DNA of 64,000 nucleotides. Source: Promethearchaeati archaeon SRVP18_Atabeyarchaeia-1. Its GTDB lineage: Archaea; Asgardarchaeota; Atabeyarchaeia; Atabeyarchaeales; Atabeyarchaeaceae. This document shows, piece after piece, positions 1 to 64,000 of this stretch. Below the pieces are notes generated by a model that did no database searches, had not been told where the DNA came from, and saw only the letters and a list, made by a program, of their open reading frames with translations. Numbering within the stretch: position 1 is the stretch's first letter; every line of letters begins with the position of its first letter. The translations under genes were made by a program, and so were the position numbers. Location of the stretch: assembly GCA_037308085.1 (NCBI GenBank), contig CP147779.1, positions 416,001-480,000 of the forward strand. The letters run 5' to 3'.

Positions 1-5
1 CAAAC

Positions 6-1421
6 ATGCCACTCAAGAAGATGAACGCTGTTGGATTCTCACTGCAATATGAGATTGACTACGTTAATGTTCTAAGAATGCTTCTGGACTCTCATATACC
101 ACTTCTTTCGAGGGACCGAAGTGAAGAGGATCCACTGATCATCGCTGGCGGACCCTGCGCGACTGGAAACCCCGAACCAATGTCCGATTTCGTTGATGTT
201 TTCACAATAGGGGAGGCTGAGGTAATTCTACCTGGACTCCTAAACCGATTGGCGGAAACCAAGAATCCCAGAGCACATATCTCTGATCTCTTGGATGTAG
301 GGGGATTATACATACCAACGCTGGACCAACGTTCAGTCAGCCGAATCTGGGTCCGGGATCTTGATGTTGCCCCGCACCCAATAAGCCAAGTTATTCCACA
401 TGTCAACGGCAGGAGCAGTTTTTCACCTGTATTTGGAGAGACATTTCTGGCAGAAGCCACGCGGGGTTGCGGACGTGGATGCCGGTTCTGCTACATTGGA
501 CACATCGGGAGACCATTCAGGCAAAGAACCCTGGCCAACATGGAAGATATAATCGAGCGGGGAACTCAACATACTGGAGTCACTAAGGTCTCTTTGATAG
601 GTTCCGGACTTTCGGACCACTCCCATCTAGTTGATCTTTGTGGGTGGATTGTCGACAATCAGAAACTCAGTCTTTCACTTTCCTCTCTTAGAGCAGACGC
701 AACGTCGCAAGAACTACTTGGAATCCTTGCTAGGGGCGGGGAGAGAACGGTGACGATTGCCCCGGAAACCGGATCGGAAACCCTAAGGAGAACCCTAAAC
801 AAGAAGATCACCGACGAAGACATCATGTGCACCGCAAAAGGCGCACTTGAAGCTGGTCTCCGAAACATCAAGTTGTACTTCATGATTGGTTTGCCGGGCG
901 AGGAGGAGCAGGACGTTCAAGAAATCAGCAGGTTGGTTCAGCGTATTGCCAAACTGGGCTACCAATCTAGGTCTATAAGGCTGAGCATAAATCCATTTGT
1001 ACCGAAACCACATACGTCGTTCCAGTGGTTCCCGCAAGCACCTCTGGCTGGCCTTGAATCCAAACTCAAGGCAATCCGGTCCAGCCTCGGTTCGCAGGCA
1101 AAAGTAGACGTAGAAACACTCGATCTGAGATGGGCCAGAATAGAAACCATATTATCCGTGGCGGATCGCACAATCGCCGATGCACTGAAGTATGTTGCAG
1201 AATCGGGTGGAACACTTGGTGCTTGGAGGCGTGCCATGACTAAATATCCAGCCTCATTTTCCCCTAAGAAGCTCTACGACCACAGTCAGAATAGCTTACC
1301 CTGGGGGAAGATCAACGTCGGAATGAATAAGGATTTTCTGAAACAGGAAATGAGCAAATCGCTGAATGGTGAAGAATCCAGTTCATGTTTGGACGGATGC
1401 CTAGCCTGCGGGATCTGCTGA
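6..1421 (+). CDS. Radical SAM protein (B12-binding/TIGR03960-like), probably 5'-truncated by the window edge
   Basis: CxxxCxxC motif (RGCGRGCRFC), IIAGGPCA..NPEP, YFMIGLPGE and PFVPKPHT motifs. Confidence 0.85.
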   Translation: MPLKKMNAVGFSLQYEIDYVNVLRMLLDSHIPLLSRDRSEEDPLIIAGGPCATGNPEPMSDFVDVFTIGEAEVILPGLLNRLAETKNPRAHISDLLDVGGLYIPTLDQRSVSRIWVRDLDVAPHPISQVIPHVNGRSSFSPVFGETFLAEATRGCGRGCRFCYIGHIGRPFRQRTLANMEDIIERGTQHTGVTKVSLIGSGLSDHSHLVDLCGWIVDNQKLSLSLSSLRADATSQELLGILARGGERTVTIAPETGSETLRRTLNKKITDEDIMCTAKGALEAGLRNIKLYFMIGLPGEEEQDVQEISRLVQRIAKLGYQSRSIRLSINPFVPKPHTSFQWFPQAPLAGLESKLKAIRSSLGSQAKVDVETLDLRWARIETILSVADRTIADALKYVAESGGTLGAWRRAMTKYPASFSPKKLYDHSQNSLPWGKINVGMNKDFLKQEMSKSLNGEESSSCLDGCLACGIC

Positions 1422-1496
1422 ATCATTTGTGGAACAGCATGACGATTCAACAGAAAAATAGATTAAACAAGTTGTGCGTAATTTGTTAGCAGCGAA

Positions 1497-1883
1497 GTGG
1501 CTAGAATGGAATTCGAAAATAGGGAGTTCAGGAGAAAATTCCCACATCTTTACGAGGAACTCGGAGAACCCGAAGAAGAAGATTCGATTCGCCCAATCGA
1601 CCAAGACAAGAATCCCCTATTGGCCGGCGATTGCACAAGTGAAGTGATTTCTTACTTAAGACGCGCCCGTACAGACGATGAGGCACTGGAAGTAATCAGT
1701 TACCTGAAGGGAAGGGGAGAGATCTTGGAAGAACAAGCTAGTGACTTGAGAAGACAGATCGAGGAAAGAGGAGTAAGATCCTTCGGCGATCTCGAGACAT
1801 GGGGACACTACGAAAAGGAGTTCAGAAAGAAGACAAAGAAAGACACCAACGAGGAAGAAAAGGAAGATCAGCCCGTTGATTAG
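1497..1883 (+). CDS. DUF2095-like archaeal protein
   Basis: EFRRKFPHLYEEL, EALEVISYL..RGEI, GVRSFG..WGHY pattern typical of this family. Confidence 0.7.
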   Translation: MARMEFENREFRRKFPHLYEELGEPEEEDSIRPIDQDKNPLLAGDCTSEVISYLRRARTDDEALEVISYLKGRGEILEEQASDLRRQIEERGVRSFGDLETWGHYEKEFRKKTKKDTNEEEKEDQPVD

Positions 1884-1962
1884 GACCCTGAAGTAGCCAC
1901 GCGGGGTCTCGATTCCCTGAGCTACCCGTATCAGCAAACGAAGAATAGGGAGGTTCTTTGGC

Positions 1963-3177
1963 GTGGCGGGTATCGGTATAGTCGGAAAGCCAGCCTCTGG
2001 AAAGACAACTTTGACAAATGCAGCTTGCATGACCTCTTACAAAGTGACGGGTGTACCTTTTACAACAATTGACGCACAGTTTGGGGTCACATACGTCAGA
2101 GTCAAGTGCTGTTGCAAGGAGCTTGGTGTCAAAGACAACCCAAGAAATTCAAAATGTATCGATGGCGTAAGGTATGTCCCTGTAAAGCTTGTTGATGTCG
2201 CGGGCCTTATACCTGGAAGTCACACGGGCAAGGGCCTAGGTAACCAATTCCTGACTGACATGGCTGAACAATCCTCGGCGCTTATCCAGGTTGTCGACGC
2301 TTCAGGTTCCTCCGATTTCGAAGGCAAGATGGTTGGACCTGGAACACATGACCCTGTCGAAGATGTGAAATTTCTTGAACAGGAAATAGACCTCTGGCTA
2401 CTTGATATCATAAAGAGGGATTGGGCTAAAATCGCGGCGAGGGCTGAGGGCGAAAGAAAACCTTTAGCGCCTCTCTTGCTAGAGAAGCTTTCTGGTTTGG
2501 GTATCACAATGTCACAAGTTGCGGAGGCTATGGCAAAAACAGGGCTAAAAACTGAACGTCCAAAGTCCATAGGTGAGAGGGAGCTGCAGAACTTGGCTTC
2601 ATCTCTGAGGAGAATAGCTAAACCTATGTTGATAGCTGCCAACAAGATCGATATCAAGTCTGCCGACTCAAATCTTGTTCGCATGAGAGAGCTTCTAAAA
2701 GACTACTTTGTGATTCCAACGTGCGGACTCGGGGAATATGCCCTCAGAAAGCTCAGTGACAACGGAATCATAGCATACAACCCAGGCGACATAGACTTCA
2801 GAATACTTGAACCGGAAAAGATCTCAGAAAAAGAAAAGGAGTCTTTGACCAGATTAAAGAAGGAGGTTCTCCAGAAATATGGCTCTACTGGGGTTCAGGA
2901 TGCAATCGACAAAGCCGTCTTCGGGCTACTGAAGATGATCTACGTATTTCCAGTAGAGGATCAGAACAGCTTCACCGACCACGAAGGAAGAGTCTTGCCT
3001 GATGTATTCTTGGCTCCACTCGGAACCACCCCCAAGGAGCTGGCATACATGATACACACGGACCTTGGTGAGACCTATGCCGGAGCCATCGACGCGAAAC
3101 GGAAAACGAGAGTAAGAGAGGACTACCAGCTAAAGAATGGTGATGTTATCAAGATCATAGCTGCGGGAGCAAAGTGA
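1963..3177 (+). CDS. ychF: Obg-family YchF-like ATPase/GTPase with C-terminal TGS domain
   Basis: GIVGKPASGKTT, PFTTID, DVAGLIPG, GLGNQFL, ANKID, TGS tail. Confidence 0.9.
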   Translation: MAGIGIVGKPASGKTTLTNAACMTSYKVTGVPFTTIDAQFGVTYVRVKCCCKELGVKDNPRNSKCIDGVRYVPVKLVDVAGLIPGSHTGKGLGNQFLTDMAEQSSALIQVVDASGSSDFEGKMVGPGTHDPVEDVKFLEQEIDLWLLDIIKRDWAKIAARAEGERKPLAPLLLEKLSGLGITMSQVAEAMAKTGLKTERPKSIGERELQNLASSLRRIAKPMLIAANKIDIKSADSNLVRMRELLKDYFVIPTCGLGEYALRKLSDNGIIAYNPGDIDFRILEPEKISEKEKESLTRLKKEVLQKYGSTGVQDAIDKAVFGLLKMIYVFPVEDQNSFTDHEGRVLPDVFLAPLGTTPKELAYMIHTDLGETYAGAIDAKRKTRVREDYQLKNGDVIKIIAAGAK

Positions 3178-3273
3178 AACATGCTCCGAACTGGCAGGTC
3201 TAAGGCAACATAAGCTTTAATATGAGTTGACGTAAAGTTCAAATCCGAGTCAGAAGTCAGCGGAGGAAAACCA

Positions 3274-4635
3274 ATGAAAATCGTCGTAATTGGTGCTGGG
3301 GCTGCTGGAACTAGCGCCGCACTGGAGACTAGGAAAGTGAACAGGGAAGCGGAGGTCACTGTGATAAACAGCGAGGAATATCCAGAGTACTCAAGGTGCG
3401 GTTTGCCTTATGCAGTCTCAGGGCACATCCCTAAATTCGAAAACCTGATACTTCATGATGAAGGCTGGTATGACAAGTTTGGAAAAGTAAAGCTAATGCT
3501 CAGATCAGAAGTGACCGAAATCGTTCCGAGCTCGAATTTGGTGAAGGTAAGACATGAAGGTGGGGCAGAAGAAGAGCTACAATACGACTCCCTTATAATA
3601 GCCACAGGCTCGAAGCCAAGCTCTCCGCCAATCCTAGGCTTGAACAAGAAGGGAATACTCAGTCTGAGGACGATTGGCGATGGCAAGAATATAATGACTG
3701 CAGGGGCTCGTGGAAAAAAGGCTATCGTTGTCGGCGCCGGACTGATCGGCTTGGAACTTGCCGAGGCGCTGCACGCAAGAGGCGCACACGTCACGGTTAT
3801 CGAGTTTCTGCCGAACGTCCTACTTGCAATGGTCGACGAAGATATTGCCGATGTAGTAAGAAAGAAAATCGAGGAGGCGGGCGTGAAGCTTCTACTGAAT
3901 ACTAAGGTCGACGAAGCCATTGGCCAGGACAGGGTTCAGGGGGTTGTGGCGACTAACCGCCAGACAAATCAAAAGATAACTGTCGAAGCAGACATCCTTG
4001 TACTCGCTGCAGGCATAAAACCGGATACGACACTCGCTGAGAAATCAGGGGTTGCGCTTGGGCCCGCAAAAGCAATCAAAGTCGACGAGCACATGAGAAC
4101 CAACATAAAGGGTATTTACTCTGCAGGCGAATGCACTGAGTACCTTGATTTCATTACAGGCACCCCAGTCAGAGTAGGATTAGGTACAATCGCAGTAAGG
4201 CAAGGCAAAGTGGCCGGCATAAACGCGGCTGGAGGCAATGCGACGATGGAGCCACTACTAAATACTAGGGTAACAGAGCTGTTTGGACTCGAGATCGCTG
4301 GCGTTGGACCTCTATCAGAAGCAGCCACCAAGGCCGGAATCAAACTAATTACAGGCAAGTTCAGAGGATCTACTCTTCCTGAATACATGCCGGACGGGAA
4401 GGAGATTGTCGTCAAGGTTTTGGCTAACGAACAGGGTAAGATCGTTGGAGCACAGATCGTCGGTGAGGAGCAAGTTGCACAAAGAATAAATGTCTTCGCA
4501 GCGGCCATCTTGAAGGGAACCACCGTTGAAGAATTCTCAATGCTGGAGACATGCTATGCTCCGCCAATTGCACCTACCTGGGACTCTATTACTATTGCTG
4601 CGGAGTCTGTGGCGAAAAAACTGAAAAGAAGATAG
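3274..4635 (+). CDS. NADH oxidase / CoA-disulfide reductase family flavoprotein
   Basis: Two GxGxxG motifs, YSRCGLPY active-site Cys, C-terminal YAPP dimerisation motif. Confidence 0.9.
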   Translation: MKIVVIGAGAAGTSAALETRKVNREAEVTVINSEEYPEYSRCGLPYAVSGHIPKFENLILHDEGWYDKFGKVKLMLRSEVTEIVPSSNLVKVRHEGGAEEELQYDSLIIATGSKPSSPPILGLNKKGILSLRTIGDGKNIMTAGARGKKAIVVGAGLIGLELAEALHARGAHVTVIEFLPNVLLAMVDEDIADVVRKKIEEAGVKLLLNTKVDEAIGQDRVQGVVATNRQTNQKITVEADILVLAAGIKPDTTLAEKSGVALGPAKAIKVDEHMRTNIKGIYSAGECTEYLDFITGTPVRVGLGTIAVRQGKVAGINAAGGNATMEPLLNTRVTELFGLEIAGVGPLSEAATKAGIKLITGKFRGSTLPEYMPDGKEIVVKVLANEQGKIVGAQIVGEEQVAQRINVFAAAILKGTTVEEFSMLETCYAPPIAPTWDSITIAAESVAKKLKRR

Positions 4636-4639
4636 AGAC

Positions 4640-5602
4640 CTATTTTCCTCCTGCCCCTTTCTTTTTAAAGGCCTCTATTATTTTCGTTGAGATTATCTCA
4701 CCAGCCGCCTCCTGAGCCTCAGCGGTTTGGGCGCCTATATGTGGTGTACAGACCACTTTTGGCGATTTCACTAAGTCGAGACTCTTTGGAGGTTCATCCT
4801 CGAAGACATCTAATCCGGCGCCACCGATTCTGCCATCATTAATCGCCTTTAGTAGCGCAGACTCATCTATCACTCCCCCTCGAGATGCGTTTACTATTAC
4901 TGCACCCTTCTTCATTAGGGAGAATTCCTTGTCTCCAAACATATGATGAGTCTCAGGCGAGGAGGGAACATGGACTGTAACGAAGTCTGACAGTCTCATT
5001 AGCTTCTCGAGTGCACTTCGATCCGCTCCTGAAGCTTCAACGCCGATCCCTGCGGCGCCGGTCAATGAGGAGGGCGAGACGTCATATGCCAAGACCTTCA
5101 TTTCAAATGCAATCGCTCGCTTCGCGACCTCTTTGCCTATTCTTCCAAATCCTACGATTCCCAGAGTTTTCCCCCTCAACTCGGAGCCATTGAGACTCTG
5201 TTTGATCCATTTCCCTTGTTTTAGAGCTGCGTCAGCAATGTTAATGCTCCGCGCTATCGAAAGCATAAAACCGATAACTAGCTCCGCAACTGATACCGAT
5301 GGGGCTTCTGGTGAGTTCAACACGGTGATGTTTCTGGCCTTTGCCGCATTCACATCGACGTTGTCCAAGCCGACACCGGTCCGCGCAATCACTTTCAGCC
5401 TCGACCCAGCCTGTATAACCTGTGCCGTGACTTTCGTCCTGGATCTCACTATCAAAGCATCGAAATCTCCTATGGTTTTCATAATCGCATCCTGGTCCAG
5501 CTCTCTTGAAACCACTTCAAAACCTGCATCAGTCAGATTCTTGATGGCCGCACTGCTAATAGGGTCATTGACCAATATTCTAACCTTGTATTTCTTACTC
5601 AA
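4640..5602 (-). CDS. D-3-phosphoglycerate dehydrogenase-like 2-hydroxyacid dehydrogenase (no ACT domain)
   Basis: RTGVGLDNVD, GFGRIG, NASRGGVIDE, LDVFEDEP, TPHIGAQT. Confidence 0.88.
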   Translation of the reverse strand: MSKKYKVRILVNDPISSAAIKNLTDAGFEVVSRELDQDAIMKTIGDFDALIVRSRTKVTAQVIQAGSRLKVIARTGVGLDNVDVNAAKARNITVLNSPEAPSVSVAELVIGFMLSIARSINIADAALKQGKWIKQSLNGSELRGKTLGIVGFGRIGKEVAKRAIAFEMKVLAYDVSPSSLTGAAGIGVEASGADRSALEKLMRLSDFVTVHVPSSPETHHMFGDKEFSLMKKGAVIVNASRGGVIDESALLKAINDGRIGGAGLDVFEDEPPKSLDLVKSPKVVCTPHIGAQTAEAQEAAGEIISTKIIEAFKKKGAGGK

Positions 5603-5739
5603 GGCAAGTCACCACCGGTTGAAACTTGTTCACAAGTTGGTTTTAAGTTTACTTATAGGGCACCCGCTGGACTTAAAAGAGAAAAATTTAAGTGTAAAAG
5701 ACTGTTGTAAACTTTAACACCGTTCCGTAGATCATTTCT

Positions 5740-5808
5740 AGGGGACGATTTCTTCGGAAGTCTGCAGTGGGACAACGCAACAGCGAGCCGGGTAAGGGCT
5801 GAACCCCG
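5740..5808 (+). promoter_or_regulatory. Candidate structured leader of rpl15e (K-turn-like)
   Basis: GGGG-ACGA ... CTGA-A-CCCC closing stem directly upstream of rpl15e. Confidence 0.4.
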
Positions 5809-5825
5809 CAAGGTGAGGAAGCAGT

Positions 5826-6416
5826 TTGACTTCGATATATGAGCATATGGAGAAACGCTGGAGAAACCGCGAAAACGATCCAGAGTACAAGAAGCTGACA
5901 TGGGAGCGTCTGATTAAGTGGAGACGCGAACATACGGTAACACGAGTCGACAGACCGACGAGACTGGACCGCGCTAGAAGGCTTGGATACAAGGCTAAAC
6001 AAGGCTACATAATTGCCCGAGTCAGAACCAGAAGAGGATCGCTCAACAGAATAAGACCTGTAGCGGGGAGAAGACCAACAAAGCTCGGTGTGAATCGCAT
6101 CACGTTGAGCAAGAACTACCGATGGGTGGCGGAAGAGAAAGCTGCGAGGAGATTCCCGAACCTCACAGTTCTGAATTCATATTATGTTGCCGAAGACGGT
6201 AGATATAAGTGGCATGAGGTAGTCTTGGTCGACCCGCATCATCCAGTCATCATAAGGGACCCAAATATCAACTGGGTATGTAATCCCATTCACCAAAGCA
6301 GAGTTTTTAGGGGACTCACGAGTGCCGGAAAGAAGTCTCGGGGACTGAGGAGAAAAGGCTTGGGTGCCGAGAAGGTAAGACCATCACTGCTCGCCCATGG
6401 GCACCGTGCCAAGTGA
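5826..6416 (+). CDS. rpl15e: 50S ribosomal protein L15e
   Basis: [35 protein letters not shown]. Confidence 0.97.
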
Positions 6417-6496
6417 AGTTAGAACAAGTCGCCTTACCTCAGCTTCACACGTCAAAAACTGGATCTATCCGTTTTCAGACAGGGTAGTGGATAGTA

Positions 6497-6952
6497 TTGA
6501 GCGAGATACACGTTACAGAAATCAGTATGGAAGTTTTCAGCCACGCCACCGAAGAACCGTCAAAGGTGCTGAAGGCATTGTTCTCGGTGGTACCGGCCAA
6601 TTGTAGAAGCAAACTAGATGTTAAGGAAGAAGCGGTTAGAGGATACTTCAGGAATCCAATAATCATCTATCGTGCGAAGTTGCCGAGGAGGCAAGAGGCA
6701 GAGGACACCTTCTCAATGCTCGCGCAAGGGGTAATAGACGACGACAAGGTCCGTCTAGGCAAGGAAATTGAGCGCCGAATAGACGATTCGGGCAAGCTGT
6801 TTCTTCGACTCGATAAGCAAGCCGCATATATGGGAGAGATTGCAGTACGACAGGACGATGATACGATCAAGATGACAATTCGCTTTACAGGCTATCCGGC
6901 CAGAAAAGACAGGATAATCAATACTTGCAGAGAAACCGGGCTAATCCGGTGA
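6497..6952 (+). CDS. DUF54 family RNA-binding protein
   Basis: HATEE..KV, G.F.NPI, LFLRLDKQAAY; usual neighbour of rpl15e. Confidence 0.85.
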   Translation: MSEIHVTEISMEVFSHATEEPSKVLKALFSVVPANCRSKLDVKEEAVRGYFRNPIIIYRAKLPRRQEAEDTFSMLAQGVIDDDKVRLGKEIERRIDDSGKLFLRLDKQAAYMGEIAVRQDDDTIKMTIRFTGYPARKDRIINTCRETGLIR

Positions 6953-7096
6953 AGGGCTTGCCAGAAGGACAGGATTCTGACACTTTTCAAAGAGATTCTG
7001 TTTCGACTCTACGGATTAGTACGGGGATTCAGGTTCCAACCATACGGGAGACAGTCACCTTATTTGCATAATCGCGGCTGAATGAGCTGAACAATC

Positions 7097-7450
7097 ATGA
7101 AAACCGTCAGGAGCCGATACATCGCATTCGAAATGCAGAAACAATCAGGAGTTTACCCGACCAGATCCTCGTTTATCGAAGCAATCATAGGCAGATTGAG
7201 GCTGGCAAAAGATCAACCGGTGGGGTTGAGGTTTAGAATTGTCGAATATGATTATCCAAGGTTCAAAGGGATCGTAAAGACAACGCCCCACACTGCCGTA
7301 GAATGGATGAAGGCTCTCCTTGGATCTGTCAACGAGATCTGTGGCTGGCAGGTGACAATACGCGTTCTGGGAACAAGTGGAACCCTGAAAGCGCTCAGAG
7401 AGAAATACCTAGATGGGCACAAATTAACCAAAAATGATAAGAGTAGCTGA
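7097..7450 (+). CDS. rnp2: RNase P protein Pop5/Rpp14
   Basis: R.RYIAF N-terminus, VLGTSGTLKALREKYL C-terminus; synteny. Confidence 0.85.
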   Translation: MKTVRSRYIAFEMQKQSGVYPTRSSFIEAIIGRLRLAKDQPVGLRFRIVEYDYPRFKGIVKTTPHTAVEWMKALLGSVNEICGWQVTIRVLGTSGTLKALREKYLDGHKLTKNDKSS

Positions 7451-7465
7451 ATGAATATATCATCC

Positions 7466-7535
7466 GAGAGGGATGAGCCGGCCGTCCCATTGTGAGCTTT
7501 CGAGCGATGAGCACCCCGCGACGAAGTGACCTCTC
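7466..7535 (+). ncRNA. Candidate box C/D guide sRNA
   Basis: Terminal stem GAGAGG/CCTCTC; GGATGA (C), GTGA (D'), CGATGA (C'), GTGA (D) with about 14-15 nt spacers. Confidence 0.6.
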
Positions 7536-7699
7536 ATTTATCTCTTCTTCTGGTCTAGCGTGATGCCGACTCCATTTTGCCTCCCCAAGTCCTCATAACG
7601 AAGATTGAGCTGGCGACTAGAAAGATTTATCTCATTGTCGGAGCAACAGAAAAGCCAACTTGATTCGGACTTCTCACAAGCAGGAAAGCAGTTTCGTGC

Positions 7700-8089
7700 G
7701 TGATGCGGATGGGCAAAGAGAACTATTCTGAGTCCAGAGGAAGAGTCACGGTGAGAACGTTGATTCCGCCTGTTGCGGTAGCGTTCTTTTCGATGTTGTT
7801 TGTACTTTTGCTCACCTTGTTTCCTAGCTTTCGCAACATTTTCAGCCCTAGCGCCACAAAGATTGTCATAGTCTTTCTGATGTGGCTCTTCTTCGCGTCA
7901 ACGCTGGTCACCCTCGCAGACTTTAGAGAGATGCAGGGAACCATTTCAGGGTGGTTAGATGTCTTAGTTATAATACTCCTTGAGGGTCTGCTGGGCTACT
8001 TGGTTTTTGCCGACCTCCTGTATGTCTCGATACTGGTCGTATTGTGTGGCCTATTCGTTGCATATGTGAGCTTCGCCCAACGCGACTGA
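7700..8089 (+). CDS. Small multi-pass membrane protein, unknown function
   Basis: Four hydrophobic segments in 129 aa. Confidence 0.6.
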   Translation: MMRMGKENYSESRGRVTVRTLIPPVAVAFFSMLFVLLLTLFPSFRNIFSPSATKIVIVFLMWLFFASTLVTLADFREMQGTISGWLDVLVIILLEGLLGYLVFADLLYVSILVVLCGLFVAYVSFAQRD

Positions 8090-8288
8090 CAGCGAATAAG
8101 GTCGGAAACGACTGTTTTATATGCGTGAGTTCAGTATCAGAGCTATGCAGTCGCTAACTGCAATTTGAATTTGAGAGGAGGGAAAGAAATAAGAATAAAG
8201 ATGGGTTTCTTTCCCTCCCGCAAAGCACCTTGTACAATGGAACATTTCGCATTCATCTGTTTACGGAAGTCAGTCTTCAGGAGGATAG

Positions 8289-9014
8289 TTGTCTTTGTTT
8301 GCTCCACCTGGTACCGGCTATGACAGAGCAATAACAGTGTTCAGCCCCGATGGCAGATTGTTCCAAGTTGAGTACGCACTTGAAGCCGTTCGACGAGGGA
8401 CAACGGCGATAGGCATCAAAAGCAACCAAGGAGTTGTCCTTGCTGTCGAGAAGAACGTACTGCGCCTGCAAGAACCCGAGAGCGTTGAAAAGGTTTTCAT
8501 GGTAGATGACCACGTTGGGGCGGCCATAGCTGGGCTGACAGCCGACGCAAGAGTTCTTGTGGATCAAGCGAGGCTAATCGCGCAGATAAATCGCCTAACT
8601 TACGATGAAGCGATTGGAATAGAGGCGCTAGCCAGGCAGATCGGCGACTACAAGCAATGGTGTACTCAACACGCGGGTATACGCCCGTTCGGTGTGTCGT
8701 TCCTGATTGCGGGCATAGATGACCTGGGAACCCACCTGTATCTGACTGACCCAAGTGGAACGTACTGGAGTTACAAGGCGGGGGCAATAGGGGCGGGCGG
8801 GCAAACCGCAAGAGAGATTCTTCAAAAGGAATACAAAGACGATATTTCGCTAGATGGATGCATCGAATTGGCTGTAAAGATCCTCTCGAAAGTAATCGAA
8901 GAGAATTTTGACCCTTCGAAAGTGGAAGTCGCGGTAATAAAGAAGGAAATTCGAAAATTCGGGTATCTCTCAATTGAAGAGATAAAGGAATACATGAAAA
9001 AGTTTAAGGAGTGA
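8289..9014 (+). CDS. psmA: Proteasome alpha subunit
   Basis: YDRAITVFSPDGRLFQVEYA signature, RPFGVSFL. Confidence 0.97.
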   Translation: MSLFAPPGTGYDRAITVFSPDGRLFQVEYALEAVRRGTTAIGIKSNQGVVLAVEKNVLRLQEPESVEKVFMVDDHVGAAIAGLTADARVLVDQARLIAQINRLTYDEAIGIEALARQIGDYKQWCTQHAGIRPFGVSFLIAGIDDLGTHLYLTDPSGTYWSYKAGAIGAGGQTAREILQKEYKDDISLDGCIELAVKILSKVIEENFDPSKVEVAVIKKEIRKFGYLSIEEIKEYMKKFKE

Positions 9015-9063
9015 GCTGTAGTCTATCGAAGTTCTACGGCTGCAGCGCCAACGGACGGGGTTT

Positions 9064-9786
9064 TTGATGGGCACTTCAATGCATGGAGAGAAGTGGGTTG
9101 ATCTAGGTAATGCCGTAGTAGCACGCCTAGAAACCAAAGGTTCGAGGTTCGAGGTACTTGTCGACCCAGATAAGGCGCTCGAGTTCAAGAAAGGCGGAAA
9201 CATCGATATTAGGGACGTATTAATGGGTTACGTCATATTCGAGGATGCCCACAGAGGTAAGAAAGCCCCTGAAGAGAAACTGAAGGTTGCTTTCGAGACT
9301 GACGACATATTCACAATTGCGTCGCTTATAATCAGGAGTGGTGAGGTCCAGCTCACAGCTGAGCAACGAAAAAGCATGATCGAGGAGAAGAAGAAGAGGA
9401 TTATTCACATCATATCGAGGAATTCCATAAATCCGCAGACAGGGCTTCCACATCCTCCTGCAAGGATCGAGGCTGCCATAGAGGAGGCAAAGGTACCGAT
9501 CAATCCATTTAGAGATCCAGATGAACAGGCCAAGGAAGTCGTTGAAGCTTTGAGGCCAATTCTGCCGATAAGAATGGAGACTACCAAGCTGGCCGTTAAG
9601 ATCCCTCCTCCTTATTCCGCCAAGGGGTACAGCATAATAGAGAGGTTTGGAACAATCACCAAGGACGAGTGGGGGACGGACGGGTCATGGATTTGTGTAA
9701 TTGAAATACCTGCAGGGCTTCGAGTAGAGTTCATAGAGAGAGTTAATGGTTTCACCAAAGGTAAAGCGCAAGTCAAGACGATTTAG
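9064..9786 (+). CDS. Ribosome maturation factor SBDS/Sdo1 (start may be 9079)
   Basis: RFEVLVDP, GEVQLTAEQR, NPQTGLPHPPARIE. Confidence 0.95.
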   Translation: MMGTSMHGEKWVDLGNAVVARLETKGSRFEVLVDPDKALEFKKGGNIDIRDVLMGYVIFEDAHRGKKAPEEKLKVAFETDDIFTIASLIIRSGEVQLTAEQRKSMIEEKKKRIIHIISRNSINPQTGLPHPPARIEAAIEEAKVPINPFRDPDEQAKEVVEALRPILPIRMETTKLAVKIPPPYSAKGYSIIERFGTITKDEWGTDGSWICVIEIPAGLRVEFIERVNGFTKGKAQVKTI

Positions 9787-9841
9787 ATGATTCATTGTAA
9801 GGTGCTATTGGCTACTTCATAATTTAAGGGAGGTCGGGTTT

Positions 9842-10552
9842 TTGAGTGTTAGCTTCGAGAAACACCAGATTGTCGTTCCAGGCGAGTTGCTCGCCGTTGG
9901 AAAGAAATTCAGGCTCGGGACGGGCACATTCAGAGAAGGCGACAAGTTGTTTGCCTCTATAGTAGGACTCGCGGAGATCGGTGGCGATTTGATCCAAGTG
10001 GTTCCCCTGGAGGGAGTCTACATCCCGAAGATCGGTGACGACGTCATAGGCAAAATTGTCAATGTTACACTATCTTCGTGGAGAGTTGATATCAAATCAC
10101 CTTACTACGCTGTTCTTCAAGCATCCAATTTCCTACAGAGAAGGACCGACGTGGTCATGGATGACCTTAGGAAATACCTGGATATCGGAGACGCAGTCTT
10201 CGTGAATGTAGTGGAATTTGACAGAACAAGCCCACCAATGGTATCAGCCAGGGACAAGGGTTTCGGCAAATTGAAGGGTGGCACGATACTTGATGTCCTG
10301 CCAGCCAAGATCCCCAGGTTGATTGGTCGAGGGGGATCCATGATAAACATGATAAAGGATGAAACCAAGTGCAGGATCCTGGTCGGACAGAATGGAAGAG
10401 TCTGGATATCAGGTGAAAAATTCGAGATTGAAGATCTCGTTGTAAGAGTTGTGAGAAGGATCGAGCGTGAAGCTCATACATCAGGTTTGACTGATAGAGT
10501 GAAGGAAATGATCAAAACAGAAATGGCTACCACAGGAGGTTCAAAGAGTTGA
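9842..10552 (+). CDS. rrp4: Exosome RNA-binding subunit Rrp4
   Basis: [16 protein letters not shown] (S1), KH motif [19 protein letters not shown]. Confidence 0.95.
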
Positions 10553-11322
10553 TGAGTTTAATCAGACAATCAATTCCAACCAAACTGATTAACGACAATG
10601 GTTTGAGATTGAGCGGAAGAAAGCTTGATGAACTCAGACCAACGAAACTCGAAATGGGTACACTAAAAAGAGCTGACGGATCTGCATATATTGAACAGGG
10701 AAAGAACAAGATACTTGTCGCAGTCTATGGTCCGAGAGAGGTGCATCCCGCGCACCTTGCCCTTCCAGATAGATGCTTGCTGAGGTGCGTCTATCGCATG
10801 GCCTCCTTCTCAGTTGAAGAAAGAAAGAGTCCTGCCCCAGGGCGCCGTGAGATAGAGCTGTCTAAAGTGATAAGAGAATCTCTTGAACCATCACTATTCC
10901 TTGAAGAGTTCCCTCGCGCTGGAATAGACGTCTACATCCAGATACTGCAGGCTGATGGTGGCACGAGGTGTGCAAGTATCACAGCCGCATCTCTGGCGCT
11001 AGCAGACGCGGGCATCCCCATGCGGGACTTGGTAGTTGCTTGTGCAGCCGGAAAAGTTGAAAACCAGATTCTCTTAGACATCGACGATGCAGAGGACAAA
11101 TATGGAAGCGGCGACATGCCTGTCGCCATGATGCCAAGAAAGAACGAGATCACCCTGCTTCAGCTCGACGGCATCTTCTCGCCAGAGGAATTTCAGAAGG
11201 CACTAGAACTGGCACAGCAAGGTTGCATGCAGCTATACGAAAATCAGAGAAACGTGATCAAGGAGAAGTACAAGACAATACGCGATGAAGTCGCCACAGA
11301 CGAGAAGAAGGAGAAACAATAA
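10549..11322 (+). CDS. rrp41: Exosome exonuclease Rrp41
   Basis: [27 protein letters not shown]. Confidence 0.96.
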
Positions 11323-11340
11323 GGAGAGTGAAAGAGCACA

Positions 11341-12147
11341 TTGATGGGAGAAAGAATAGTTTCCGAAATCGAGCGTAACTACATTATTTCGATTGTCGAC
11401 AAGGGAAAGAGACTTGACAGTCGGGGATTTGAAGATTACAGAGAAATCAAGGTAGAGACAGACATCATAAAGAAGGCAGAAGGATCTGCACTAGTCACAT
11501 TGGGGGACACGAAGGTGCTGGTGGGAGTGAAAGCGGATATCGGAGCGCCTTTCCCAGATACACCTGACAGGGCTGTTCTAACAGTCAACGCTGAGTTCAC
11601 GGCTGGAGCCTCCCCATTATTCGAACCTGGTCCTCCAGACGAAGGCGCGATCGAGTTAGCTCGCGTAGTTGATAGAGGCATCAGAGAATCCGAGTCAGTC
11701 GATTTGAAGAAGTTATGCCTCATACCAGGAAAGAAGGTTTGGGTGATATTCGTTGATGTCTACATATTGGACCATGGAGGCAACTTATTTGATGCTTCAG
11801 AACTCGGCGCAATGTCCGCTCTAATGGTGACCAAGATTCCGAAAGCAGTTGTAGAAGGAGACGAAGTGAAGCTTGAAAACGAGAGACAACCACTTCCACT
11901 AAAGACTACATCGGTCTCAGTGACATTAGCCAAAATAGGGAGCCATCTACTCGTCGACCCAATTGTCGAGGAAGAGAGTGTAATGGATTGCAGACTAACT
12001 ATGGCCACCGACAATGAGGGGCACATAGTCGCCGTGCAAAAGGGAGGCGTGGGAACCTTCACACCGCAGGAGATCCTAAAGGCCGCTGAACTCACCCAGA
12101 GGAAGGCAACTGAACTCCGAGGCAAATTGCCAAAGCGCGAGGATTAG
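11341..12147 (+). CDS. rrp42: Exosome subunit Rrp42
   Basis: KAEGSA.V.LG.T, FEPGPPDE.AIELARVVDRGIRES, LDHGGNLFDA. Confidence 0.96.
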   Translation: MMGERIVSEIERNYIISIVDKGKRLDSRGFEDYREIKVETDIIKKAEGSALVTLGDTKVLVGVKADIGAPFPDTPDRAVLTVNAEFTAGASPLFEPGPPDEGAIELARVVDRGIRESESVDLKKLCLIPGKKVWVIFVDVYILDHGGNLFDASELGAMSALMVTKIPKAVVEGDEVKLENERQPLPLKTTSVSVTLAKIGSHLLVDPIVEEESVMDCRLTMATDNEGHIVAVQKGGVGTFTPQEILKAAELTQRKATELRGKLPKRED

Positions 12148-12222
12148 AAACCGCAAGTCTTATAGAGTGACATCAGAGGTAGATACGTGTCTTTAAGCTT
12201 CCAAAATGGACGTGATTTAGCG

Positions 12223-12474
12223 ATGGGGCGTACAAAGAAGGCCGGCACAACCGGAAGGTTCGGCTCAAGATACGGCGCAACAGTCAGGAAGAGAGTCAAG
12301 GAGATTGAAAAGGAGCAGAAATCATACCACAAGTGCCCAAACTGTGAGACTCGCGCGCTCAGACGAGTCGCCGTAGGCATATGGCAATGCAAGAAATGCA
12401 ACATGACCTTCGCAGGCGGCGCTTGGAAACCGTTTCCTATGGAGAAGTTGCGAAGGGGAACTACGAAGGCTTAG
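12223..12474 (+). CDS. rpl37ae: 50S ribosomal protein L37Ae
   Basis: GRFGSRYG, CPNC, GIWQCKKC, FAGGAW; ATG at 12223. Confidence 0.96.
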   Translation: MGRTKKAGTTGRFGSRYGATVRKRVKEIEKEQKSYHKCPNCETRALRRVAVGIWQCKKCNMTFAGGAWKPFPMEKLRRGTTKA

Positions 12475-12907
12475 AGGAGCAAGCGAATCTGCTTTCTTGG
12501 TCCGCGCTTGGATACCCTTTATCTCATAGTGACCGAGAAGGGAAGCATAGAACGAGAAAGCAAAAATCAACAAGCCGACCAATTCTTTGCCAAGACTGAA
12601 ACAGCTCGTTTTAGATGTAGACAAGAAGACACCCATCACCTCTCCCCCGTGGCTGAAGCACGCGGGCTTCCCGTTTCGTTTGCTTGCTCCCAACCGTCGC
12701 TAGGTTGGTGCCATGGAAACTCTGTCGTTGCGTACCCTCTGCAAAAGAAGGAAGGAGATATCTCAGAATCCAGCGATGCAAGAAGCGCCTGACGTCAGGA
12801 CCCGAAGAAACGGATCATGGTGATATCCCAAGATCTATTTATCCAATTCTTGATGGTGGATTCGTTCAGCTATTATGACAAAGAGAAGCTCGCAACCCTG
12901 CGCGTAG

Positions 12908-13195
12908 GTGGCGCATCAATTGAAGAAACTCCCCGACGTTTGGGCGATCCGAGCCACACTGGAACTGGAAACAAGAACCGAAACGCAAGAACTGGTTCTT
13001 GCCGTCATGAGACCAGAGTTTGCGCGCCAGAATTCCACCAGATCGAATGTGGTGACAAAGGCCTCTAGTCACGGAGTCATCATCAAGGTGAAAGCAAGGG
13101 ATTTAAGTAGTTTCAGATCATCTGTTACCTCGATACTACGATTGATTAGTGTCATTTTGGAAATGCAGAAAATCATTAGAAATGAAGCACGTTGA
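12908..13195 (+). CDS. pcc1: KEOPS subunit Pcc1-like
   Basis: PE..RS, KARDLSSFRSSVTSILRL motif; position before pfdB. Confidence 0.75.
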   Translation: MAHQLKKLPDVWAIRATLELETRTETQELVLAVMRPEFARQNSTRSNVVTKASSHGVIIKVKARDLSSFRSSVTSILRLISVILEMQKIIRNEAR

Positions 13196-13213
13196 AGACG
13201 GAGGTACAAACGC

Positions 13214-13582
13214 TTGGGTCAAGAAATACCGCCTCAGCTGCAACAGGAGCTTGTAATGCGAGAACAGATCAGACAAAAGCTGATTGAACTATTCGAGCGT
13301 AGACAGCAGTTCGAAATACTCCTTCGCGAAACCGAAGGAGCGCTATCTGAGCTTGAAAAGCTGGACGCTAGCGTCCCAGTCTACAAAAGTGTGGGACCGC
13401 TGCTCATTAAAGCTGAAAAAGACAAACTCAAGCAGGAGCTGAGCGAACGCAAGGAAACCCTTAGCATCCAGTCAAAGACGCTGGAAAAGCAGGAAGAAAG
13501 GACCCGAAAACAACTCGAGGAGAAGGACACAAAACTTCAGCAGGAACTGAAAACCCGCGGTATACTTGGCGGAACAACCTGA
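13214..13582 (+). CDS. pfdB: Prefoldin beta subunit
   Basis: IPPQLQ start, ALSELEKL...VYKSVGPLLIK, coiled coils. Confidence 0.93.
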   Translation: MGQEIPPQLQQELVMREQIRQKLIELFERRQQFEILLRETEGALSELEKLDASVPVYKSVGPLLIKAEKDKLKQELSERKETLSIQSKTLEKQEERTRKQLEEKDTKLQQELKTRGILGGTT

Positions 13583-13702
13583 TGATTCACGGGATAGAGC
13601 TTCTGCATGCTTGGCTGATTTCATAGGTAAGACATGGGAACCACGTCTCTTCTTGTCAAAGTATGATCATTTTTCAGCGAACCTGATGATAGCCCCTAGA
13701 TC

Positions 13703-14032
13703 ATGGAGGCGCGGTCCATCATTCACCATAACAACCTAATGAAGTTGGGAGCTGAACAGATCGGAGGCATAATTAGGGCAGCTGAGCATGCTGCACGAAG
13801 GTATATCACTTCCAAGCTTCAAAGAAGTGAAGTTGAGGATCTTGACATAACAGTTGAAGTCGAGATTAATGAAGATCTCTCTTTCGAGGTAGAAGTCAAC
13901 CTGGATACGATTCAAGACAAAGATACTTACCAGGAAATAGTTGACGGGGCAATTGAGGTAGCTCACGCAGCCATAAAGAATGAATTGGACAAACTCGCTG
14001 ATTGCCGACTAGACCGACCGCCCTCAGATTAG
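13703..14032 (+). CDS. DUF3194-like protein
   Basis: AE.AARRYI.SKL, DLDITVEV; usual neighbour of pfdB. Confidence 0.7.
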   Translation: MEARSIIHHNNLMKLGAEQIGGIIRAAEHAARRYITSKLQRSEVEDLDITVEVEINEDLSFEVEVNLDTIQDKDTYQEIVDGAIEVAHAAIKNELDKLADCRLDRPPSD

Positions 14033-14078
14033 GCTACCTAGTGATGGCTTACTGTAGCTCAATGGATGATGAATATGT

Positions 14079-15086
14079 ATGCACGATTGGGAGCGGATTC
14101 TGGATCTGCTTGACCGGACGAAGGCCAAGAATATACTAATAGTCTGCCACAGAAATGCCGATCCCGACGCTCTGAGCAGTGCTCAGAGCCTAAAGTCCCT
14201 AATTCTGGAATCCTGCCAATCTGTCGAACAAGTTGGATTGGTTGCTGAGGGCATAAATCGAGTAGGGAAACGGATGCTCGAGTTCTATCCTGAGATAATG
14301 GTGACCGAAGAGATCGCTTTCCGACCAGACATCTTCATACTTGTGGATGTCAATAGCATAGAACATACAGGCAGATTCGCAAGGATGATAAATGGCAGCA
14401 ATCAACCTATCATAATTATCGACCATCATGTTTCTCAGATGATGTCCAACAAGAAGGCAACCTTGGAGCTTATCAGGGAGGATGCCTCATCAACAGCTGA
14501 AATCGTAAGTTCAATCAGCGAGTCTGTCGGTAGGAAGCCCTCTAGGAACGAAGCCACTATCCTATTGGCTGGAATAATCTATGATTCAAGGCGCTTCTTA
14601 AGAATAGGAAGAAATGCATTTCATACGGCTCAAATCCTGGTGGAGGCTGGCGGAGACTACGCGAGCGCTCTCTCAGCCCTGAAGCGCGCAACCGAAAGAT
14701 CCGAGAAGATTGCGCGACTGAAAGCAGCTCAAAGGGCAAAGGTGACCGACATCAATGGATGGATAGTGACGTGCTCACATGTCAGCTCTTTTGGAGCCAG
14801 CGCCTGTGGGGCGCTCATCGACTTGGGGTCGGACGTCGCCATAGTCTCGTCGAAAAGGAAGAGCGAGAAAAGGGTGACAGCGAGATCCAGCAGCTTTTTC
14901 TGCGAAACTACCGGAGTCAATCTGGCGGGAATAATGGAAGAGATCGGGCGAGAATTTGGCGGTCATGGCGGAGGACATCCCACGGCTGCAACTGTCTCTG
15001 GCATAAGGGATGACGGTAAGGGAGAACGCATGATACTAAAGCTTATTGAAGACCGCATAAAAGAGACAAGAGCCCAGCGACCCTAG
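14079..15086 (+). CDS. DHH/DHHA1 phosphoesterase (NrnA-like)
   Basis: HRNADPDA, IIDHH, GGGH motifs. Confidence 0.9.
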   Translation: MHDWERILDLLDRTKAKNILIVCHRNADPDALSSAQSLKSLILESCQSVEQVGLVAEGINRVGKRMLEFYPEIMVTEEIAFRPDIFILVDVNSIEHTGRFARMINGSNQPIIIIDHHVSQMMSNKKATLELIREDASSTAEIVSSISESVGRKPSRNEATILLAGIIYDSRRFLRIGRNAFHTAQILVEAGGDYASALSALKRATERSEKIARLKAAQRAKVTDINGWIVTCSHVSSFGASACGALIDLGSDVAIVSSKRKSEKRVTARSSSFFCETTGVNLAGIMEEIGREFGGHGGGHPTAATVSGIRDDGKGERMILKLIEDRIKETRAQRP

Positions 15087-15183
15087 TAGCTCGTCGGACA
15101 GATTCTTTTATTTGCATTCAATGCCTTACTTAAGCTGAACTGGTATGCACCTTCTTGCTCCCTGCAGGGAAGGTTTGGAAAAC

Positions 15184-16014
15184 ATGACCAGCGCTATCGA
15201 TGTGGAAGACTTAACATTCAGTTATAGGGGAAGCAGAAGGCCAGCCATAAGGAACGTCAATATGACGATCACAGACGGCGAATACATCGTGGTCACTGGC
15301 CCCACAGGATGTGGCAAGACCACTCTCTGTAGATGCTTCAATGGACTAATACCACATTTCCACCAAGGGAAAATGAATGGAAAAGTTGTGGTTGGCGGTA
15401 TTGACACGGCAGAGAGCAAGGTCTCAGATCTCTCCCAGAGAGTTGGATTTGTCTTTCAGGATCCCGAGAATCAGCTGGTCGCTCTCAACGTCGAGAGAGA
15501 ACTTGCTTTCGCGCCAGAGAATCTTGGTCTTCCACGCGAGGAGATCCGAGAAAGGGTGGAAGAATCCATAAAAATGGTGGAAATTGACCATCTCAGAGGC
15601 AAGGCGCCCTATGAGCTTTCGGGAGGAGAGCAGCAGAGAGTTGCAATAGCGGCAGTCTTGACGCTTAAACCTAAGATTCTCGTTCTGGACGAGCCGACTT
15701 CAAACCTAGATCCTCTGGGCGCGAAGAAAGTCGTGAACCTGCTCGGGAGACTAAACCATGAACACAAAATGACAATAGTTCTAATTGAGCATAGACTTGA
15801 CTTGGTAGCTCCCTTCTCGAACAGGATTCTAGTGATGAATGATGGTGAGATCGCTGTGGATGGAGAACCTCGCAAAGTTCTATCATACGATCTTGTTGAA
15901 CGACTAGGAATTGGGATCCCGAGGATACTCAAGTTATTCAAGGAACTCAGAATCGATGACGCCAATCACAGGCTCCCATTAACTCCCGATGAAGCTGTAA
16001 ATCTACTCGTCTGA
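15184..16014 (+). CDS. ecfA1: ECF transporter ATPase A
   Basis: Walker A GPTGCGKTT, FQDPENQ, LSGGEQQR, LDEPTSNLDP. Confidence 0.9.
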   Translation: MTSAIDVEDLTFSYRGSRRPAIRNVNMTITDGEYIVVTGPTGCGKTTLCRCFNGLIPHFHQGKMNGKVVVGGIDTAESKVSDLSQRVGFVFQDPENQLVALNVERELAFAPENLGLPREEIRERVEESIKMVEIDHLRGKAPYELSGGEQQRVAIAAVLTLKPKILVLDEPTSNLDPLGAKKVVNLLGRLNHEHKMTIVLIEHRLDLVAPFSNRILVMNDGEIAVDGEPRKVLSYDLVERLGIGIPRILKLFKELRIDDANHRLPLTPDEAVNLLV

Positions 16015-16030
16015 AAAGGCTGGTGTCGAT

Positions 16031-16846
16031 TTGATCATAGTCGAAGGGGTCTGGTTTACTTACCCTGACGGACCAACGGCTTTGAGGGGAGTCTCCCTGA
16101 AAATAGGTGATGGGGAGCTTGTCGCGATTATGGGAGAAAACGGCGCTGGCAAGACTACACTGATCAAATGCTTCAATGGACTTCTGAAGCCCCAAAAAGG
16201 CGTGGTCTTCATAAATAACCTGGACACCCGCGCTGCAACAGTTGCTCAGCTTGCCCGCCAAGTCGGATTCGTCTTTCAGAATGCCGATCATCAATTGTTC
16301 TCCGACACGGTCTACTCCGAGGTTGCATTTGCACTAAGAAACTTCCACTTTCCAAAGGCGGAGGCGCAGAGGAGGATCAGACAAGTACTGCGATCCTTCG
16401 ACTTGGAGAAGTACTCCAAAACCTCTCCATTTTCGCTAAGCGGCGGAGAACGCAAGAGAGTGGCACTGGCATCCACGCTTTGCTTTGATCCGCATACGAT
16501 AATTCTAGACGAACCCACAATCGGACAAGATGGCTCCCAAAAGAGGAAGCTGGGAGAGCTCATCAAATCGTTTAACCGCGCTGGGAGAACAGTCATAGTT
16601 GTCACCCATGATGTTGAATTTGCGGCCGATTATGCCTCCAGAGTTATCGCAATGGCCAAAGGCAGAATAGTAGGCGACGGACCTACGAGGAAGGTTCTAA
16701 CAGATTCCCATGTATTGGATGGGTGCGCCCTCCTCGCCCCCCAGATTGCGCAGCTCGCACAGGAATTATCAGAACGGGTAAAAGGCTTTCCGAGAGATGT
16801 CATAAGCATTGAGGAGGCTATTTCGGCAATACAGAATTTCTTGTGA
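16031..16846 (+). CDS. ecfA2: ECF transporter ATPase A'
   Basis: GENGAGKTT, FQNADHQLF, LSGGERKR, LDEPTIGQD. Confidence 0.9.
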   Translation: MIIVEGVWFTYPDGPTALRGVSLKIGDGELVAIMGENGAGKTTLIKCFNGLLKPQKGVVFINNLDTRAATVAQLARQVGFVFQNADHQLFSDTVYSEVAFALRNFHFPKAEAQRRIRQVLRSFDLEKYSKTSPFSLSGGERKRVALASTLCFDPHTIILDEPTIGQDGSQKRKLGELIKSFNRAGRTVIVVTHDVEFAADYASRVIAMAKGRIVGDGPTRKVLTDSHVLDGCALLAPQIAQLAQELSERVKGFPRDVISIEEAISAIQNFL

Positions 16847-16862
16847 GGAGTAGGACAAGGGA

Positions 16863-17621
16863 TTGTCGATACTGCAAGCTTTCAACTTCAGAAAAAAGAA
16901 CACCCTGATTCATAGGCTTGATCCTAGAACAAAGCTCTATCTAGCAGTTGTGTTATTCGTCCTGAGCTTCGCGTTCAGTGAGGTGATCGTGCTCTCTGTA
17001 ATCCTACTCTTCCTTATCATGGTACTAGGAGTGGCAAGGTCACTTAGGCGATGGATTGCCACCATAAGGGGATTGTCATTCCTCCTGATATTCATAGTGG
17101 CTCTCAACAGCTTCTTCTCAACCATTGGATATGCTACGGTCATTGTTGTAAGGCTTCTAGACATAATGTCGTGCTTCTCGATATTCTTTCTTACGGTGCA
17201 CCCAGATGATCTTGCCCAAGCCTTAATCCGGCTTCACGTGTCATTTGATTTCGCCTTTACTCTCTCAATGGCTACAAGGTATGTCCCAACACTCGCCCAG
17301 GAGGCGCAAACCATAATGGATGCACAGATGGCGCGCGGGCTCGAAATGCAAAAAGGAAACATGATTAGACAAATAAGGAACTATCTTCCTGTCATAATAC
17401 CTTTGATAATCTGCTCGATTAGGCGTGCACTGTCAATAGCCGAAAGCTTAGAATCACGTGCCTTCGGTTCAACCAAGAAGCGAACCTATTTGCAGATATT
17501 GAGAATGTCGAAGAAAGACTATGCTGTGATGCTCGCAACAACATTAGTGGCGCTGTACCTAATACACCTCAAATTCTTCATTGGTCTTCCACCTTGGGCA
17601 ACTTGGCAGATCCCTCTGTAG
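16863..17621 (+). CDS. ecfT: ECF transporter T component
   Basis: HRLDPRTK, AQMARG, ESRAF motifs; TM segments. Confidence 0.9.
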   Translation: MSILQAFNFRKKNTLIHRLDPRTKLYLAVVLFVLSFAFSEVIVLSVILLFLIMVLGVARSLRRWIATIRGLSFLLIFIVALNSFFSTIGYATVIVVRLLDIMSCFSIFFLTVHPDDLAQALIRLHVSFDFAFTLSMATRYVPTLAQEAQTIMDAQMARGLEMQKGNMIRQIRNYLPVIIPLIICSIRRALSIAESLESRAFGSTKKRTYLQILRMSKKDYAVMLATTLVALYLIHLKFFIGLPPWATWQIPL

Positions 17622-17716
17622 TTTGAAATAGACGAGATAATTGTTGACTCTTCCACATCGCTTTCAACCAGATTTGCGGATGGTTTTAAGTTCACCATGA
17701 AACACCAAAGACGGAA

Positions 17717-18334
17717 GTGGACTCCGTGAGAATCCTGCGCCTATCATGGAAACAAATCGACGAAGCATGTAGGATCGTGTCTAGTAGAATACTAGCCAGC
17801 AATTTCAAACCAGATCTGTGCGTTGCAATCAGCAGAGGCGGATTCATACCTGCCCGCCTCATGTGTGATCTGCTCGGCATTAGTAATCTTGCCTGCATCA
17901 AGATCGAATACTACTCTGGAATGAACGTTAAGCTGCCCATACCGGTAATAGCGTACCATTTGAGTGCAAATGCGAAGGGCAAGAGAATACTGTTAGCCGA
18001 TGATGTGGCCGACAGCGGCAATACGTTGATGGTTGCCAGAAAACATATGCAGGAGGCTGGAGCGAAAGAAACTCGAGTCGCGACCCTGCATTACAAGCCG
18101 TGGAGCAAAATAAGGCCCGACTACTACTCCCGCGAACTAAGGACATGGATCGTGTATCCTTGGGAAGTCTCTGAGACGATCAGAAACATGTTCTCGGACC
18201 TTCTGCGAGAGGGAAAGGATATTAGTGACGCAAAGAAACAACTATCGAGAATTGGTTTTGCTGAGAAGGAAGTCCGAATGGCACTAAGCAGCAAATCGAT
18301 TTCGGTAAGCCACAGCGGAGGACAGCGATCTTGA
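17717..18334 (+). CDS. Purine phosphoribosyltransferase (Gpt/Hpt-like)
   Basis: AISRGGFIPA, LLADDVADSGNT, WIVYPWE. Confidence 0.88.
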   Translation: MDSVRILRLSWKQIDEACRIVSSRILASNFKPDLCVAISRGGFIPARLMCDLLGISNLACIKIEYYSGMNVKLPIPVIAYHLSANAKGKRILLADDVADSGNTLMVARKHMQEAGAKETRVATLHYKPWSKIRPDYYSRELRTWIVYPWEVSETIRNMFSDLLREGKDISDAKKQLSRIGFAEKEVRMALSSKSISVSHSGGQRS

Positions 18335-18936
18335 AGCTGATCCCGATTGCCCAGGAAGGAGAGGAAACCCCCGAGTATCACATAGCGATAGGCGGATTCA
18401 GAGATTGCCCCATGGATGTCCGCATGGAAGGCCTCCTCGAGAGTGTGAAAGCGATCGAGAACAGTCAGACCATACTTGCTGTGCAGCTTTTCGATGCCGA
18501 GAGGGTTACCACTCATCTTCACCTCTTGGTAAGCGCGATTTATGCCCTTCATGCCTTCAGGAATTCTAGGAATATCTCAAACACGCTGGGTACAGAGACG
18601 TTACTATACTCATCCGCGCAGCGCCAGATAACAGAGGCTATTGAGAAGATGGGAGTGAATGCGGAATCCACGAATCTGGCAGCCTTAGTCATAAGCCTGA
18701 AGGCTGATGCAACAATTGGAGCCTTCACCAGAATCAGCAACGCAATCGGTGGAGCACTGGACGACACAGTGCTGAATATCAATGAACCCAGGAAACTGCA
18801 GACAATCAGGAGAACCTTCAAGATAGGAGATGAAGAACTGGAATCGGCGATAATAGGGATTTCTTGGCCGGATGTTGAATCAGCAATAACCAAGAGAGTC
18901 TTGAGCAGAATATCAATGATGGCGATTTCTAAGTGA
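18331..18936 (+). CDS. cgi121: KEOPS subunit Cgi121
   Basis: QLFDA..V...HL, RNISNTLGTETLLYSSAQRQITEAIEKMG. Confidence 0.85.
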   Translation: MKLIPIAQEGEETPEYHIAIGGFRDCPMDVRMEGLLESVKAIENSQTILAVQLFDAERVTTHLHLLVSAIYALHAFRNSRNISNTLGTETLLYSSAQRQITEAIEKMGVNAESTNLAALVISLKADATIGAFTRISNAIGGALDDTVLNINEPRKLQTIRRTFKIGDEELESAIIGISWPDVESAITKRVLSRISMMAISK

Positions 18937-18965
18937 ACCTGTCAGACTGTAGTTCCCAATGATGT

Positions 18966-19499
18966 TCATGGTGCCGCTAGGGAAAGAACATCGTGACACT
19001 GAAGCACCACAAGGCCAGTTCGCTCACCTATTATCTCGATTTGCAGAACCTTGTCAGGATTCTCCAAGTCGACCTTCCTCTCAATCAAGACCGCCATCGA
19101 TTTGATTATTTCTTGGCAGTGTAGTTGGGAATGTCTCTTGTTACACGTAATTCTGAAGGTGTCTTCCGCAGCTATCTTTGGAATGATCTTCTTTGAGGCT
19201 TCAACTATCAGCTCAAGTTTGGTCGGAACGACTACGTCAACCGGAGTATACTTTAATGTGTACTGGAACCGCCAGGGATCCGCAACCGCGATGATCCTCA
19301 ACTTCTCGATTACCTTTCTAGGATCGAGCGAAGTCTCGGCAACCAGCAGGCTTCTAATTCCTATGACTTCAGCTTCAACACTCTCGTCACCCGCAACATG
19401 TCCGATCAGGTCTTCAACTTCAAGAGCGGCATTGCGTTCCCTGTCTCGGATACAGGAAACGAGCAAGTTAAAACTCCTCACACCGTTTGACAATGCCAT
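18966..19499 (-). CDS. THUMP-domain protein
   Basis: TFRITCNKR, KVDLENPDKVLQIEII. Confidence 0.85.
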   Translation of the reverse strand: MALSNGVRSFNLLVSCIRDRERNAALEVEDLIGHVAGDESVEAEVIGIRSLLVAETSLDPRKVIEKLRIIAVADPWRFQYTLKYTPVDVVVPTKLELIVEASKKIIPKIAAEDTFRITCNKRHSQLHCQEIIKSMAVLIERKVDLENPDKVLQIEIIGERTGLVVLQCHDVLSLAAP

Positions 19500-19595
19500 G
19501 GGTCAAGCCCACCTTGCTTCGGCGCCCTGCAGCTAAAGAGAAAACCTCTACACGAGAGCCTATGAACAAGGTGTCGAGTTCGCTTAAGAACTGTC

Positions 19596-19739
19596 TTATT
19601 GCGCCTTGACCTTCTTCACGATTGGGGGTCTCACCTTGTACAGAACGCGGTATCCGCAGTACGGGCATTTCACTCCTGGAAGTGATTCGAGGCCTTGCAG
19701 TGAGACAGTTTTGCCGCATTTTCCACATGCGTATGGCAT
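19596..19739 (-). CDS. rpoP: RNA polymerase subunit Rpo12/P (47 aa, not in ORF track)
   Basis: Hand translation MPYACGKCGKTVSLQGLESLPGVKCPYCGYRVLYKVRPPIVKKVKAQ. Confidence 0.93.
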   Translation of the reverse strand: MPYACGKCGKTVSLQGLESLPGVKCPYCGYRVLYKVRPPIVKKVKAQ

Positions 19740-19797
19740 TTCGTACACCTTTCAAACTAGTCGCGGAATTAGGAGAGGAAATAACTCGCGTCTTTGG

Positions 19798-21453
19798 TTA
19801 AGGTGCTTCGCCCTCAACCAAGCGATCAGACAACACTCCCGTTATTTTAACCTTTAGCCTCTCACCCTCTCGATTGAACTTGTTTGGCAACAACACGACT
19901 GGGCCTTCAGAAACAGGGTAAGCGATCGTTCCTTTTCTTCTGGCCTCCCTCACCGATCCAGAAGCCACCACGTCCAACGTCTTGCCTAAGAGTCTGAACT
20001 TGGACGCCACGTTCAGCTTGCGAGCTGCCTTTTCGATCTTCCTGCTGTTCTTGTCCCTTTTCGCTGGCGGAGCGGGGGGAAATTCGGCGAAGGCTGACAG
20101 GGGAAGAGGTTTGAACTTGTAGATGGTAAGCTTCTCCACGTTTGCATTGACCATTTCCCTCATCAGGTCGACTGTTTCCCTCGCGGTTTCGGCTGTCTGT
20201 CCAGGCAGACCATGAATGAAATACACGTACGGCCTAAGACCGTGTCGCGAGGCGGTCTTGGCAGCCGCTAGAGTCTGCGATGGTGTTGAGGGACGCCCTA
20301 GTTTAGCAGAATGTTCCTCTGATCCTGTCTCACAGCCTAGGTGAATTGTTGAACCTGGCAGGTATTCTGCGATTATCGACGCGACTTCATCGTTGAACAA
20401 GCAGGGCTTAATGTTTTCCACGGAGATGTAGACGTAGTCTTTCTCTGAAATGTTGAGTTTCTGCTGGATCGATGACAGTCTGGAAAGGAGACCGTCAATC
20501 TCGCTCGTGTTGGGATGAGGGTAACGCGGGTCAGTTAGGGGACCGGTAGCGACCAATTTCTCCCGCTGATAATCCAAGAAATCGCTCGCGGAGAGGACTA
20601 TCCTTCTTATTCCCGCTCTTACCAGTTCAGTCACTTCCTCAGCTATCTTGCCCCTGTCCCTGCTCCGAGGATAACCATATAGACTTGGAACAGCGCAGAA
20701 ACCACATCCCGGAGGAATATCCACTGGGCACTGAATCCTATCCTCCAACTTGCCTTCCCGGCATTTCCCGCATTCCAAGCATTTCCTTCCGCTCGGGAGT
20801 GGGATCGATGTCCTTAGGAAGTTTGAGCATCCGCGGACAACCTCAACATAGAACTTGAGCGCTCGATAGGCGGGATAGTCTTTGACGCAATTGGTCGACG
20901 AGCAATATTTGTCGAGCAATTCATGTTCATCGGCGTAGCTTTTTTGAGAATATTCAGAAAATAGTGGTCGGGTATGGCTCTCTATTCCCGCTTTGTGTGC
21001 TACCCCGTTTGAGATAATTGTCTGCCTGAACTTCATCGGCAACGAGCCATTTCCAAGTCCGCTCTGCAGTAGCGCTAGAAGACTGTTCTCACCTTCGCCT
21101 GAGACAACCACATCATACCCAGAGGCCAATAGATCTTCTGGTTCGCTTGCTATTGGTCCTCCTATTATTGCGGGTTTGCCCCCATGGCGCTTCCGCCACG
21201 CGCTAACTATTCTATGCGCCGCATCCTTATCAAGAGACATTGCACTCACCATCAATAAGTCGGAATCATCCGCCAAGCTGGGCTTACTAATCAGATCTTC
21301 GGCAAGGAACACCCTCACTGCTAAGCCCTTGGATTCCAGAACACCAGCAATCCGGCGCGGTCCACAGCCAATGGCATCTTTGGAGGAATATCTGACTTCA
21401 CTACCCGAACCTAGGGCATCAACGATGGCAACACGGCAGACCTCTTTGCTCAT
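19798..21453 (-). CDS. B12-binding radical SAM protein with C-terminal TRAM-like region
   Basis: EVVRGCSN...PPGCGFC split Cys motif with Cys-rich insert, LGCETGS, YFIHGLPG. Confidence 0.8.
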   Translation of the reverse strand: MSKEVCRVAIVDALGSGSEVRYSSKDAIGCGPRRIAGVLESKGLAVRVFLAEDLISKPSLADDSDLLMVSAMSLDKDAAHRIVSAWRKRHGGKPAIIGGPIASEPEDLLASGYDVVVSGEGENSLLALLQSGLGNGSLPMKFRQTIISNGVAHKAGIESHTRPLFSEYSQKSYADEHELLDKYCSSTNCVKDYPAYRALKFYVEVVRGCSNFLRTSIPLPSGRKCLECGKCREGKLEDRIQCPVDIPPGCGFCAVPSLYGYPRSRDRGKIAEEVTELVRAGIRRIVLSASDFLDYQREKLVATGPLTDPRYPHPNTSEIDGLLSRLSSIQQKLNISEKDYVYISVENIKPCLFNDEVASIIAEYLPGSTIHLGCETGSEEHSAKLGRPSTPSQTLAAAKTASRHGLRPYVYFIHGLPGQTAETARETVDLMREMVNANVEKLTIYKFKPLPLSAFAEFPPAPPAKRDKNSRKIEKAARKLNVASKFRLLGKTLDVVASGSVREARRKGTIAYPVSEGPVVLLPNKFNREGERLKVKITGVLSDRLVEGEAP

Positions 21454-21596
21454 ATCTCATCGCTACGCATTTCTCTTGTCAGCTGAGGGCATTCCAACCT
21501 CGTAATTGGAAAATGCTTAAATATTCTTTAGAAGAGATATCTTTCATAGAATGTGTATTTGAGGATTTGTAGCTTAATAATAGGTCGATTAACTTT

Positions 21597-21905
21597 ATGG
21601 CCGAAATTTGCCCCACATGTGGCCTGCCCAAAGATCTTTGCGTTTGCCAAGAAATAGTGAAAGAGGAGCAAAGAATTAAGATTCGCGTTGAGAGAAGGAA
21701 GTGGCACAAGGAAGTAACTGTGATTGAGGGTATAAATGAAAAAGACGTCAACCTGCATGAGTTGTCCACGAAGCTAAAGAACAAGTGTGCCTGTGGCGGA
21801 ACAGCAAAGAATGGAAGAATAGAGCTACAGGGAGATCACAAGGACAACGTGAAAAGGTTTCTTGTGCAGCTTGGTTTTCCTGATCATAATATCGATGTCC
21901 AATAA
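21597..21905 (+). CDS. Translation initiation factor aIF-1 (SUI1)
   Basis: CPTCGLPKDLC, LKNKCACGGT, IELQGDH. Confidence 0.95.
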   Translation: MAEICPTCGLPKDLCVCQEIVKEEQRIKIRVERRKWHKEVTVIEGINEKDVNLHELSTKLKNKCACGGTAKNGRIELQGDHKDNVKRFLVQLGFPDHNIDVQ

Positions 21906-22098
21906 CGCGCCTAGTCTTCCTTACGGTTTCAGCTTCAATGCATCAGCGGCAGGCAATGAAGAAATTCTGCGCGTATCGTCCTCAGTGATTGCTGGATGGA
22001 GCGCCAAAGCAAGGCGCCATCTTGCTCATTCACTTTTTTGTTGATTTCTCCTCCCGATCATGAATTCAATTGACCACAAGCTATATTTGAGTATCTGA

Positions 22099-23166
<1,068 letters not shown>

Positions 23167-23281
23167 CTGGCAACTTACACAACCGAATCATATCCTTAAA
23201 TAGGATATTCATACTATTCCGAATGAGAGAGGAAACTTACGGAATCATCGGTACAGCTTCATAAACTAGGGGTGTTAGTCC

Positions 23282-24466
23282 ATGTATCTGATTGGTGAGG
23301 CTCTCGTAGGCGAGGGAGATGAGCTAGCTCACATCGACCTCGTCATCGGCGACAAGAGTGGACCCGTAGGGCAGGCTTTCGCCAATGGTTTGTCACAGCT
23401 CTCCGCAGGTCACACTCCCGTGCTGGCGGTAATTCGCCCGAATTTACCTTCAAAACCGTTCACTTTGGTAGTTCCAAAGGTGACGGTAAAGGACATGGAA
23501 GAAGCTAACAGAATATTCGGCCCTGCTCAAGCTGCAGTCGCCAAGGCCGTCGCTGACTCCGTCGAGGAAGGGGTATTCCCCAAGGACAGCATAGAGGACT
23601 TGGTTGTTATAGCCTCCGTCTTTGTCTCGACGAAAGCCACCGATTACAGGAAGATCTACCACTACAATTATAGTGCCACAAAACTGGCCTTGAAGAGAGC
23701 ACTAACAGGGTACCCTGGCTTGGACAAGATCATGTATGAGAAAGACAGAGCCAAGCACCCGATAATGGGGTTCAGGGTTCCCAGACTCTGGAGACCGCCC
23801 TACCTCCAGATCGCATTGGACATTCCAGACCTCCAAAGAACACTCAAGATCATTGATGCCGTCCCCACGAGTGACAGAATAATACTTGAGGCCGGCACTC
23901 CGCTGCTCAAGAAGTACGGGACAAACGTCATAAAAGACCTAAGAGAAGTGGCCAAGGACATTTTCATCGTGGCTGATCTCAAGACTCTGGACGTTGGCAA
24001 GGTTGAGGTGGACATCGCATATGACCAGACAGCTGACGCCGTTGTCGCGTCCGGCCTGGCGGCCGCTGTGACCCTTGACGCGTTCATATACGAGGCAAAA
24101 AGGCTCGGCATCTATGCAATGCTGGACATGATGAACGTCGACGATCCAATAAAGAAACTGTCCTCCTTGAAGGAACTGCCCGACATCGTGATACTCCACC
24201 GATCAATAGACGTTGAAAGAGCCGGCGGGGAAGGCGCTTGGAACGTGAAGGAGCTCAAGGACGCCTTCAAAGGAAAGAAGATGCTGGTGGCTGTCGCTGG
24301 CGGAATCACTCCCGATAAAGTCTCAATGGGGTTGAAGCAAGGGGCCGACATACTGATAGTAGGAAGATACATAACACAATCCAAGGATGTCGAACGCGCC
24401 GTAAGAGAGTTCATCGTGAAACTCCCGGAGTCTGAGGTCGATCTACTGCGAGAACATGTTGAGTGA
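23282..24466 (+). CDS. fae-hps: Bifunctional formaldehyde-activating enzyme / hexulose-6-phosphate synthase
   Basis: [27 protein letters not shown], then LQIALD, EAGTPL, ADLKTLD. Confidence 0.93.
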
Positions 24467-24577
24467 TCTCTGAACCGTCTCTCCCCTATTTGGCAGGTCC
24501 ACCATCTCGCTCTTGCCTTTGAACAGCCATAGACCAGCGCAATGCGCTGCCTTTTATTTGGTTGAGAACCCACGCTG

Positions 24578-25042
24578 CTACTTGGGAGAGAACTCCTCCA
24601 CCCACCGTTCTACGGTTTCTCCAGTCTCCTTGTCGACGAGGTGCTCTTTCTTGAAGAATGGCGCCTCGTGTTTATATCTCTCGACGGCCTCCCTGAGAAC
24701 CTTGAATATTTCGTTTCGGTGTGCGCCCGCGACAATGACGTACACCAAGTCGTCACCTGGCTCGAATTCGCCTAAGATGTGGTAGATTCTCACATCAGCA
24801 ATTCCTTCTCCTTTTGCCAACTCGGTGCATATCGTTGACAGCACGGACTCGGCTTTCTCCTCATATGAGTCCACCTCCATCCGCACGACCCTGTGCCCCT
24901 CCAAGCTTCTGCCCCTGACCACACCTATGAAAACCCCAATTCCCCCTGCCAACCGAAATTCTGAGGAATTCCTTACATCCTGCAACACATCTGCAAAGGA
25001 GAGCTCGCCCTTTTTGTAAATGCCAGCGTGCTTCAAACACAA
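24578..25042 (-). CDS. moaE: Molybdopterin synthase large subunit
   Basis: GVFIGVVR, VAGAHR, K.EAPFFKKE. Confidence 0.88.
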   Translation of the reverse strand: MCLKHAGIYKKGELSFADVLQDVRNSSEFRLAGGIGVFIGVVRGRSLEGHRVVRMEVDSYEEKAESVLSTICTELAKGEGIADVRIYHILGEFEPGDDLVYVIVAGAHRNEIFKVLREAVERYKHEAPFFKKEHLVDKETGETVERWVEEFSPK

Positions 25043-25263
25043 ACCCCCTTACGAAACGGGATAGGCACGACGCAGCCTCAGGGCCTTAGCAACCCATGCC
25101 TACATTTGAACGCATACCCTTACTGCTTGTACCTGCCACTTGCAGTCAACTTCGTTAGTGAGCTAGTCAACCCTTTGAGAGCGCTTGAAGGAAATAAACT
25201 CATTCCAAGTTTAGCGATTTTTTTAAATAGGCAGAACTCCTTACACTCGACATGATTTAAAGT

Positions 25264-25438
25264 GCAGGGGTAGCCAAGCCGGTCAAACAAGGTGGTCTGG
25301 ACCCAAGGCGGTGGACTCAAGATCCACTCTCGAAATGAGTGACAACTAGTTCTGGCGTTCTGGATTCACCACGAGAAGGAGTTCGAGGGTTCGAATATCC
25401 CCCTAAAAATGGGATTGGAAGTCCCTCCCCCTGCACCA
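25264..25438 (+). tRNA. tRNA-Leu(CAA) with three BHB introns (25287-25305, 25335-25377, 25396-25421)
   Basis: Removing the inserts gives GCAGGGGTAGCCAAGCCGGTCAAAGGCGGTGGACTCAAGATCCACTCTCGAAGGAGTTCGAGGGTTCGAATCCCTCCCCCTGCACCA; each insert folds as BHB. Confidence 0.92.
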
Positions 25439-25554
25439 TTCTAGCCAAGAGCTGTCGCCTTGGATTGTCAAAGACTCTTGATGAGATAAGGATCCGCGCA
25501 GGTGTCGCTCGCGTGTGCATGCCAACAAAAAGTGAGTGAAAGCCCGTTGTCCGC

Positions 25555-26235
25555 CTAGCCTGATTCCACTACCGTTCCGATCTTGGCTCCACTTACCGCG
25601 GCCAAGAGGTTCTCGGGCTTGAGTCCACTGACCACTATCACCTTGGCGCTCTGGCTCTCCAATATCCTAATGGATTCGGGATCGAGTATGTCGTGCATCC
25701 CTGGCATGTGCGCCTTCTGTGATACTATCTTGTGCAAATCGCTGTAAGTCAATCTATCAATCTTTCTGGCGTCAGGGTTCTTTCTGGGATCCTTATTGTA
25801 GATGCCTTCTTGGTCCGTCGCCTTCACCAAGAACTTTGATTTGACTGATTCCAATACAATCGCTGCAACCGTGTCTGTTGTGATCCCTGGTCTCAGTCCA
25901 CCCATGACGGCTATCTTTCCAGCAGCGAGAAGCGTGCTAACTTCCTCGGTGGTGGAGGGGATGTTGCCGGAACCATATTTCCCCAGCGCACCTGCAAGCA
26001 ACCTAGCGTTTAGCCTCGAGACCAGAATAGCGATTTCATCTTTGTCATTGTCAGACAACCCGATTCCTTCGGCAATTGATATGAACTCCCTAGCCACTTT
26101 ACCTCCTCCCACCACAACCACTACCTCGTGCCCTTTGTCTTTGACTGATCTCAAGGCTTTGGAGTACTGAACAATCCGCTCTGCGTCCAGAGGAGAAGCA
26201 ATCACGGAGCCACCGATCTTGAACACGATCCTCAT
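25555..26235 (-). CDS. pyrH: UMP kinase
   Basis: VFKIGGSV, VVGGGK.AR, GLRPGITTD, GIYNKDPRK. Confidence 0.93.
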   Translation of the reverse strand: MRIVFKIGGSVIASPLDAERIVQYSKALRSVKDKGHEVVVVVGGGKVAREFISIAEGIGLSDNDKDEIAILVSRLNARLLAGALGKYGSGNIPSTTEEVSTLLAAGKIAVMGGLRPGITTDTVAAIVLESVKSKFLVKATDQEGIYNKDPRKNPDARKIDRLTYSDLHKIVSQKAHMPGMHDILDPESIRILESQSAKVIVVSGLKPENLLAAVSGAKIGTVVESG

Positions 26236-26372
26236 TTCATCAACACCGACTGAGAAGTCACTCAAGAAAGTTAATTAACTTGTTTACTAACTGGTATTTG
26301 AATTGTCACTCTGGCAGCGACATTATGCATCGCCCATGAAATGGCAGCCTTAAACCCAGGGGAACGTTCAGA

Positions 26373-27626
26373 ATGTCAAAGTACGATTCATTTGAGAGGT
26401 TTAGACTCGAGAGGGAACTGCAGGCGCTCTCCAATAAGCATGGCTTCCATACAGAACTAATCTCCCTCTACGTTCCTCCAGGAAAGCAGCTGAGTGAAGT
26501 AACCAACAACTTGAAGCAGGAGTATGGAACATCTGCCAACATAAAATCCAAATCCACGCGCCAACACGTGCTGGATGCAATAACAATGATTACGCAGAGG
26601 CTGAAGATGATCAAAGGCGTACCAGAAAACGGCTTGGCAATATTCTGTGGCGCAATTCCTCAAAATGGGCAAGGAAGCGAGAAGATGGAATTGTACTCCA
26701 TAGTGCCTCCAGAACCCGTGCATATATACCTGTACCGATGCGACAGCAAGTTCCACACAGATCCCCTCAAGGACATGCTCAAGGAGCAGGCGACATACGG
26801 CATCATTATCATAGATCGAAGTGAGTCAACCATAGCCAAGCTCACAGGCAAACACCTCGAAATAATCAAGAGATCAACCTCCGGGGTTCCCAGCAAGCAC
26901 ACAGCTGGAGGCCAATCCCAAAGAAGATTTGAGAGGTTGATAGAGCAGGCAGCGCACGAATTCTACAAAAGAGCAGGCGATCACGCAAATGAAATATTCC
27001 TGAACATGCCTAACCTCAAGGGAATCCTGATCGGCGGGGCCGGCCCCTCCAAAGAGAAATTCGCTGAAGGCGGGTACTTGAATTACCAGGTGCAGCAAAA
27101 AATACTGGGCGTAATTGACATAGGCTATTCCGGAGAAGAGGGCATAGAAGAACTGATCGAGAACTCGAGCGACATGCTGAAGGGCGTGCGGTACACCGAA
27201 GAGAAGAAGCTCGTGCAGAGATTCCTAGAGCATCTGGCAAAGGAAACGGGAATTGTTGCCTACGGGGAAAAGGAGGTTAGGGAACTGCTCAACCAGAGCG
27301 CCGTGGATACACTCCTCTTGTCGGAGGCGCTGGACACCATAAGAGTGAAAATTAGCTGCAACAGCTGCGATTACAGGAAAGAGGAAACGATCCGCAGATC
27401 CGACTTGGACCAGATACAGCAAACAACACAGAATTCACTTTGCCCAAAATGCAGCTCTCCAGTGGCCATAGCAGAAATCAAGCCGACCATAGACGACCTC
27501 GGAGAGCTGGCAGAGAAAACCAACGCCAAGGTTGAGATCATATCAACTGAGACTGAGGAAGGCCAAGAGTTGAAAGCCGCATTCGGCGGAGTTGCCGCCA
27601 TCCTGCGGTACAGCGTAAACAGATGA
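26373..27626 (+). CDS. prf1: Peptide chain release factor aRF1
   Basis: TELISLY, NIKS, YRCD, GGQS, FGGVAAILRY. Confidence 0.97.
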   Translation: MSKYDSFERFRLERELQALSNKHGFHTELISLYVPPGKQLSEVTNNLKQEYGTSANIKSKSTRQHVLDAITMITQRLKMIKGVPENGLAIFCGAIPQNGQGSEKMELYSIVPPEPVHIYLYRCDSKFHTDPLKDMLKEQATYGIIIIDRSESTIAKLTGKHLEIIKRSTSGVPSKHTAGGQSQRRFERLIEQAAHEFYKRAGDHANEIFLNMPNLKGILIGGAGPSKEKFAEGGYLNYQVQQKILGVIDIGYSGEEGIEELIENSSDMLKGVRYTEEKKLVQRFLEHLAKETGIVAYGEKEVRELLNQSAVDTLLLSEALDTIRVKISCNSCDYRKEETIRRSDLDQIQQTTQNSLCPKCSSPVAIAEIKPTIDDLGELAEKTNAKVEIISTETEEGQELKAAFGGVAAILRYSVNR

Positions 27627-27674
27627 TCCGCCAGCCTTAGCCGCTCACTAATCACTTTCTTCTGAGGTGATCAA

Positions 27675-30177
27675 ATGGAGGAAAGTTTCAGACCAAGATT
27701 TGAAGAAAAGCATTGGGATCCCAAGATGGAAGAGAACATACTGGAAACTTGGAGAAAGGAGAAGACATACTCCTTCGATACAAGCGGTCGAAAGAAGCCT
27801 TTTTCCATCGACACTCCTCCACCCTATGCTAGTGGACCATGGCACCTTGGCGGGGCTGTCCACTACTCCCAGATCGACATGATAGCACGATGCAAAAGAA
27901 TGGAAGGGCACGAAGTTCTCTTTCCCATGGGCATCGATCGAAACGGATAAACCCTCTCACAACGAGCAGGGTCCCGGAATACCGATCGAAGTCCAAGCGG
28001 AAAAGGAATTTGGAGTCAAGATGAGAGAGACGCCACGAGGCAAATTCCTAGACTTCTGCCGTTCCCTGCTGGACAAGTATGAGGATGACATCCTGTCGAA
28101 CTCAAGAAGGCTAGGGCTAAGCTGCAATTCCTTGGAGCCTAGCGATGTATACAGAACTGATAGCCCCGAGTACCGCAGAATAACCCAGGCAACCTTCATC
28201 CAACTCTGGAAAAAGGGCCTTGTATACGAAGACAAGAGGCCCAACAACTACTGCACAGAATGTGGAACTACAATTGCTGACGCCGAGATCGAGTATAGAG
28301 AAATCCAAACTTCCTTGAGTTACATCAAATTCAGAATCAAGGGATCCGGCAAGGAAATAGTCATTGCAACAACCAGGCCGGAGCTCCTCTGCGCCTGTGG
28401 CTGCATACTCGTTCATCCAGACGATGAGAGGTACGCTGAACTCAGTGAGAGCATAGCTATGGTCCCAGCCTACGGCAGAGAAGTCCCAGTCATCCCCAAT
28501 CCTGCTGCACAGAGGGAATTCGGAACAGGGGCAGCAATGATATGCTCATACGGCGACTACACTGACGTTAGACTGTTCAGGGAGCTCAAGCTGACACCGG
28601 TTGAAGCCATAGACAACACCGGAAGAATGACTGCAGCTGCGGGCGACCTAAGGGGACTCAAAGTAGTAGAAGCACGCAAAACCATTATAGCAAAACTCAA
28701 GGAACAAGGCATCCTCGTGAAGCAGGAAAACACAGTTCACAGGACACCCGTCTGCTGGCGATCAAAGACACCAATCGAATTCATATCGATGTCAGAGCTC
28801 TACCTGAAACAACTCGACTTCATAGATAAGCTTAGAGAAACCGTAGACAACATGAAATTCTACCCGCCTGAAAGCAAGGAAATCCTCGTGAGCTGGATCA
28901 ACTCTGTCAGCGTCGACTGGCCAATAAGCAGACGCCGATTCTACGGCACAGAAGTGCCGCTATGGTACTGCCTCAAATGCGGCAAGCCCGTAACTCCACC
29001 ACCAGGGAAGTACTACCAGCCATGGAAGGATGCGTTCCCCGCCAGCCAGTGCCCACACTGCGCGGGAAAACAGGGATTCAGAGGCGAGGAAAGAACATTC
29101 GACACATGGTTCGACTCAGGCATAAGTGAACTCCAGATAATCCGCTACCTGAGAGACGACGACTTCTTCAAGAAAATGTTCCCATGCTCCATAAGACCTC
29201 AAGGGAAGGACATCGTCAGAACATGGTGCTACTACTCAATCCTGAGAACCTACCAGCTCCTAGGCAAAGCAGCCTTCGAGAGGGTCTGGATAAGCGGACA
29301 CGTCACGGACGACAAAGGAGAGAAAATGTCCAAATCCCGAGGGAACGTAACATGGCCAACCCCACTTCTGGAGAAGTACGGGGCTGATGCACTGAGACTG
29401 TGGGGCTGCCTCGAAGCAGGGCTAGGCAGCGACATAAGATACTCAGAAGCAAGGCTGGCAGGCGCACACAGTTTCATCACGAAGCTGTGGAACATATCAA
29501 AATTCATATCATCATTTCCAATCCCCAACGAGAAAGAATGCGAACTACTACCCGCCGACACTTGGATACTTGGCGCACTGAACCAGACGATAACCGAAAC
29601 CATCAAGGGCTACGACGAACTCGACTTCAACAAGCCGGCAACGAGAATGCGGACGTTCACATGGGACGCATTCGCCTCCCACTACCTAGAAATGGCAAAA
29701 GCCAGAGCCTACAACAAAGGCAAGCCCTTCCCCGAGAACCAGCAAAAGGGAGCGTGGCACACCCTCCACACCTGCCTCGAATCAATCCTAAGAATCCTAG
29801 CACCAATATGCCCCTTCATCACCGACGAAATTCACCGAAGAATATACACACCCAACAAGACCATACACACCCAAGCCTTTCCAAAACCAAGACCCGAAGC
29901 AAAGCCCCACGATGAAAGCCTCACACAACTAATCATAGCAGTGAACGGTGCGATCTGGAAGACCAAGAAGGACGCGAAGCTGTCACTGAACGCCGCAGTC
30001 AAGAGCCTACACCTACCACCAGAGCTAGAACCATTCAAGTCCGACCTGAAAACCATGCACAACGCCGAGAACCTAAACTTCAAGCCCCCCGACGACACCT
30101 CCACAGCGAAATACATATCAGCAAACATAGGCCAAGAAGCCCAGAAGAAAACAGTCTACATCCTGCTTCAAGGATAG
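27675..30177 (+). CDS. valS: Valyl-tRNA synthetase, interrupted by a 31-nt insertion (about 27949-27979)
   Basis: N-part IDTPPP..SG..HLGG; C-part ATTRPELL, DWPISRRRFYG, KMSKS; frames join when 31 nt are removed. Confidence 0.9.
27949..27979 (+). other. Candidate BHB mRNA intron in valS
   Basis: Exon helix TCGATCG/CGATCGA, central CGG/CCG, intron stem ACCCT/AGGGT plus CTC/GAG; excision gives D-R-N-G-L-P-I-E. Confidence 0.7.
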
Positions 30178-30225
30178 GCTTCAACAGATTCTATGTTGCA
30201 GGCCACCATACAAGAAGTGGTTAGT

Positions 30226-30510
30226 GGGTCCGTAGCTCAAGGTGGAAGAGCGCGAGTCTAGCTCCCACCCTTGCGGGGAGTTCAAATAGAGATTAGTGAA
30301 ACGAATGACTTGTCAGAAAAGTCATGCCGTATAACCAGGAAAGGGTGATTGCTTCAACTTCGCGAGATCTGCGCCGTAATCATTTCTATAGAAACCTTAT
30401 GTATCCCAGTTGGTGATCTTGCGATGCCAATGATCTTTCTTGGTGAGATTGTTTTCGACAGGACATTATTCACGATTGACTTGGCAAACTAGGTGCTAGA
30501 TCTGGACTCA
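30226..30510 (+). pseudogene. tRNA-like element (intact 5' half, degenerate or expanded remainder)
   Basis: GGGTCCGTAGCTCAAGGTGGAAGAGCG start; possible acceptor partner TGGACTC-A at 30503-30510; no canonical T-loop. Confidence 0.4.
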
Positions 30511-30658
30511 ACAATCAACTGGACCATAATAGATCTGAAGGGAGAATATCTGACCCGAATAGCTTCGAATTTTGGGGATCCATCCGAGTCCTCAGGTCAG
30601 AGCTACGACGACAGTATATCGCTAGGACCGAGAGATTGGCTGGAAAGGGTGTGGGTGA

Positions 30659-31582
30659 TTGAGGACTAACACAGTCCATCCGAATTTGAGGACTAAGTAC
30701 TTCCTTGCAATTGACACGAAAGAAAAAGCGTATTGGCTCGGATTTCTGTTCGCCGATGGCTGTATCATAAGACACCCCAGAACAATACAGATTCAACTCA
30801 AACTTAGACGAGCCGACGAAGAAACCATTGACAGATTCTGCGAGTGTCTCAGGCTTGAAAAGGGCAAAAAGGATTACGTTCGAGAACGCGAAAAGGATGG
30901 AACAATATCAGAGAAGATCAGAATCAGATTTGCCAGCAGAGAAATGGGAAGGAGTCTCCTAAAGCACGGGTTAGAGTTTCGGAAATCGAAAATCATTGAA
31001 TATCCGAGATTACCCCGTCGACATCTGGAGCTTGCGTTTCTATTGGGATACTATGATGGCGATGGACTGCAGAATACGACAAGAATCAACTCCGGCAGCG
31101 TCCGATTTCTGGAACAGGTCAAGGAGAGATTCAACTTGCCTTACAAAATCCAGTTGAATAAACGCAAAACCGTATTTCATGGCAGAGAGATAGAAGGCAC
31201 AGAGTACTACATGTGCTTGGGCCCTGAGCTGTTCAATGAGATGATGAGAGACTATGCAGGAAGCATGCCTAGGAAACGTTGGTTCCCATGCGATTCAAAG
31301 GAAAAACTGCGCAGGCACCGTGAGGCTTGCACATCCGAAATGACTCAGAGAAGAAGAGGACTGCAGAAGGATTGGAGAGCCATCACGAGGGATAAACTAG
31401 AAAGATTAGTATGGCAAATGCCGTTAGCACATATCGCCATTAGATACAACGTCAGTAATGTGGATGTTATAGCGAAAAAGTGTGAGAAGCTTGGTGTTTC
31501 CAGACCAGAACATGGTTACTGGCAAAGACAATACTGGATAAACCGGAGATCCTTAGGAAAGAGTTCAATACAGAATAAATAG
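30659..31582 (+). CDS. Free-standing LAGLIDADG-like endonuclease
   Basis: AYWLGFLFADGCI and AFLLGYYDGDG motifs; C-terminal HTH-like tail. Confidence 0.85.
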   Translation: MRTNTVHPNLRTKYFLAIDTKEKAYWLGFLFADGCIIRHPRTIQIQLKLRRADEETIDRFCECLRLEKGKKDYVREREKDGTISEKIRIRFASREMGRSLLKHGLEFRKSKIIEYPRLPRRHLELAFLLGYYDGDGLQNTTRINSGSVRFLEQVKERFNLPYKIQLNKRKTVFHGREIEGTEYYMCLGPELFNEMMRDYAGSMPRKRWFPCDSKEKLRRHREACTSEMTQRRRGLQKDWRAITRDKLERLVWQMPLAHIAIRYNVSNVDVIAKKCEKLGVSRPEHGYWQRQYWINRRSLGKSSIQNK

Positions 31583-31828
31583 TTCCCTACTTCGAAGTGA
31601 AGGAAATAATATATCCTCTCCGCGATATTCTCCTTTTTTCCCTCCTTCTTCAATCTCTGCTGAGAATTCTTGATTCCCTGCAACCCCATTTACGAACATC
31701 ACTACTAGGTATTTCAAAACTTCAATTCTGTCCCAGATAACCCCTGGTCATGGCTAAGGTTTCTGTAATCTGAAGAGGGAGTTGAAGGATACACCTTATA
31801 TACATGTTTTTGGCAACTCATCTAACGC

Positions 31829-32042
31829 GGGTCCGTAGCTCAAAGCGAAGACATCAAGGTGCGTCTTCACTGGCAAAGCTTGGCTAGAGCGTTCGGCTGA
31901 ACATCAAGAGCAACTGGAAGAGATGGGCCAATAACCGAAAAGGGAAGGCTCAGTCAGGAGAAGCCTGCCGTAGGGAAAGATCGCGAGTCCGAAACTCGCC
32001 AGGGGGAAACCCCACCGAGCGGATGTCTCGCCGGACCCACCA
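31829..32042 (+). tRNA. tRNA-Ile(GAU) with four introns (31843-31877, 31901-31931, ~31940-31977, 31994-32025)
   Basis: Spliced 78 nt GGGTCCGTAGCTCAGCTTGGCTAGAGCGTTCGGCTGATAACCGAAAGATCGCGAGTCCGAATCTCGCCGGACCCACCA; three inserts show BHB folds, the third is weak. Confidence 0.85.
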
Positions 32043-32067
32043 CTTCTCCATCATCAACGAATAGTAG

Positions 32068-32144
32068 GGGCCGGTAGCGCAGGCTGGAAGTGCGCCGGCT
32101 TCGCAAGCCGGAGGTCGTGGGTTCAAATCCCACCCGGTCCACCA
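32068..32144 (+). tRNA. tRNA-Ala(CGC), intronless
   Basis: Cloverleaf, CCGGC-TT-CGC-AA-GCCGG, G3:U70, encoded CCA. Confidence 0.95.
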
Positions 32145-32400
32145 AAAGCAGCCGCTCTCTTCTGCAACGAGAAAATTCCACCATAAAGCTTATAATATGT
32201 GCGACGCTCCTAGCGTAAACTTGCACAGGTTTTTCGCAGCGAATCCCGAATAGCGTCGACCCCAACAGCGGTTAAAAACCTGTGGATGAAGGGTTGTTTT
32301 TCCACTGCGAAAAATCAGTGGCAGGCAGAAATGAGGACCCGAAAAAACCGACAGCACGGCTGCCGGAAATTTGGGCCTGATGTGGGCTCGAAGAAAAACC

Positions 32401-32446
32401 CTGGAACCATGACATAAGTTAATCCCCCGAACAACATATTTGCGGC
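32401..32446 (+). promoter_or_regulatory. 5' strand of the 16S pre-rRNA processing stem (BHB)
   Basis: CATG-ACA-TAAGTTAATCCCC pairs with GGGGTTGGCTTA-CATG-ATT at 35125-35143. Confidence 0.75.
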
Positions 32447-32809
32447 TAATATAAACTCCCATGAAACCGGTTGATCCTGCCGGACCCAACCGCTATCGGA
32501 GTGGGACTAAGCCATGCTAGTCGAGCGCCTCGGACTATGGCGAGGCGCGGCGTACGGCTCAGTAACACGTGGTTAACCTAACCTCCGGACGGGGATACCT
32601 CCGGGAAACTGGAGCTAATACCCGATAGGTGAATAGTTCTGGAATGGCTTTTCACCCAAACGGCTTTGACACCATGTTTGCCAACGTCGCCAGAGGATGG
32701 GACCGCGGCCGATTAGGCTGTTGGTGGGGTAACGGCTCACCAAACCGACAATCGGTACGGGCCGTGAGAGCGGTAGCCCGGAGATGGGGACTGAGACAAG
32801 GCCCCAGGT

Positions 32810-32846
<37 letters not shown>

Positions 32847-32985
32847 TGGAAACAGCGACGGGGCTACTCCGAGTGCCGTCCGCTAAGGGCGGCTTTTCCA
32901 CAGTATAAAAAGCTGTGGGAATAAGGGGAGGGCAAGGCTGGTGCCAGCCGCCGCGGTAAAACCAGCTCCTCGAGTGGTTGGGATG

Positions 32986-33016
<31 letters not shown>

Positions 33017-33198
33017 TTGTAAGTCCTTGGCTAAATCCGTCAGCCTAACTGACGGCGTGCTGAGGATACTGCTTGGCTTGGGGGCGAGAGAGGCTGAGGG
33101 TACTACTGGGGTAGGGGTGAAATCCTATAATCCCAGTAGGACCACCTGTGGCGAAGGCGTTCAGCTGGAGCGCGCCCGACGGTGAGGGACGAAAGCTA

Positions 33199-33232
<34 letters not shown>

Positions 33233-33333
33233 TAGCTGTAAACTATGCGGGCTAGGTGTTGGAGCGGCCACGTGCTGCTCCAGTGCCGAAGGGAAGCCGT
33301 TAAGCCCGCCGCCTGGGGAGTACGGCCGCAAGG

Positions 33334-33375
<42 letters not shown>

Positions 33376-33481
33376 AAGCCTGCGGTTTAATTGGACTCAA
33401 CGCCGGGAAACTTACCGGGGGCGACAGCAGAATGAAGGCCAGGTTGACGACCTTGCTTGACAAGCTGAGAGGTGGTGCATG

Positions 33482-34392
33482 AGGCCTTCAGGTCGTCCTA
33501 AAACTCTTCGCGGCTTCCTCTAACCTCTCTACGATGTGACTCATAGTCGTCTCTGTAGGAAGGCTGTTGACAAGTGTTGGCGAGGGAGTTCAAATGAACT
33601 CGCTTGTGCCTTTCTTAGGAGGGGATCATGACGATCGTTGACGACAAGAGGAAGTATGTTCTGGTCAAAACGAAGAGTCTTATCCGTCGTCTGCGCCAAC
33701 AAGACTGTGGGGCTCTGCAAGGAGTATACAGGCACGTTGATGACTTGGTTGAGTGGAATACCTTTCGAGACTGGGCGTATAGAGGCTGCTTCCGGATGCC
33801 TCTCAACGTGTTCGCAAGGTTGAAGAAGACATATGAGATCAAGGACGTGCCGCGAGTGGTCACAGAGACTCAATGGTACGCAGAGACACGCAAGAGAGCA
33901 GCAAGAATAATGCACGAACGCCACCCCCATAAGGAGTGGCTATCGCGAGCAGCGAAGGCTGGCGGTGAAGCTGTAAAAGCCAAGTACGGGATCAGGTATC
34001 TGACAAAACTCTCTGGATCTGCCATACATTCATCAGCCAGATACCGATACAAGGATGGATATGGAATAGAATACCGTAGCCGCCTGGAACTGCGGGTTGC
34101 GGATTTGCTGCGCAAACATGGATACAAATTCGATTATGAACCGGAGATAGATGGATACATCCCTGACTTCCTAATCAACCACACAATAATCGAGGTTAGC
34201 GGATACTTTCGCGACCACGATTATCTTTCAAGACTCCAGATCAAACTTGCAGACCTAACCACTAAGGGTTGGGATATCATCGTTGTATGTGAACCGCGAA
34301 ACAAAGCTGCTCTCCAGCAGGCGCTCGTAGGAATACGAGTCAAGGCAATTATGACAACGGATGAGTTCGGACGATGGCTGTAGGTCTGCGAA
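33482..34392 (+). mobile_element. 911-nt BHB intron in 16S (about E. coli 1057/1058) carrying an ORF
   Basis: Central helix TGCA/TGCG, bulges TGA and AAG; excision restores GGTGCATGGCCGTCG. Confidence 0.9.
33628..34383 (+). CDS. Intron-encoded PD-(D/E)xK-like endonuclease
   Basis: C-terminal YRS.LE..VA..L...G....YEP....YIPDF....IIEVSG; basic N-terminal half. Confidence 0.7.
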   Translation: MTIVDDKRKYVLVKTKSLIRRLRQQDCGALQGVYRHVDDLVEWNTFRDWAYRGCFRMPLNVFARLKKTYEIKDVPRVVTETQWYAETRKRAARIMHERHPHKEWLSRAAKAGGEAVKAKYGIRYLTKLSGSAIHSSARYRYKDGYGIEYRSRLELRVADLLRKHGYKFDYEPEIDGYIPDFLINHTIIEVSGYFRDHDYLSRLQIKLADLTTKGWDIIVVCEPRNKAALQQALVGIRVKAIMTTDEFGRWL

Positions 34393-34849
34393 GCCGTCGT
34401 CAGTTCGTGCCGTGAGGTGTCCTGTCAAGTCAGGCAACGAACGAGACCCCTGCTTACAGTTGCTACCAGGCTTAGAAATGGGTCTGAGCACACTGTAGGG
34501 ACTGCCGGCGATAAGCTGGAGGAAGGAGGGGGCCACGGCAGGTCAGTATGCCCCGAATCCCCCGGGCCACACGCGGGCTGCAATGGTTGGGACAATGGGT
34601 TCCGACCCCGAAAGGGGAAGGTAATCCCGAAACCCAATCTCAGTTGGGATCGAGGGCTGCAACTCGCCCTCGTGAACATGGAATCCCTAGTAATCGCGCG
34701 TCATCATCGCGCGGTGAATACTGTCCCTGCTCCTTGCACACATCGTGTCTAGGAAGCGCTTAGCGCGAGTGTAGACCGCCCGTCGCTCCACCCGAGTCGG
34801 GTTAGGGTGAGACGTAGCCTTTTTGGCCACGTCGAACCCAGGCTCGGCA

Positions 34850-34880
<31 letters not shown>

Positions 34881-35341
34881 AGACTCCGTAGGGGATGCTT
34901 GTGATTGTGATGGGGTGGCATCCGCCTTTTGCTTTGTATGCAACGACTTTGTTGCGGCTTGAGGTGTTCTCGTAGGTTCCGTGTTGCGCGTCTGATGTGT
35001 TTGGGATGCGTTTCCGAGGTTTCGTTTGTCTCCTTGGAGTCCGGTAAGGGGAACCTGCGGCTGGATCACCTCCTATGAATCCCCACCCGTTAGGGTGGGG
35101 TTCTTCCGCCGCGATTGTTGCCGAGGGGTTGGCTTACATGATTGTTGTGGGGTTTCGAGCCCGCCTACCTGCTTCTCACTGCTCATTTTGTTTTCCTGGT
35201 TATCCGATTAGCCATGTTATTGTCTAGCATTTGCTTTCTCTTTTCTGGATGGCTTCGGATTCGGAAAGCTGGGCGTGTTACTGTAGTTGGTGACCTTTAA
35301 TGTCATCATCCATGACTAGATGATTGTGAGCTACGAACTCC

Positions 35342-36025
35342 TTGAAGGGTGTGGGCTTTCTGGTTCAATTTGATAAGATTCTGTTGAGGACCGATCAGTC
35401 GGCGGAGGCAACTCCATCCATCTGCTATCTTGCAGGTACGTTCAGAGATGGTTGCATATCAACCCAGTGGCAGATCAAGATCAAGCAGAAATCGAGGCAG
35501 TATCTTCTCAATAAGATCATACCAATACTAAACCAAGAATCCAATCTCCATTTGACAGAGAGAGCCGTCTATTTGCAGGCTGACGCAAATAGGCGCTTTT
35601 ATGTCGCGTTCAAGAGAAAGAAGGCATGGGGGCAGCTCAGGAAAACTTTCAGCATCCCCCCAGACAGTGTAAGTTAGGGAACGCCGCCGTTCGTCAAAAA
35701 ACTAGACAAAGCCCTGTTGCGTTTCTATATACAGGGCTTCTTTGACGCTGAAGGTGGAGTGCCCCGTAACCCGATGAGCTCCAAATTGTACATCTCATTC
35801 ACCCAAAGAAACCGTGAATCCCTAGAGTTTCTAAGAAACAAGCTGTATTCCGAGTGGAATATTGTCTCGGGCAGGCTGAGGATTTCTGATAACAGGTCCC
35901 ACTGCTGGAGGTTCACGATTGCTGGGCTAGGCTCGATCAAACGATTCATGACAGAGATTGGAACGGAACATCCATCTAAGGAGAGAAGATTCACTATCAT
36001 TTCGAATCTGCTTAAAGGCTGGTAG
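35342..36025 (+). pseudogene. LAGLIDADG homing endonuclease with in-frame TAG at 35675-35677
   Basis: YLAGTFRDG (ORF 35342-35677) and YIQGFFDAEG (ORF 35717-36025) are in the same frame, separated by one stop. Confidence 0.8.
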
Positions 36026-36145
36026 GGGAACCTGCGACTGGATCACCTCCTACGAAGTCCCGCCCAAATGGGCGGGCTTCCTTTCTGCCGCATGTGTTGT
36101 TTGGGATCAGCTTACATGATAGCCAACGGGTTTTGGAGCCTACCG
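36022..36145 (+). repeat. Diverged second copy of the 16S 3' end and downstream trailer
   Basis: GTAGGGGAACCTGCGACTGGATCACCTCCT, a GC hairpin and GCTTACATGAT, mirroring 35044-35145. Confidence 0.85.
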
Positions 36146-36300
36146 AATCTCGTCTTCTCTGATATTTCGTATTGTGTCCTCTGCTATTCCTGTAGGCGGA
36201 TTGTTGCACTCCGATGTGGCTTGGACAAGATCGAGCTAAGCTGGAAAGCAGCCAGTGAAGATGGTCTGGACTCTGCCGTATTTGCCGCGCGCGAGATCCT

Positions 36301-36969
36301 CTATTCGAAGTACACGAGAGCGAAAGCTGTTGCCATGACTGCCATTCCTACGATTAGCTGTCTGAGAGTGATGCGGGAGGCCAGTGCAACGAAGAGAACG
36401 CCAAAACCTATCATGCTGACGACTACTACAAAGTAAAACGGCCTGAGAATGTCGGGTTTTCCAATTCCATAACCAAATAGCGTCCCAGTTATGGAGTGTA
36501 TAATCAACCATAGCACACCGAGGAATATGAGGATCAGTCCGAGTCCCGCGGCGATCCCCCTTGCGCTCCCTCTTCGGCCCCATCCCCACTCGTTCCGCTT
36601 TCTTTCGTCGGGCTCAAGAAAATCTAGTCTCAACCGCGCATTCCCACCTCTGATCACTGTCAACACGAAATCATCCCTAATGATGATCTTGATGGGCGCC
36701 ATATATATGTAGAGCGGCATCTGGTCGGGTGGATCATCATAGTCCCTAGATAATTGAGAGAGAGAGAGAGAGCCATCAAGAAGGTCATTATGTTGTATGG
36801 AATGTGTCCGGGAAGAATCAGGGACAAACCTGCGGTGAAGGAACTCATAGAGCGAATTATGGTGGAGGCGGGCGATACAATAGACTGGCTCGATGAGCTC
36901 TGGGGAAAAAAGGCACCTAGATAGGCGCTGGTAGCGCTGGACATCCATGAATGCGTCCATGTCCGTCAC
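36301..36969 (-). CDS. Possible membrane protein, perhaps decayed
   Basis: Three hydrophobic segments in the C-terminal half; N-terminal half uncertain, with a (GA)n run at ~36756-36772. Confidence 0.35.
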   Translation of the reverse strand: MTDMDAFMDVQRYQRLSRCLFSPELIEPVYCIARLHHNSLYEFLHRRFVPDSSRTHSIQHNDLLDGSLSLSQLSRDYDDPPDQMPLYIYMAPIKIIIRDDFVLTVIRGGNARLRLDFLEPDERKRNEWGWGRRGSARGIAAGLGLILIFLGVLWLIIHSITGTLFGYGIGKPDILRPFYFVVVVSMIGFGVLFVALASRITLRQLIVGMAVMATAFALVYFE

Positions 36970-37382
36970 CCTTATTACAGCTTCAACTCATACCTGTACT
37001 AGGGGTGAGAGTGAGACACGGCGAAATGCCCGAGATGTGGAGAATGGATGAGAACTGAGACTCGAACTGAACCGCTTCTCGGATTGAGTAAGAAGCGTCC
37101 AGCGTTCCCTAGGACAAAAAGACGTGACGTGTGTCCGCATTGCCACTACAGCACCATGTGGATCTAGTCGTAATAGGTTGCGCCTCTCCGCGAGAATGCC
37201 CTAGGAGGGTGCGCCCTGTTTCCTGTTGTTGTCCTGGTCGTTTTTCGTTGGGGTGGCTTGCTTTCTGTTTGGGGCCTTTTCCTGTGTGTGGGGGTTGGTT
37301 CTTTTCGGTGGGGGCTTCTAGCCGAACATTATTTAAGCTTGTGGAAGCGAATGCTTTGTTTGGAATACTTGTCTTGGCGCAG

Positions 37383-38036
37383 ATGGGAGGGTGTTTAGCT
37401 TTGGCTGCTGGTGGTCTGCATGAGGCTTTAAATAGGTGCCCCAGGTGTGGTGCTGGGATGGAGTATCTTGGGAGGTCGGTGGCGTATTTGGAGTCTGGAG
37501 GCATCTCCGCCTTGTTCGAGGTTTATGTGTGCAGCAGCTGTCTTACGGTGCAGTTGGTTTCTTTCGGTAACGAGAGGGCCTATCGAGATCTTGTCAGGAA
37601 AAATGTTGGGCCATCATCGTTTCTCAAGCCGTGCGTCAGCTGTGGGAGCAGGATTCCCATAGCGTCGGAGGAGTGCCAGTTCTGCGGATCAAAGCAGCCG
37701 CCTTGGGATGAGGCTAAGAGGGGGAGGACGCAGGCTGAGCAAGCCTTGATGCAGAAGCTGGCTGAAATTATGAGAAGGAAGGCTGACGCGCGACTGCAGG
37801 GTGCGGCGCTCTCTAGTGGAGGAGGTGAGTCTGCGCCCGAGTTGGAGGCGGCGCCTCAGATTGAGGTGAAAGAGAAGCCAGGAGAATGCATGGTCTGCCA
37901 TAGCCCAGTGCTGAAGAAGGATGATGTGATTACTTGCCCTCACTGTGGAGGCGTTGCCCACAGGGTTCATATGCTTGAGTGGCTGCATGTCAAAGGCACC
38001 TGCCCCGCGTGCCATCAGCCGATAGCCCATCCTTAG
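37383..38036 (+). CDS. Zn-ribbon protein with C-terminal RING-like domain (start uncertain)
   Basis: CPRC, CSSC, CVSC, CQFC, then CMVC-x11-CPHC-x4-H-x2-H-x3-W-x6-CPAC. Confidence 0.75.
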   Translation: MGGCLALAAGGLHEALNRCPRCGAGMEYLGRSVAYLESGGISALFEVYVCSSCLTVQLVSFGNERAYRDLVRKNVGPSSFLKPCVSCGSRIPIASEECQFCGSKQPPWDEAKRGRTQAEQALMQKLAEIMRRKADARLQGAALSSGGGESAPELEAAPQIEVKEKPGECMVCHSPVLKKDDVITCPHCGGVAHRVHMLEWLHVKGTCPACHQPIAHP

Positions 38037-38183
38037 CTTGGGCTGCTCCACCCACAGTTGGCGGCGATGGCTGCCCTACCCATTAGTCCTTTGCCCTCTA
38101 TCTGCCAGCGACTTATAGAAACCTATAATTCTATCTGAAGTGACAACTTACCAGCAGAGAGTTCGCTGGAGAATGAATGTTAG

Positions 38184-38420
38184 ATGCCGAAGCCTAAGGT
38201 GTCAATAAAGTTTTGTGGTGTCTGAGGTTCGAGCGCTGTGACAAGGAAGCTTGTGTCGTCTGTGGTACCGGGTCTTAAGAGCAAGGCGGACGTGGAATTG
38301 GTCAGGAAGGATGGTGCGCATCCTGAGATTCTCGTTAACGGCAAGAAGCTGAAGGCTGACTACGGCGACTTTGAGTCTTTGAAGAAGTCTGTGATAGATG
38401 CTGTGGACAAGGCGAAGTAG
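38184..38420 (+). CDS. Small SelW/Rdx-like selenoprotein (CxxU; TGA at 38223-38225)
   Basis: MPKPKVSIKFCGV-U-GSSAVTRK continues in frame into ORF 38238-38420; SECIS-like hairpin follows the stop. Confidence 0.8.
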
Positions 38421-38434
38421 CTCGAACGCTGCGA

Positions 38435-38482
38435 CCCTGATGATTCCCGCTCGTAAAAGCTGCGAGGGGGCGGGATGAAGGG
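38435..38482 (+). promoter_or_regulatory. Eukaryote-type SECIS element candidate
   Basis: CCCT/AGGG helix I, ATGA-T...T-GA core, TCCCGC-TCGT/GCGA-GCGGGA helix II, apical AAAA. Confidence 0.72.
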
Positions 38483-38674
38483 AGGGACGCCCCCGCGAGG
38501 TTTCTCGCGGTCGTCATCAACCTAGTTTCATGTTGAGTAGGCACTTCTGTGTTTGGAGGCGCCGTGGCGCCGGTGTATTGTCTCTTTCTCTTGCTGACCG
38601 CAATACTTATAATGGGTTCACCGCACTATCTTTGAATTGCGGTAGAGAGATGGCTTTGCAGCTGTTACTCTATC

Positions 38675-38740
38675 GCCCTCATGATGAACTTGAGATGCAA
38701 CTCGGGAGGATTGTACAATTGGGCCTCTCGGGTGAAGGGC
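38675..38740 (+). other. Box C/D-like K-turn motif in the 23S leader
   Basis: GCCCT-C-ATGATGA ... GTGA-AGGGC. Confidence 0.5.
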
Positions 38741-38866
38741 AAAGTGGGGATTCACATGGTTACCATCCTCACGATAATTGCCGTGCATAGGCTCCATCTG
38801 CTAGATCGTTCGTACGAGGAGAACCCAGGTATATCCAACACCAAACTGGACCAAGGTTATGAGTAA

Positions 38867-42207
<3,341 letters not shown>

Positions 42208-42641
42208 TGAAATTCCTTGGTTCGGGTGAAATTGGGTTTCTGGGGACGTTCTGGGGGTGGAGCCTAGTGCACGGCTGTTGCCGCTTCCGTTTTCTGCAGT
42301 TGCCTCTCTTGAGTACGTGTGACCATATTTCTCAACAGAGATTCCTGTCTGAGAGGAACCAGATTTACTCGAACAGTTTTCCTTGGCGCTCGAGAGTTTG
42401 GATTTACCGCACTGTGTCAGAGAGGGGGGAGAGAGTGTGTAACGGGGAAGCGCGTTCATCCACACTGATGTCAGGGTGGCTGGATGCATGAGAAGTACGG
42501 CGGTAACCACAACCCATCTTGATGGTGCTCTGCTTGAACTCTCCATCCTTGGCGCCAAATGAGAATATTCGAAAAGTATATCTGGTTGGTGCTCCAATAC
42601 CGCTTCTTGATTTGATGATATGGTGATGGAGGGAATGGTCT

Positions 42642-43067
42642 TTGGGTAAGACGGTGAATGTGAGAAGCGAAGCGAGAACAATCAGGCTGTACAGTGTCAG
42701 TATCGTATTGTCGGTCATCGCAATCCTGTCGTCAGTACTCGTGGGTGCTTCGTATACTGTGCTCACGATCGGCAACTTTGTCGCGGTCGGCCTCATATTT
42801 ATACTGGTGATGGGAATCGTATATGCCCGGCAGAGAAAAGAAGTTACAACTTACTACCATGACGCATCAGGCTCACCGACAGGAACATCAACACTGAATG
42901 CGAGGATTTTGGGTTTCATAGCTGCGTTCTGGGATCTGTTTCTGGTAATCGTTATAGCATACGCGTCCTTCAGCTACCTCTACCTCGTCGATATTATCCC
43001 GGGGTTGTTTCTGATCATTAGTGGCATAGTCGCACTGATTGGCGCATTAACGTACAAGATTAAGTAG
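42642..43067 (+). CDS. Four-TM membrane protein, unknown function
   Basis: Hydrophobicity pattern. Confidence 0.6.
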   Translation: MGKTVNVRSEARTIRLYSVSIVLSVIAILSSVLVGASYTVLTIGNFVAVGLIFILVMGIVYARQRKEVTTYYHDASGSPTGTSTLNARILGFIAAFWDLFLVIVIAYASFSYLYLVDIIPGLFLIISGIVALIGALTYKIK

Positions 43068-43298
43068 GCATGGGTCGGGTGGCTTCACGGTATTGATGCA
43101 CTAGGTTCGATCCCGTTCGCACTCTTCTCATGAAAGTCAAAGGGCATTCTCACAGGCGGTATTAGGCTGTTCCAGGTGTGATCCACACTTTTTAGCGTAC
43201 CCTCTTCAAAGTTGCAGTAGGCGGCGACGTGAGGAAAACAGGAAAAGATATTTCTCGCCGGGAGTGAATAGCGCATATTCTGGTAGGACGAAGCGCAG

Positions 43299-44564
43299 AT
43301 GGCAAAGGGGTTGGTTTCTGTGGGAAGGACGCTGCAAATTCCGTGGGGAGCGTGGTCTGGTTCTGCGGAGGAACTGTCTGTCCGGTTCCCAGACTCATGG
43401 GATGTTCAGGTTTTTCCGATGCGCGATGCGGAGGACATTACGGGTTCTGCGGCGGTTGAACGCGCCGTACGGAATCCGTTTGGGACACCTCCCATCCGGA
43501 ATATTGCGACCGGTAAGAAGAATGCCGTTCTCGTTGTAGAAGACGTTTCCCGCCCCACCAGGTGTGGACCCATCTGCGAGGTTATCCTCAATGAGCTGAA
43601 TCAGGCTGGCATCCCGGACTCGCGCATTACGGTCATTGGAGCAGTAGGTGCGCATCGCCCGATGAGGCGCGCAGATTACGTCAGCAAGGTCGGAGAGAAA
43701 GTTGTGGAGCGCGTGAACATCGAGAACCACCACCCCTATGAAAACTTGGTGCAGCTTGGCGAGTCCAAGTTGGGAACACCCATCCACCTGAACAGGACCT
43801 ACCACGAAGCTGGCGTGAAGATCTCGGTCAGCACGGTTATCCCCCACCCGCTCGCAGGCTTTGGTGGAGGCGCGAAAATTATCCTCCCAGGTATCTGCGG
43901 CATCGAGACACTTGCGGCGAATCACCGAGCAGGAATGAAGGGAGTGGGTATCGGGATCGGCTTCATCACCGACCTTCGAAAGGACATTGAAGATGTCTGC
44001 AGCCGCGTTGGCCTTGACTTCAGCGTCAACATTGTAGCCACATCTCGGCGTGGCATTGCAGGCATATATGCGGGACACTATATTGAGGCGCACCGCCAAG
44101 CGGTCGATCGCGCGCGCCAAGTCTATCATACGGAGACCCTAAAACTGGATCCGAAGAATCGGTTTGACGTCGGATTCTTCAACCTCTTCCCGGAAGACAC
44201 CGAGCTTTCGCAAGCGTTGAAGGGTGTAAATTCATTTATGGGGTCCCAATCCATGTTGAAGCCAAAGTCCGCCATAGTCTTCATGACCGCTGCCACAGAG
44301 GGACGCGGATACCATTCGCTCTTGGCGGAAACCGGCGCCAGGCTATATGAGAACTGGGGAGAGAACCCAATCTTCAAAGCAGTAATGTCCACACGCCCAT
44401 TCTACGTTTTCTCCCCTAATGTGACGCGCGCAGACGTTTACCACTTCTTCCCAGGATACACGGTCTTCCACCGGAACTTTGATGACCTAACACGCTCACT
44501 CGGAGAAACTGTGGGCTCTAACCCCAAAGCGGCAATCTTCCCCTCGAGCATCCAACTTTTCTGA
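43299..44564 (+). CDS. Lactate racemase LarA (DUF2088) family protein
   Basis: AVRNPFG, EDVSRPT, GAHRPM, PHPLAGFGGGAKIILPG. Confidence 0.88.
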   Translation: MAKGLVSVGRTLQIPWGAWSGSAEELSVRFPDSWDVQVFPMRDAEDITGSAAVERAVRNPFGTPPIRNIATGKKNAVLVVEDVSRPTRCGPICEVILNELNQAGIPDSRITVIGAVGAHRPMRRADYVSKVGEKVVERVNIENHHPYENLVQLGESKLGTPIHLNRTYHEAGVKISVSTVIPHPLAGFGGGAKIILPGICGIETLAANHRAGMKGVGIGIGFITDLRKDIEDVCSRVGLDFSVNIVATSRRGIAGIYAGHYIEAHRQAVDRARQVYHTETLKLDPKNRFDVGFFNLFPEDTELSQALKGVNSFMGSQSMLKPKSAIVFMTAATEGRGYHSLLAETGARLYENWGENPIFKAVMSTRPFYVFSPNVTRADVYHFFPGYTVFHRNFDDLTRSLGETVGSNPKAAIFPSSIQLF

Positions 44565-44801
44565 TCATGCCTAGAGCCGGCTCATCCCATAGAGAAGATC
44601 GGAGACCCTTTTGAGTTCGTATTCGTGTTCCAGCTTGCGCAGTACCCTATGCTTCTAGGCAGCGAAGGTTTGCCGAGCTTAGCGCGCGCTACTAAACGAC
44701 TAGGCACATGGGTCACCAGGAAAGAAGGAATTGGAGATTTGATTTGAGTCATTTTGTTACGACGGAAATTCTTATTTGATCTGGCTTGTTAATGGTTTTC
44801 T

Positions 44802-45209
44802 GAGTCAGGATGTGGGAGCGCGGCTGCCGGTACCTTTCTTGCTCCTTTGGGGAAGATAGGCGCTGAGGAAGGTCTCCCCTCCACCAGACAGCGGTGCAGC
44901 GAAAGCTGCGGGGTGAGAGCCTCGCTCCAGGATCAGAAACGACACGTCCACGTGCGGAATGACCATGATGCGGTTGAGAAGACGCCTCTGGGTGTTTTCG
45001 AGCAGGGTCTTGGTAACATGGCCCAGTAACCCGTTGAGGATGCATGTGGGATCGTTGAAACGGCCTGCCACTGCGGAGAAAGCCCAAATAGGCTGTGGAT
45101 GATGAGTCTGGCTGAACCAGCGGGTAGGGTGAGTAGCTGAATGCCGCAAAGGGTGCTTCGGCGACGGGGCACCTGGAACAAAAGGGGGCCTACTACCCAC
45201 ACCTGGCTC
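44802..45209 (+). ncRNA. rnpB: RNase P RNA
   Basis: GAGGAAGGTCTCCCCTCC (CR-I), CAGAAAC, TTGAAACGGC, TGAATG, AACAAAAGGGGGCCTA (CR-V); terminal pairing GAGTCAGG..TGTGGG/CCCACA-CCTGGCTC. Confidence 0.88.
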
Positions 45210-45268
45210 CTATTTCGTCGTAACGAGCACCTATGACTCCATGGAACCCTCTGCGCCTTTGCTCGGAT

Positions 45269-46120
45269 TCACTTTGCCAGCTCTCTTAGCTTCTTGATGT
45301 TCTGGTAGTCATCTCGTGCCTCGTTTACCGGGGTCTCCATTATGAATGGAAGATCCCGCAGGTCTCTGTGGTGCAGAATCGCCCTGAATCCTTCCTCACC
45401 TATTTTGCCTAAGCCGATATGTTCATGCCGGTCTGTTCGGGAGTTAAATCCCCCTTTTGAGTCATTGGCATGGATGACCCTCAGCCTTCTGAGCCCAATC
45501 AGGTCCCTGAATAGGTCGATGCTTGTTTCGACGGCCTTCTCGCCCCTTAGGTCGTACCCTGCTGCAAATGCGTGGCAAGTGTCAAGGCAGACGCCCACCT
45601 TCTCACCAAACTTTCCCATTCGTTCAATCATCGTCTGAATCTCTTCGAATGTCGAGCACATACTGTTCCGCGCCCCGGCGGTATTCTCGAGCAAAAGAAT
45701 GACCTCATTACTAGCTTCGGAAAGTGAGGTATCTATTGCGTTCAATGCGTTCCTGAGGCCTTCTTCAAAGCCTGTTCCCATGTGGCTTCCCGAGTGAGTT
45801 ACCAGGTACGGTATCTTGAGTCTTCCGCATCTCTTGAGTTCCGAAGTCAGGGCATCGACTGATTTCCTGTGAATTGCTCTCCGAGGGGAAGCTATGTTTG
45901 GAAGGTAAGGCATGTGTGCGACTACAGGCCCGATCTTGGTCCTTCTGATCTTTTCTGTGAAGTCTGATACTTTCTCTTCACTGAGACCTTTTGATTTCCA
46001 CTGTCGCGGGTTTCTCGTGAATAGCTGGAAAGTGTCACAGTTCCTTTCAGAAGCACGATCGACTGCCTTGTCTATCGACCCCAAGATAGATACGTGGACA
46101 CCGATGCGTGCCAATGGCAA
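45269..46120 (-). CDS. nfo: Endonuclease IV
   Basis: IGVHVS, HMPYL.N, LLENTAG, CLDTCH, HANDSK, DRHEHIG, METP. Confidence 0.95.
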   Translation of the reverse strand: MPLARIGVHVSILGSIDKAVDRASERNCDTFQLFTRNPRQWKSKGLSEEKVSDFTEKIRRTKIGPVVAHMPYLPNIASPRRAIHRKSVDALTSELKRCGRLKIPYLVTHSGSHMGTGFEEGLRNALNAIDTSLSEASNEVILLLENTAGARNSMCSTFEEIQTMIERMGKFGEKVGVCLDTCHAFAAGYDLRGEKAVETSIDLFRDLIGLRRLRVIHANDSKGGFNSRTDRHEHIGLGKIGEEGFRAILHHRDLRDLPFIMETPVNEARDDYQNIKKLRELAK

Positions 46121-46148
46121 TCACTCCAAACCCGAGGACGATCTCAAG

Positions 46149-46649
46149 TTACCTTGGGCTACCAGCCACCCCGGGAAGCGGGGTTTCGATACTGTTGAGC
46201 GTAAGAAAATTCTGGCCCCACTTGAATTTCGCTAGTATCTCACGCGCCTGCCGGATGAATCCGCAGGTAATCAAGGCACCAGCAAAAGCCTCTACGGTGC
46301 TCAGCTTGTTCCTCACGGCGTAGTTGATCGGATTTCCGGCGAGCATGTCTGGCAGTCGCCGCCTTTGGGCCTTGATTTTGGAGGTGAAAAGTTCCTCGGC
46401 GTTCTCCCACGAGCAATCGAGAGCGACCAAGCCGTAGTTGAGCAGATTTCTGCAATCATCGTTCGAGAGGACCAGATTTGAATAGGGGTCGAGGATCACG
46501 GCGCTTCGAGGTATGTGGGAGAGTCTGTCGATTCGCCTAGCCAGCCTGTATCTCAACATTTTCAGCGCTGTGCACTTCTTTGGGTCACATTGCGCAGCGT
46601 GGTAGATGTACAGCTTGACCCTGTCATATGTATCTCTCGGGCTATCCAA
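46149..46649 (-). CDS. tsr3: rRNA aminocarboxypropyltransferase Tsr3
   Basis: QCDPKKCTA, LDCSW, LAGNPINY, LSTVEA, FKWG..F. Confidence 0.92.
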   Translation of the reverse strand: MDSPRDTYDRVKLYIYHAAQCDPKKCTALKMLRYRLARRIDRLSHIPRSAVILDPYSNLVLSNDDCRNLLNYGLVALDCSWENAEELFTSKIKAQRRRLPDMLAGNPINYAVRNKLSTVEAFAGALITCGFIRQAREILAKFKWGQNFLTLNSIETPLPGVAGSPR

Positions 46650-47682
46650 ATTCCTTGAACTCCTCTCGTCTTCTGCTTAGCTTCTCCTTTGTCGCTGCCA
46701 CGATCAGTGGGAAGCCTATGGTGACATCTGTGATCACGTCAACCCATTCAGCTTCCGGTTTTACCTTCCCCCATGACTGGGCCTCTTGAAGTGAGGCCCC
46801 ACTCAGCCCTCCAGGCTCGGGTCTATCCATCGTGAGTTGAATAGCGTAGCTTAGCGCTCGGCCAGTCAACATCGCTGCCTGGAGGATGAAATTCTTTGGC
46901 ATACCTCCTCCGAGGAAAACACCTCCGACTTTCTTCGACTCAAAGTACAAATCCATTATCTTCTGCAGGTCTCTACGGAGATCTATTTTAAGTTCATTTT
47001 GCTGTGAGAACATCCAGATGTGAAGGCCCAGTATTGAATCGAATATGCCTGGGCAAAAAACCGTGACCCCCTTCTTCGCTGCAGTCTTCAGTATCGATTC
47101 TTCGTCGTCTAGCATCGTTCCGATCATGTGCAGTAGCTCGTAGGAACCTAATCCCTCTCTCCGCCTATCTTCGTCTATAGAAGAAAAGCAGTCTCGTATT
47201 CTGGTCTCGAACCCTTCAAAAGCCTCATCCCTCACGAAAGCATCGAAAATCCTGTTTATGCCAACCTCCCTGAGCGCAGCGTCCCCCACTGAGATTATGC
47301 CTTTCTCGTGTTTCCAGCCAAAGGCTTCAACTAACTCGTGGGTGATGTTGGCACCCGTCAAGACTACGATGTTAGCCATATCTTCATCCACTATGTCTCT
47401 TATGACTTTTCTCAGCCCGCCAGGAACAAGGGCGCCAGCGACGCCCATGAACTTCAGAACCTCCTTGTCTGAGATCATTCCCTCATAGATCTCCACTGCC
47501 CTGCTTATGCGCCCCGCACCGAATACTCCCGATCTGCCCATTTCATCGACAAGTTCTCCCACGCTCATGCCCGCACGGATCTTCATTTGCTCAACATACT
47601 TTCTCTCCAAGATTCCTGCACCACCAAACTGGCTGCAACTCGTCGGAGTTTGAAGCATTCCATCATACAACTGACCTAGCAT
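46642..47682 (-). CDS. Deoxyhypusine synthase (true start probably near 47610)
   Basis: GALVPGGLR, TGANITHE, LGGG.PKNF, GGLSGA...EA.SWGK. Confidence 0.92.
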   Translation of the reverse strand: MLGQLYDGMLQTPTSCSQFGGAGILERKYVEQMKIRAGMSVGELVDEMGRSGVFGAGRISRAVEIYEGMISDKEVLKFMGVAGALVPGGLRKVIRDIVDEDMANIVVLTGANITHELVEAFGWKHEKGIISVGDAALREVGINRIFDAFVRDEAFEGFETRIRDCFSSIDEDRRREGLGSYELLHMIGTMLDDEESILKTAAKKGVTVFCPGIFDSILGLHIWMFSQQNELKIDLRRDLQKIMDLYFESKKVGGVFLGGGMPKNFILQAAMLTGRALSYAIQLTMDRPEPGGLSGASLQEAQSWGKVKPEAEWVDVITDVTIGFPLIVAATKEKLSRRREEFKEFG

Positions 47683-47768
47683 TTGAAGTACATATTAATC
47701 TAGTTCCAGTTTTCTCTAACCCGGCAAAAAACCGAGCAATACGAAAAAGGAAGACAGTAGCGGGGGGA

Positions 47769-47981
47769 TGGTAGCGGGGGAGTCCTCCCGCGGGCGTAGA
47801 TCCCGCGGATGGAGTCCCACCGTGGGCGCTGGTCCCACGGATTTGAACCATCGATCTCAGGGTATCCCAGCGGAAAGTCATATGAGCCGTCCGCAGGAGC
47901 AATCTCCTACTGCGGGATTTCCTGAGTTGGCCAGCCTACTCCTTCGCCCTCTGTGAGTAGGGGTGTCTACCCTACCCCGCT
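47769..47981 (-). tRNA. Initiator tRNA-Met(CAU) with five BHB introns (47926-47966, 47889-47909, 47864-47880, 47814-47841, 47782-47809)
   Basis: Spliced 78 nt AGCGGGGTAGGGTAGTCAGGAAATCCCGCAGGGCTCATAACCCTGAGATCGATGGTTCAAATCCATCCCCCGCTACCA; A1-U72 and three consecutive G-C pairs in the anticodon stem. Confidence 0.88.
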
Positions 47982-48137
47982 TTGCCACAGATTGTGATCT
48001 GACAATTCAGATTGGTTACTCTTATATCTTTCTACGGATCGATACTGTGCCCCAGTGTTCTGAAAGATGTCTAGAAGAACCCGCTTCGACTGCGTCAGCC
48101 TCGCTCTCCCTCAGCGCCTACAGATGGAGTAGTTAAG

Positions 48138-48212
48138 TGGACCGGGTGGGATTTGAACCCACGACCTCCGGCTTGCAAAGCCGGCGCGACTTCCAGCCTG
48201 CGCTACCGGCCC
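48138..48212 (-). tRNA. tRNA-Ala(UGC), intronless
   Basis: Near-identical to the Ala(CGC) gene; anticodon TGC. Confidence 0.95.
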
Positions 48213-48248
48213 ACGGGGAGCGCCCTGCGGATCGTTCCAGCGATTGAG

Positions 48249-48422
48249 GGCCAGGAGCGGGAATCTCGATCCATTTTCATTCAAGTAAATGGAAATTCGA
48301 ACCCGCGTCGGGGGCTCTCTGTTGTGGGGATTCGACCACATCCACAGGCCCCTAGGCTAACCAGACTCTTGGGACCCCCTCCCAGCAGAGGAACCAGAGG
48401 AGAGAGCTATCCCATCCTGGCC
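48249..48422 (-). tRNA. tRNA-His(GUG) with encoded G-1 and three introns (D-arm ~48367-48407, 48317-48341, 48263-48295)
   Basis: Acceptor GCCAGGA/TCCTGGC, discriminator C, GGGGC-CT-GTG-GA-GCCCC after removing the canonical 37/38 intron; D-arm junction ambiguous. Confidence 0.82.
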
Positions 48423-48859
48423 ACTTTCTCTACCTTGTCAGGTATCAGGTTGACACAAAGTTTAGTGCTCTGTCTTCTTATAACCTCTTCGAAAAGCGCA
48501 AGGCATGAAGATTGTGTCGGAGATCCTTGTGATGCCCTTAGCCCTTGAATCCTTAGTGGGAGAGAGGGCGTGATAGAGTGGCCTACATGCACAGATATGC
48601 TGCAATCCTGATCATAGATTGAGACAAATAGATTGTAGCCAATAACTAGGTTGGAGGAAGTAAGCGGGTTGGAGTCAAGCGTGCATAGAACATTAAGATG
48701 TCCTGTTGCACGAGACTGCTGCTGAAGCGAATCGACCTCTCTGTCAACTCAACTATTCTTTGTTGAGTTGAAATAGGACTGCCCTTACTTATGGTTTAGT
48801 CAAGAAAGAAGCGAGCTTTTGAGAACAAAGAAGGGAAGAAATCGGGAGAGAGAAAAGAC

Positions 48860-49753
48860 TTGACAGAACGATGGTACAAGCAGTGGGAAAGATGCACGGT
48901 TCACCCAGATCTGAAGGTTAAATACTTCAGCAATGTCGACAATAGAGAGAAAGCGTATTGGCTCGGAGTTCTCTACTCTGACGGCTGCATCTCGAAGCAT
49001 CATACATCAATACAAATTCAGATTGAACTTAATCAGGGCGACGAATATGTCATTGATAGGTTCTGTGAATGCGTCGGACTCGATAAAACTAGGAAAAAAC
49101 ATCGAATCAGGGAAGCGGGGACAGAATCAGTCACAATCTGTTTCATTTGCAAGGAAATGGGCAAAGACCTTTTGAAACATGGATTAAAGTTCAAAAAATC
49201 AAGAACCATCGAGTACCCGAAATCACTAGGTACACGAGATCTGGAACTAGCGTTTTTACTAGGATATTACGACGGTGATGGAGCACACCATACGACAAGA
49301 ATCACGTCTGGAAGCATCAGATTTCTGAAGCAGGTTAGGAACAGGTTTAACTTGCCGTACAAGATTCGTAGAGAGGAAGGCGGTGGGGAGATCTGTGGGA
49401 GAAAGATAAGAGGGACAAGGTATCGCATGGTTCTAGGTGCAGAGCTATTCAATGAGATGATGAAGAATTATGCCGATAGTATGCCCAGAAAACGTTGGTT
49501 TCCCTGTGATTCAAAGGAAAGACTACGCAGATCCGCTGAAGCTTGCACCCCTGAAATGAATCGAAAAAGGAAATACCAGCAGGGTAGTTGGAGAGCTATC
49601 ACAGAGAATGAACTAGGAAAAATGGTTTGGGAAATGCCCTTGGCACACATTGCCACCAAGTACGATGTCCGTGCTCCCAATGTAGCGAAAAAGTGCCAGA
49701 GATTAGGTATCTCTAGACCAAGACGAGGCTACTGGGCAGGACGAAAATCCTAA
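48860..49753 (+). CDS. Free-standing LAGLIDADG-like endonuclease, paralogue of 30659-31582
   Basis: AYWLGVLYSDGCI, AFLLGYYDGDG; shared ELFNEMM, SMPRKRWFPCDSKE and MPLAHIA blocks. Confidence 0.85.
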   Translation: MTERWYKQWERCTVHPDLKVKYFSNVDNREKAYWLGVLYSDGCISKHHTSIQIQIELNQGDEYVIDRFCECVGLDKTRKKHRIREAGTESVTICFICKEMGKDLLKHGLKFKKSRTIEYPKSLGTRDLELAFLLGYYDGDGAHHTTRITSGSIRFLKQVRNRFNLPYKIRREEGGGEICGRKIRGTRYRMVLGAELFNEMMKNYADSMPRKRWFPCDSKERLRRSAEACTPEMNRKRKYQQGSWRAITENELGKMVWEMPLAHIATKYDVRAPNVAKKCQRLGISRPRRGYWAGRKS

Positions 49754-49936
49754 CAAGAGAGCAAAGCAGAATCAATGTACACCACTACTTTGAAGAGAAG
49801 AAAACAACGTGTCCCAAATCGCTCTTCTCTTTTAGTCCCTGAGAAACACAATGGAGTCTCTTTACAGATTTTAGTGCTTTTCTTATGAACTCTCTGACTT
49901 GACGGTATCAGCAGTCTTCTGCAGCCAGTTGTAGAA

Positions 49937-50237
49937 TCACTTGAATGCGGTTTGCAGGACCATTGTAGATGTGAACAAGGCGCGGTTGCCTCCTACATAG
50001 TATGCTATTCTGAGAGTTTCAATGATCTCTTCTTTTGTGGCTCCGAGTTTCATTGCTCTCTGGGCTAGAGATGTTGCGCCTTGTACCGATCCGTGCTCTG
50101 CATCGATGGTCAGCGTCATGAGCAACTTTTTTTTGGGGCAGCGCTCCTTCAGAGAGGGCCAACTTCTGCAAGTTCTCGTAGGACTCAATTACCTTGGGAT
50201 CATGCTTCTTGTAAATTTCCAAAGGATTTGCAGACAT
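49937..50237 (-). pseudogene. Carboxymuconolactone decarboxylase (CMD/AhpD) family, frameshifted in an A8 run
   Basis: N-part ...SEGALPQKK and C-part KLLMTLTIDA...GATKEEIIETL are in different frames meeting at T8 50127-50134. Confidence 0.7.
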
Positions 50238-50375
50238 GATATCACCGCGGAAGAAGATAGTAGATCACCGTATTTGACCATTTCAATTCTCCCTGAATCA
50301 ACGGGGGATGAGAAATCTCCGAGCAACTTCACTCTAAATCCAGTTTTCTCCGGCGAAGACCAAAGAACGAGGCTA

Positions 50376-50515
50376 TGGTGCGGGGGGAGGGCTTTCCGAC
50401 TCCCCTCATTTTGGGGAGGAGCTTCGAACCCTCGCAGGCCTACGCCGATAGGTCCTAAGCTTCGGTCACGTTTAAGGCGTGGCTACCTCCTTTGACCAGG
50501 CTCGGACACCCCCGC
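50376..50515 (-). tRNA. tRNA-Leu(UAG) with two BHB introns (50461-50482 at 30/31; 50393-50422 at 59/60)
   Basis: Spliced GCGGGGGTGTCCGAGCCTGGTCAAAGGAGGTAGGCTTAGGACCTATCGGCGTAGGCCTGCGAGGGTTCGAAGCCCTCCCCCCGCACCA. Confidence 0.9.
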
Positions 50516-50664
50516 GGCAAGATAATGAGTTATCGGCAGTTCCCTTTAAAAATATTCTCTTTTGTTTCTGGTCCGTTTATTCATTTTGGGCTTTCCTGCT
50601 CGACTTGGTAAAGCTTCAAATGCTAGTTCTAAGGAATAGTACAGTAACTGGAGAGTGAAAGTGT

Positions 50665-51150
50665 TTGCCTGGTAAAGACACAAAAGTAGACTTGAGTGTT
50701 AAGGGAAAAGAGTACCCGCCAGTTAAGTTCAAAGTCGAGAAAGCACACATTGCCGCGTTCGCCCAAGCGATCGACGATCCTAACAAACTGTACACGGACG
50801 ATAAGTACGCTGCAAAGACAAAGTACAAGGGAATAATCGCGCCGCCGACGTATCCTGTCTGTTTTGCAGGTCCGCTCGAGATCGGTAAGCAGCCTCCGCC
50901 CCTACTTGTGAAGATTGGTCTAGACGCCAAGATAAACCCAGGGCTAATGGTTCATGGAGAGCAGGAATTCGAGTACTTTGCTCCAGTGCACCCTGGAGAC
51001 GAGATAACTGCTGTGGCAAGAATCGCAGACGTTGAATACAAGCCCCGCAAAGATGGAAGCAAGCGCGGAGTTGTCACGATCGAGGTCACAGCAAAGAACC
51101 AGAAGGGCGAGAAAGTTGTCGTCTCGCGCATCGTTACAATAGAAAGATAG
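50665..51150 (+). CDS. MaoC-like dehydratase N-terminal-type subunit (HadA-like)
   Basis: FAQAIDD.N.LY, IAPPTY, VHGEQEFEY..PV.PGD. Confidence 0.85.
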   Translation: MPGKDTKVDLSVKGKEYPPVKFKVEKAHIAAFAQAIDDPNKLYTDDKYAAKTKYKGIIAPPTYPVCFAGPLEIGKQPPPLLVKIGLDAKINPGLMVHGEQEFEYFAPVHPGDEITAVARIADVEYKPRKDGSKRGVVTIEVTAKNQKGEKVVVSRIVTIER

Positions 51151-51173
51151 AACCAGAGAGAAGTGAGATAGCC

Positions 51174-51599
51174 ATGAGTAGTCAGGTAAGTTTTGACAAG
51201 CTTAAGGTCGGAGACAGTCTTCCGCCGCTTACCAAGGGGCCGCTAACGAGAGAGTGGATCAAGAAGTACGCGGATGCCTCAGGCGATCATAACCCGATCC
51301 ATATAGATGATAAATCCGCTACTGCCTTTGGTCTCCCTAGCGTCATAGCTCACGGCATGCTGAACATGGCATTTGTGGCGCAGCATGTCACGAACTGGGC
51401 TGGCCTTAGCGGCGACCTGAGGATGATAAAGGTTCGTTTTGGAGCGATAGTGAAACCTGGTGAGACGGTTACCTGCAAAGGCAAGGTAAAGGGCAAGAAG
51501 GTTGAGGCAGGCAGGAAGACGGTTAATTGTGAATTGTGGGCCGAGAACCAGAAGGGTGAACAGGTGATTACTGGAGAGGCTGAAGTGGTTTTCCCATAG
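51174..51599 (+). CDS. MaoC/HadB-like (R)-hydratase
   Basis: YADASGDHNPIH, IAHGML hydratase motif. Confidence 0.9.
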   Translation: MSSQVSFDKLKVGDSLPPLTKGPLTREWIKKYADASGDHNPIHIDDKSATAFGLPSVIAHGMLNMAFVAQHVTNWAGLSGDLRMIKVRFGAIVKPGETVTCKGKVKGKKVEAGRKTVNCELWAENQKGEQVITGEAEVVFP

Positions 51600-51671
51600 C
51601 ACGCAATCAAGACCGGTGATTGATCAGCGTTCCAAGGCCTAACTCCCCATTTTTTTGTTCTGCGCGCATTC

Positions 51672-52697
51672 TCAGAGCCACTGATCCAAACCCGTTGGTC
51701 TTGCCGACTTCCTTATTTCCTCTATTCTCTTCAAAGCCGCTTGAACGCGTTCAAGAGAGAATCCGTGCTCGTCCACTAGTAGCCGAATTACGCCATCCTT
51801 GTTCAGGTGCCCAGGTTCCATCTGGTACTCATCCGTTGTACTGGGATGGCGGAAAAGCTCTCGTACCTCGGTGTACGGTATTTCCGTTGATGCGCCTTTT
51901 TCCTTGATCGCCAGTTCAGCAGTTCCATATTCCTTTATTAGTTTTAGAGCCGTCTTGGGTCCTATGCCCTTTATTCCCGGGTTGTAGTCTGTCCCAAGAA
52001 TCAGCGCTATTTCAATGAGCTGCTCTCTGGTGACGCCAATACTCTTCATTGACTCTGCAGCGTCAACAATTTCGGGTTCGATCTTCAGATAGATATTCTT
52101 GCCGGGTAACTTTCTTCTCCCACTTATCACGATGTTGCGGATCAATCTTGGAGATCCGAAGAGAATGGAGTCGTAGTCTTGGCTTCCAGTGCCCCATGCA
52201 ACTCCCTTCTCTGTCATGTGAGCAGCTTGGGCTTCGCCTTCAGAGGGAGCTTGGATCCATGGTATTCCCATGCTGTCCAAGAGATCTTTGCTCTCTTGGA
52301 TCATGTCGCCACTTATCGCTAGGGCAAACTGCGCGTATTTTCGCGCGGAAACAACATCCCCAGCGGATAGGGCTTCTTCCCACTTCTCCTTTGCTTCTTT
52401 TCTCTGCTCTCGGCGCTCCTGGACAGTATCTTTCTTCAGCTCAGGAGGCTCTCCGTCAAAAACGAATATCGGTTTAATATTGAATTCTAGCAGATTTACA
52501 GAACGGTAGAATAGCCCACTCAGATGTGACGTGGTTCTCATCCTGCTGTCCATCAAAGGTGTTCCATCGGGTTGCCGAATTACGCTCAGGAACGCGTAAA
52601 GATAGTTCAGCGCATCTATTGTTAAAGTCCTCCCGCTTATCTCCTCCATGGCAATGGGTTTCTTCACCATTAGGTCCCCTAATTTCTGGACTCCCAA
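51672..52697 (-). CDS. fen: Flap endonuclease 1
   Basis: IRQPDGTPL, TSHLSGLFYR, APSEGEAQ, SQDYD, GTDYN.GI.GIGPK. Confidence 0.96.
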   Translation of the reverse strand: MGVQKLGDLMVKKPIAMEEISGRTLTIDALNYLYAFLSVIRQPDGTPLMDSRMRTTSHLSGLFYRSVNLLEFNIKPIFVFDGEPPELKKDTVQERREQRKEAKEKWEEALSAGDVVSARKYAQFALAISGDMIQESKDLLDSMGIPWIQAPSEGEAQAAHMTEKGVAWGTGSQDYDSILFGSPRLIRNIVISGRRKLPGKNIYLKIEPEIVDAAESMKSIGVTREQLIEIALILGTDYNPGIKGIGPKTALKLIKEYGTAELAIKEKGASTEIPYTEVRELFRHPSTTDEYQMEPGHLNKDGVIRLLVDEHGFSLERVQAALKRIEEIRKSARPTGLDQWL

Positions 52698-52769
52698 TCA
52701 GCTTTCACCCCTGATTTCTTGATCAGAGAAAGACGGGTTCTCCAGTCTTGAGGTGACGTGTATGATGCT

Positions 52770-53048
52770 CTAGTCTTCACTTACAGGGAGGAACTCTGCA
52801 CCTGGCTTAATCGCTTCAATTCTCCTCTTTGTCCTTGTAATCCTCGATACGTGGATTATTCCGCTTATCTCCAGATCCATCAATGCCTTATTCAACCCTG
52901 ATTGAGATATCTCCCCGTATTCCTTCTCTAAGATGGGCACGAGTTCATTGTCTAGTATGACGCCTTGATGTTTCGCCAGAACGGACATAATCACGTTTCT
53001 CAGCGGAACTGCGTTCCACACCCTTTGTTCCAAGAATACCATCTCCAC
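52770..53048 (-). CDS. Small winged-helix-like protein adjacent to cdc48
   Basis: LNKALMDLEISGIIHV helix-wing pattern. Confidence 0.6.
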   Translation of the reverse strand: MEMVFLEQRVWNAVPLRNVIMSVLAKHQGVILDNELVPILEKEYGEISQSGLNKALMDLEISGIIHVSRITRTKRRIEAIKPGAEFLPVSED

Positions 53049-53070
53049 TTTAATCTGATTTCAGCGAGTG

Positions 53071-55254
53071 CTATACGACTGGTTCAGGCTGACCCAACCA
53101 TTGTCTCCTCATGTAGTCAACAAACGTTTCGTATCTTCTCACCACTTCAGGAGAGACCGTTGGATGTACTTTCTTAGTGGCCTGCTCCAAGTGAGTAGAG
53201 CTCACCTTCTCGGCTTTCTCTCTAATGGCCAAGACCGCGGCCTCTCTACATAGGCTTTCCAAGTCGGCCCCAGTGTAACCATCGGTCTCAAACACGACTT
53301 TCTTCAAGTCGACGTTCCCTTCAAGCGGCATATTTCGAGTATAGACAGACAGTATCTGAAGCCGCTCATTACCGTTCGGAGGCGGAACGTAGATCATCCG
53401 GTCTATCCTCCCAGCTCTAAGCAAAGCTGGATCTAGGATGTCGGGTCGGTTTGTGGCGCAGACTAGTGAAACGTTCTCCATTGTCGCCAGTTCATCCATT
53501 TCAGTTAGGAGCTGGCTCATGACTCTCTCAGGTACATTCGGGTCGCTGGTTGCGTGCTCTCTTCTCCTGGCTATGGCATCGAGTTCATCTATGAAGATCA
53601 CGGTTGGAGCAGAGGATCTAGCTTTTCTGAATACCTCGCGAATTGCTTTCTCCGATTCCCCGACCCACTTGCTCATGACTTCTGGGCCTCTGATGCTAAT
53701 GAAGTTGACTCCGCTTCTTGCTACTACTGCTCTCACCAATGAAGTCTTGCCACAACCGGGGGGACCGAAGAGAAGGGCACTTCTAAGGGGTTTGACACCC
53801 ATCCTCTTGAAATCACCGGCCCTCTTGAGCGACCATTCAACGACTTCAAGTAGCTCCTGTTTTACAGCGTCGAGACCACCCACGTCGTTGAGATCGAGTG
53901 AAGGTACTTCAACCAGAATTTCCCTCAAAGCCGAAGGGTGAGTGTCCTTGAGGGCTTCGTCAAAATCCCTCATCTCGATCTTTAGGTTATCCATGACCTC
54001 GCTTGGCACTCTCTCCTCTTCGAAAATTAATGAGGGAACATGACGACGAAGCGAACGCATTGCGGCTTCCCGGCAGAGTGCAGCCAAGTCCGCGCCAACA
54101 AAGCCGTAGGTTTTTTGGCTTATCTTCTCCACATCAACATCGTCGGCTAGTGGCATCCATCTGGTATGGATTTGCAGTATCTCCGTCCTCTCTTCTGAAG
54201 TGGGCACGGGCAATTCTATTTCTCGATCAAACCGCCCCGGTCTCCGCATCGCTAGATCTATGGAGTTCGCCCTATTTGTGGCCCCGATTACGACGACCCT
54301 ACCTTTGCGTTGAAGTCCATCCATCAGTGATAGGAGTTGCGCGACTATACGTCTCTCAACCTCTCCGATTGTATCTTCTCTCTTTGGGGCAATGGCATCA
54401 ATCTCATCGATGAATATTATTGCAGGAGAGTTCTCCTCAGCATCCTTGAAGACGTCCCGGAGATGCTTTTCAGACTCTCCATAGAACTTGCTTATGATTT
54501 CTGGCCCATTAATTGCGGTGAAATGCGCATCTGACTCGTTTGCCACAGCCCTCGCCAATAATGTCTTGCCACAACCGGGGGCTCCGTAGAGCAGAACGCC
54601 ACGAGGGGGTTCAATTCCAAGTTTGTCAAACAACTCGGGGTACTTTAGAGGAAGTTCAACGATCTCACGCAACCTGAAGATAGTCTCACTCAATCCGCCA
54701 ATATCCTCGTAGGTTACGTAGGGAACATGCGCATCGCGACGTGGGAGGCGAGGCTTTTCACTTATGCGGAGCGACGTCTGCGGTTTTATGACCACGACGC
54801 CTCCGGGTCTCGTCTTCGAAACGGCAAACGAAAAGCCTTTAGTTATCATGGTGACTGAAATAACGTCGCCCTGCAGAATCGGATAGTTAATCAACCTGTT
54901 CTTCACGAATGCCTCAAAACTGGGGTCGATTGATAGCCTCTTTGATAACGGCGTGAGAACAACCGACAGCGCCGCTTTCTCAGATACTTTCTTAATGGTG
55001 ACCTTGTCTCCCAGGCTTACGGCGGCGTTTCTTCGAAGGTAGCCATCCATCCTGATTACTCCTGGGTCGTCATCCTCAGGACGTGCTGCCCAAGCGACGG
55101 CGACTGTTACCCGTTTTCCTCTGATTTCTATTATGTCACCTGTCTTTATACCTAGCTTCTCAAGCACGCTACCACTAAGCCTAACCTTGAACCTCCCCAC
55201 ATCCTCCCGATGGGCTTCCTCTACATTTAGCTGTAAGTCAGACTGACCCGTCAA
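53071..55254 (-). CDS. cdc48: CDC48/VCP family AAA ATPase
   Basis: N-domain plus two AAA modules ([16 protein letters not shown]; IDEID, IDELD; RPGRFDR). Confidence 0.95.
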
Positions 55255-55466
55255 GGTCTTACCTCCGTCCCTCCAATATTAGCAAGCTACACTGATCCCG
55301 GATTGTTGCACGCTTTGCTCGACACTTTGGCGCAGGTGGAGCTGGCACTAACTATGTGGTTCAACTCGATTGCTCTGTTAGCAGACTATCTCAAATTGCA
55401 ACTAGACCGATCAGTTTTTGGATGAGAGGCAGATACCTTATCAACCTGCCCCAAAAGTGGTCGAAG

Positions 55467-55733
55467 TTACAACCTGCTGCAGAACTCAATTTGGACGTCG
55501 CTAACCCCTTTGACGTTTCTTATGGCCTCTTCGACGGAGTCTGTTCCTCCAGTTTCATCAGGTAGCATTAGGCTGAGTTTCAAAGCCTTTATTCCGAATG
55601 CGACTTCCTCGATTTCAGCTTTCTTGATGCTTACCTTGGGGGGAAGCTTTTTTGATATTGCACTCTGCAGCTTCTGGATATTTGTCTCAGCACTTTCAGG
55701 CATCACCTTGATTATTGCAAGTACGTTTGCCAT
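55467..55733 (-). CDS. ef1b: Elongation factor 1-beta
   Basis: KVMPES, EEVAFGIKAL, GGTD.VEE. Confidence 0.93.
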   Translation of the reverse strand: MANVLAIIKVMPESAETNIQKLQSAISKKLPPKVSIKKAEIEEVAFGIKALKLSLMLPDETGGTDSVEEAIRNVKGVSDVQIEFCSRL

Positions 55734-55875
55734 CTTAGTTCACACAACCAAATCGCTATACTCGTCTTGAACAGATTTCTACAAGGGACAAAACATGAAG
55801 TGTGAGAGCTAAAAATGTTCCTACCAGCGCTTATTGCTCCATGATTGTGATATTCTGGGGTTCCAAGAGACTCGC

Positions 55876-56052
55876 CTACGGTCCAGTGAAGCCACATTTC
55901 GCGCAGCGATACGTGTTCCCGAATTTTCTACACTTACCGCAACGCCATATTACGACCTCGCCGCAGCTTGGACAAGCGAAACGAACGGCTTGGTCTCCTG
56001 GCTGAATGAAACGACCGCAACTAGTGCAGGCAGGCATCTGTATCCTTGACAT
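55876..56052 (-). CDS. DUF1610/HVO_2753-like Zn-finger protein (58 aa, not in ORF track)
   Basis: Hand translation MSRIQMPACTSCGRFIQPGDQAVRFACPSCGEVVIWRCGKCRKFGNTYRCAKCGFTGP; usual neighbour of ef1b. Confidence 0.9.
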   Translation of the reverse strand: MSRIQMPACTSCGRFIQPGDQAVRFACPSCGEVVIWRCGKCRKFGNTYRCAKCGFTGP

Positions 56053-56129
56053 TCTGGGATTTCACCTTTTGACTTAAACATCAGGTACTTTGCGAAGAGT
56101 AGTGCACAACCATATTTAAATCTAAGGTT

Positions 56130-57101
56130 ATGAGCTCAGAAATCTCGGTGATGGCAGTGTCTTTGAGGGAGAAGTCCAGGCTGATTGAAGGGATAACCCT
56201 ACGGGATATTGGAAGGAGGGGAGTCGATCGCCTTTACCGGGCGGTCTCTGACCTAGCAGCTGGCACTCCAACCCTCAGCGCCGCCGATTCACTATACAGA
56301 GCCACCAAGCGTGGTGGTAACGTCATAGTCACTTCAGGTTTCACGATATTGACCTCAGATAGATGCGAGACTGACGGCCCCTTGGGATCCATTGTCTTGG
56401 GGAAGCTCATCGGAAAGATGGGTGCCCATTTGATTCTCCTGACTGATCCCGATTACCTGGATCTGTTCGAAGCCATATGCATATCAGCGGGCTTGACTTC
56501 CTTTCAGTGCCTTGGCTTCCCTATTGAGCATGATCAGGCAAAAGTGGAGACGACGAAGATATTTGATGAGTTCTCTCCTGTTGCCATTATCGCCATTGAG
56601 AGGCCAGGCTGGAACAGGAAGTTCGTCTACCACAACATGCTAGGTCAAGACATCTCTTCGAAGACAGCCAAGGTTGATTACATCTTCAACCATGCACAAT
56701 TGAGCAGAACTCTCACAATTGGCATAGGCGATGGCGGCAATGAAATAGGAATGGGGAATATTGCAGGCACCATAAATGAACATGTTCCATTCGGTTCAGT
56801 GTGCCGTTGCCCTTGCAGAGGGGGAATCGCGAGTATCACGAAAGTAGATCACTTGATAGTTTCCTCAGTGTCAAACTGGGGGGGTTACGGGCTGGCAGCG
56901 ATATTGGCGCGACTCGCGAATGTGCCATTCGAGCACACACCTAACGATGAACGCAGACTGATCAAGGCCGCTGTTAAAGCAGGGGCAGTTGATGGCGTAA
57001 CCGGAAAATCGATTCCTGCCGTCGACGGTGTGGACATGGACGGAAATGCCGAAGTCGTGAGGAGAATCCTCATGGTCATGTATGGTCATGGCTCGTGGTA
57101 G
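56130..57101 (+). CDS. DUF4392 / D-glutamate cyclase-like protein
   Basis: ETDGPLG, IERPG, YHNM.G, GIGDGGNEIGMG, SVSNWGGY. Confidence 0.85.
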   Translation: MSSEISVMAVSLREKSRLIEGITLRDIGRRGVDRLYRAVSDLAAGTPTLSAADSLYRATKRGGNVIVTSGFTILTSDRCETDGPLGSIVLGKLIGKMGAHLILLTDPDYLDLFEAICISAGLTSFQCLGFPIEHDQAKVETTKIFDEFSPVAIIAIERPGWNRKFVYHNMLGQDISSKTAKVDYIFNHAQLSRTLTIGIGDGGNEIGMGNIAGTINEHVPFGSVCRCPCRGGIASITKVDHLIVSSVSNWGGYGLAAILARLANVPFEHTPNDERRLIKAAVKAGAVDGVTGKSIPAVDGVDMDGNAEVVRRILMVMYGHGSW

Positions 57102-57122
57102 AAAGAGGTAGCACGGCCCCAT

Positions 57123-58349
57123 CTATCTTATCCCTAAGAGTGATAGGATGGGCGCGATGATTATCCTAGGATTCCTCAGTATGGTCTTGAGAAAATTGGA
57201 CTGCAGATCTATGTCTCCTTTCTGCTCCATCAAGTCTGCTAACCCACTCTTCACCGCAGTACGTACAAGTTTGTCCAATAGACCGTCGGGAAGATAGTTC
57301 ATGAGCCGACGCGCCCAAAGCATCGTGGAAAATTCTCGACTGAGTTCCCTTCTCCACTCTTTCTCATACCTCTCAAGGAATCTCTTGCTATAGTCTGTAT
57401 GCGCAGAACAATCCAATACAACTCTCGTCGCGATCTTCGCGCAAGTTCCTCCCATCACGACTCCTCCACCAGTCGTGGGTTTAGTCTGACCGGCGCAGTC
57501 CCCTATCGCAAGGAATCTATTAGAATAAGTTCTTCTCGTCGGCCCACCGGTCAGAACAAGTCCTCCAAAGGTCTTCTCCACTTTTGCCTTTGCAAACATC
57601 TCACATGTGGGAGGATGATGCGAGACGAAATATCTCAACAAGGAAAGCGACTTTGGCACCTTAGATGCCAAACCAACTCTTGCCGAGTTGCTTCCGGTCG
57701 GAATGACCCAGGCAAAGAACCCTGGAGCGAAGGTCCTGCCTAGATGTATTTGCACGAGATCGTCTCTCTCCAATCTGACACCATTCATCTCAAACTGTGT
57801 AGCGTAGAGCCTCATTCTTGGATTGGGTGCGCCGAGACCGACCTGCCTTGATAGATTGGCAAGCGCACCCTCACATGAGATAACCAAATCAGCTCGTATC
57901 CTCATCTTTTCTTTTGAACTTCTTCCGCTTGGCATTTCGGTAGCCACGACAGCCTCTTCGGGCTTGATGTCCACCGAGGTTGCCTTCGCATTTAGCGCAA
58001 TCCCCGATCCTTTCTTGGCGGCCTCATCTGCAATCTGCCTGTCAAGTGATGCTCTGTCGAGGACATAGGCTTGATCATATTGCCTCTCGACAGTCATTTG
58101 CGCCCCGAATCTTGAGAACAGTGTTGCACCCTTAACTTTGTTTAACACGGCTCTTCTTGATGGTGTGATTCCCAGTCTGCCCAGCCCATTGATGCTTATT
58201 AGACCCGCGCAGTGCTCCGGCTGCCCGATAGTAGTGTGCTCTTCGAGGATCATGGTATTCAAGCCTTTTTCGGCTAAGCCTTTTGCGGCAATGCCTCCAA
58301 TTGGTCCTCCGCCGACAACCACGACGTCGAACTTCTCGGAAAAAGTCAC
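57123..58349 (-). CDS. Geranylgeranyl reductase family flavoprotein (GTG start inferred)
   Basis: DVVVVGGGPIG, IG.P.HCAG, FFAWVIP, GDCAGQTKPTTGGG. Confidence 0.88.
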   Translation of the reverse strand: MTFSEKFDVVVVGGGPIGGIAAKGLAEKGLNTMILEEHTTIGQPEHCAGLISINGLGRLGITPSRRAVLNKVKGATLFSRFGAQMTVERQYDQAYVLDRASLDRQIADEAAKKGSGIALNAKATSVDIKPEEAVVATEMPSGRSSKEKMRIRADLVISCEGALANLSRQVGLGAPNPRMRLYATQFEMNGVRLERDDLVQIHLGRTFAPGFFAWVIPTGSNSARVGLASKVPKSLSLLRYFVSHHPPTCEMFAKAKVEKTFGGLVLTGGPTRRTYSNRFLAIGDCAGQTKPTTGGGVVMGGTCAKIATRVVLDCSAHTDYSKRFLERYEKEWRRELSREFSTMLWARRLMNYLPDGLLDKLVRTAVKSGLADLMEQKGDIDLQSNFLKTILRNPRIIIAPILSLLGIR

Positions 58350-58647
58350 CTGCAGCTCACCCACTGTAACGATACCACGAGGGGCAAAGGATGCTGATTC
58401 AAAGGTGTGTGGGAGATAATAACCATTCGGAGAGACAACGTTCTGCCTGGCTTCTGGGTCCTTCTTCTGGCCCTCTATCCCCTCATCGATTAGCCCCGAA
58501 GGATTCTTATTGGTAAAGGCGATGTAGTGCCTCAAAGTGTAGATAGTTCAACTTGGTTGTTTCCTCTAGGGCGCAACCAAGTCATTTCCTGACTCCATCA
58601 TAGTTCTCTGCCGGCAATAGAACCACCTCTGATTCAACAGGAGGCGT

Positions 58648-59037
58648 TTGAGAATAAGAGACGTATTACAAGGTTCGTCCATATTCAGCTTCAAGCAAGT
58701 TATCGTCTTGAGAACTGATATAAAGATGTCCAAAGGCAAATTCGCTGTGCAAGCCTCCCATGCGTCGGTGACCGCACTAGAGGAAGCTAGAAAAGAGCAC
58801 CGAGACTGGGTCAAATCTTGGCTTGATGAAGGGCAGAAGAAGGTCGTGGCTAAAGTCAAGAGCATAGAGGAACTCCAGATCCTCAGGCGCCAGGCTGAGA
58901 GGCTGAGTTTGCCTAACGCACTGATTGAGGACAGAGGTCTCACGGAGCTCCCTCCTGGAACAGTCACAGCATTGGGAATCGGCCCCGCACCAAACGATGC
59001 AATCGACAAAGTAACACGAGATCTCAAGTTGCTGTAA
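58648..59037 (+). CDS. pth2: Peptidyl-tRNA hydrolase Pth2
   Basis: KQVIVLRTD, GK..QASHA, D.GLTE.PPGT.T.LGIGP. Confidence 0.95.
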   Translation: MRIRDVLQGSSIFSFKQVIVLRTDIKMSKGKFAVQASHASVTALEEARKEHRDWVKSWLDEGQKKVVAKVKSIEELQILRRQAERLSLPNALIEDRGLTELPPGTVTALGIGPAPNDAIDKVTRDLKLL

Positions 59038-59069
59038 ACAAGGTAGCCATATATCCTGAGGGAACAAAC

Positions 59070-60416
59070 TTGCCAAGCGTTGCCGCGATGGAAGAAGATC
59101 TTGGCATCGAGCTTTTCTCCACATCTTCGGAAGGAATCGGCGGCGCAATAAAGCAGAGAGAAGAGGACTTCAGAGTCGAGGAGATCCCATTATGGACCGA
59201 CATGGGAGAAGATGCGAGCGGTGTCCAGAACAATGGCCCGTACTCGGTTTTCTGGCTCGAAAAGCGAGGCTTAGATACCCTTTTGGCCATCAAAAGAATC
59301 GCCAAGAGTCTTGGCATCAGTCAGAAAAGGCTCTCCTTCGCAGGAATGAAGGACAGAAATGCTATAACCCTCCAGAGAGTGAGCGCCTGGAAAGTCCCTG
59401 CCGAGAAGTTGAGGCAGGTCAATCTCAGCGGAATCCAGATAAAAGATGTTTCACAATCTGATGTCCCAATCCGCATGGGAAGCCATTGGGGAAACGCTTT
59501 TTCAATTATCGTCAGAGGCATACCCTTTACTGTGACCGAAGCGGAGACCCGGATTGAGATGGTATCAGAGGAAATCAGATCCAAAGGCGGATTGTTGAAT
59601 TACTTCGGGCAGCAAAGATTCGGTTTATCACGACCGATAACTCATATCGTGGGTCTGAGATTACTAAAGGGAGATCTTAGGGACGCCGCCATGGTTTTCC
59701 TTTCCAAGACGTCCCCGTATGAGTCAGATGATGTGAGGGGAGCAAGAGCGGAACTCGCTGCAACGGAAGACTTCGAGTTGGCGGTTAAGCGGTTTCCCGT
59801 CCGACTATCATATGAGCTGGCCATGTTAAACAAGCTCGCCTCCGACCCACGCAACTTTGCTAATGCTTTTCGAGCCCTGCCGAGGAGGTTGCTGCAGATG
59901 TTCATATCTGCCGCGCAATCTTGGTTATTCAACAAGTTTCTGAGCGAGCGCCTGAGAAGAAATATACAGCTCAATGAGTGCGTGCCTGGAGACGTCGCAT
60001 CGCCCCTTGACGCCCGCGGACTAACGACGAATGAGTTCTTCAGAGTTGAGGACTCAAACCCTGTCGAGTTGAAAGAGCAGTTGGATAGCGGAAAAGCCGC
60101 GATTGTATATCCGGTTCCAGGTTTCGATATGAATCTACCCGAGGGAGTGATGAAAGAGATAGTTAGGGAGATAATGGACCGAGAAGGGATAGTCCCAAGA
60201 AGTTTCTGGATCAGCATGATTCCTGAGACTAGCTCGGCGGGCGTATTTAGATCCATAGTCTTAATACCAAAAGGGCTAAAGATAACAGCGTCATGCTCAG
60301 AGACTGCGGGAGTATCCAATGCGAGATTCGAATTCTCATTGGTCAGAGGAGGATATGCAACCGTCGTACTGAGAGAGTTCATGAAAAACGATAATCCTCT
60401 CGCTGCAGGTTACTAG
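59070..60416 (+). CDS. truD: tRNA pseudouridine(13) synthase TruD/Pus7
   Basis: EDFRVEE, AGMKDR.A.T.Q, GNAF, NYFGQQRFG, GGYATVVLRE. Confidence 0.95.
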   Translation: MPSVAAMEEDLGIELFSTSSEGIGGAIKQREEDFRVEEIPLWTDMGEDASGVQNNGPYSVFWLEKRGLDTLLAIKRIAKSLGISQKRLSFAGMKDRNAITLQRVSAWKVPAEKLRQVNLSGIQIKDVSQSDVPIRMGSHWGNAFSIIVRGIPFTVTEAETRIEMVSEEIRSKGGLLNYFGQQRFGLSRPITHIVGLRLLKGDLRDAAMVFLSKTSPYESDDVRGARAELAATEDFELAVKRFPVRLSYELAMLNKLASDPRNFANAFRALPRRLLQMFISAAQSWLFNKFLSERLRRNIQLNECVPGDVASPLDARGLTTNEFFRVEDSNPVELKEQLDSGKAAIVYPVPGFDMNLPEGVMKEIVREIMDREGIVPRSFWISMIPETSSAGVFRSIVLIPKGLKITASCSETAGVSNARFEFSLVRGGYATVVLREFMKNDNPLAAGY

Positions 60417-60479
60417 CGTCAGGCAAGAGAATGATAATTACGGCAAACGAACAGTGAAGATGTCGGGTGATCTGATAAA

Positions 60480-61799
60480 ATGGAACTTGACGAATTGGGC
60501 GATCTTAGGAGAACGCATTTCTCAGTGGCAATAGACTCCTCCTTACATGGCAAAGAGGTAGTTGTAGCCGGACATGCAAACAGGATTCGAGACATAGGCA
60601 AAGTCAAATTCATCGACCTACGGGATAGAGACGGTAATGTGCAAGTCACTGTGGTGACCGGCAAGGCCAGCAGAGAGGTAATTGAAAAAGTCAAGCAAAT
60701 AGGCAATGAGTTCGTGCTCGTTGTTAGGGGCGTCGTCAGCGCTAATCCGCAAGCTCCAAGAGGAGTGGAGATACTTCCCTCAGCCATTAAGATTGTTAAT
60801 TCAGCCAAGCACCCGCTGCCTCTTGATCCAACAGGGTCTGTTCCTGCCGATATCGACACGCGACTTAATGCGAGAGTGCTTGATCTGAGACGCCCGAAGC
60901 CGCATGCCATATTCAAAATACAGCACTTTCTGCTAAAGTCGATCCGGCAATTTCTGTCGGATAGGGGATTTATCGAAATAGATACGCCGAAACTCATAGT
61001 CAGCGCGACGGAAGGAGGAACCCAACTCTTTCCCGTTAAGTACTTTGAGAGAACGTGTTATCTCAGGCAGTCAGCTCAGCTGTACAAGGAACAGCTCTCA
61101 AGTTCCTTTGACAAAGTATACGAGATAGGACCTGTTTTCAGAGCTGAAGAGCATGATACAACCAGGCATCTTAACGAATTAACGCAAATAGACATCGAAG
61201 CCGCATTCATGAGCTATGTTGACGTCATGAAGATCCTTGAAGAGCTCGTCTCTGAATGTTATAGCGAGCTAGCTGAGAACTGCTCTGGAGAACTAGCTGC
61301 TCTCGGAAGGAAGATCGAGAGGCCAACTATTCCATTCGAGAGAGTCACTTATAGTCAATTAGTAGAAGATTTGAAATCCCAGGGGATTGAGCTTGAATGG
61401 GGTCAGGACTTTGAACTTCATCATCTCAAAGCCATTGGAAAGAAACTTGGGAGCTTCTACTTCATTACAGATTGGCCGACAAGTATGAAGCCATTCTACA
61501 TAAGGCCGAAAACTGACCACCCAGATGTTAGCGAATCCTTCGATCTTCAGTACGGTTGGCTTGAGCTTGCAAGTGGCGGAACAAGGATACACGAAGAAGA
61601 TCTACTCCTCAAGCGCCTTACGGAGCAAGGGCTGAAACCCGAGCATTTCCGGGACCATCTGCAAGCCTTCGAAGTTGGCATGCCCCCGCACAGTGGATGG
61701 GCAGTTGGTCTTGCAAGGTTGATGATGGTCATAGCTGGCGTAGATAACATAAGAGAGTGCGTCTTCTACCCAAGAGATAGATTAAGGCTGACCCCGTGA
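60480..61799 (+). CDS. aspS: Aspartyl-tRNA synthetase (archaeal type)
   Basis: [36 protein letters not shown]. Confidence 0.95.
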
Positions 61800-61827
61800 G
61801 AAGCCTGCCCCGAGAACCAAATGAAAA

Positions 61828-61989
61828 CTACTTCGAGAGTTCACGCTTCTTCAGCCTAAGGTCAGATCGATGGCAGTTGCGGCATCTCTTCGCAGAAATC
61901 GGGTTCTTTGAGCCACAGGTTCTGCATATCTTGAAGTAGAGTAAGTGCTGAGCCGCAATTCTTCTCTTCTCAGGATCGCCAATAGGCAT
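61828..61989 (-). CDS. rpl40e: 50S ribosomal protein L40e (53 aa, not in ORF track)
   Basis: Hand translation MPIGDPEKRRIAAQHLLYFKICRTCGSKNPISAKRCRNCHRSDLRLKKRELSK. Confidence 0.93.
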   Translation of the reverse strand: MPIGDPEKRRIAAQHLLYFKICRTCGSKNPISAKRCRNCHRSDLRLKKRELSK

Positions 61990-62074
61990 CATTTGTCACC
62001 CAACGATACTAGATAGCAGCGAACGCAATTGGTCAGTAGGAGATAGGTATAGTATCCTTCTGTTTTAACTTTAT

Positions 62075-63692
62075 CGGCTGGAAGTCCCCAAACTTCGGGT
62101 CGGGGATAGAAGCCCAAACCATTATGCGTTGTTAGAGTATACTGTTTTCTTGGTAGCCTAAATGAAGTACAAGCTTGACAAGCCCTCGCATGCTGTGTTC
62201 TCGCCGCAGTACCATTTAGTGCTAGTTATCAAGTACCGGCGTAAGGCTCTTTGCGGCGAAACTATTAGAGAGCGTTTTAAGAATATTATATGGGGTTTAG
62301 CAGGGCAGCTTGGCGTAGGAATAATCGCTCAAGAACCTGCCGAAGACCATATTCACCTTCTTTTCAAGGCTAAACCGGGCACCGACCCTGTGAAGACCGT
62401 TAATACTTTGAAGGGTGTGACGGCGAGGCTTCTCCGCAAAGAGTTCCCTCAACTAAAAGAGTTGTTATGGGCCGGCTCGTTCCGGTCTGACTCTTACTTT
62501 GTGGCAAGCACAGGTCAGGCAAGTCTTGACGTGTTGAAGAAGTATGTGGAGGAACAGCAGGGTGTTGAGCCAAAAGTTTAGGCTGTATCCCTCTAAGACG
62601 GTGGAGAGGAGGGTTGAGGAGAATCTTGAGTTGTGCAGATGGCTCTATAATCGGTTACTTGAAGAACTGAACAAGGCTAAGGCTGAAAAGGGAAGGCTCG
62701 CGTGGAAAGATACCCAGGCCCTCATTGTGAGGTTGAAACTGGAAAAGCCAGAGTTAAACGTGGTTCACTCTAAGGTTTTGCAGATGCTGAATTATCAGCT
62801 TTGGAGCAATATCCACACTTTGGCTGGGGCCAAGAAAAGTGGGGGGAAGGTTGGCAAATTAAGATTCAAAGGTGGATGGCTCAAAAACTCTCAACTTCAA
62901 CCAATCCGGATTCAAACTGGAAGGAAGAAAGCTGCATTTTTCCAAAATCGGAGCGATCAATGTGAAGCTTCACCGTGCCCTCACAGGAAAAGTCAAGGGT
63001 GTTATTGTCAAGCGGTCGCTCTCTAGGAAATGGTATGCAGTGTTTCAAGTTGAGAATTCAGTGGTTAACCATCTGCCTGAAACTGGAAAGGCAGTAGGCT
63101 TGGACATGGGTGTAAAACATTTTCTATCGGACAGCATCGGAAGACAGATTGAAAACCCGAAGTTCTACGAGAAGTCTCTTGCAAGATTGAGGGCTACGCA
63201 CAGAATTCTGTCACGAAAGGAGAAGACGTCAAAGAACAGAGCAAAAGCGAGAGTTAGGCTCGCAAGGGTTTATGAACGACTGGTGAATCAGCGGGACGAT
63301 TTTCTGCATAAACTCTCAAGGTGCCACGTGAATACCTATGATGTTACTGCAGTCGAGGATTTGAATGTTAGGAGCATGGTTAGGAATCATCACCTACTTA
63401 GCGCGAAAAATCCATGATGCCTCCTGGAGCAAGTTCTTTCAGATGTTATCCTACAAAGCTGAAAACGCTGGTGGGGTACTTGCAAAAGTGAATTCGAGAG
63501 GCACAAGCAAAGAGTACAAGCACGGCGAGCTTGACCGTGACTACAATGCTGCGCTCAGTATTTTGGAGCGTGGCTTAGCGGGGTTGGGACGACCCTTAGA
63601 GCCTGTGGAGATAAAGCCTCTGCTGGTAGCGGTGCCCGCAAGCCTTATCGTTGAAGCAGGAAGCCCTCACCGTTCAGGGCAGGGTAGTTCAC
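62075..63692 (+). mobile_element. IS200/IS605-family element (tnpA + tnpB)
   Basis: Subterminal hairpins GAAGTCCCC..GGGGA (left) and GAAGCCCT..AGGGTAGTTCAC (right); TTTAT before the left end. Confidence 0.85.
62162..62581 (+). CDS. tnpA: Y1 HUH transposase TnpA
   Basis: YHLV...KYRR, DHIHLL, LKG..AR, SYFV.STG, KKYVE.Q. Confidence 0.92.
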   Translation: MKYKLDKPSHAVFSPQYHLVLVIKYRRKALCGETIRERFKNIIWGLAGQLGVGIIAQEPAEDHIHLLFKAKPGTDPVKTVNTLKGVTARLLRKEFPQLKELLWAGSFRSDSYFVASTGQASLDVLKKYVEEQQGVEPKV

Positions 63693-63712
63693 AAGGTTTC
63701 CCTATCGCTTAA
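62544..63712 (+). pseudogene. tnpB: TnpB, split by two frameshifts (~62872 and ~63400)
   Basis: FRLYP..CRWLYN, GLDMG (RuvC-I), VEDL (RuvC-II), DRDYNAA (RuvC-III) spread over three ORF pieces. Confidence 0.85.
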
Positions 63713-64000
63713 TCAGTTTGGCCACTTCAGAAGGTCTACTTGCTACTTTCACTCCGACTTCTGCAAGTGCTTGGATCTTTGCTTCTGCGGTTCCAGAGCT
63801 TCCACTTATGATAGCGCCGGCGTGTCCCATTCTCTTGCCTGGGGGTGCAGTTCTTCCAGCGATGAATGCGACCACGTTCTTCTTGAATCCGGTCTCTGAT
63901 ATGTACCTTGCAGTACTCTCTTCGGCGTTGCCACCTATCTCTCCGATCATGACTACACTCTTAGTTTCTGTGTCATCCTTGAAGAGCTCCAATACGTCAA
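63702..64000 (-). CDS. sucD: Succinyl-CoA synthetase alpha subunit, C-terminal part (truncated by window)
   Basis: [25 protein letters not shown]. Confidence 0.93.

Follow-up and report, generated by a model that had tools for sequence, protein, structure and literature searches.

How can a full-length valyl-tRNA synthetase (ValRS) be produced from a gene whose reading frame is broken? The valS gene on the complete chromosome of the Asgard archaeon Atabeyarchaeia-1 raises this question. It lies in the 64,000-nt stretch of DNA analysed here (the window; contig CP147779.1, positions 416,001 to 480,000), to which the valS coordinates refer; a 31-nt insert interrupts the gene at 27948/27980. The first frame reads ...FPMGIDRNG and then meets TAA at 27948-27950, while the second, (G)IPIEVQAEK..., is open to 30177; the unspliced message encodes a 91-aa fragment only. 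An earlier note, made from the letters of the window, had read the insert as an intron cut out by the tRNA-splicing endonuclease EndA. Our analysis makes it very probable that the sole valS carries in its coding sequence, at 27949-27979, an archaeal tRNA-type (bulge-helix-bulge, BHB) intron.

The split gene and its relatives

Exon 1 carries the HIGH-type motif WHLGGA, and the two gene pieces abut exactly on the Pfam tRNA-synt_1 profile (Table 1). Excision of 27949-27979 yields GGA-TTA-CCG, which encodes G-L-P; among intron-less orthologs, GLP is present in 79 of 91. The predicted spliced ValRS of 823 aa is colinear with the ValRS of Odinarchaeum, with 0 indels. The split valS is the only valyl-tRNA synthetase gene in the Atabeyarchaeia-1 genome. 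Over both pieces dN/dS ranged from 0.05 to 0.15, with dS saturated. Exon 2 begins with 14 codons that have no in-frame start codon upstream and yet showed changes at synonymous third positions only.

The insert was found at the identical codon position in 18 distinct lineages (G000, G001, G002, three JGI contigs and 12 further contigs). Its length is 31 nt in 14 lineages, 30 nt in three and 29 nt in one. The boundaries are conserved and the interior is nearly free, with identities of 32-59% between deep lineages. An assembly error was rejected, since the insert recurs in 18 independent assemblies. In a collection of 5.8 billion proteins, every close relative was truncated at ...PMGIDRNG, and a long-protein search of the same collection revealed no unsplit protein matching the N piece at more than 70% identity, so that a close relative lacking the intron and an assembled cDNA of the spliced form were both absent from it. 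The objections considered in the earlier note, namely that the insert might not be real DNA, that a second valS might exist elsewhere and that this copy might show further decay, were dispelled by these results, and the relatives it had proposed to align carry the insert at the corresponding site. No other copy of the intron was found in the Atabeyarchaeia-1 genome; with a single copy, the idea of a mobile element was dropped.

Table 1. Features of the split valS gene and of the predicted RNA fold around its insert (window coordinates)
Feature	Positions	Strand	Remarks
valS exon 1	27675..27948	+	91 codons and first base of the Leu codon; Pfam tRNA-synt_1 profile 2-73
Intervening sequence, candidate BHB intron	27949..27979	+	31 nt; same site filled in 18 lineages, lengths 29-31
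valS exon 2	27980..30177	+	starts with TA (last two bases of the Leu codon), ends with stop codon; Pfam profile 74-413 and Anticodon_1
Exon-exon helix h, 5' strand	27928..27940	+	27928-32 and 27934-40 pair with 27991-95 and 27983-89 (MFE fold)
Exon-exon helix h, 3' strand	27983..27995	+	MFE fold, alignment of 18 sequences
Central helix, exon strand ACGG	27943..27946	+	pairs with 27974-77: three G-C pairs and invariant A27943·G27977 mismatch
Central helix, intron strand CCGG	27974..27977	+	MFE fold, alignment of 18 sequences
5' bulge AUA	27947..27949	+	ACA in 6 lineages; cut inferred after 27948, from junction-codon covariation
3' bulge AAU	27978..27980	+	lies in a 3x6 internal loop together with A27941-43; cut inferred after 27979
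Intron hairpin h'	27950..27973	+	stem 27951-58/27964-72, loop ACAAC

Fold, junction and selection

The RNA structure of the valS insert is under selection. The MFE fold of 27925-27998 has -29.4 kcal/mol (z = -4.3), and none of 200 shuffled sequences folded as well. Over all 18 sequences, 95% of the structure cells were paired, compensatory changes were present in four of the six intron-stem pairs, and the covariation score was reached by none of 500 shuffles. The covariation was significant in this alignment, but not in an alignment of six sequences alone.

In the MFE fold, CGG 27944-46 is paired with CCG 27974-76. The coordinates, the hairpin, the exon-exon helix and the CGG/CCG pairing described in the earlier note were all reproduced, and its label of a relaxed BHB proved apt. 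With an A·G mismatch in the central helix, the motif belongs to the 'relaxed' class only, which is characterized by three of four central pairs (bioRxiv 10.64898/2026.10.13.758758). The same central helix of A·G and three G-C pairs is found in 17 of 18 lineages; it falls short of the 4-bp central helix of a canonical BHB, with geometry and bulge placement being right. Both flanking helices of a BHB intron are present. Hairpin h' comprises 6-8 bp with compensatory changes; in Atabeyarchaeia-1 valS A27950 stands opposite C27973, where 15 of 18 relatives have an A-U pair. Helix h begins only past two further mismatches (A·A, A·C) and comprises 7+5 bp, of which 99.5% of the cells are paired over 18 sequences, the sole changes being from G-C to G-U. 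It has been cautioned that chance yields relaxed BHBs with 3/4 central pairs at many boundaries (bioRxiv 10.64898/2026.10.13.758758). For the valS motif at a fixed boundary, a rough estimate that allows for coding-driven complementarity of the exons gives a chance of ~3e-4.

Joining 27948 to 27980 is predicted to give ...CGAAACGGAU and then UACCGAUCGAAG..., with the spliced junction reading ...AACGGAU followed by UACCGAUC.... The junction codon (nt 27948 + 27980 + 27981) specifies Leu in all 18 lineages, by way of TTA, TTG, CTG, CTC and CTA. Nucleotide 27948 is T or C only and 27980 is always T, while 27981 is A or G in all 12 lineages with T at 27948 and A, G or C in the six lineages with C. 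A junction after the second nucleotide of ATA and AAT, as placed in the earlier note, is the only one that provides a conserved residue in 18/18 lineages. Around the junction, 7 of 11 codons are invariant at codon level, compared with 17% gene-wide (P = 7e-4). The exon half of a BHB motif in an mRNA must also encode protein, which accounts for the suppressed synonymous change. As synonymous sites are saturated, the dependence of valS on exact removal of the mini-intron appears to predate the split of the sampled lineages.

The insert offers a competing register, register B (CGGA/UCCG, bulges UAA and GAA), which is better paired than the productive register in 14 of 18 lineages and was chosen by RNAfold in all five sequences folded besides that of Atabeyarchaeia-1. 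Under the BHB cut rule, register B would remove 2 nt fewer and result in a dead message. It was rejected as productive site, for TAA is left in frame or the frame is broken in every lineage. The earlier note mentioned neither register B nor the fit of GGA...GGA to a translational bypass.

Alternatives to splicing by EndA

The conserved junction suggests that the valS insert is removed by splicing. It is improbable that a different nuclease-ligase pair, or an RNA that processes itself, excises it at the same two positions and that the BHB shape is incidental. Such an excision would fit the relaxed motif, and an EndA guided by structure alone would be led astray by the better-paired register. 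However, broad-specificity (alpha-beta)2 EndA reportedly cuts relaxed motifs, including that of cbf5 (PMC10485636, PMC2738675). A size of 31 nt is moreover far below that of group I or II introns, and the cut sites are the symmetric BHB positions after the second bulge base, a rule obeyed by at least seven other protein-gene inserts of the genome, six of them with 4/4 central pairs.

Less credible still is a bypass by the translating ribosome without any cutting of RNA. Peptidyl-tRNA-Gly would leave GGA 27945-47, re-pair at GGA 27976-78 and continue with AUA-CCG, so that the hairpin is skipped and G-I-P is produced. Gene 60 of phage T4 is bypassed in this manner: its take-off and landing codons are GGA, a stop codon follows the first, and the gap includes a hairpin. 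The valS gene shows the same arrangement of GGA...GGA, a stop after the first GGA and a hairpin between them. Take-off and landing codons are both GGA in 17 of 18 lineages, with GGA/GGG in the remaining one, UAA directly follows the take-off codon in 12 of 18 with the hairpin just downstream, and the invariant G27977, which spoils the BHB central helix, makes the landing GGA. Unlike in gene 60, however, the length of the gap varies, and in six of 18 lineages GGA is followed by CAA and no stop. After landing, translation would continue with I (5), M (4), L (7) or F (2) across the lineages, as opposed to Leu in 18/18 at the splice junction, and Phe occupies this position in none of 91 orthologs. 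A bypass would leave nt 27948 free, yet it is restricted to T or C and covaries with nt 27981; the junction codons contradict a bypass. Given the BHB constraints, the GGA match is a coincidence of about 1 in 4. It requires one free base only, because G27976 pairs with C27944 and the first bulge base in the introns of this genome is usually A. Matched codons were absent from the other introns inspected (e.g. gatE, pcm), and to our knowledge translational bypass is unreported in archaea. The locus thus displays the matched codons of a bypass, but neither a stop after take-off throughout nor a coherent protein after landing.

The least probable reading is that the pieces are never rejoined and represent a pseudogene, two polypeptides (the 91-aa N piece and a C piece from ATG 28021) or a frameshift through the insert: gene callers annotate two ORFs and split aminoacyl-tRNA synthetases occur in other organisms, but this is the sole valS in the genome, and both of its pieces have a dN/dS of 0.05-0.15. 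The 14 codons from the junction to the ATG at which the C piece would start are conserved and change only synonymously. The G-L-P motif would moreover be lost, with no explanation for the RNA structure or for the suppressed synonymous change. No single frameshift works, since inserts of 29, 30 and 31 nt create three frame offsets and the +1 frame meets stops in four of the 14 inserts of 31 nt; neither a constant offset nor an open insert frame, as in programmed frameshifting, was observed.

Splicing machinery, further inserts and known systems

The Atabeyarchaeia-1 genome encodes two EndA paralogs (PF01974) and one intact RtcB (PF01139), so that the enzymes postulated in the earlier note are available. 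For the 209-aa EndA, the best-matching PDB chains are 3p1z_B and 3ajv_B (E = 5e-46), which we take to be the catalytic subunit of Aeropyrum EndA. By sequence reading, this paralog keeps the catalytic residues Tyr/His/Lys, whereas the second is divergent and lacks the His. In the genomes of this lineage, 92-95% of the tRNA genes contain introns (PMC11291895).

We infer EndA and RtcB to be the agents of cutting and joining of the valS pre-mRNA. The exons flanking the insert would pair with each other in helix h and the intron would fold into hairpin h', while the short central helix (A·G and three G-C pairs) would set the 3-nt bulges AUA and AAU on opposite strands. A two-paralog, crenarchaeal-like EndA of the (alpha-beta)2 type would cut either bulge behind its second base, after 27948 and after 27979. 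Ligation of the exons by RtcB would produce the Leu codon U-UA of the conserved D-R-N-G-L-P motif and a message for the 823-aa ValRS. None of the sequencing runs listed as containing the locus is on record as RNA, and in four metatranscriptome runs from the same studies no contig matched 24000-32000, which is without bearing on expression.

The valS insert is accompanied by others. The earlier note had proposed a scan of other broken genes for BHBs, and at least seven further inserts of BHB type interrupt protein-coding genes of the same genome: cbf5, pcm, glyA, gatE, RuBisCO-like (two) and ahcY. At BHBs with 4/4 central pairs, in pcm, cbf5, glyA, gatE, one RuBisCO-like and ahcY, the cut rule restores conserved motifs. 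The count of at least eight inserts in seven genes, valS included, derives from a partial homology census against Odinarchaeum, in which the junctions near 980298 and 938452 revealed no convincing BHB. A BHB-first genome scan for perfect-score motifs with ORF rescue was dropped, with 1551 matches for a mirror-image control motif and 1556 for the real motif; it is swamped by adjacent same-strand genes and was therefore replaced by the census. The true number of such inserts is probably several-fold higher. On balance, we favour the view that Atabeyarchaeia routinely splice mRNAs with the tRNA-splicing machinery and that valS is one of a genome-wide set of genes, several of them housekeeping.

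The best-known relative of such introns is that in the cbf5 pre-mRNA of Aeropyrum, Sulfolobales and Desulfurococcales within the Crenarchaeota (Yokobori 2009, PMC2738675, citing earlier discovery). Both cases feature a short BHB-type intron within the coding sequence, a relaxed motif, a host EndA of the hetero-oligomeric (alpha-beta)2 type, an unspliced mRNA that is out of frame and a clade-restricted intron. In contrast to cbf5, valS encodes an essential aminoacyl-tRNA synthetase in the Asgard phylum, its splicing is predicted from sequence, and its insert is one of at least eight in the genome, an intron in its own cbf5 included. The HVO_1309 mRNA of Haloferax volcanii is cleaved by EndA (Schwarz 2020, PMC7714728), in this host an alpha2-type endonuclease (PMC10485636), unlike that proposed for the valS host. 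A review of 2023 listed cbf5 and HVO_1309 as the two archaeal genes with mRNA spliced via the tRNA endonuclease and expected more (PMC10485636). As in HVO_1309, an mRNA would be the EndA substrate in valS. The HVO_1309 intron is said to reside in the 5' untranslated region, so that reportedly no reading frame depends on it.

In HAC1/XBP1 mRNA splicing, which is stress-regulated, IRE1 cuts twin stem-loops and RtcB or Trl1 ligates the exons; the XBP1 intron has 26 nt. The valS insert resembles it as a very short, frame-changing intron independent of the spliceosome, with a tRNA ligase proposed to join the exons, and differs in the proposed nuclease, EndA acting on a BHB, and in showing no sign of regulation. 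The non-canonical tRNA and rRNA BHB introns of Atabeyarchaeia and Freyarchaeia occur in the same organism and are presumably processed by the same enzymes (PMC11291895; bioRxiv 10.64898/2026.10.13.758758). They too are short ORF-less hairpins with a motif half built from exon and with frequent relaxed forms, whereas in valS the host RNA is an mRNA and the exon half also codes.

In the searchable literature, archaeal mRNA splicing of this type was found for cbf5 and one Haloferax transcript only, and no description of an mRNA intron was found for valS or for any Asgard archaeon. A single-copy aminoacyl-tRNA synthetase gene of an Asgard lineage would be a new host of an mRNA mini-intron. As standard annotation labels such genes broken or 'partial', Asgard proteomes and completeness estimates are biased. 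The valS gene is a natural system for studying how the right register is recognized in relaxed BHB motifs. If splicing of this kind is indeed routine, core enzymes of translation and metabolism in close prokaryotic kin of eukaryotes depend for their expression on EndA and RtcB, and the supply of ValRS may be coupled to the capacity for maturing heavily interrupted tRNAs. The RtcB-type, spliceosome-independent splicing of frame-shifting mini-introns known from XBP1/HAC1 would then be paralleled among the archaeal kin of eukaryotes.

The interrupted valS gene and its relatives

Translation of the window confirmed the broken frame described in an earlier note: the N piece of valS reads EVLFPMGIDRNG and then meets TAA (27948-27950). 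The second frame proposed there, (G)IPIEVQAEKEFGVKM..., was likewise found open as far as 30177, with ATG, GTG and TTG all absent from it upstream of 28021. The Pfam domain tRNA-synt_1 is divided between the N piece (profile 2-73) and the C piece (74-413), and the Odinarchaeum ValRS aligns with both without any indel once the 31 nt are taken out. The chromosome is complete (2,808,651 bp); the nearest named relative of the genome is Candidatus Atabeyarchaeum deiterrae (Atabeyarchaeia-2, CP147780). A second valS, which the note had advised looking for, is missing from the genome, where the remaining matches are class I synthetase paralogs (523-1044 aa, 21-33% identity). The release-factor gene eRF1 shares its strand with valS and is its immediate upstream neighbour, an arrangement retained on intron-bearing metagenome contigs.

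Comparison with relatives, also suggested in the note, revealed an insert of 31 nt with a different hairpin sequence at the same position in both other genomes of the family. Among 40 relatives, only these two had a short open frame at the insert site, the other valS matches being open frames of ~750-870 aa. A degenerate DNA pattern search detected three further copies in JGI metagenomes, and a protein search limited to 50-160 aa yielded 16 clusters of N pieces (91-98 aa), all finishing at ...PMGIDRNG with at most seven read-through residues added. DNA was retrieved for 12 of these clusters, and all sources combined gave 18 distinct lineages (alignment A2). A reverse search found no protein >160 aa matching the N piece above 70% identity, which indicates that every sampled clade member is split. 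The spliced coding sequences are open over their whole available length and show dN of 0.13-0.16, saturated dS and dN/dS of 0.05-0.15. Intron interiors share just 32-59% identity between lineages. Fourteen lineages have an insert of 31 nt, three have one of 30 nt and a single lineage has one of 29 nt. The valS intervening sequence is real, ancient and under selective maintenance, and its removal is required at two exact positions.

Junction codon and alternatives to splicing

Between Gly (GGA) and Pro (CCG) the protein requires precisely one codon, for which four constructions are possible; two of them produce stop codons. The junction predicted in the note, 27948 joined to 27980, creates TTA, TTG, CTG, CTC or CTA and therefore Leu in 18/18 lineages. 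T and C are the only bases at 27948, and 27980 is always T. The 12 lineages with T at 27948 all have a purine (A or G) at 27981, and those with C at 27948 may also have C there, as expected of a split Leu codon. GLP is carried by 79 of 91 intron-less orthologs (GVP 8, GIP 2, GMP 2). In the opening codons of exon 2 only synonymous third positions vary, indicating that these codons are translated, even with no start codon in their own frame. Taken with the invariable Leu and the length offsets, this fixes the exon ends at 27948 and 27980.

Translational bypass, in which ribosomes hop from GGA 27945-27947 to GGA 27976-27978, has a low probability. The first GGA, followed by UAA and a hairpin, and the matching second GGA resemble T4 gene 60, but under the constraints of a motif of the bulge-helix-bulge (BHB) type this match needs the coincidence of one base only (G27977). 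Moreover, no stop follows GGA in six lineages, and the residue expected after landing (27979-27981) varies between Ile (5 lineages), Met (4), Leu (7) and Phe (2). Frameshifting was rejected, as inserts of 31, 30 and 29 nt offset the pieces by +1, 0 or +2, so that no one shift serves all, and stop codons interrupt the +1 reading of 4 of the 14 inserts of 31 nt. A pseudogene, separate subunits and an assembly error were ruled out by the junction, exon 2 translation and insert comparison over 18 lineages.

Structure of the valS motif

The fold claimed in the note is identical to the minimum-free-energy (MFE) structure of 27925-27998 (-29.4 kcal/mol, z = -4.3), which none of 200 shuffles equalled. 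The exon ends coincide with the positions after the second bulge base of a BHB. Over 18 sequences, 95% of cells are paired, the covariation score was reached by 0/500 shuffles, and compensatory changes occur in four of six intron-stem pairs; the exon helix is 99.5% paired, with G-C to G-U as sole type of change. Seven of 11 codons round the junction are codon-invariant versus 17% gene-wide (P = 7e-4; matched by only 3/349 windows), and synonymous variation is suppressed there. Coding itself accounts for part of the exon complementarity, given the near-palindromic codons for I-D-R and P-I-E. Intron-less orthologs (loci L010-L116) already hold ~8.5 of the 12 exon-exon pairs, none of 84 attaining 12/12, so that the site was predisposed to the exon half of a BHB.

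The designation as a relaxed BHB proved apt: the A27943·G27977 mismatch of the central helix is invariant, and the exon-exon helix is preceded by two further mismatches. Relaxed motifs easily occur by chance, as the authors of a BHB census caution (bioRxiv 10.64898/2026.10.13.758758). The probability that the complete motif arises by chance at a given boundary was put roughly at ~3e-4 (central helix 0.15 x intron stem 0.03 x exon helix, among orthologs, 0.06). In 14/18 lineages a neighbouring register, one base away (27944-27950/27973-27979; CGGA/UCCG, with UAA and GAA as bulges), has four Watson-Crick pairs and makes a better BHB than the productive one; RNAfold favoured it in five other sequences folded. 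As a productive site it was rejected, since it would excise 2 nt fewer and either retain an in-frame TAA or disrupt the reading frame. Nothing seems to constrain G27977 or A27947, yet neither of them varies.

Further inserts and the splicing machinery

The scan of other broken genes proposed in the note was performed by tblastn with Odinarchaeum yellowstonii ORFs, with genes named by Pfam and the same cut rule applied. With ahcY added from a perfect-score scan, the additional short inserts (19-41 nt) recognised in this genome number at least seven. Cutting after the second bulge base brings back conserved motifs, the 19-nt case being only probable and the only one with an incomplete central helix. 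Almost without exception, the bulges begin with A. By our own scoring, the valS motif is less canonical than that of any of the six tblastn-derived inserts, cbf5 among them, or of ahcY.

Features of the valS region, further inserts and EndA genes (plain coordinates, window; L, locus with local coordinates; ^, junction)
Feature	Location	Strand	Length	Remarks
valS exon 1 (N piece)	27675-27948
valS insert	27949-27979		31 nt
valS exon 2 (C piece)	27980-30177
Exon-exon helix	27928-32/27991-95 and 27934-40/27983-89			MFE fold
Central CGG/CCG pairing	27944-46/27974-76			MFE fold
Intron hairpin	27951-58/27964-72			MFE fold
BHB central helix	27943-46/27974-77
BHB bulges				AUA and AAU
BHB intron helix start	27950/27973
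BHB exon helix start	27940/27983
pcm insert	L194:605-632		28 nt	central helix 4/4; GQTISAP^HMV
cbf5 insert	L195:599-639		41 nt	central helix 4/4; GHGGTL^DPRVTG
SHMT/glyA insert	L196:518-555		38 nt	central helix 4/4; motif restored
gatE insert	L197:669-709		41 nt	central helix 4/4, 12/12 scored pairs; motif restored
RuBisCO-like large subunit insert	L198:560-587	minus	28 nt	central helix 4/4; GSGGG^IHAHP
RuBisCO-like large subunit insert	L198:883-901	minus	19 nt	probable; central helix 3/4
ahcY insert	L199:1227-1260		34 nt	central helix 4/4; from perfect-score scan
EndA paralog	L120:1474-2103	minus	209 aa	crenarchaeal catalytic subunit-like
EndA paralog	L121:1084-1809	plus	241 aa	divergent
eRF1	26373-27626
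16S	32464-34889		2,426 nt	Rfam match; model 1,478 positions
23S	38867-42208		3,342 nt	Rfam match; model 2,987
RNase P RNA	44808-45204		397 nt	Rfam match; model 288
tRNA Ala-CGC	32068-32144
tRNA Ala-UGC	48137-48212

Two archaeal genes, cbf5 and HVO_1309, make up a review's count of those spliced by way of the tRNA endonuclease (PMC10485636), and beyond cbf5 no protein gene had been confirmed by 2009 (Yokobori 2009; PMC2738675). No paper in the literature searched describes introns in the mRNAs of Asgard archaea or in that of valS. In the Atabeyarchaeia genomes of one study, 92-95% of tRNA genes are interrupted by introns, frequently by more than one and at non-canonical sites, with mRNA introns unmentioned (PMC11291895). 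Rfam matches far exceeding their models suggest intervening sequences in the 16S, 23S and RNase P RNA genes too. The 16S and 23S genes lie ~4 kb apart, and ARAGORN and Rfam located only two tRNA genes in the whole window.

The genome encodes two EndA-domain proteins and an intact RtcB ligase. By reading of the sequences, the 209-aa EndA retains the catalytic Tyr, His and Lys, and the 241-aa paralog lacks the catalytic His. The former best matches PDB chains 3p1z_B and 3ajv_B (E = 5e-46), which represent the catalytic subunit in the heterotetramer of Aeropyrum pernix. The latter has a long low-complexity, E/K/P-rich N-terminal extension with the near-repeat PVPQEPEAFITGSSVV / PVPQKPKAFFTGSSVV. 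Two such paralogs fit an (alpha-beta)2 enzyme, a type tied to relaxed motifs and cbf5 splicing (PMC10485636, PMC2738675). The best explanation of the valS insert, and a very probable one, is a relaxed BHB intron that EndA and RtcB would splice.

What the first reader, a model, noticed from the sequence alone, without database searches (positions are those of the whole stretch)
31829..32042. tRNA-Ile(GAU) with four introns, one splitting the anticodon
Seen: inserts at 14/15, 35/36 (GA|T), ~43/44 and 59/60, so the anticodon only exists after splicing. The third insert lacks a clear BHB and may need prior splicing of its neighbour or be nested. The T-loop reads TCCGAAT rather than TTCGAAT.
Basis: seen in the sequence. 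Interest (0 to 1): 0.7.

Follow-up and report, generated by a model that had tools for sequence, protein, structure and literature searches.

The report
Unannotated four-intron isoleucine tRNA gene
This is a real isoleucine tRNA gene of the Asgard archaeon Atabeyarchaeia-1, cut into five pieces by four small introns, one inside the anticodon. Standard finders and the published tRNA list miss it, but tRNA genes broken up this heavily are already described for this lineage.

Summary
Window 31829-32042 (+) holds five exons (14, 23, 8, 16 and 14 nt, plus an encoded CCA) separated by introns of 35, 31, 38 and 32 nt at positions 14/15, 35/36, 43/44 and 59/60.

- **Product:** the joined exons give a perfect 75-nt cloverleaf, tRNA-Ile(GAU). 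It aligns without gaps to intron-free tRNA-Ile(GAU) genes of other Asgard archaea.
- **Conservation:** four homologues keep the exons 93-96% identical while the introns are 60-64% identical. Intron 4 is absent, base-exact, from Atabeyarchaeia-2.
- **Splicing motifs:** intron 4 has a strict bulge-helix-bulge (BHB) motif. Introns 2 and 1 have relaxed HBh' motifs. Intron 3 has only a 2-bp central helix, though it sits in the same register as its homologues. Folding gives no support for the idea that removing intron 2 creates a BHB for intron 3.
- **Enzymes:** the genome encodes two EndA paralogues and RtcB.
- **Annotation:** the genome is the published complete Atabeyarchaeia-1 genome. Its tRNA table lists no tRNA-Ile(GAU), and ARAGORN and Rfam also miss the gene.
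- **Novelty:** four-intron tRNAs are tabulated for this lineage, and a 2026 preprint reports up to five. This scan has also reported several four-intron Asgard tRNAs on other DNA. This is a new member of a known kind.
- **Oddity:** C55 in the T-loop is real, derived and rare.

The parts
31796..31802 (+). TATA-like box TTATATA, centred about 30 nt upstream of the tRNA 5' end; likely archaeal promoter
   Evidence: Read directly from the sequence. The block GGATACA(C/G)CTTATATA is conserved at the same distance in G001 and in L030 and L031. Promoter function is inferred.
31829..31842 (+). Exon 1: tRNA positions 1-14 (5' acceptor strand, U8 A9, 5' D-stem strand, A14)
31843..31877 (+). Intron 1 (35 nt) at 14/15, with a relaxed HBh' motif: central helix 3 of 4 bp, bulges CA^A and AA^G, and 8 of 9 h' pairs
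   Evidence: Present in all six homologues. The h' helix is kept by different sequences in each homologue.
31878..31900 (+). Exon 2: positions 15-35 (D-loop, 3' D-stem strand, G26, 5' anticodon-stem strand, C32 U33 G34 A35)
31901..31931 (+). Intron 2 (31 nt) at 35/36, inside the anticodon. HBh' motif: central helix GGCT/GGCC 4 of 4 bp, bulges GA^A and AA^T, h' helix CATC/GATG
   Evidence: The position is fixed at 35/36 by G002, where no shift gives the same product. The joined sequence is contiguous in many other Asgard genomes.
31932..31939 (+). Exon 3: an 8-nt micro-exon, positions 36-43 (U36 A37 A38 and the 3' anticodon-stem strand)
   Evidence: identical in all four complete homologues
31940..31977 (+). 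Intron 3 (38 nt) at 43/44, with a weak motif: central helix only C39:G and C40:G, bulges AA^A and AA^A, 7 of 9 h' pairs. A run of A's makes boundaries from 41/42 to 44/45 give the same product.
   Evidence: Same register as G002 (3 of 4 central pairs), L030 and L031. Folding gives the motif low probability.
31978..31993 (+). Exon 4: positions 44-59 (variable loop AGATC, 5' T-stem strand, T-loop T54 C55 C56 G57 A58 A59)
   Evidence: C55 is unique among the 31 tRNA-like T-arms found in this genome.
31994..32025 (+). Intron 4 (32 nt) at 59/60, with a strict hBHBh' motif: h 5 bp (the T-stem), H 4 of 4, h' 4 bp, bulges AA^A and TG^T
   Evidence: (present in the minimum-energy fold). Present in L030 and L031; absent, base-exact, from G002.
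32026..32039 (+). Exon 5: positions 60-73 (U60, 3' T-stem strand, 3' acceptor strand, discriminator A73)
32040..32042 (+). Genome-encoded CCA end
   Evidence: Also encoded in G002 but not in L030 or L031.
32068..32144 (+). Neighbouring intron-free tRNA-Ala(CGC), 25 nt downstream and just ahead of the 16S rRNA gene; syntenic context
   Evidence: The same order, Ile then Ala then the rRNA promoter, is seen in G002, L030 and L031.

Best explanation
This is the functional gene for tRNA-Ile(GAU), the only one found in the complete genome of the Asgard archaeon Atabeyarchaeia-1 ('Ca. Atabeyarchaeum deiterrae'). It is transcribed, probably from the conserved TATA box about 30 nt upstream, as a precursor of at least 214 nt carrying four protein-spliced archaeal introns at 14/15, 35/36, 43/44 and 59/60. 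The splicing endonuclease EndA recognises a BHB or relaxed HBh' motif at each intron and cuts inside the two 3-nt bulges. The genome has two EndA paralogues, so the enzyme is probably the broad-specificity (alpha-beta)2 type. RtcB then joins the five exons, including an 8-nt micro-exon. Only after that does the GAU anticodon exist. The product is a 75-nt tRNA with an encoded CCA end that would read AUU and AUC codons. Shown here: the exon structure, its conservation, the motifs, and the presence of the enzyme genes. Inferred: transcription, the actual cuts, any order of splicing, and function of the mature tRNA despite C55.
For: 1. The spliced product is a perfect cloverleaf, tRNA-Ile(gat), in both the window and G002.
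2. It aligns without gaps to intron-free tRNA-Ile(GAU) genes of other Asgard families, 62-64 of 75 identical. The exon 2-exon 3 join is contiguous in dozens of Asgard genomes; six carry the identical 20-mer, and the reversed control gave no hits.
3. Homologues lie at the same locus, upstream of tRNA-Ala and the rRNA genes, in Atabeyarchaeia-2 and in two metagenome contigs. Exons are 93-96% identical and introns 60-64%. The acceptor pair 4:69 covaries (T-A versus C-G).
4. Intron 4 is present or absent at a base-exact junction.
5. BHB-type motifs fall exactly on the homology-defined junctions in every homologue. Their helices are kept by compensatory changes, for example the intron 2 h' helix TGG/CCA versus CAA/TTG, and the intron 4 central helix T55:A versus C55:G. 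The chance per fixed pair is about 0.0001-0.003.
6. Two EndA paralogues, each with the N- and C-terminal domains, and one RtcB are encoded.
7. No second copy of the exon sequences makes another gene. The published table for this genome has no tRNA-Ile(GAU), and a separate tRNA-Phe(GAA) gene exists.
8. C55 also occurs in uninterrupted tRNA-Ile(GAU) genes of two other Asgard genomes, so it is not a mark of decay.
Against: There are no RNA data: neither splicing nor the mature tRNA has been seen. The intron 3 motif is weak in the window (2-bp central helix) and thermodynamically disfavoured in every form folded. C55 replaces the near-universal U55 and is unique among the 31 tRNA-like T-arms found in this genome. 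The window copy carries three substitutions (A21, A46, C55) that the otherwise near-invariant homologues lack. Relaxed BHB motifs taken alone are no rarer here than in shuffled sequence. A divergent, equally hidden second tRNA-Ile(GAU) gene cannot be strictly excluded.
Confidence: 0.9

Rival explanations
1. Splicing is ordered: intron 3 becomes a substrate only after intron 2 is removed, because the newly joined U33-G34-A35-U36 can pair with R46-U47-C48-G49 and so supply the missing outer helix of the intron 3 motif.
For: After intron 2 is removed in silico, the outer helix of intron 3 grows from 2 to 4 consecutive pairs in all four homologues. [quoted passage not shown]
Against: In partition-function folds the probabilities of these pairs and of the central helix stay at or below 0.06 in the unspliced form, the form lacking intron 2, and the form lacking all other introns, for all four homologues. 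The complementarity involves only conserved tRNA positions, so any tRNA-Ile(GAU) with a RUC variable loop followed by G49 would show it.
Confidence: 0.2
2. The window copy is a decaying or poorly functional gene. C55, the degraded intron 3 motif and three private substitutions would then reflect relaxed constraint.
For: C55 is unique among the 31 T-arms found in this genome. The intron 3 central helix is reduced to 2 bp. The window has three private exon changes against none to two in the homologues. A tRNA-like fragment and a LAGLIDADG gene lie just upstream.
Against: All cloverleaf stems are perfect. The C55 change is matched by a compensating A-to-G change in intron 4. A21 is the usual tRNA consensus. 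L030 and L031 have the same 2-bp intron 3 helix. No other tRNA-Ile(GAU) gene was found in a complete genome. C55 also occurs in intact tRNA-Ile(GAU) genes of G006 and G164.
Confidence: 0.07
3. Intron 3 is cut one nucleotide further in on each side, in the register that gives a canonical 4-bp central helix in Atabeyarchaeia-2. That would leave a 77-nt tRNA with a 7-nt variable loop.
For: The shifted register has 4 of 4 central pairs in G002 and 3 of 4 in the window.
Against: The two extra nucleotides are not conserved (AA, TC, TA, TA), whereas every exon position around them is. The shifted register has only 2 of 4 central pairs in L030 and L031. Intron-free relatives have a 5-nt variable loop and align without gaps to the 75-nt product.
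Confidence: 0.04
4. The anticodon-region intron is cut at 36/37, giving anticodon GAA (Phe) rather than GAU.
For: Both boundary choices leave a 7-nt anticodon loop in the window sequence.
Against: The 36/37 register has no central helix, which I checked by hand. The BHB register puts the cuts at GA^A and AA^T. The G002 sequence allows only 35/36. The body matches tRNA-Ile genes. The published table lists a separate tRNA-Phe(GAA) gene at genome 367105-367276.
Confidence: 0.01

Closest known systems
Multi-intron tRNA genes of Atabeyarchaeia and Freyarchaeia (Valentin-Alvarado et al. 2024, Nat Commun, PMC11291895, Supplementary Data 4)
   Same: It is the same genome: the published tRNA coordinates equal ARAGORN's on this assembly. 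The paper reports that 92-95% of tRNA genes carry introns, that more than half carry several, and that many sit at non-canonical positions. Four-intron genes are tabulated (Atabeyarchaeia Lys-TTT, Freyarchaeia Arg-TCT and Ile2-CAT).
   Different: This gene, and its orthologue at 459473-459658 of Atabeyarchaeia-2, are not in that table. The table lists no tRNA-Ile(GAU) for either Atabeyarchaeia genome. Here one intron lies inside the anticodon triplet.
Census of hidden intervening sequences in Asgard tRNA genes (bioRxiv 10.64898/2026.10.13.758758)
   Same: It reports an average of 2.2 intervening sequences per tRNA gene in these families, up to five in one gene, frequent misses in the D-arm, two EndA paralogues in most genomes, and weaker motifs at variable-region insertions.
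   Different: That census inspects only genes that tRNAscan-SE detected. By the authors' own stated limitation, a gene 'disrupted beyond recognition' is invisible to it. The present gene appears to be such a case. I could not run tRNAscan-SE myself.
Multiple-intron tRNA genes of Thermoproteales (Sugahara 2007 and 2008; reviews PMC4033280 and PMC4090602)
   Same: Protein-spliced BHB, HBh' and hBH introns at non-canonical positions, including 59/60, cut by an (alpha-beta)2-type EndA with relaxed specificity.
   Different: The reviews give a maximum of three introns per gene. The organisms are a different phylum and are thermophiles, whereas this one comes from wetland soil. Positions 14/15, 35/36 and 43/44 are not among those named in the review text I could read.
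Intron-free tRNA-Ile(GAU) genes of other Asgard archaea (for example L038 and L037)
   Same: They are collinear with the spliced product, 62-64 of 75 identical. Six genomes share the identical 20-mer across the exon 2-exon 3 join (D-stem end to 3' anticodon-stem strand). L037 shares the TCCGAAT T-loop.
   Different: They have no introns.

Membership tests
Archaeal protein-spliced (BHB) tRNA introns / multiple-intron tRNA genes | Joined exons form a canonical cloverleaf tRNA of normal length | tested here: met
   ARAGORN calls the spliced product tRNA-Ile(gat), with all stems perfect. It aligns without gaps to intron-free tRNA-Ile genes.
Archaeal protein-spliced (BHB) tRNA introns / multiple-intron tRNA genes | Each exon-intron junction pair lies in two 3-nt bulges flanking a 4-bp helix (strict hBHBh') or a relaxed HBh'/hBH form | tested here: inconclusive
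   Intron 4 is strict (H 4/4, h 5, h' 4). Intron 2 is HBh' (H 4/4, h' 4). Intron 1 is relaxed (H 3/4, h' 8/9). Intron 3 has only H 2/4 with h' 7/9, in the same register as G002, which has H 3/4. Three introns meet the feature; intron 3 is marginal.
Archaeal protein-spliced (BHB) tRNA introns / multiple-intron tRNA genes | Exons conserved and introns divergent among relatives, with precise presence or absence of introns | tested here: met
   Exons are 93-96% identical against 60-64% for introns. Intron 4 is absent, base-exact, from G002. The exon 2-exon 3 join is contiguous in other Asgard genomes.
Archaeal protein-spliced (BHB) tRNA introns / multiple-intron tRNA genes | The host encodes a splicing endonuclease able to cut relaxed motifs, and an RtcB-type ligase | tested here: met
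   Two EndA paralogues of 209 and 241 aa, each with PF02778 and PF01974, and one RtcB gene. The (alpha-beta)2 assembly and broad specificity are inferred, not tested.
Archaeal protein-spliced (BHB) tRNA introns / multiple-intron tRNA genes | Introns are removed in vivo to give the mature tRNA | not testable with these tools
   No RNA data are available here.
tRNA-Ile(GAU) | Anticodon GAU in a 7-nt loop with U33 and A37, discriminator A73, and a body similar to known tRNA-Ile genes | tested here: met
   The anticodon exists only after intron 2 is removed.
tRNA-Ile(GAU) | Universal T-loop T54-U55-C56 | tested here: not met
   Position 55 is C. The homologues G002, L030 and L031 have T55. C55 also occurs in intact tRNA-Ile(GAU) genes of G006 and G164.

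The most novel reading that the evidence does not exclude
The only tRNA-Ile(GAU) of this organism works with C55 in place of the near-universal U55/pseudouridine-55, or needs C-to-U editing there. The same TCCGAAT loop occurs in tRNA-Ile(GAU) genes of two other Asgard lineages. In this genome the exon change is matched by an A-to-G change in intron 4 that keeps the central BHB helix fully paired. That would be exon-intron co-evolution reaching into one of the most conserved tRNA positions.
Probability: 0.5. Interest if true: 0.4.

Novelty: new member of a known kind. Interest (0 to 1): 0.33.

Why it matters
It is a concrete case of a gene 'disrupted beyond recognition' for standard finders, a gap that the newest census of Asgard tRNA introns admits it cannot see. 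The same simple signature scan turned up three more unlisted tRNA genes in this genome, so tRNA complements and intron counts for these lineages are still underestimated. The locus also offers natural test material for EndA specificity: an intron inside the anticodon, an 8-nt micro-exon between two introns, one very weak motif, and a compensated C55.

Tried and rejected
- **Direct detection:** ARAGORN, with and without its intron option, and Rfam tRNA at gathering score or at E up to 10, do not call the locus.
- **Anticodon GAA (Phe) reading:** rejected on the motif register, on the G002 sequence, and on the existence of a separate Phe gene.
- **Neighbour splicing creating a BHB for intron 3:** partition-function folds of the unspliced form, the form lacking intron 2 and the form lacking all other introns give the motif pairs a probability of 0.06 or less in all four homologues. 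The nested-intron idea was rejected because the 8-nt exon 3 is needed and invariant.
- **Shifted register for intron 3:** examined and rejected on conservation.
- **The same-genus genome G001:** its contig ends inside intron 2, and the 3' half is not assembled.
- **Metagenome contig L029:** it has exons 1-4 but no 3' exon within 3.8 kb, and its T-loop reads TTTGAA, so I left it out of the comparisons.
- **Exhaustive in-silico splicing search:** the script timed out. I replaced it with reading the sequences by eye.
- **Copies of the introns elsewhere in the genome:** none found.
- **C/D-box guide in an intron:** I saw no C or D box motifs by eye. The only Rfam hit is a chance-level snoRNA match on the opposite strand (E 7.3).
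- **tRNA-like element at 30226:** no convincing 3' acceptor partner within 1.6 kb and no homologue in the fetched loci.
- **Literature on 35/36:** searches found no statement that this position was catalogued before. Marck and Grosjean 2003 and Sugahara 2007 are not held, so the novelty of the position is unresolved.

Full report
**What is there.** The window is archaeal. It holds intron-bearing 16S and 23S rRNA genes, RNase P RNA and two tRNA-Ala genes. Neither ARAGORN nor Rfam, even at E up to 10, reports anything at 31829-32042. Read by hand, the stretch starts with a 5' acceptor strand and D-stem and ends with a T-stem strand, the complementary acceptor strand, A73 and CCA. Four inserts separate five tRNA pieces:

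| Piece | Coordinates | Length | tRNA positions |
|---|---|---|---|
| Exon 1 | 31829-31842 | 14 nt | 1-14 |
| Intron 1 | 31843-31877 | 35 nt | at 14/15 |
| Exon 2 | 31878-31900 | 23 nt | 15-35 |
| Intron 2 | 31901-31931 | 31 nt | at 35/36 |
| Exon 3 | 31932-31939 | 8 nt | 36-43 |
| Intron 3 | 31940-31977 | 38 nt | at 43/44 |
| Exon 4 | 31978-31993 | 16 nt | 44-59 |
| Intron 4 | 31994-32025 | 32 nt | at 59/60 |
| Exon 5 + CCA | 32026-32042 | 14 + 3 nt | 60-73, then CCA |

Joined, the exons give a 75-nt tRNA plus CCA that ARAGORN calls tRNA-Ile(gat), with every stem perfect.

**Which genome.** The window is bases 416001-480000 of a single 2,808,651-bp contig. ARAGORN's tRNA coordinates on it are identical to those listed for 'SRVP_Atabeyarchaeota_1_curated.FINAL' in Supplementary Data 4 of Valentin-Alvarado et al. 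2024 (PMC11291895). The organism is therefore the complete Asgard genome Atabeyarchaeia-1. G002 is Atabeyarchaeia-2 (CP147780.1) and G001 is the MAG LC30. The paper reports that 92-95% of tRNA genes have introns and that more than half have several. Its table includes genes with four introns. A 2026 preprint reports up to five intervening sequences per gene in these families. This scan's own earlier notes list several four-intron Asgard tRNAs on other DNA. The kind of object is therefore known.

**This gene is not in the published record.** The 40-entry table for Atabeyarchaeia-1 has tRNA-Ala(CGC) at 448068-448144 but nothing at 447829-448042, and no tRNA-Ile(GAU) at all. The 43-entry table for Atabeyarchaeia-2 likewise lacks the orthologue I found at 459473-459658. 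The preprint's census starts from tRNAscan-SE calls. It says explicitly that a gene disrupted beyond recognition is invisible to it.

**Independent definition of the junctions.**
- *Intron-free relatives.* The 20-mer spanning the exon 2-exon 3 join is contiguous in dozens of other Asgard genomes. Six of them carry exactly the window's joined sequence. There were no hits to the reversed control and none in the window's own family.
- *Collinearity.* Uninterrupted tRNA-Ile(GAU) genes from eight of those genomes were aligned to the spliced product. Five align without any gap (55-64 of 75 identical; 62-64 for the two closest). The other three show only single-base gaps in the D-loop or the T-stem/acceptor region, away from the junctions.
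- *Close homologues with introns.* Atabeyarchaeia-2 and two JGI metagenome contigs (L030, L031) carry the same gene at the same place: conserved TATA block, then tRNA-Ile, then tRNA-Ala, then the rRNA promoter.
- *Exons against introns.* Exons are 93-96% identical to the window, introns only 60-64%. The acceptor pair 4:69 covaries (T-A or C-G).
- *Intron 4.* It is present in L030 and L031 but absent from Atabeyarchaeia-2, whose T-arm is uninterrupted. That fixes the 59/60 junction to the base.
- *Intron 2.* The Atabeyarchaeia-2 sequence allows only 35/36. In the window, 34/35 would give the same product. Either way the intron lies inside the anticodon.

**Splicing motifs.** I used the rule that cuts fall between the second and third base of two 3-nt bulges flanking a 4-bp helix H, with an outer exon helix h and an inner intron helix h'. 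The rule is established knowledge; describe the motif.

| Intron | Central helix H | Outer helix h | Inner helix h' | Verdict |
|---|---|---|---|---|
| 4 | 4 of 4 | 5 bp (the T-stem) | 4 bp | strict; appears in the minimum-energy fold |
| 2 | 4 of 4 | none | 4 bp | HBh' |
| 1 | 3 of 4 | - | 8 of 9 | relaxed |
| 3 | 2 of 4 (C39:G, C40:G) | - | 7 of 9 | weak |

The intron 3 motif is in exactly the register seen in Atabeyarchaeia-2 (H 3 of 4) and in L030 and L031.

The helices are kept by different sequences in different homologues. The distal part of the intron 2 h' helix is TGG/CCA in one and CAA/TTG in another. U33 pairs with G or with A. Position 55 pairs as T:A or as C:G.

A caution is needed here. 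Relaxed motifs are as common in this sequence as in shuffles of it. The argument therefore rests on their occurring at junction pairs fixed beforehand by homology. At a fixed pair the chance is roughly 0.0001-0.003 per junction.

After intron 2 is removed in silico, U33-G34-A35-U36 can pair with positions 46-49. That lengthens the outer helix of the intron 3 motif from 2 to 4 pairs in all four homologues. However, partition-function folding gives these pairs, and the central helix, probabilities of 0.06 or less in the unspliced form, the form lacking intron 2 and the form lacking all other introns. The complementary bases are also generic tRNA-Ile positions. Ordered splicing is therefore possible (the concept is known) but not supported here.

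A register shifted by one base on each side gives a canonical 4-bp helix in Atabeyarchaeia-2. It would leave two non-conserved bases and a 7-nt variable loop, so I reject it. The minimum-energy fold of the window precursor instead pairs a D-arm-like stretch of intron 3 with exon 2. I could not tell whether that pairing matters.

**Enzymes.** The genome encodes two EndA paralogues of 209 and 241 aa, each with the N-terminal and catalytic domains, and one RtcB. Two paralogues fit the (alpha-beta)2 type, which the literature links to relaxed motifs and non-canonical positions. The assembly and its specificity are inferred.

**Is it the working gene?**
- A fuzzy search for its exons finds no second gene.
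- A scan for a paired acceptor stem plus a T-arm signature recovers 27 published tRNAs, this gene, and three further unlisted genes. By their anticodon loops these read as Ile(UAU), Asp(GUC) and Ser(CGA). None is a second GAU gene.
- A tRNA-Phe(GAA) gene exists elsewhere, which also argues against a GAA reading of the split anticodon.

**C55.** The T-loop TCCGAA|T is real. Of the 31 tRNA-like T-arms found in this genome, only this one has C at position 55. Atabeyarchaeia-2, L030 and L031 all have T55, so C55 is derived. In the intron 4 motif, position 55 pairs with an intron base that is A in L030 and L031 and G in the window. The change is therefore compensated.

C55 is not confined to this genome. 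Uninterrupted tRNA-Ile(GAU) genes of G006 and G164 also read GGGGG-TCCGA. That is two of 201 Asgard genomes searched with the C55 pattern; several dozen of those genomes carry a compact gene with this anticodon arm. I read C55 as a rare, tolerated variant and not as a sign of decay. Whether the mature RNA keeps C or is edited is unknown.

**Verdict.** This is a genuine four-intron tRNA-Ile(GAU) gene (confidence about 0.9). It is a new, unannotated member of an already published kind. Its points of interest are the intron inside the anticodon, the 8-nt micro-exon, one marginal splicing motif, and a compensated C55.

Noticed in passing
G000:C1:36840-37086 (+), 508402-508574 (-), 637149-637349 (-); all outside the window: Three more tRNA-like genes that are absent from the published 40-tRNA table. 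Each has a paired acceptor stem, a GTTCRA T-arm and long inserts. By their anticodon loops they read as Ile(UAU), Asp(GUC) and Ser(CGA). The exon structures were not worked out.
   Followed up: partly
window 30226-30240 and 31829-31843; ORF 30659-31579 (+): The 15 bases GGGTCCGTAGCTCAA (exon 1 plus one base) recur 1.6 kb upstream. There they continue into a different, uninterrupted D-arm and tRNA-like fragments, with no 3' acceptor partner. Between the two copies lies a 307-aa ORF with a LAGLIDADG_3 domain (28.5 bits). This may be a remnant of a homing-endonuclease or tRNA-targeting element beside the gene.
   Followed up: partly
window 32068-32144; L021 about 389-497; L030 and L031 downstream of tRNA-Ile: The neighbouring tRNA-Ala(CGC) has no intron in this genome but carries an insert of about 30-35 nt in the D-arm region in Atabeyarchaeia-2, L030 and L031. 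This is a second intron presence/absence difference at the same locus.
   Followed up: no
L029 (reverse strand, gene start at about base 11125 of the reverse complement): A metagenome contig carries exons 1-4 of the same tRNA-Ile with introns 1-3. It has a T-loop reading TTTGAA and no 3' exon within 3.8 kb, and it is not followed by tRNA-Ala. It could be a truncated pseudogene copy or a gene whose 3' piece lies elsewhere.
   Followed up: partly
L037/L049 (G006:C8 about 47150-47230) and L051 (G164:C6 about 261590-261618): Uninterrupted tRNA-Ile(GAU) genes of two other Asgard families also have C55 (T-arm GGGGG-TCCGA). The variant therefore recurs in this isoacceptor.
   Followed up: partly
window 31946-31966 against 31878-31896: Intron 3 contains a D-arm-like stretch (GGCTCAGTCAGGAGAAGCC) that is complementary to exon 2. 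In the minimum-energy fold of the precursor the two pair extensively and compete with the cloverleaf.
   Followed up: no
window 32464-34889 and 38867-42208: The 16S rRNA match spans 2,426 nt for a 1,478-position model and the 23S match 3,342 nt for 2,987 positions. Both rRNA genes therefore carry large inserts.
   Followed up: no

Follow-up and report, generated by a model that had tools for sequence, protein, structure and literature searches.

A candidate homing endonuclease with a restriction-enzyme-like core, encoded in a BHB intron of the 16S rRNA gene of an Asgard archaeon

To our knowledge, the endonucleases so far characterised from archaeal rRNA introns are all of the LAGLIDADG type. 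The only 16S rRNA gene of the Asgard archaeon SRVP18_Atabeyarchaeia-1 is interrupted in helix 34 by an intron whose open reading frame (ORF) is of another kind, and the question raised by this locus is what the encoded protein is, and whether it is this protein that moves the intron. We analyzed a stretch of 64,000 nucleotides of the genome (positions 416,001 to 480,000 of contig CP147779.1; hereafter, the window), for which an earlier note, made from the letters alone, had proposed a 911-nt intron with a clean bulge-helix-bulge (BHB) motif and an ORF of 251 amino acids specifying a PD-(D/E)xK-like nuclease. All coordinates given below are those of the window, and the 16S exons, the intron, and its ORF are on its forward (+) strand.

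The intron and its excision

Rfam model RF01959 matches the window at 32464-34889 with 1293 bits and identifies a 16S rRNA gene, which is present as a single copy in the 2.81-Mb, single-contig genome; Rfam also places a 23S rRNA gene at 38867-42208. Exon 1 of the 16S rRNA gene (32464-33481) terminates in GGTGCATG at the 5′ splice site, the BHB (tRNA-type) intron occupies 33482-34392, and exon 2 (34393-34741) begins with GCCGTCGTCAG and extends to a further, small intron that follows position 34741. The 911-nt intron itself occurs once in the genome. By a count along the E. coli sequence and from the 1055F primer, the point of insertion in helix 34 would be between G1057 and G1058 (E. coli numbering). 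At each junction the two flanking bases are unlike, which leaves the intron boundary unambiguous, with no room to slide.

The extent of the intron proposed in the earlier note is borne out both by these exon ends and by the closed genome of a sister archaeon from the same family (G002), in which the site is uninterrupted and reads ggtggtgcatg|gccgtcgtc, so that a natural intron-less allele is available. The flanking exon of G002 is 98% identical over 182 nt, and exon 2 corresponds to the G002 intron-less allele, with ~30 nt identical on either side of the junction. Removal of the intron restores a normal rRNA, the joined exons being those of the G002 allele and of the Rfam consensus. A genome of the same genus (G003), in which the 16S rRNA gene is unassembled around the site, was left out of this comparison.

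The ends of the intron and of its exons pair to form a BHB motif, the 5′ half of which lies at 33471-33491 and the 3′ half at 34378-34398. It comprises an outer helix (GGUGG, 33471-75, with CCGUC, 34394-98), a 3-nt bulge on each strand (UG^A, 33480-82, and AA^G, 34391-93) that contains the respective splice site, a central 4-bp helix (UGCA, 33476-79, with UGCG, 34387-90), and an inner helix formed by GGCCUUCAG and CUGUAGGUC (GGCCU.CAG, 33483-91, with CUG.AGGUC, 34378-86), which, in a fold of the joined ends, runs on into a longer stem, UCGUCC / GGACGA. The archaeal splicing endonuclease cuts between the second and third nucleotides of the bulge, and when 160 x 160 pairs of potential splice sites were scanned with this register strictly imposed, the pair 33481/34392 was the sole match (hBHBh′), with 4/4 central, 5/5 outer, and 5/5 inner pairs. 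The motif is thus as clean as had been claimed. Support also comes from the orthologous introns described below, in which the inner helix covaries at three base pairs (GGCCU/AGGUC here, GGAUG/CAUCC, and GGUAG/CUACC): pairs 3-5 are C-G/C-G/U-A in the window, A-U/U-A/G-C in the Hermodarchaeota intron, and U-A/A-U/G-C in that of Borrarchaeum. The stop codon of the ORF (UAG, 34381-83) contributes its A and G to the 3′ strand of this inner helix and does, as previously noted, lie inside the closing stem.

To look at the fate of the transcript, we compared window positions 33200-34700 with the contigs of four RNA libraries, so that the observations that follow apply at the level of contigs. A contig of 941 nt from a wetland metatranscriptome matches exactly 33482-34392, without a single difference, and extends into neither exon. 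Since 941 equals 911 plus 30 (k-1), this is the length expected if a circular 911-mer were assembled at k=31. Two additional contigs come from a JGI sample that may not be a metatranscriptome. One of them (L052), which encodes an 82%-identical homologue of the intron protein, carries a 116-nt terminal repeat and resolves into a 910-nt circle, at whose junction the 3′ end of the intron (...GGCAAA) is joined to its 5′ end (AGGCC...), as predicted; the other (L051) contains both the exon-1/intron junction and the circle junction. Joints between the exons (33481 to 34393) were found in all four RNA runs, with sides of 20-23 nt, which may stem from other archaea because such short sides fall on universally conserved sequence, and they are given little weight here. 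The matching runs are of wetland or peat origin. At the level of these contigs, the 911-base tRNA-type intron is cut out at exactly the BHB bonds and ligated into a circle, and a circular excised form is the known fate of archaeal rRNA introns. The cuts would be made by the tRNA-splicing endonuclease, and RtcB would join the exons as well as the ends of the intron.

The encoded protein and its relatives

The ORF called at 33628-34383 (stop codon included) encodes 251 amino acids and is located wholly inside the intron. Directly 5′ of its ATG, we read a strong Shine-Dalgarno-like sequence, AGGAGGGGATC (33617-33627), which is complementary at all but one base to the 3′ end of the 16S rRNA, GGATCACCTCCT (35066-35077). 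Public data yielded seven full-length homologues that are 65-85% identical, together with one identical fragment of 157 amino acids, and none of these carries a name or a Pfam domain. Pairwise dN/dS values among the closer pairs are 0.16-0.21, and the protein is therefore under purifying selection. Every element of the motif string that had been given for the ORF is present, while the spacings were slightly wrong; the text of the motif is RSRLELRVADLLRKHGYKFDYEPEIDGYIPDFLINHTIIEVSG. No LAGLIDADG match was found in Pfam or NCBIfam, even at E values up to 10, and the absence of this motif from the 251-residue ORF thus held up. The only Pfam match was to Phage_endo_I (PF05367) and was sub-threshold, at 17.8 bits compared to a gathering cut-off of 29.1; just 10 of 49 relatives match this model at E values up to 0.01. 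NCBIfam gave a faint match to Bax1.

An AlphaFold (AF2) model of the protein has a mean pLDDT of 88.8 and suggests two domains. The C-terminal residues 138-251 (34039-34380) are predicted to form a restriction-endonuclease-like core of the PD-(D/E)xK superfamily, an assignment that draws on the model, Foldseek, VIA, and profile comparisons. In Foldseek searches with the model, the best match was 3r3p, the structure of I-Bth0305I (E 9e-5), and the reported probability was 1.00 for both 3r3p and Vsr. Similarly, the best VIA-align match was the catalytic domain of I-Bth0305I (3r3p_B; Z 9.2, rmsd 2.6 over 84 residues), and the core matches with Z scores of 7.8-9.2 comprised I-Bth0305I, Vsr, TnsA, restriction enzymes such as BstEII, Can2 nucleases, and others. 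The check by structure prediction that the earlier note had called for consequently returned a nuclease fold, with I-Bth0305I as the top structural match. Towards the N-terminus, residues 12-78 (33661-33861) probably form a helix-turn-helix (HTH) of the Xre/Cro type, followed in the model by a helical linker that extends to about residue 136. The model is confident in the HTH region, for which the top VIA matches are all of the HTH_3/Xre type and weak (Z 4-5.4); Foldseek gave no significant match for the N-terminal domain. The HTH-like module is shared by distant relatives of 250-280 amino acids.

A profile built from the orthologues and searched against 1.84 billion representative proteins identified 124 relatives, nearly all of them via residues about 130-225. 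When a profile of 81 sequences was compared with the PDB, it matched T7 endonuclease I (E 1e-10), I-Bth0305I (1e-6), and Bax1 (1e-6). We scored conservation in two alignments, of 49 relatives and of 81, the larger one reaching down to about 20% identity. Two residues, F181 and E189, never vary in either alignment. K206 never varies among the 49 relatives and is retained in at least 90% of the 81, and conservation of at least 90% is reached in both alignments by E154, Y170, E171, P179, and D180. Based on this conservation, the candidate catalytic residues are E154 (34087-89), D180 (34165-67), E189 (34192-94), and K206 (34243-45). With respect to the superfamily motif D...(D/E)-x-K, the aspartate (D180, in PDF) and the glutamate (E189, in IEV) are retained, and the +2 position is occupied by S191, which varies among S, A, C, T, and V. 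The superfamily core, as judged from the model and the match to I-Bth0305I, upholds the earlier assignment to a PD-(D/E)xK-like nuclease, with the refinement that the protein lacks the textbook ExK lysine. Relocated lysines are known in the PD-(D/E)xK superfamily, and it is plausible that K206, which lies 17 residues beyond E189 on the following helix, is the relocated catalytic lysine. The sequence and the model thus support the prediction that the 251-residue protein is a nuclease of the PD-(D/E)xK superfamily and works like one.

The closest structural counterpart, I-Bth0305I, is the EDxHD homing endonuclease of the recA group I intron of Bacillus phage 0305phi8-36 (PDB 3R3P). Like the window protein, it is intron-encoded and combines an N-terminal DNA-binding region with a C-terminal Vsr/restriction-like core, and in the alignment E154 and D180 fall opposite its Glu170 and Asp196. 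In contrast, the columns aligned with the family-defining His213 and Asp222 of I-Bth0305I are not conserved in the window family, where K206 follows instead. The intron that hosts I-Bth0305I, moreover, belongs to group I, splices itself, and interrupts a protein gene of a phage, whereas the intron described here is of the BHB type, is spliced by proteins, and lies in archaeal rRNA. The strongest relation at the profile level is that to T7 endonuclease I (PF05367; PDB 1M0D/2PFJ), with which the RS.LE, YE, PDF, and IE motifs align; its E20, D55, and E65 correspond to E154, D180, and E189, whereas its catalytic K67 falls on the variable S191. T7 endonuclease I also differs in that it lacks an HTH module, is a structure-specific resolvase, and is not intron-encoded. 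Bax1 (DUF790), an archaeal repair nuclease, has a core that is related at the profile level, but it is an XPB-associated repair factor with other accessory domains and without association with mobile elements. With neither the canonical lysine of the ExK motif nor the His/Asp of the EDxHD enzymes, the protein is best placed in a separate family: on its sequence, it falls outside Phage_endo_I, EDxHD, and LAGLIDADG as those families are defined, and its own family, which had no name, has T7 endonuclease I, I-Bth0305I (EDxHD), and Bax1 as relatives. Its nearest cluster in the ESM Atlas is an archaeal (Nanobdellota) family.

Two other sets of enzymes resemble the window protein by their setting. 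I-DmoI, I-PorI, and I-ApeI occupy the same niche, in that they are encoded by ORFs in BHB introns of archaeal rRNA, but their LAGLIDADG fold and catalytic motif are wholly unlike those of the window protein. Archaeal rRNA introns with LAGLIDADG enzymes yield an excised circular RNA and are presumed to home into intron-less rDNA (PMC4496867). I-Ssp6803I is a PD-(D/E)xK enzyme from a group I intron in the tRNA-fMet gene of Synechocystis, and is therefore a homing endonuclease of the same superfamily that also targets the gene of a structured RNA (PMC3384342). It differs in being a small, single-domain tetramer with a canonical PD-(D/E)xK motif from a bacterial group I intron, and it was absent from the fold and sequence matches of the window protein.

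Full-length orthologues were found in three of 400 Asgard genomes, namely this one, Candidatus Borrarchaeum weybense, and a Hermodarchaeota MAG, and in all three the ORF is located in a BHB intron at the identical position of the 16S rRNA. The Borrarchaeum weybense and Hermodarchaeota ORFs are 65-66% identical to that of the window, and a search for related loci with one of the alignments (A1) returned only these two known orthologues. The ORF and the intron occur together in five of the five orthologous introns seen. Remote relatives reside in a different 16S intron, about 22 nt downstream of the window site (P0010), in 23S introns (P0012 and P0014), and 200 nt past the end of a 23S rRNA gene (P0013). 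The splice sites of such distant relatives were placed by eye from the rRNA consensus, as the strict BHB scan gives many chance matches on AT-rich loci. The search for homologues in an rRNA-intron context that had been recommended thus turned up relatives both in two further Asgard lineages, where the site is identical, and elsewhere in 16S and 23S rRNA genes.

Three further relatives (P0048, P0057, and P0022) had appeared to lie in tRNA introns, since the Rfam tRNA matches begin at model positions 5-8 after the ORF, and this placement was rejected. By eye, the 5′ acceptor strands of two of the tRNAs overlap the 3′ end of the ORF and the third starts just past the stop codon, and each tRNA gene has a small intron of its own. 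These ORFs are therefore direct neighbours of tRNA genes rather than residents of introns. Free-standing relatives are numerous among Asgard archaea and include multi-HTH paralogues in the genome studied here; at 20 Asgard loci with the best relatives of the nuclease-only or multi-HTH kind, no rRNA was found. The family is thus not confined to introns.

Homing and its alternatives

We consider it probable that the intron is a mobile BHB intron driven by its own endonuclease, with the encoded nuclease most likely being the enzyme that spreads it. Four observations lead us to this reading: a nuclease gene under selection is interlocked with the closing stem of the intron; one exact insertion site is used in three distant lineages; a sister genome is without the intron; and the closest structural relative is a proven homing enzyme (I-Bth0305I; PMC3239194). 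In such a scheme, the N-terminal HTH region and the helical linker would read the DNA, and the C-terminal core, with its E154/D180/E189/K206 active site, would cut it. The protein would bind uninterrupted 16S rDNA around GGTGCATG^GCCGTC and, given a single active site per core, would probably do so as a dimer; it would then introduce a double-strand break, the repair of which from an intron-bearing copy would insert the intron. Once in place, the intron would split the recognition site and so protect its carrier. As there is a single copy of the rDNA, homing would need an exchange of DNA between cells or between copies of the chromosome. We infer that the protein cleaves DNA and prefers the intron-less allele.

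The protein may instead be a structure-selective nuclease that resolves junctions or branched DNA, rides along with the intron, and aids recombination or integration without recognition of the 16S sequence. In keeping with this idea, the family profile has its strongest match (E 1e-10) in a resolvase of Holliday junctions, T7 endonuclease I, and also matches the repair nuclease Bax1, and many members of the family are free-standing. We nevertheless regard it as unlikely, given that the added N-terminal HTH-like region is conserved together with the nuclease, that the orthologues keep to one exact rDNA site in three Asgard lineages, that the best fold match is to a sequence-specific homing enzyme, and that the position of the T7 catalytic lysine is not conserved.

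The missing ExK lysine could also be taken to mean that the nuclease is degenerate and has been kept as an RNA chaperone or maturase for folding of the BHB, or as a DNA-binding regulator, in which case the intron would be immobile. The precedent for such a role is that LAGLIDADG enzymes of group I introns, as is well established, also act as maturases, and with the intron residing in the only 16S rRNA gene, efficient splicing is essential. We find this quite improbable. Among 81 relatives, whose identity falls to about 20%, E189 never varies and E154, D180, and K206 are each retained in at least 90%, which is hard to explain without catalysis. BHB splicing, moreover, requires only the host endonuclease, and the occupation of one site in three lineages, set against an empty site in the sister genome, implies recent spread.

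Finally, it is very improbable that an unrelated selfish or defence nuclease gene colonized an old, ORF-less intron whose site was kept by vertical descent rather than homing: the next-nearest ESM-Atlas clusters do consist of phage proteins that join an HTH to DUF559, DUF7487, or TnsA-like nuclease modules, and the host genome does contain free-standing multi-HTH paralogues, but the ORF accompanies every one of the five orthologous introns, its 3′ end is built into the closing stem, and a very patchy occurrence in three of 400 Asgard genomes with a sister that lacks the intron fits transfer better than descent with many losses.

Novelty and implications

The homing reading would add a second type of enzyme to a niche in which a survey of Thermoproteales had found 13 intron loci, none of them near position 1057, and LAGLIDADG enzymes only. 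Intron ORFs are picked out in surveys by their LAGLIDADG motif (PMC4496867); other enzymes would therefore be overlooked and filed as "hypothetical." A literature search of incomplete coverage turned up no published account of archaeal BHB introns that encode an enzyme other than the LAGLIDADG type, and ORFs in rRNA introns are mentioned neither in the Atabeyarchaeia genome paper (PMC11291895) nor in a 2026 preprint on Asgard tRNA introns. Homing enzymes of both the PD-(D/E)xK and EDxHD types are known from bacterial and phage group I introns (PMC3384342). What is new here is therefore the family of the enzyme, which had not previously been linked to archaeal introns, and the type of intron that hosts it, while the strategy and the nuclease superfamily were already known. 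We lean towards the view that the ORF is the first recognized member of a new family of BHB-intron homing endonucleases, which would combine an HTH with an E-D-E-K restriction-like core, have spread to several sites in the 16S and 23S rRNA genes of Asgard archaea and probably also of DPANN archaea, and have free-standing cousins that lie against tRNA genes.

If so, LAGLIDADG enzymes would no longer hold a monopoly on intron mobility in archaea, and a new scaffold would be available for long-site nucleases directed against universally conserved rDNA. The locus places a second, unrelated nuclease family in the LAGLIDADG niche, within a universally conserved helix-34 sequence of an Asgard archaeon's single 16S rRNA gene, and links archaeal intron enzymes with phage EDxHD and T7-endonuclease-I-like nucleases. 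On the practical side, helix-34 primers and 16S callers will mishandle lineages that bear the intron. In addition, a pair of nearly identical rDNA alleles with and without the intron exists in nature. More generally, the locus would present a testable example of BHB introns having recruited different nucleases convergently.

Helix 34 and the intron reading frames

In both the Hermodarchaeota orthologue (L001, 5063-5860) and the Borrarchaeum orthologue (L042, about 1833-2630), the ORF has no stop codon within the intron; its frame, 265 codons long, stays open across the 3′ splice site and extends into exon 2. Because the reading frame runs into exon 2, the true C-terminus of these proteins depends on which template, precursor or circle, is translated. 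Introns appear to have a hotspot in helix 34: a metagenomic 16S gene on L004 carries a 40-nt BHB mini-intron without an ORF (2865-2904) just a few bases upstream of the position of our intron, as well as a 790-nt intron (2932-3721) about 22 nt downstream of that position that encodes the relative P0010.

The 3′ end of the 16S gene and its surroundings

We also observed two additional introns near the 3′ end of the same 16S gene in the window. The small one (34742-34774) lies between GCACAC and ACCGCCCGT, whilst the second (about 34881-35047) follows GGTAGCCGTA. Beyond these introns are two neighboring ORFs, at 35342-35677 and 35717-36025, both showing LAGLIDADG-like motifs, followed by a second copy of the terminal 16S exon, GGGGAACCTGCG.CTGGATCACCTCCT, at 36025-36052. 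The 3′-end introns, the LAGLIDADG-like ORFs and the second exon copy are all absent from the closed sister genome. Rfam, which ends the 16S gene at 34889, thus terminates it prematurely.

Between the annotated 16S end and the 23S gene lie about 4 kb, within which there are protein-coding ORFs at 36301-36969 (minus strand) and 37131-38036 (plus strand). The 23S rRNA itself (38867-42208) exceeds the length of the Rfam model by about 355 nt, which may reflect small introns or expansions. Ordinary features flank the rRNA region, namely the RNase P RNA (44808-45204) and two tRNA-Ala genes, CGC and UGC (32068-32144 and 48137-48212).

Relatives outside 16S genes

Three full-length distant relatives, P0048 (L009, 3001-3860), P0057 (L010, 684-1550), and P0022 (L047, 1312-2176), have ORFs that end inside intron-containing tRNA genes, or a few bases short of them (Asn-GUU once and Pro-UGG twice); the same layout recurs on three unrelated metagenomic contigs.

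The host genome also encodes three free-standing paralogues, which combine the same nuclease core (S..EL ... Y.PDF ... IE..G ... K) with a tandem array of four to eight HTH repeats, each about 45 aa long, in one fusion protein. They are located on contig G000:C1 at about 992,640-993,683 (minus strand; L003, 1480-2523), 101,549-103,315 (L049, 1050-2816) and 1,242,049-1,242,927 (L048, 2050-2928); in the genome search, the match to the last of these contains one in-frame TAA stop. These multi-HTH proteins look like free-standing homing-type nucleases.

Lastly, a relative that consists of the nuclease part alone, about 175 aa long and covering profile positions of about 115-245, occurs once per genome in a large fraction of Asgard genomes, including 67 of the 135 genomes of family f20 in the genome-search table, together with family f19 and others. 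This protein may be a housekeeping nuclease.

Follow-up and report, generated by a model that had tools for sequence, protein, structure and literature searches.

Why does the one 16S rRNA gene in an Asgard archaeal genome have its 3' end twice, with a LAGLIDADG homing endonuclease gene (HEG) between the two occurrences? The window, the 64,000-nt stretch of DNA analysed here, belongs to a closed genome of one contig (2,808,651 bp) with a single 16S rRNA gene. The two complete Atabeyarchaeia genomes were curated by hand, and their topology was verified with Nanopore and PacBio reads (PMC11291895). Rfam places the SSU_rRNA_archaea match, the sole 16S of the genome, at 32464-34889 on the plus strand and the 23S at 38867-42208. 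The Rfam 16S end at 34889 is wrong and falls inside an intron. The best explanation is that the locus joins the 3' end of the single 16S gene to a HEG cassette that has moved out of its intron, and taken as a whole this explanation has a probability of roughly 0.7. The anatomy of the locus, its BHB geometry, the conservation of its layout, the intron origin of the HEG and the purifying selection on it are read directly from the sequences. The features are as follows.

32382-32446 (+), 16S leader, the 5' strand of the processing stem, which cofolds with either trailer
34873-34880 (+), end of 16S exon 1 (TAGCCGTA), the 5' strand of helix 45, from the Rfam match and the BHB table
34881-35047 (+), ORF-less BHB mini-intron of 167 nt at E. 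coli 1513/1514, from BHB pairing and an excision that matches the intronless genome G002
35048-35074 (+), 16S exon 2 copy 1 (helix 45 loop, 3' strand and anti-SD), 100% identical over 33 nt to G002, where it abuts exon 1
35075-35175 (+), trailer T1, cofold with the leader at -90.8 kcal/mol and a trailer-profile match
35176-35401 (+), spacer 5' of the HEG, with the motif TTGGTGACCTTTAATG at 35287-35302 kept in five lineages
35326-35372 (+), 47-nt interspersed repeat between the promoter-like motif and the HEG start, absent there in L029, L030, L031 and L033
35402-36025 (+), LAGLIDADG homing endonuclease pseudogene with two motifs, from Pfam LAGLIDADG_3 (E 5e-9) and alignment to intact 207-aa relatives
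36025-36051 (+), copy 2 of exon 2, a pseudo 3' end carrying G>A at 36037, from the repeat alignment; it has no BHB with exon 1 and is decayed or lost in relatives
36052-36150 (+), trailer T2, cofold with the leader at -86.3 kcal/mol and the top trailer-profile match

Intact relatives, 207-222 aa long, are 70-83% identical to the protein obtained by reading through the HEG. The free-standing layout is known from few lineages, all metagenome-derived, and those closest to the window are listed here.

L029, JGI 3300038663, 20 kb, syntenic with valS upstream, full layout
L030, JGI 3300035643, full layout
L031, JGI 3300035643, layout with T2 and without the second exon copy
L033, Logan SRR12953085, exon 2 with T1, spacer and HEG; the contig starts in exon 2 and ends just past the ORF

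The order in L029 and L030 is exon 1, a mini-intron of ~170 nt, exon 2 with T1, spacer, an intact 207-aa HEG, and exon-2 copy 2 with T2. A search of 400 Asgard genomes gave no close HEG relative outside this genome, and a scan of metagenomes with the HEG alignment returned only distant homologues (<=41%) and did not recover the close clade. Collapse of a short-intron haplotype and a HEG-intron haplotype into tandem would give a similar picture, and the two copies differ by ~20-30%, as strain alleles might, in a genome that is metagenome-derived. The genome was, however, closed by manual curation with the Nanopore and PacBio topology check, and the same tandem order appears in other samples and from other assemblers, complete in L029 and L030 and lacking the second exon copy in L031. 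Because the contigs of other samples carry HEGs that are 70-83% identical, the layout is neither an artefact nor private to one strain, and the probability left to haplotype collapse is next to negligible.

The mini-intron and the two copies of exon 2

BHB pairing defines the mini-intron. The central helix joins GCCG (34875-34878) to CGGT (35042-35045) with 4/4 pairs, the inner helix joins GACTCC (34882-34887) to GGAGTC (35036-35041) with 6/6 pairs, and the bulges are TAA and AAG, 3 nt each, as in a canonical BHB. Cutting after the second bulge base takes out 34881-35047 and leaves the product GCCGTA|GGGGAACC, which agrees exactly with the 167-nt intron starting at 34881 that a sequence-only reading of this DNA had proposed. 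The predicted spliced junction of exon 1 and copy 1 is GCCGTA|GGGGAACCTGCGGC, and the predicted product is identical to the sequence of the sister genome G002 (Atabeyarchaeia-2) and of 20 further relatives. The 16S gene of G002 is without introns, and its intronless site lies around GGTAGCCGTA|GGGGAACCTGCGG. Eight other loci have introns at this junction that share the BHB geometry but not the inner-helix sequence (for example GGTCCT/AGGACC, AACTTT/AAAGTT and AGCTGG/TCAGCT). Constant geometry in eight loci with varying inner-helix sequence gives the BHB motif comparative support. The mini-intron is also present in L029, L030 and L031. Similarity between its interior and the HEG cassette is not significant (z -1 to 0.5). 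A C/D-box sRNA within the mini-intron was considered and rejected, the box-like strings of the window not being conserved in L029.

Repeat alignments bear out the earlier observation that the terminal exon occurs at 35048-35074 and again at 36025-36051, the second time overlapping the LAGLIDADG stop. The direct repeats are 81% identical over 57 nt (35047-35103 and 36024-36080) and 71% identical over 31 nt (35125-35155 and 36103-36133), at a spacing of 977-978. The repeated unit consists of the 16S 3' exon with ~100-150 nt of trailer (35048 to ~35175 and 36025 to ~36150). The exon-2 sequence has these two copies only in the whole genome, which likewise holds two trailers only, plus the complementary leader. 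Of the 19 nt that immediately precede copy 2, 13 agree in register with the 3' end of the mini-intron. The helix 45 mismatch that the sequence-only reading saw in copy 2 lies at 36037, where A replaces the G found at 35060 in copy 1; the position corresponds to E. coli 1526, whose partner is C1509, and the change produces a C.A mismatch. A 16S end at copy 2 would contain CCTGCGAC.

The proposal that exon 1 is spliced either to copy 1 or to copy 2 predicts two 16S variants that differ at 1526; use of copy 2 would remove 1144 nt and join GCCGTA to GGGGAACCTGCGAC. The helix 45 loop and the anti-SD are intact in copy 2 of this genome, as such a variant would need. The junction between exon 1 and copy 2 nevertheless forms 2/4 central and 1/6 inner pairs, so there is no structural basis for splicing to copy 2, and the product would carry the C.A mismatch in helix 45. 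The GGGGAA loop of copy 2 is gone in L029 (GACCGA) and L030 (CTAA) and the whole copy is deleted in L031; T2 is retained in all three. Pairing and the decay in relatives contradict this part of the sequence-only reading, and two spliced 16S ends are scarcely credible here. Copy 1 is most likely the functional 16S 3' end, as judged from its canonical BHB, an excision that yields the intronless sister sequence, the missing BHB at copy 2 and the degeneration or deletion of copy 2 in relatives. We infer the use of copy 1, splicing at this site and the non-use of T2 from structure and comparison.

Direct repeats that span the 3' end of an RNA gene and flank foreign DNA are also what an integrated mobile element would leave, with the two copies as attL and attR of an element that integrated site-specifically at the 3' end of the 16S, in the way known for tRNA genes. 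The additional trailer that L029 carries beyond a 4.6-kb block of genes fits such an event. Against it, the HEG is the sole gene between the repeats, and no integrase or recombinase was found there. On its left, copy 2 starts at the intron/exon junction and is preceded by a remnant of the intron 3' BHB, and the repeats are 68-81% identical rather than exact. Integration is thereby very unlikely as the source of the duplication.

Two trailers facing one leader

The leader contributes one half of a BHB, with CATG at 32408-32411, the bulge ACA at 32412-32414 and TAAGTT at 32415-32420, and it is the only reverse-complement match of the trailer profile genome-wide. T1 has a hairpin at 35081-35100 and a canonical BHB half made of GGCTTA (35131-35136), CATG (35137-35140) and the bulge ATT (35141-35143). 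T2 has a hairpin at 36059-36076, GCTTA at 36110-36114, CATG at 36115-36118 and a relaxed loop, ATAG. These elements place the GC hairpin and the GCTTA-CATG-AT string that had been described after each exon copy, the latter at 35132-35142 and 36110-36120. Repeat homology runs through the hairpin and the GCTTACATGAT box, and the two GC hairpins differ in a compensatory way. Cofolding supports the earlier idea that both trailers can pair with the single leader (energies above). The leader-T1 stem contains a canonical BHB in which CATG faces CATG and the bulges are ACA and ATT. The long leader-T2 stem also forms at -86.3 kcal/mol, and its second bulge is a 4x3 internal loop with AUAG opposite three unpaired leader bases, the weaker BHB that had been anticipated at copy 2.

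L029 carries a third trailer copy, T3, 4.6 kb downstream and behind three convergent genes. Its leader cofolds with T1 at -85.1, with T2 at -88.1 and with T3 at -74.3 kcal/mol, compared with -58 +/- 4 for shuffled controls. The L029 leader has changed from UAAGUU to UAGGUU, and this A>G change is matched in T1 and T2 alike. Full-length complementarity and the tracking of the leader change could indicate a functional T2 and not a passive relic. If both trailers were used, cleavage at the leader-T2 BHB would release and circularise a long pre-16S that carries the HEG RNA, and the cassette would thereby exploit the EndA/RtcB pathway for HEG expression or RNA stability. Complementarity of T2 to the leader (and in L029 of T2 and T3) far above the shuffled controls is in keeping with such processing, as are the response of T2 to the leader change and a trailer core conserved across lineages whose spacer is unalignable. 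Circular 16S intermediates have been reported from the same wetland for Asgard archaea, an Atabeyarchaeia 16S among them (PMC12918454).

Several observations weigh on the other side. T1 is transcribed first and has the canonical BHB, whereas that of T2 is relaxed, and the HEG has a promoter-like box of its own. Because T3 of L029 is conserved although it lies behind three convergent genes, trailer conservation need not mean use. The repeats of L030 are identical over their first 75 nt and ~60% identical thereafter, and this identical tract shows gene conversion from the selected T1. With the conversion tract of L030 and the position of T3 as grounds, we favour homogenisation, together with selection at the level of the HEG for a downstream homology arm, as the source of T2 similarity. 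Processing at both trailers is accordingly an unlikely alternative, and it is doubtful that T2 is genuinely used.

The LAGLIDADG gene and its origin

The amber-interrupted LAGLIDADG gene of the sequence-only reading is recovered by the Pfam LAGLIDADG_3 match, and its amber codon, at 35675-35677, replaces a conserved Trp codon (TGG>TAG). The start codon found in intact relatives is also lost, with ATG changed to GCG at 35402-35404, and the stop codon TAG (36023-36025) overlaps the first G of copy 2. No PylS was found in the genome, so the amber codon is a stop, and pyrrolysine read-through was ruled out on the same ground. The reading frame in this genome is thus interrupted and not intact. The two LAGLIDADG motifs, YLAGxFRDG and GFFDAEGG, each include a catalytic acidic residue and are invariant across six HEG sequences, and the overall dN/dS of the HEG against L029 is 0.14. 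Because this ratio is still low, inactivation was recent. Only the copy of this genome has decayed, and by its lost start, its amber codon and the repeat inserted upstream the HEG is dead here. The 47-nt repeat upstream of the HEG start has 13 copies in the genome, and these loci had no match in Rfam.

A structure was predicted for an intact relative, P0002 (pLDDT 72.7), and shows a two-domain alpha-beta-beta-alpha-beta-beta-alpha fold. The top PDB match of the model is I-DmoI (E 1e-7, TM 0.6-0.7), and I-Tsp061I is among the top matches (E 5e-6, TM 0.58). Comparison of the HEG with the PDB by sequence gave no match. I-DmoI and I-Tsp061I are monomeric LAGLIDADG endonucleases of archaeal rRNA introns, and like them the HEG encodes a two-motif monomer of ~200 aa for which they are the best structural matches. 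The HEG differs from them in its sequence, 16-20% identical, and in its target, and the copy in the window is a pseudogene.

The HEG ORFs are intact in 4/4 relatives (L029, L030, L031 and L033). Pairwise dN/dS values of 0.09-0.17, at dS of 0.6 to >2 (saturation), show that the HEG is under purifying selection in its downstream position. More distant lineages have a comparable arrangement. In L155 and L156 the site holds a 38-nt canonical BHB mini-intron; their HEG begins 270 nt beyond the 16S end, with diverged direct repeats on either side. The intron of L159 at this position is ORF-less and 201 nt long, its HEG lies 170 nt beyond the 16S end, and no flanking duplications were seen. The HEG of L154 also lies downstream of the 16S end, on a contig that, like that of L033, stops short of the intron site. 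Every contig with a free-standing HEG that reaches the site (the window, L029, L030, L031, L155 and L159) also has an ORF-less intron there. The layout looks like a lasting way of life for this selfish gene.

Relatives were also searched for a LAGLIDADG intron at the site, and five loci (L034, L153, L062, L158 and L160) have a single exon 2 and a distant HEG homologue within a BHB intron at GCCGTA|...|GGGGAACC. Identities are 54% for L034, 50% for L153 and 35% for L062, an Aenigmatarchaeota locus. In these loci and in the window alike, the ORF runs into the 3' BHB strand, and the intron end of L034 matches that of the mini-intron at 14/20 positions. In a maximum-likelihood tree, eight Atabeyarchaeia-like free-standing HEGs form a clade (support 98/98) that has in-intron HEGs as sisters. 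The HEG therefore came from a BHB intron at 1513/1514, where its homologues still reside. The sequence-only reading had seen in the locus the relic of a HEG intron at about 1513/1514 displaced by an incoming allele; descent from an intron at that site stands, and a single displacement within one strain does not, as related lineages share the layout and have intact, selected HEGs. From the distribution of the two states, the free-standing state appears to have arisen independently in the L155/L156 and L159 branches.

The spacer motif TTGGTGA[CG]CTTAAATG is conserved in 5/5 lineages and sits 58-60 nt before the ATG in L029, L030 and L033; for the rest of the spacer, only the window and L029 can be aligned with each other. 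Its box, CCTTTAATG, resembles the [ACG]TTAAA boxes upstream of host tRNA genes, and on this resemblance of a conserved motif the HEG is assigned a putative promoter of its own. In the window the spacer motif also forms a perfect BHB with the HEG end (36012-36025), with 4/4 and 7/7 pairs in strands TTGG/CTGG and CCTTTAA/TTAAAGG and with bulges TGA and TAG. L029 keeps 6/7 inner pairs, L030 and L031 have lost the 3' strand, and the L033 contig stops before it. The HEG cassette as an independent, conserved BHB intron was dropped as a general feature, since the 3' strand is not kept in L030 and L031. This second BHB is read as the probable fading remnant of an old intron junction. Similarity of the segment 5' of the HEG to the exon 1 end is not statistically significant; a decayed exon-1 copy at that place was likewise set aside, retained as a bare possibility, because local alignments of 35150-35345 to the 16S end and to the leader scored no better than shuffled sequence. 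The GTAG at 35283 is also not shared by the relatives, whose consensus there is GCAATTGGTGA.

Proposed working and relation to known systems

Splicing, the choice of 16S end, the promoter, the cleavage target and the co-mobility of HEG and intron are the parts of the explanation that we infer. Mature 16S would be made from exon 1 and copy 1. The tRNA splicing endonuclease would cut the mini-intron at its BHB, exon ligation would restore helix 45, and the canonical BHB stem of leader and T1 would release the pre-16S. An ancestral unit of intron, exon 2 and trailer that carried the HEG may have undergone tandem duplication, or it may have exchanged unequally with an allele lacking the ORF. 16S function and a small intron would have stayed with the upstream unit, and the downstream, non-functional unit would have kept the HEG. 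The most likely target of the live HEG in relatives is the 1513/1514 site of intronless 16S alleles; the HEG would be copied in together with the mini-intron, with homology arms provided by exon 1 and the T2 side, and the mini-intron would shield the 16S of the host itself from cleavage. Repair from exon 1 to T1 would copy the mini-intron alone, and repair from exon 1 to T2 would copy everything. Gene conversion would account in part for the continued similarity of copy 2 and T2 to copy 1. Since the HEG is recently dead, copy 2 and T2 are a relic in this genome.

The best reading of the arrangement, by analogy, is an ex-intron HEG that acts in the manner of phage collaborative homing. In phages, collaborative or trans homing is known for the free-standing F-CphI with an ORF-less psbA group I intron and for T4 MobE with the defunct I-TevIII nrdB intron (PMC6083498, PMC2790892). 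Here, too, a free-standing HEG adjoins a gene whose ORF-less intron occupies the site of intron-encoded relatives, HEG and intron are inherited together, and the intron would keep the host copy from being cut. Unlike the phage systems, the locus has 16S rRNA as its host gene, a HEG of the LAGLIDADG type and, instead of a ribozyme, an archaeal BHB intron that host enzymes splice. Evolution here appears to have run outward from the intron, and cleavage by this HEG is a prediction. A further difference is the position of the cassette between tandem rRNA trailers in the Atabeyarchaeia-like clade and, more weakly, in L155, with no flanking repeats seen in L159.

As described in the account of Nakayama 2003 given in PMC4496867, the I-PogI system likewise has an archaeal 16S, a HEG of the LAGLIDADG type and a BHB intron that lacks an ORF and is mobilised by a nearby HEG; in that description I-PogI is still encoded by an intron within the 16S gene, whereas the HEG here lies beyond the rRNA 3' end. 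Position 1513/1514 is absent from 13 Thermoproteales 16S intron loci, the last of which is 1391. Archaeal rRNA processing stems with a BHB undergo EndA cleavage and RtcB circularisation (PMC7714728, PMC12918454). Leader and trailer form the same kind of long stem with a canonical BHB around the 16S of this locus, but the single leader has two possible trailer partners here and three in L029. The literature searched held no description of one leader with multiple trailers, and the searchable literature none of a free-standing ex-intron HEG with a duplicated 16S tail.

We tentatively extend the reading to a LAGLIDADG family specific for the helix-45 site that has repeatedly left its BHB intron and persists free-standing and under selection in the trailer, driving itself along with a protective mini-intron as a BHB-intron form of collaborative homing in archaea. 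In this extension, which we hold at less than even odds, the exit would have duplicated the 16S tail in the Atabeyarchaeia-like clade, where one leader faces two to three functional-looking partners that may route HEG RNA through EndA/RtcB. The locus shows a HEG and its intron separating yet travelling together in archaea, where host enzymes do the splicing. ORF-less archaeal-type introns are extremely abundant in these Asgard genomes, and the arrangement bears on the persistence and spread of ORF-less archaeal rRNA and tRNA introns. One leader with two trailers is also a natural experiment on the choice of archaeal pre-rRNA processing stems. An intron 29 nt before the anti-SD and a second, pseudo 3' end will mislead rRNA callers and 16S surveys.

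Intron turnover and small inserts in 16S rRNA

The 16S exons of the related metagenome contig L029 (1792-4554) are 92-98% identical to those of the window (32464-35074), and the intron sets differ. The L029 16S has additional inserts (~140, ~60 and ~675 nt) relative to the window, and where the window has its 911-nt intron (33482-34392), L029 retains only ~150 nt. Comparison of the two sequences indicates that rRNA introns are subject to rapid turnover within this group. The ORF of the 911-nt intron (33628-34383) has a weak match to Phage_endo_I (E = 0.003, below the cut-off) as its sole match, and its product is not a LAGLIDADG enzyme.

The ORF-less 167-nt BHB mini-intron near the 16S 3′ end (34881-35047) has an interior (34890-35030) that can be aligned with its counterparts in L029 and two further metagenome contigs with a related locus, L030 and L031, even where the spacer of the homing-endonuclease gene (HEG) in these lineages cannot be aligned. 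An example is GCAACGACTTTGTTGCGGCTTGAGGTG ... CGTAGGTTCCGTGTTGCGC. The alignable interior hints at constraint on the mini-intron RNA itself.

Small inserts are present at further helix-45 and 3′-end positions in other Asgard genomes:
L011 (genome G037): 32-nt insert after GGGGAA
L020 (genome G059): two inserts, one after GCCGTA and one after GGGGAA
L024 (genome G054): one insert inside GGATGGA/ATCACC (slash, insert position)

The 16S trailer and downstream spacer

In L029 the 16S trailer recurs a third time at 10318-10400, 4.6 kb downstream of T2, the trailer that follows the second copy of exon 2. This copy is preceded by three minus-strand genes (an amino-acid permease, a Na/H exchanger and a 174-aa ORF) and retains pairing with the leader, the 5′ strand of the processing stem (-74 kcal/mol). 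The 16S trailer seems to act as a hotspot where insertion is accompanied by duplication.

A segment of ~2 kb (36150-38200) with two ORFs lies between T2 and a conserved spacer block (38208-38387) in the window:
within 36150-38200, minus strand: 222-aa ORF, no family match
within 36150-38200, plus strand: 301-aa ORF, weak prokaryotic RING-finger matches
In the sister genome Atabeyarchaeia-2, the 16S-23S spacer is 940 nt long and lacks this segment.

Distant HEG homologues and other LAGLIDADG ORFs

Distant homologues of the HEG with 26-41% identity occur in Patescibacteria (CPR bacteria; L036, L037, L041, L048, L059, L077, L087 and other loci). They end ~90 nt upstream of GGATCACCTCC and are followed by GATATAGTCCATGCC...ACATGAACAAGG, an arrangement that probably places them in inserts ~10 nt upstream in bacterial 16S. 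Judged from these sequences, the 16S 3′ end is the location to which the HEG family is tied across domains.

Two more free-standing ORFs of ~300 aa match LAGLIDADG_3 (E = 2e-6 each), both near tRNA genes:
30659-31582: LAGLIDADG_3 ORF
48860-49753: LAGLIDADG_3 ORF

A 47-nt interspersed repeat

Thirteen copies of a ~47-nt repeat are distributed across the genome, one of them at 35326-35372 in the window.

Genome positions of the other repeat copies
1749311, 2029834, 2527104, 2790584, 812294, 1575029
1962157, 1971905, 1156641, 1365362, 1878831, 1604386

The repeat had no match in Rfam. Its core, GAGCTACCAAC-CCTTGAAGG-GTTGGCTTC, is a hairpin, and the flanks comprise a 150-nt block common to some copies and are unrelated in others. 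Possible identities of the repeat are a miniature mobile element and a structured RNA motif.
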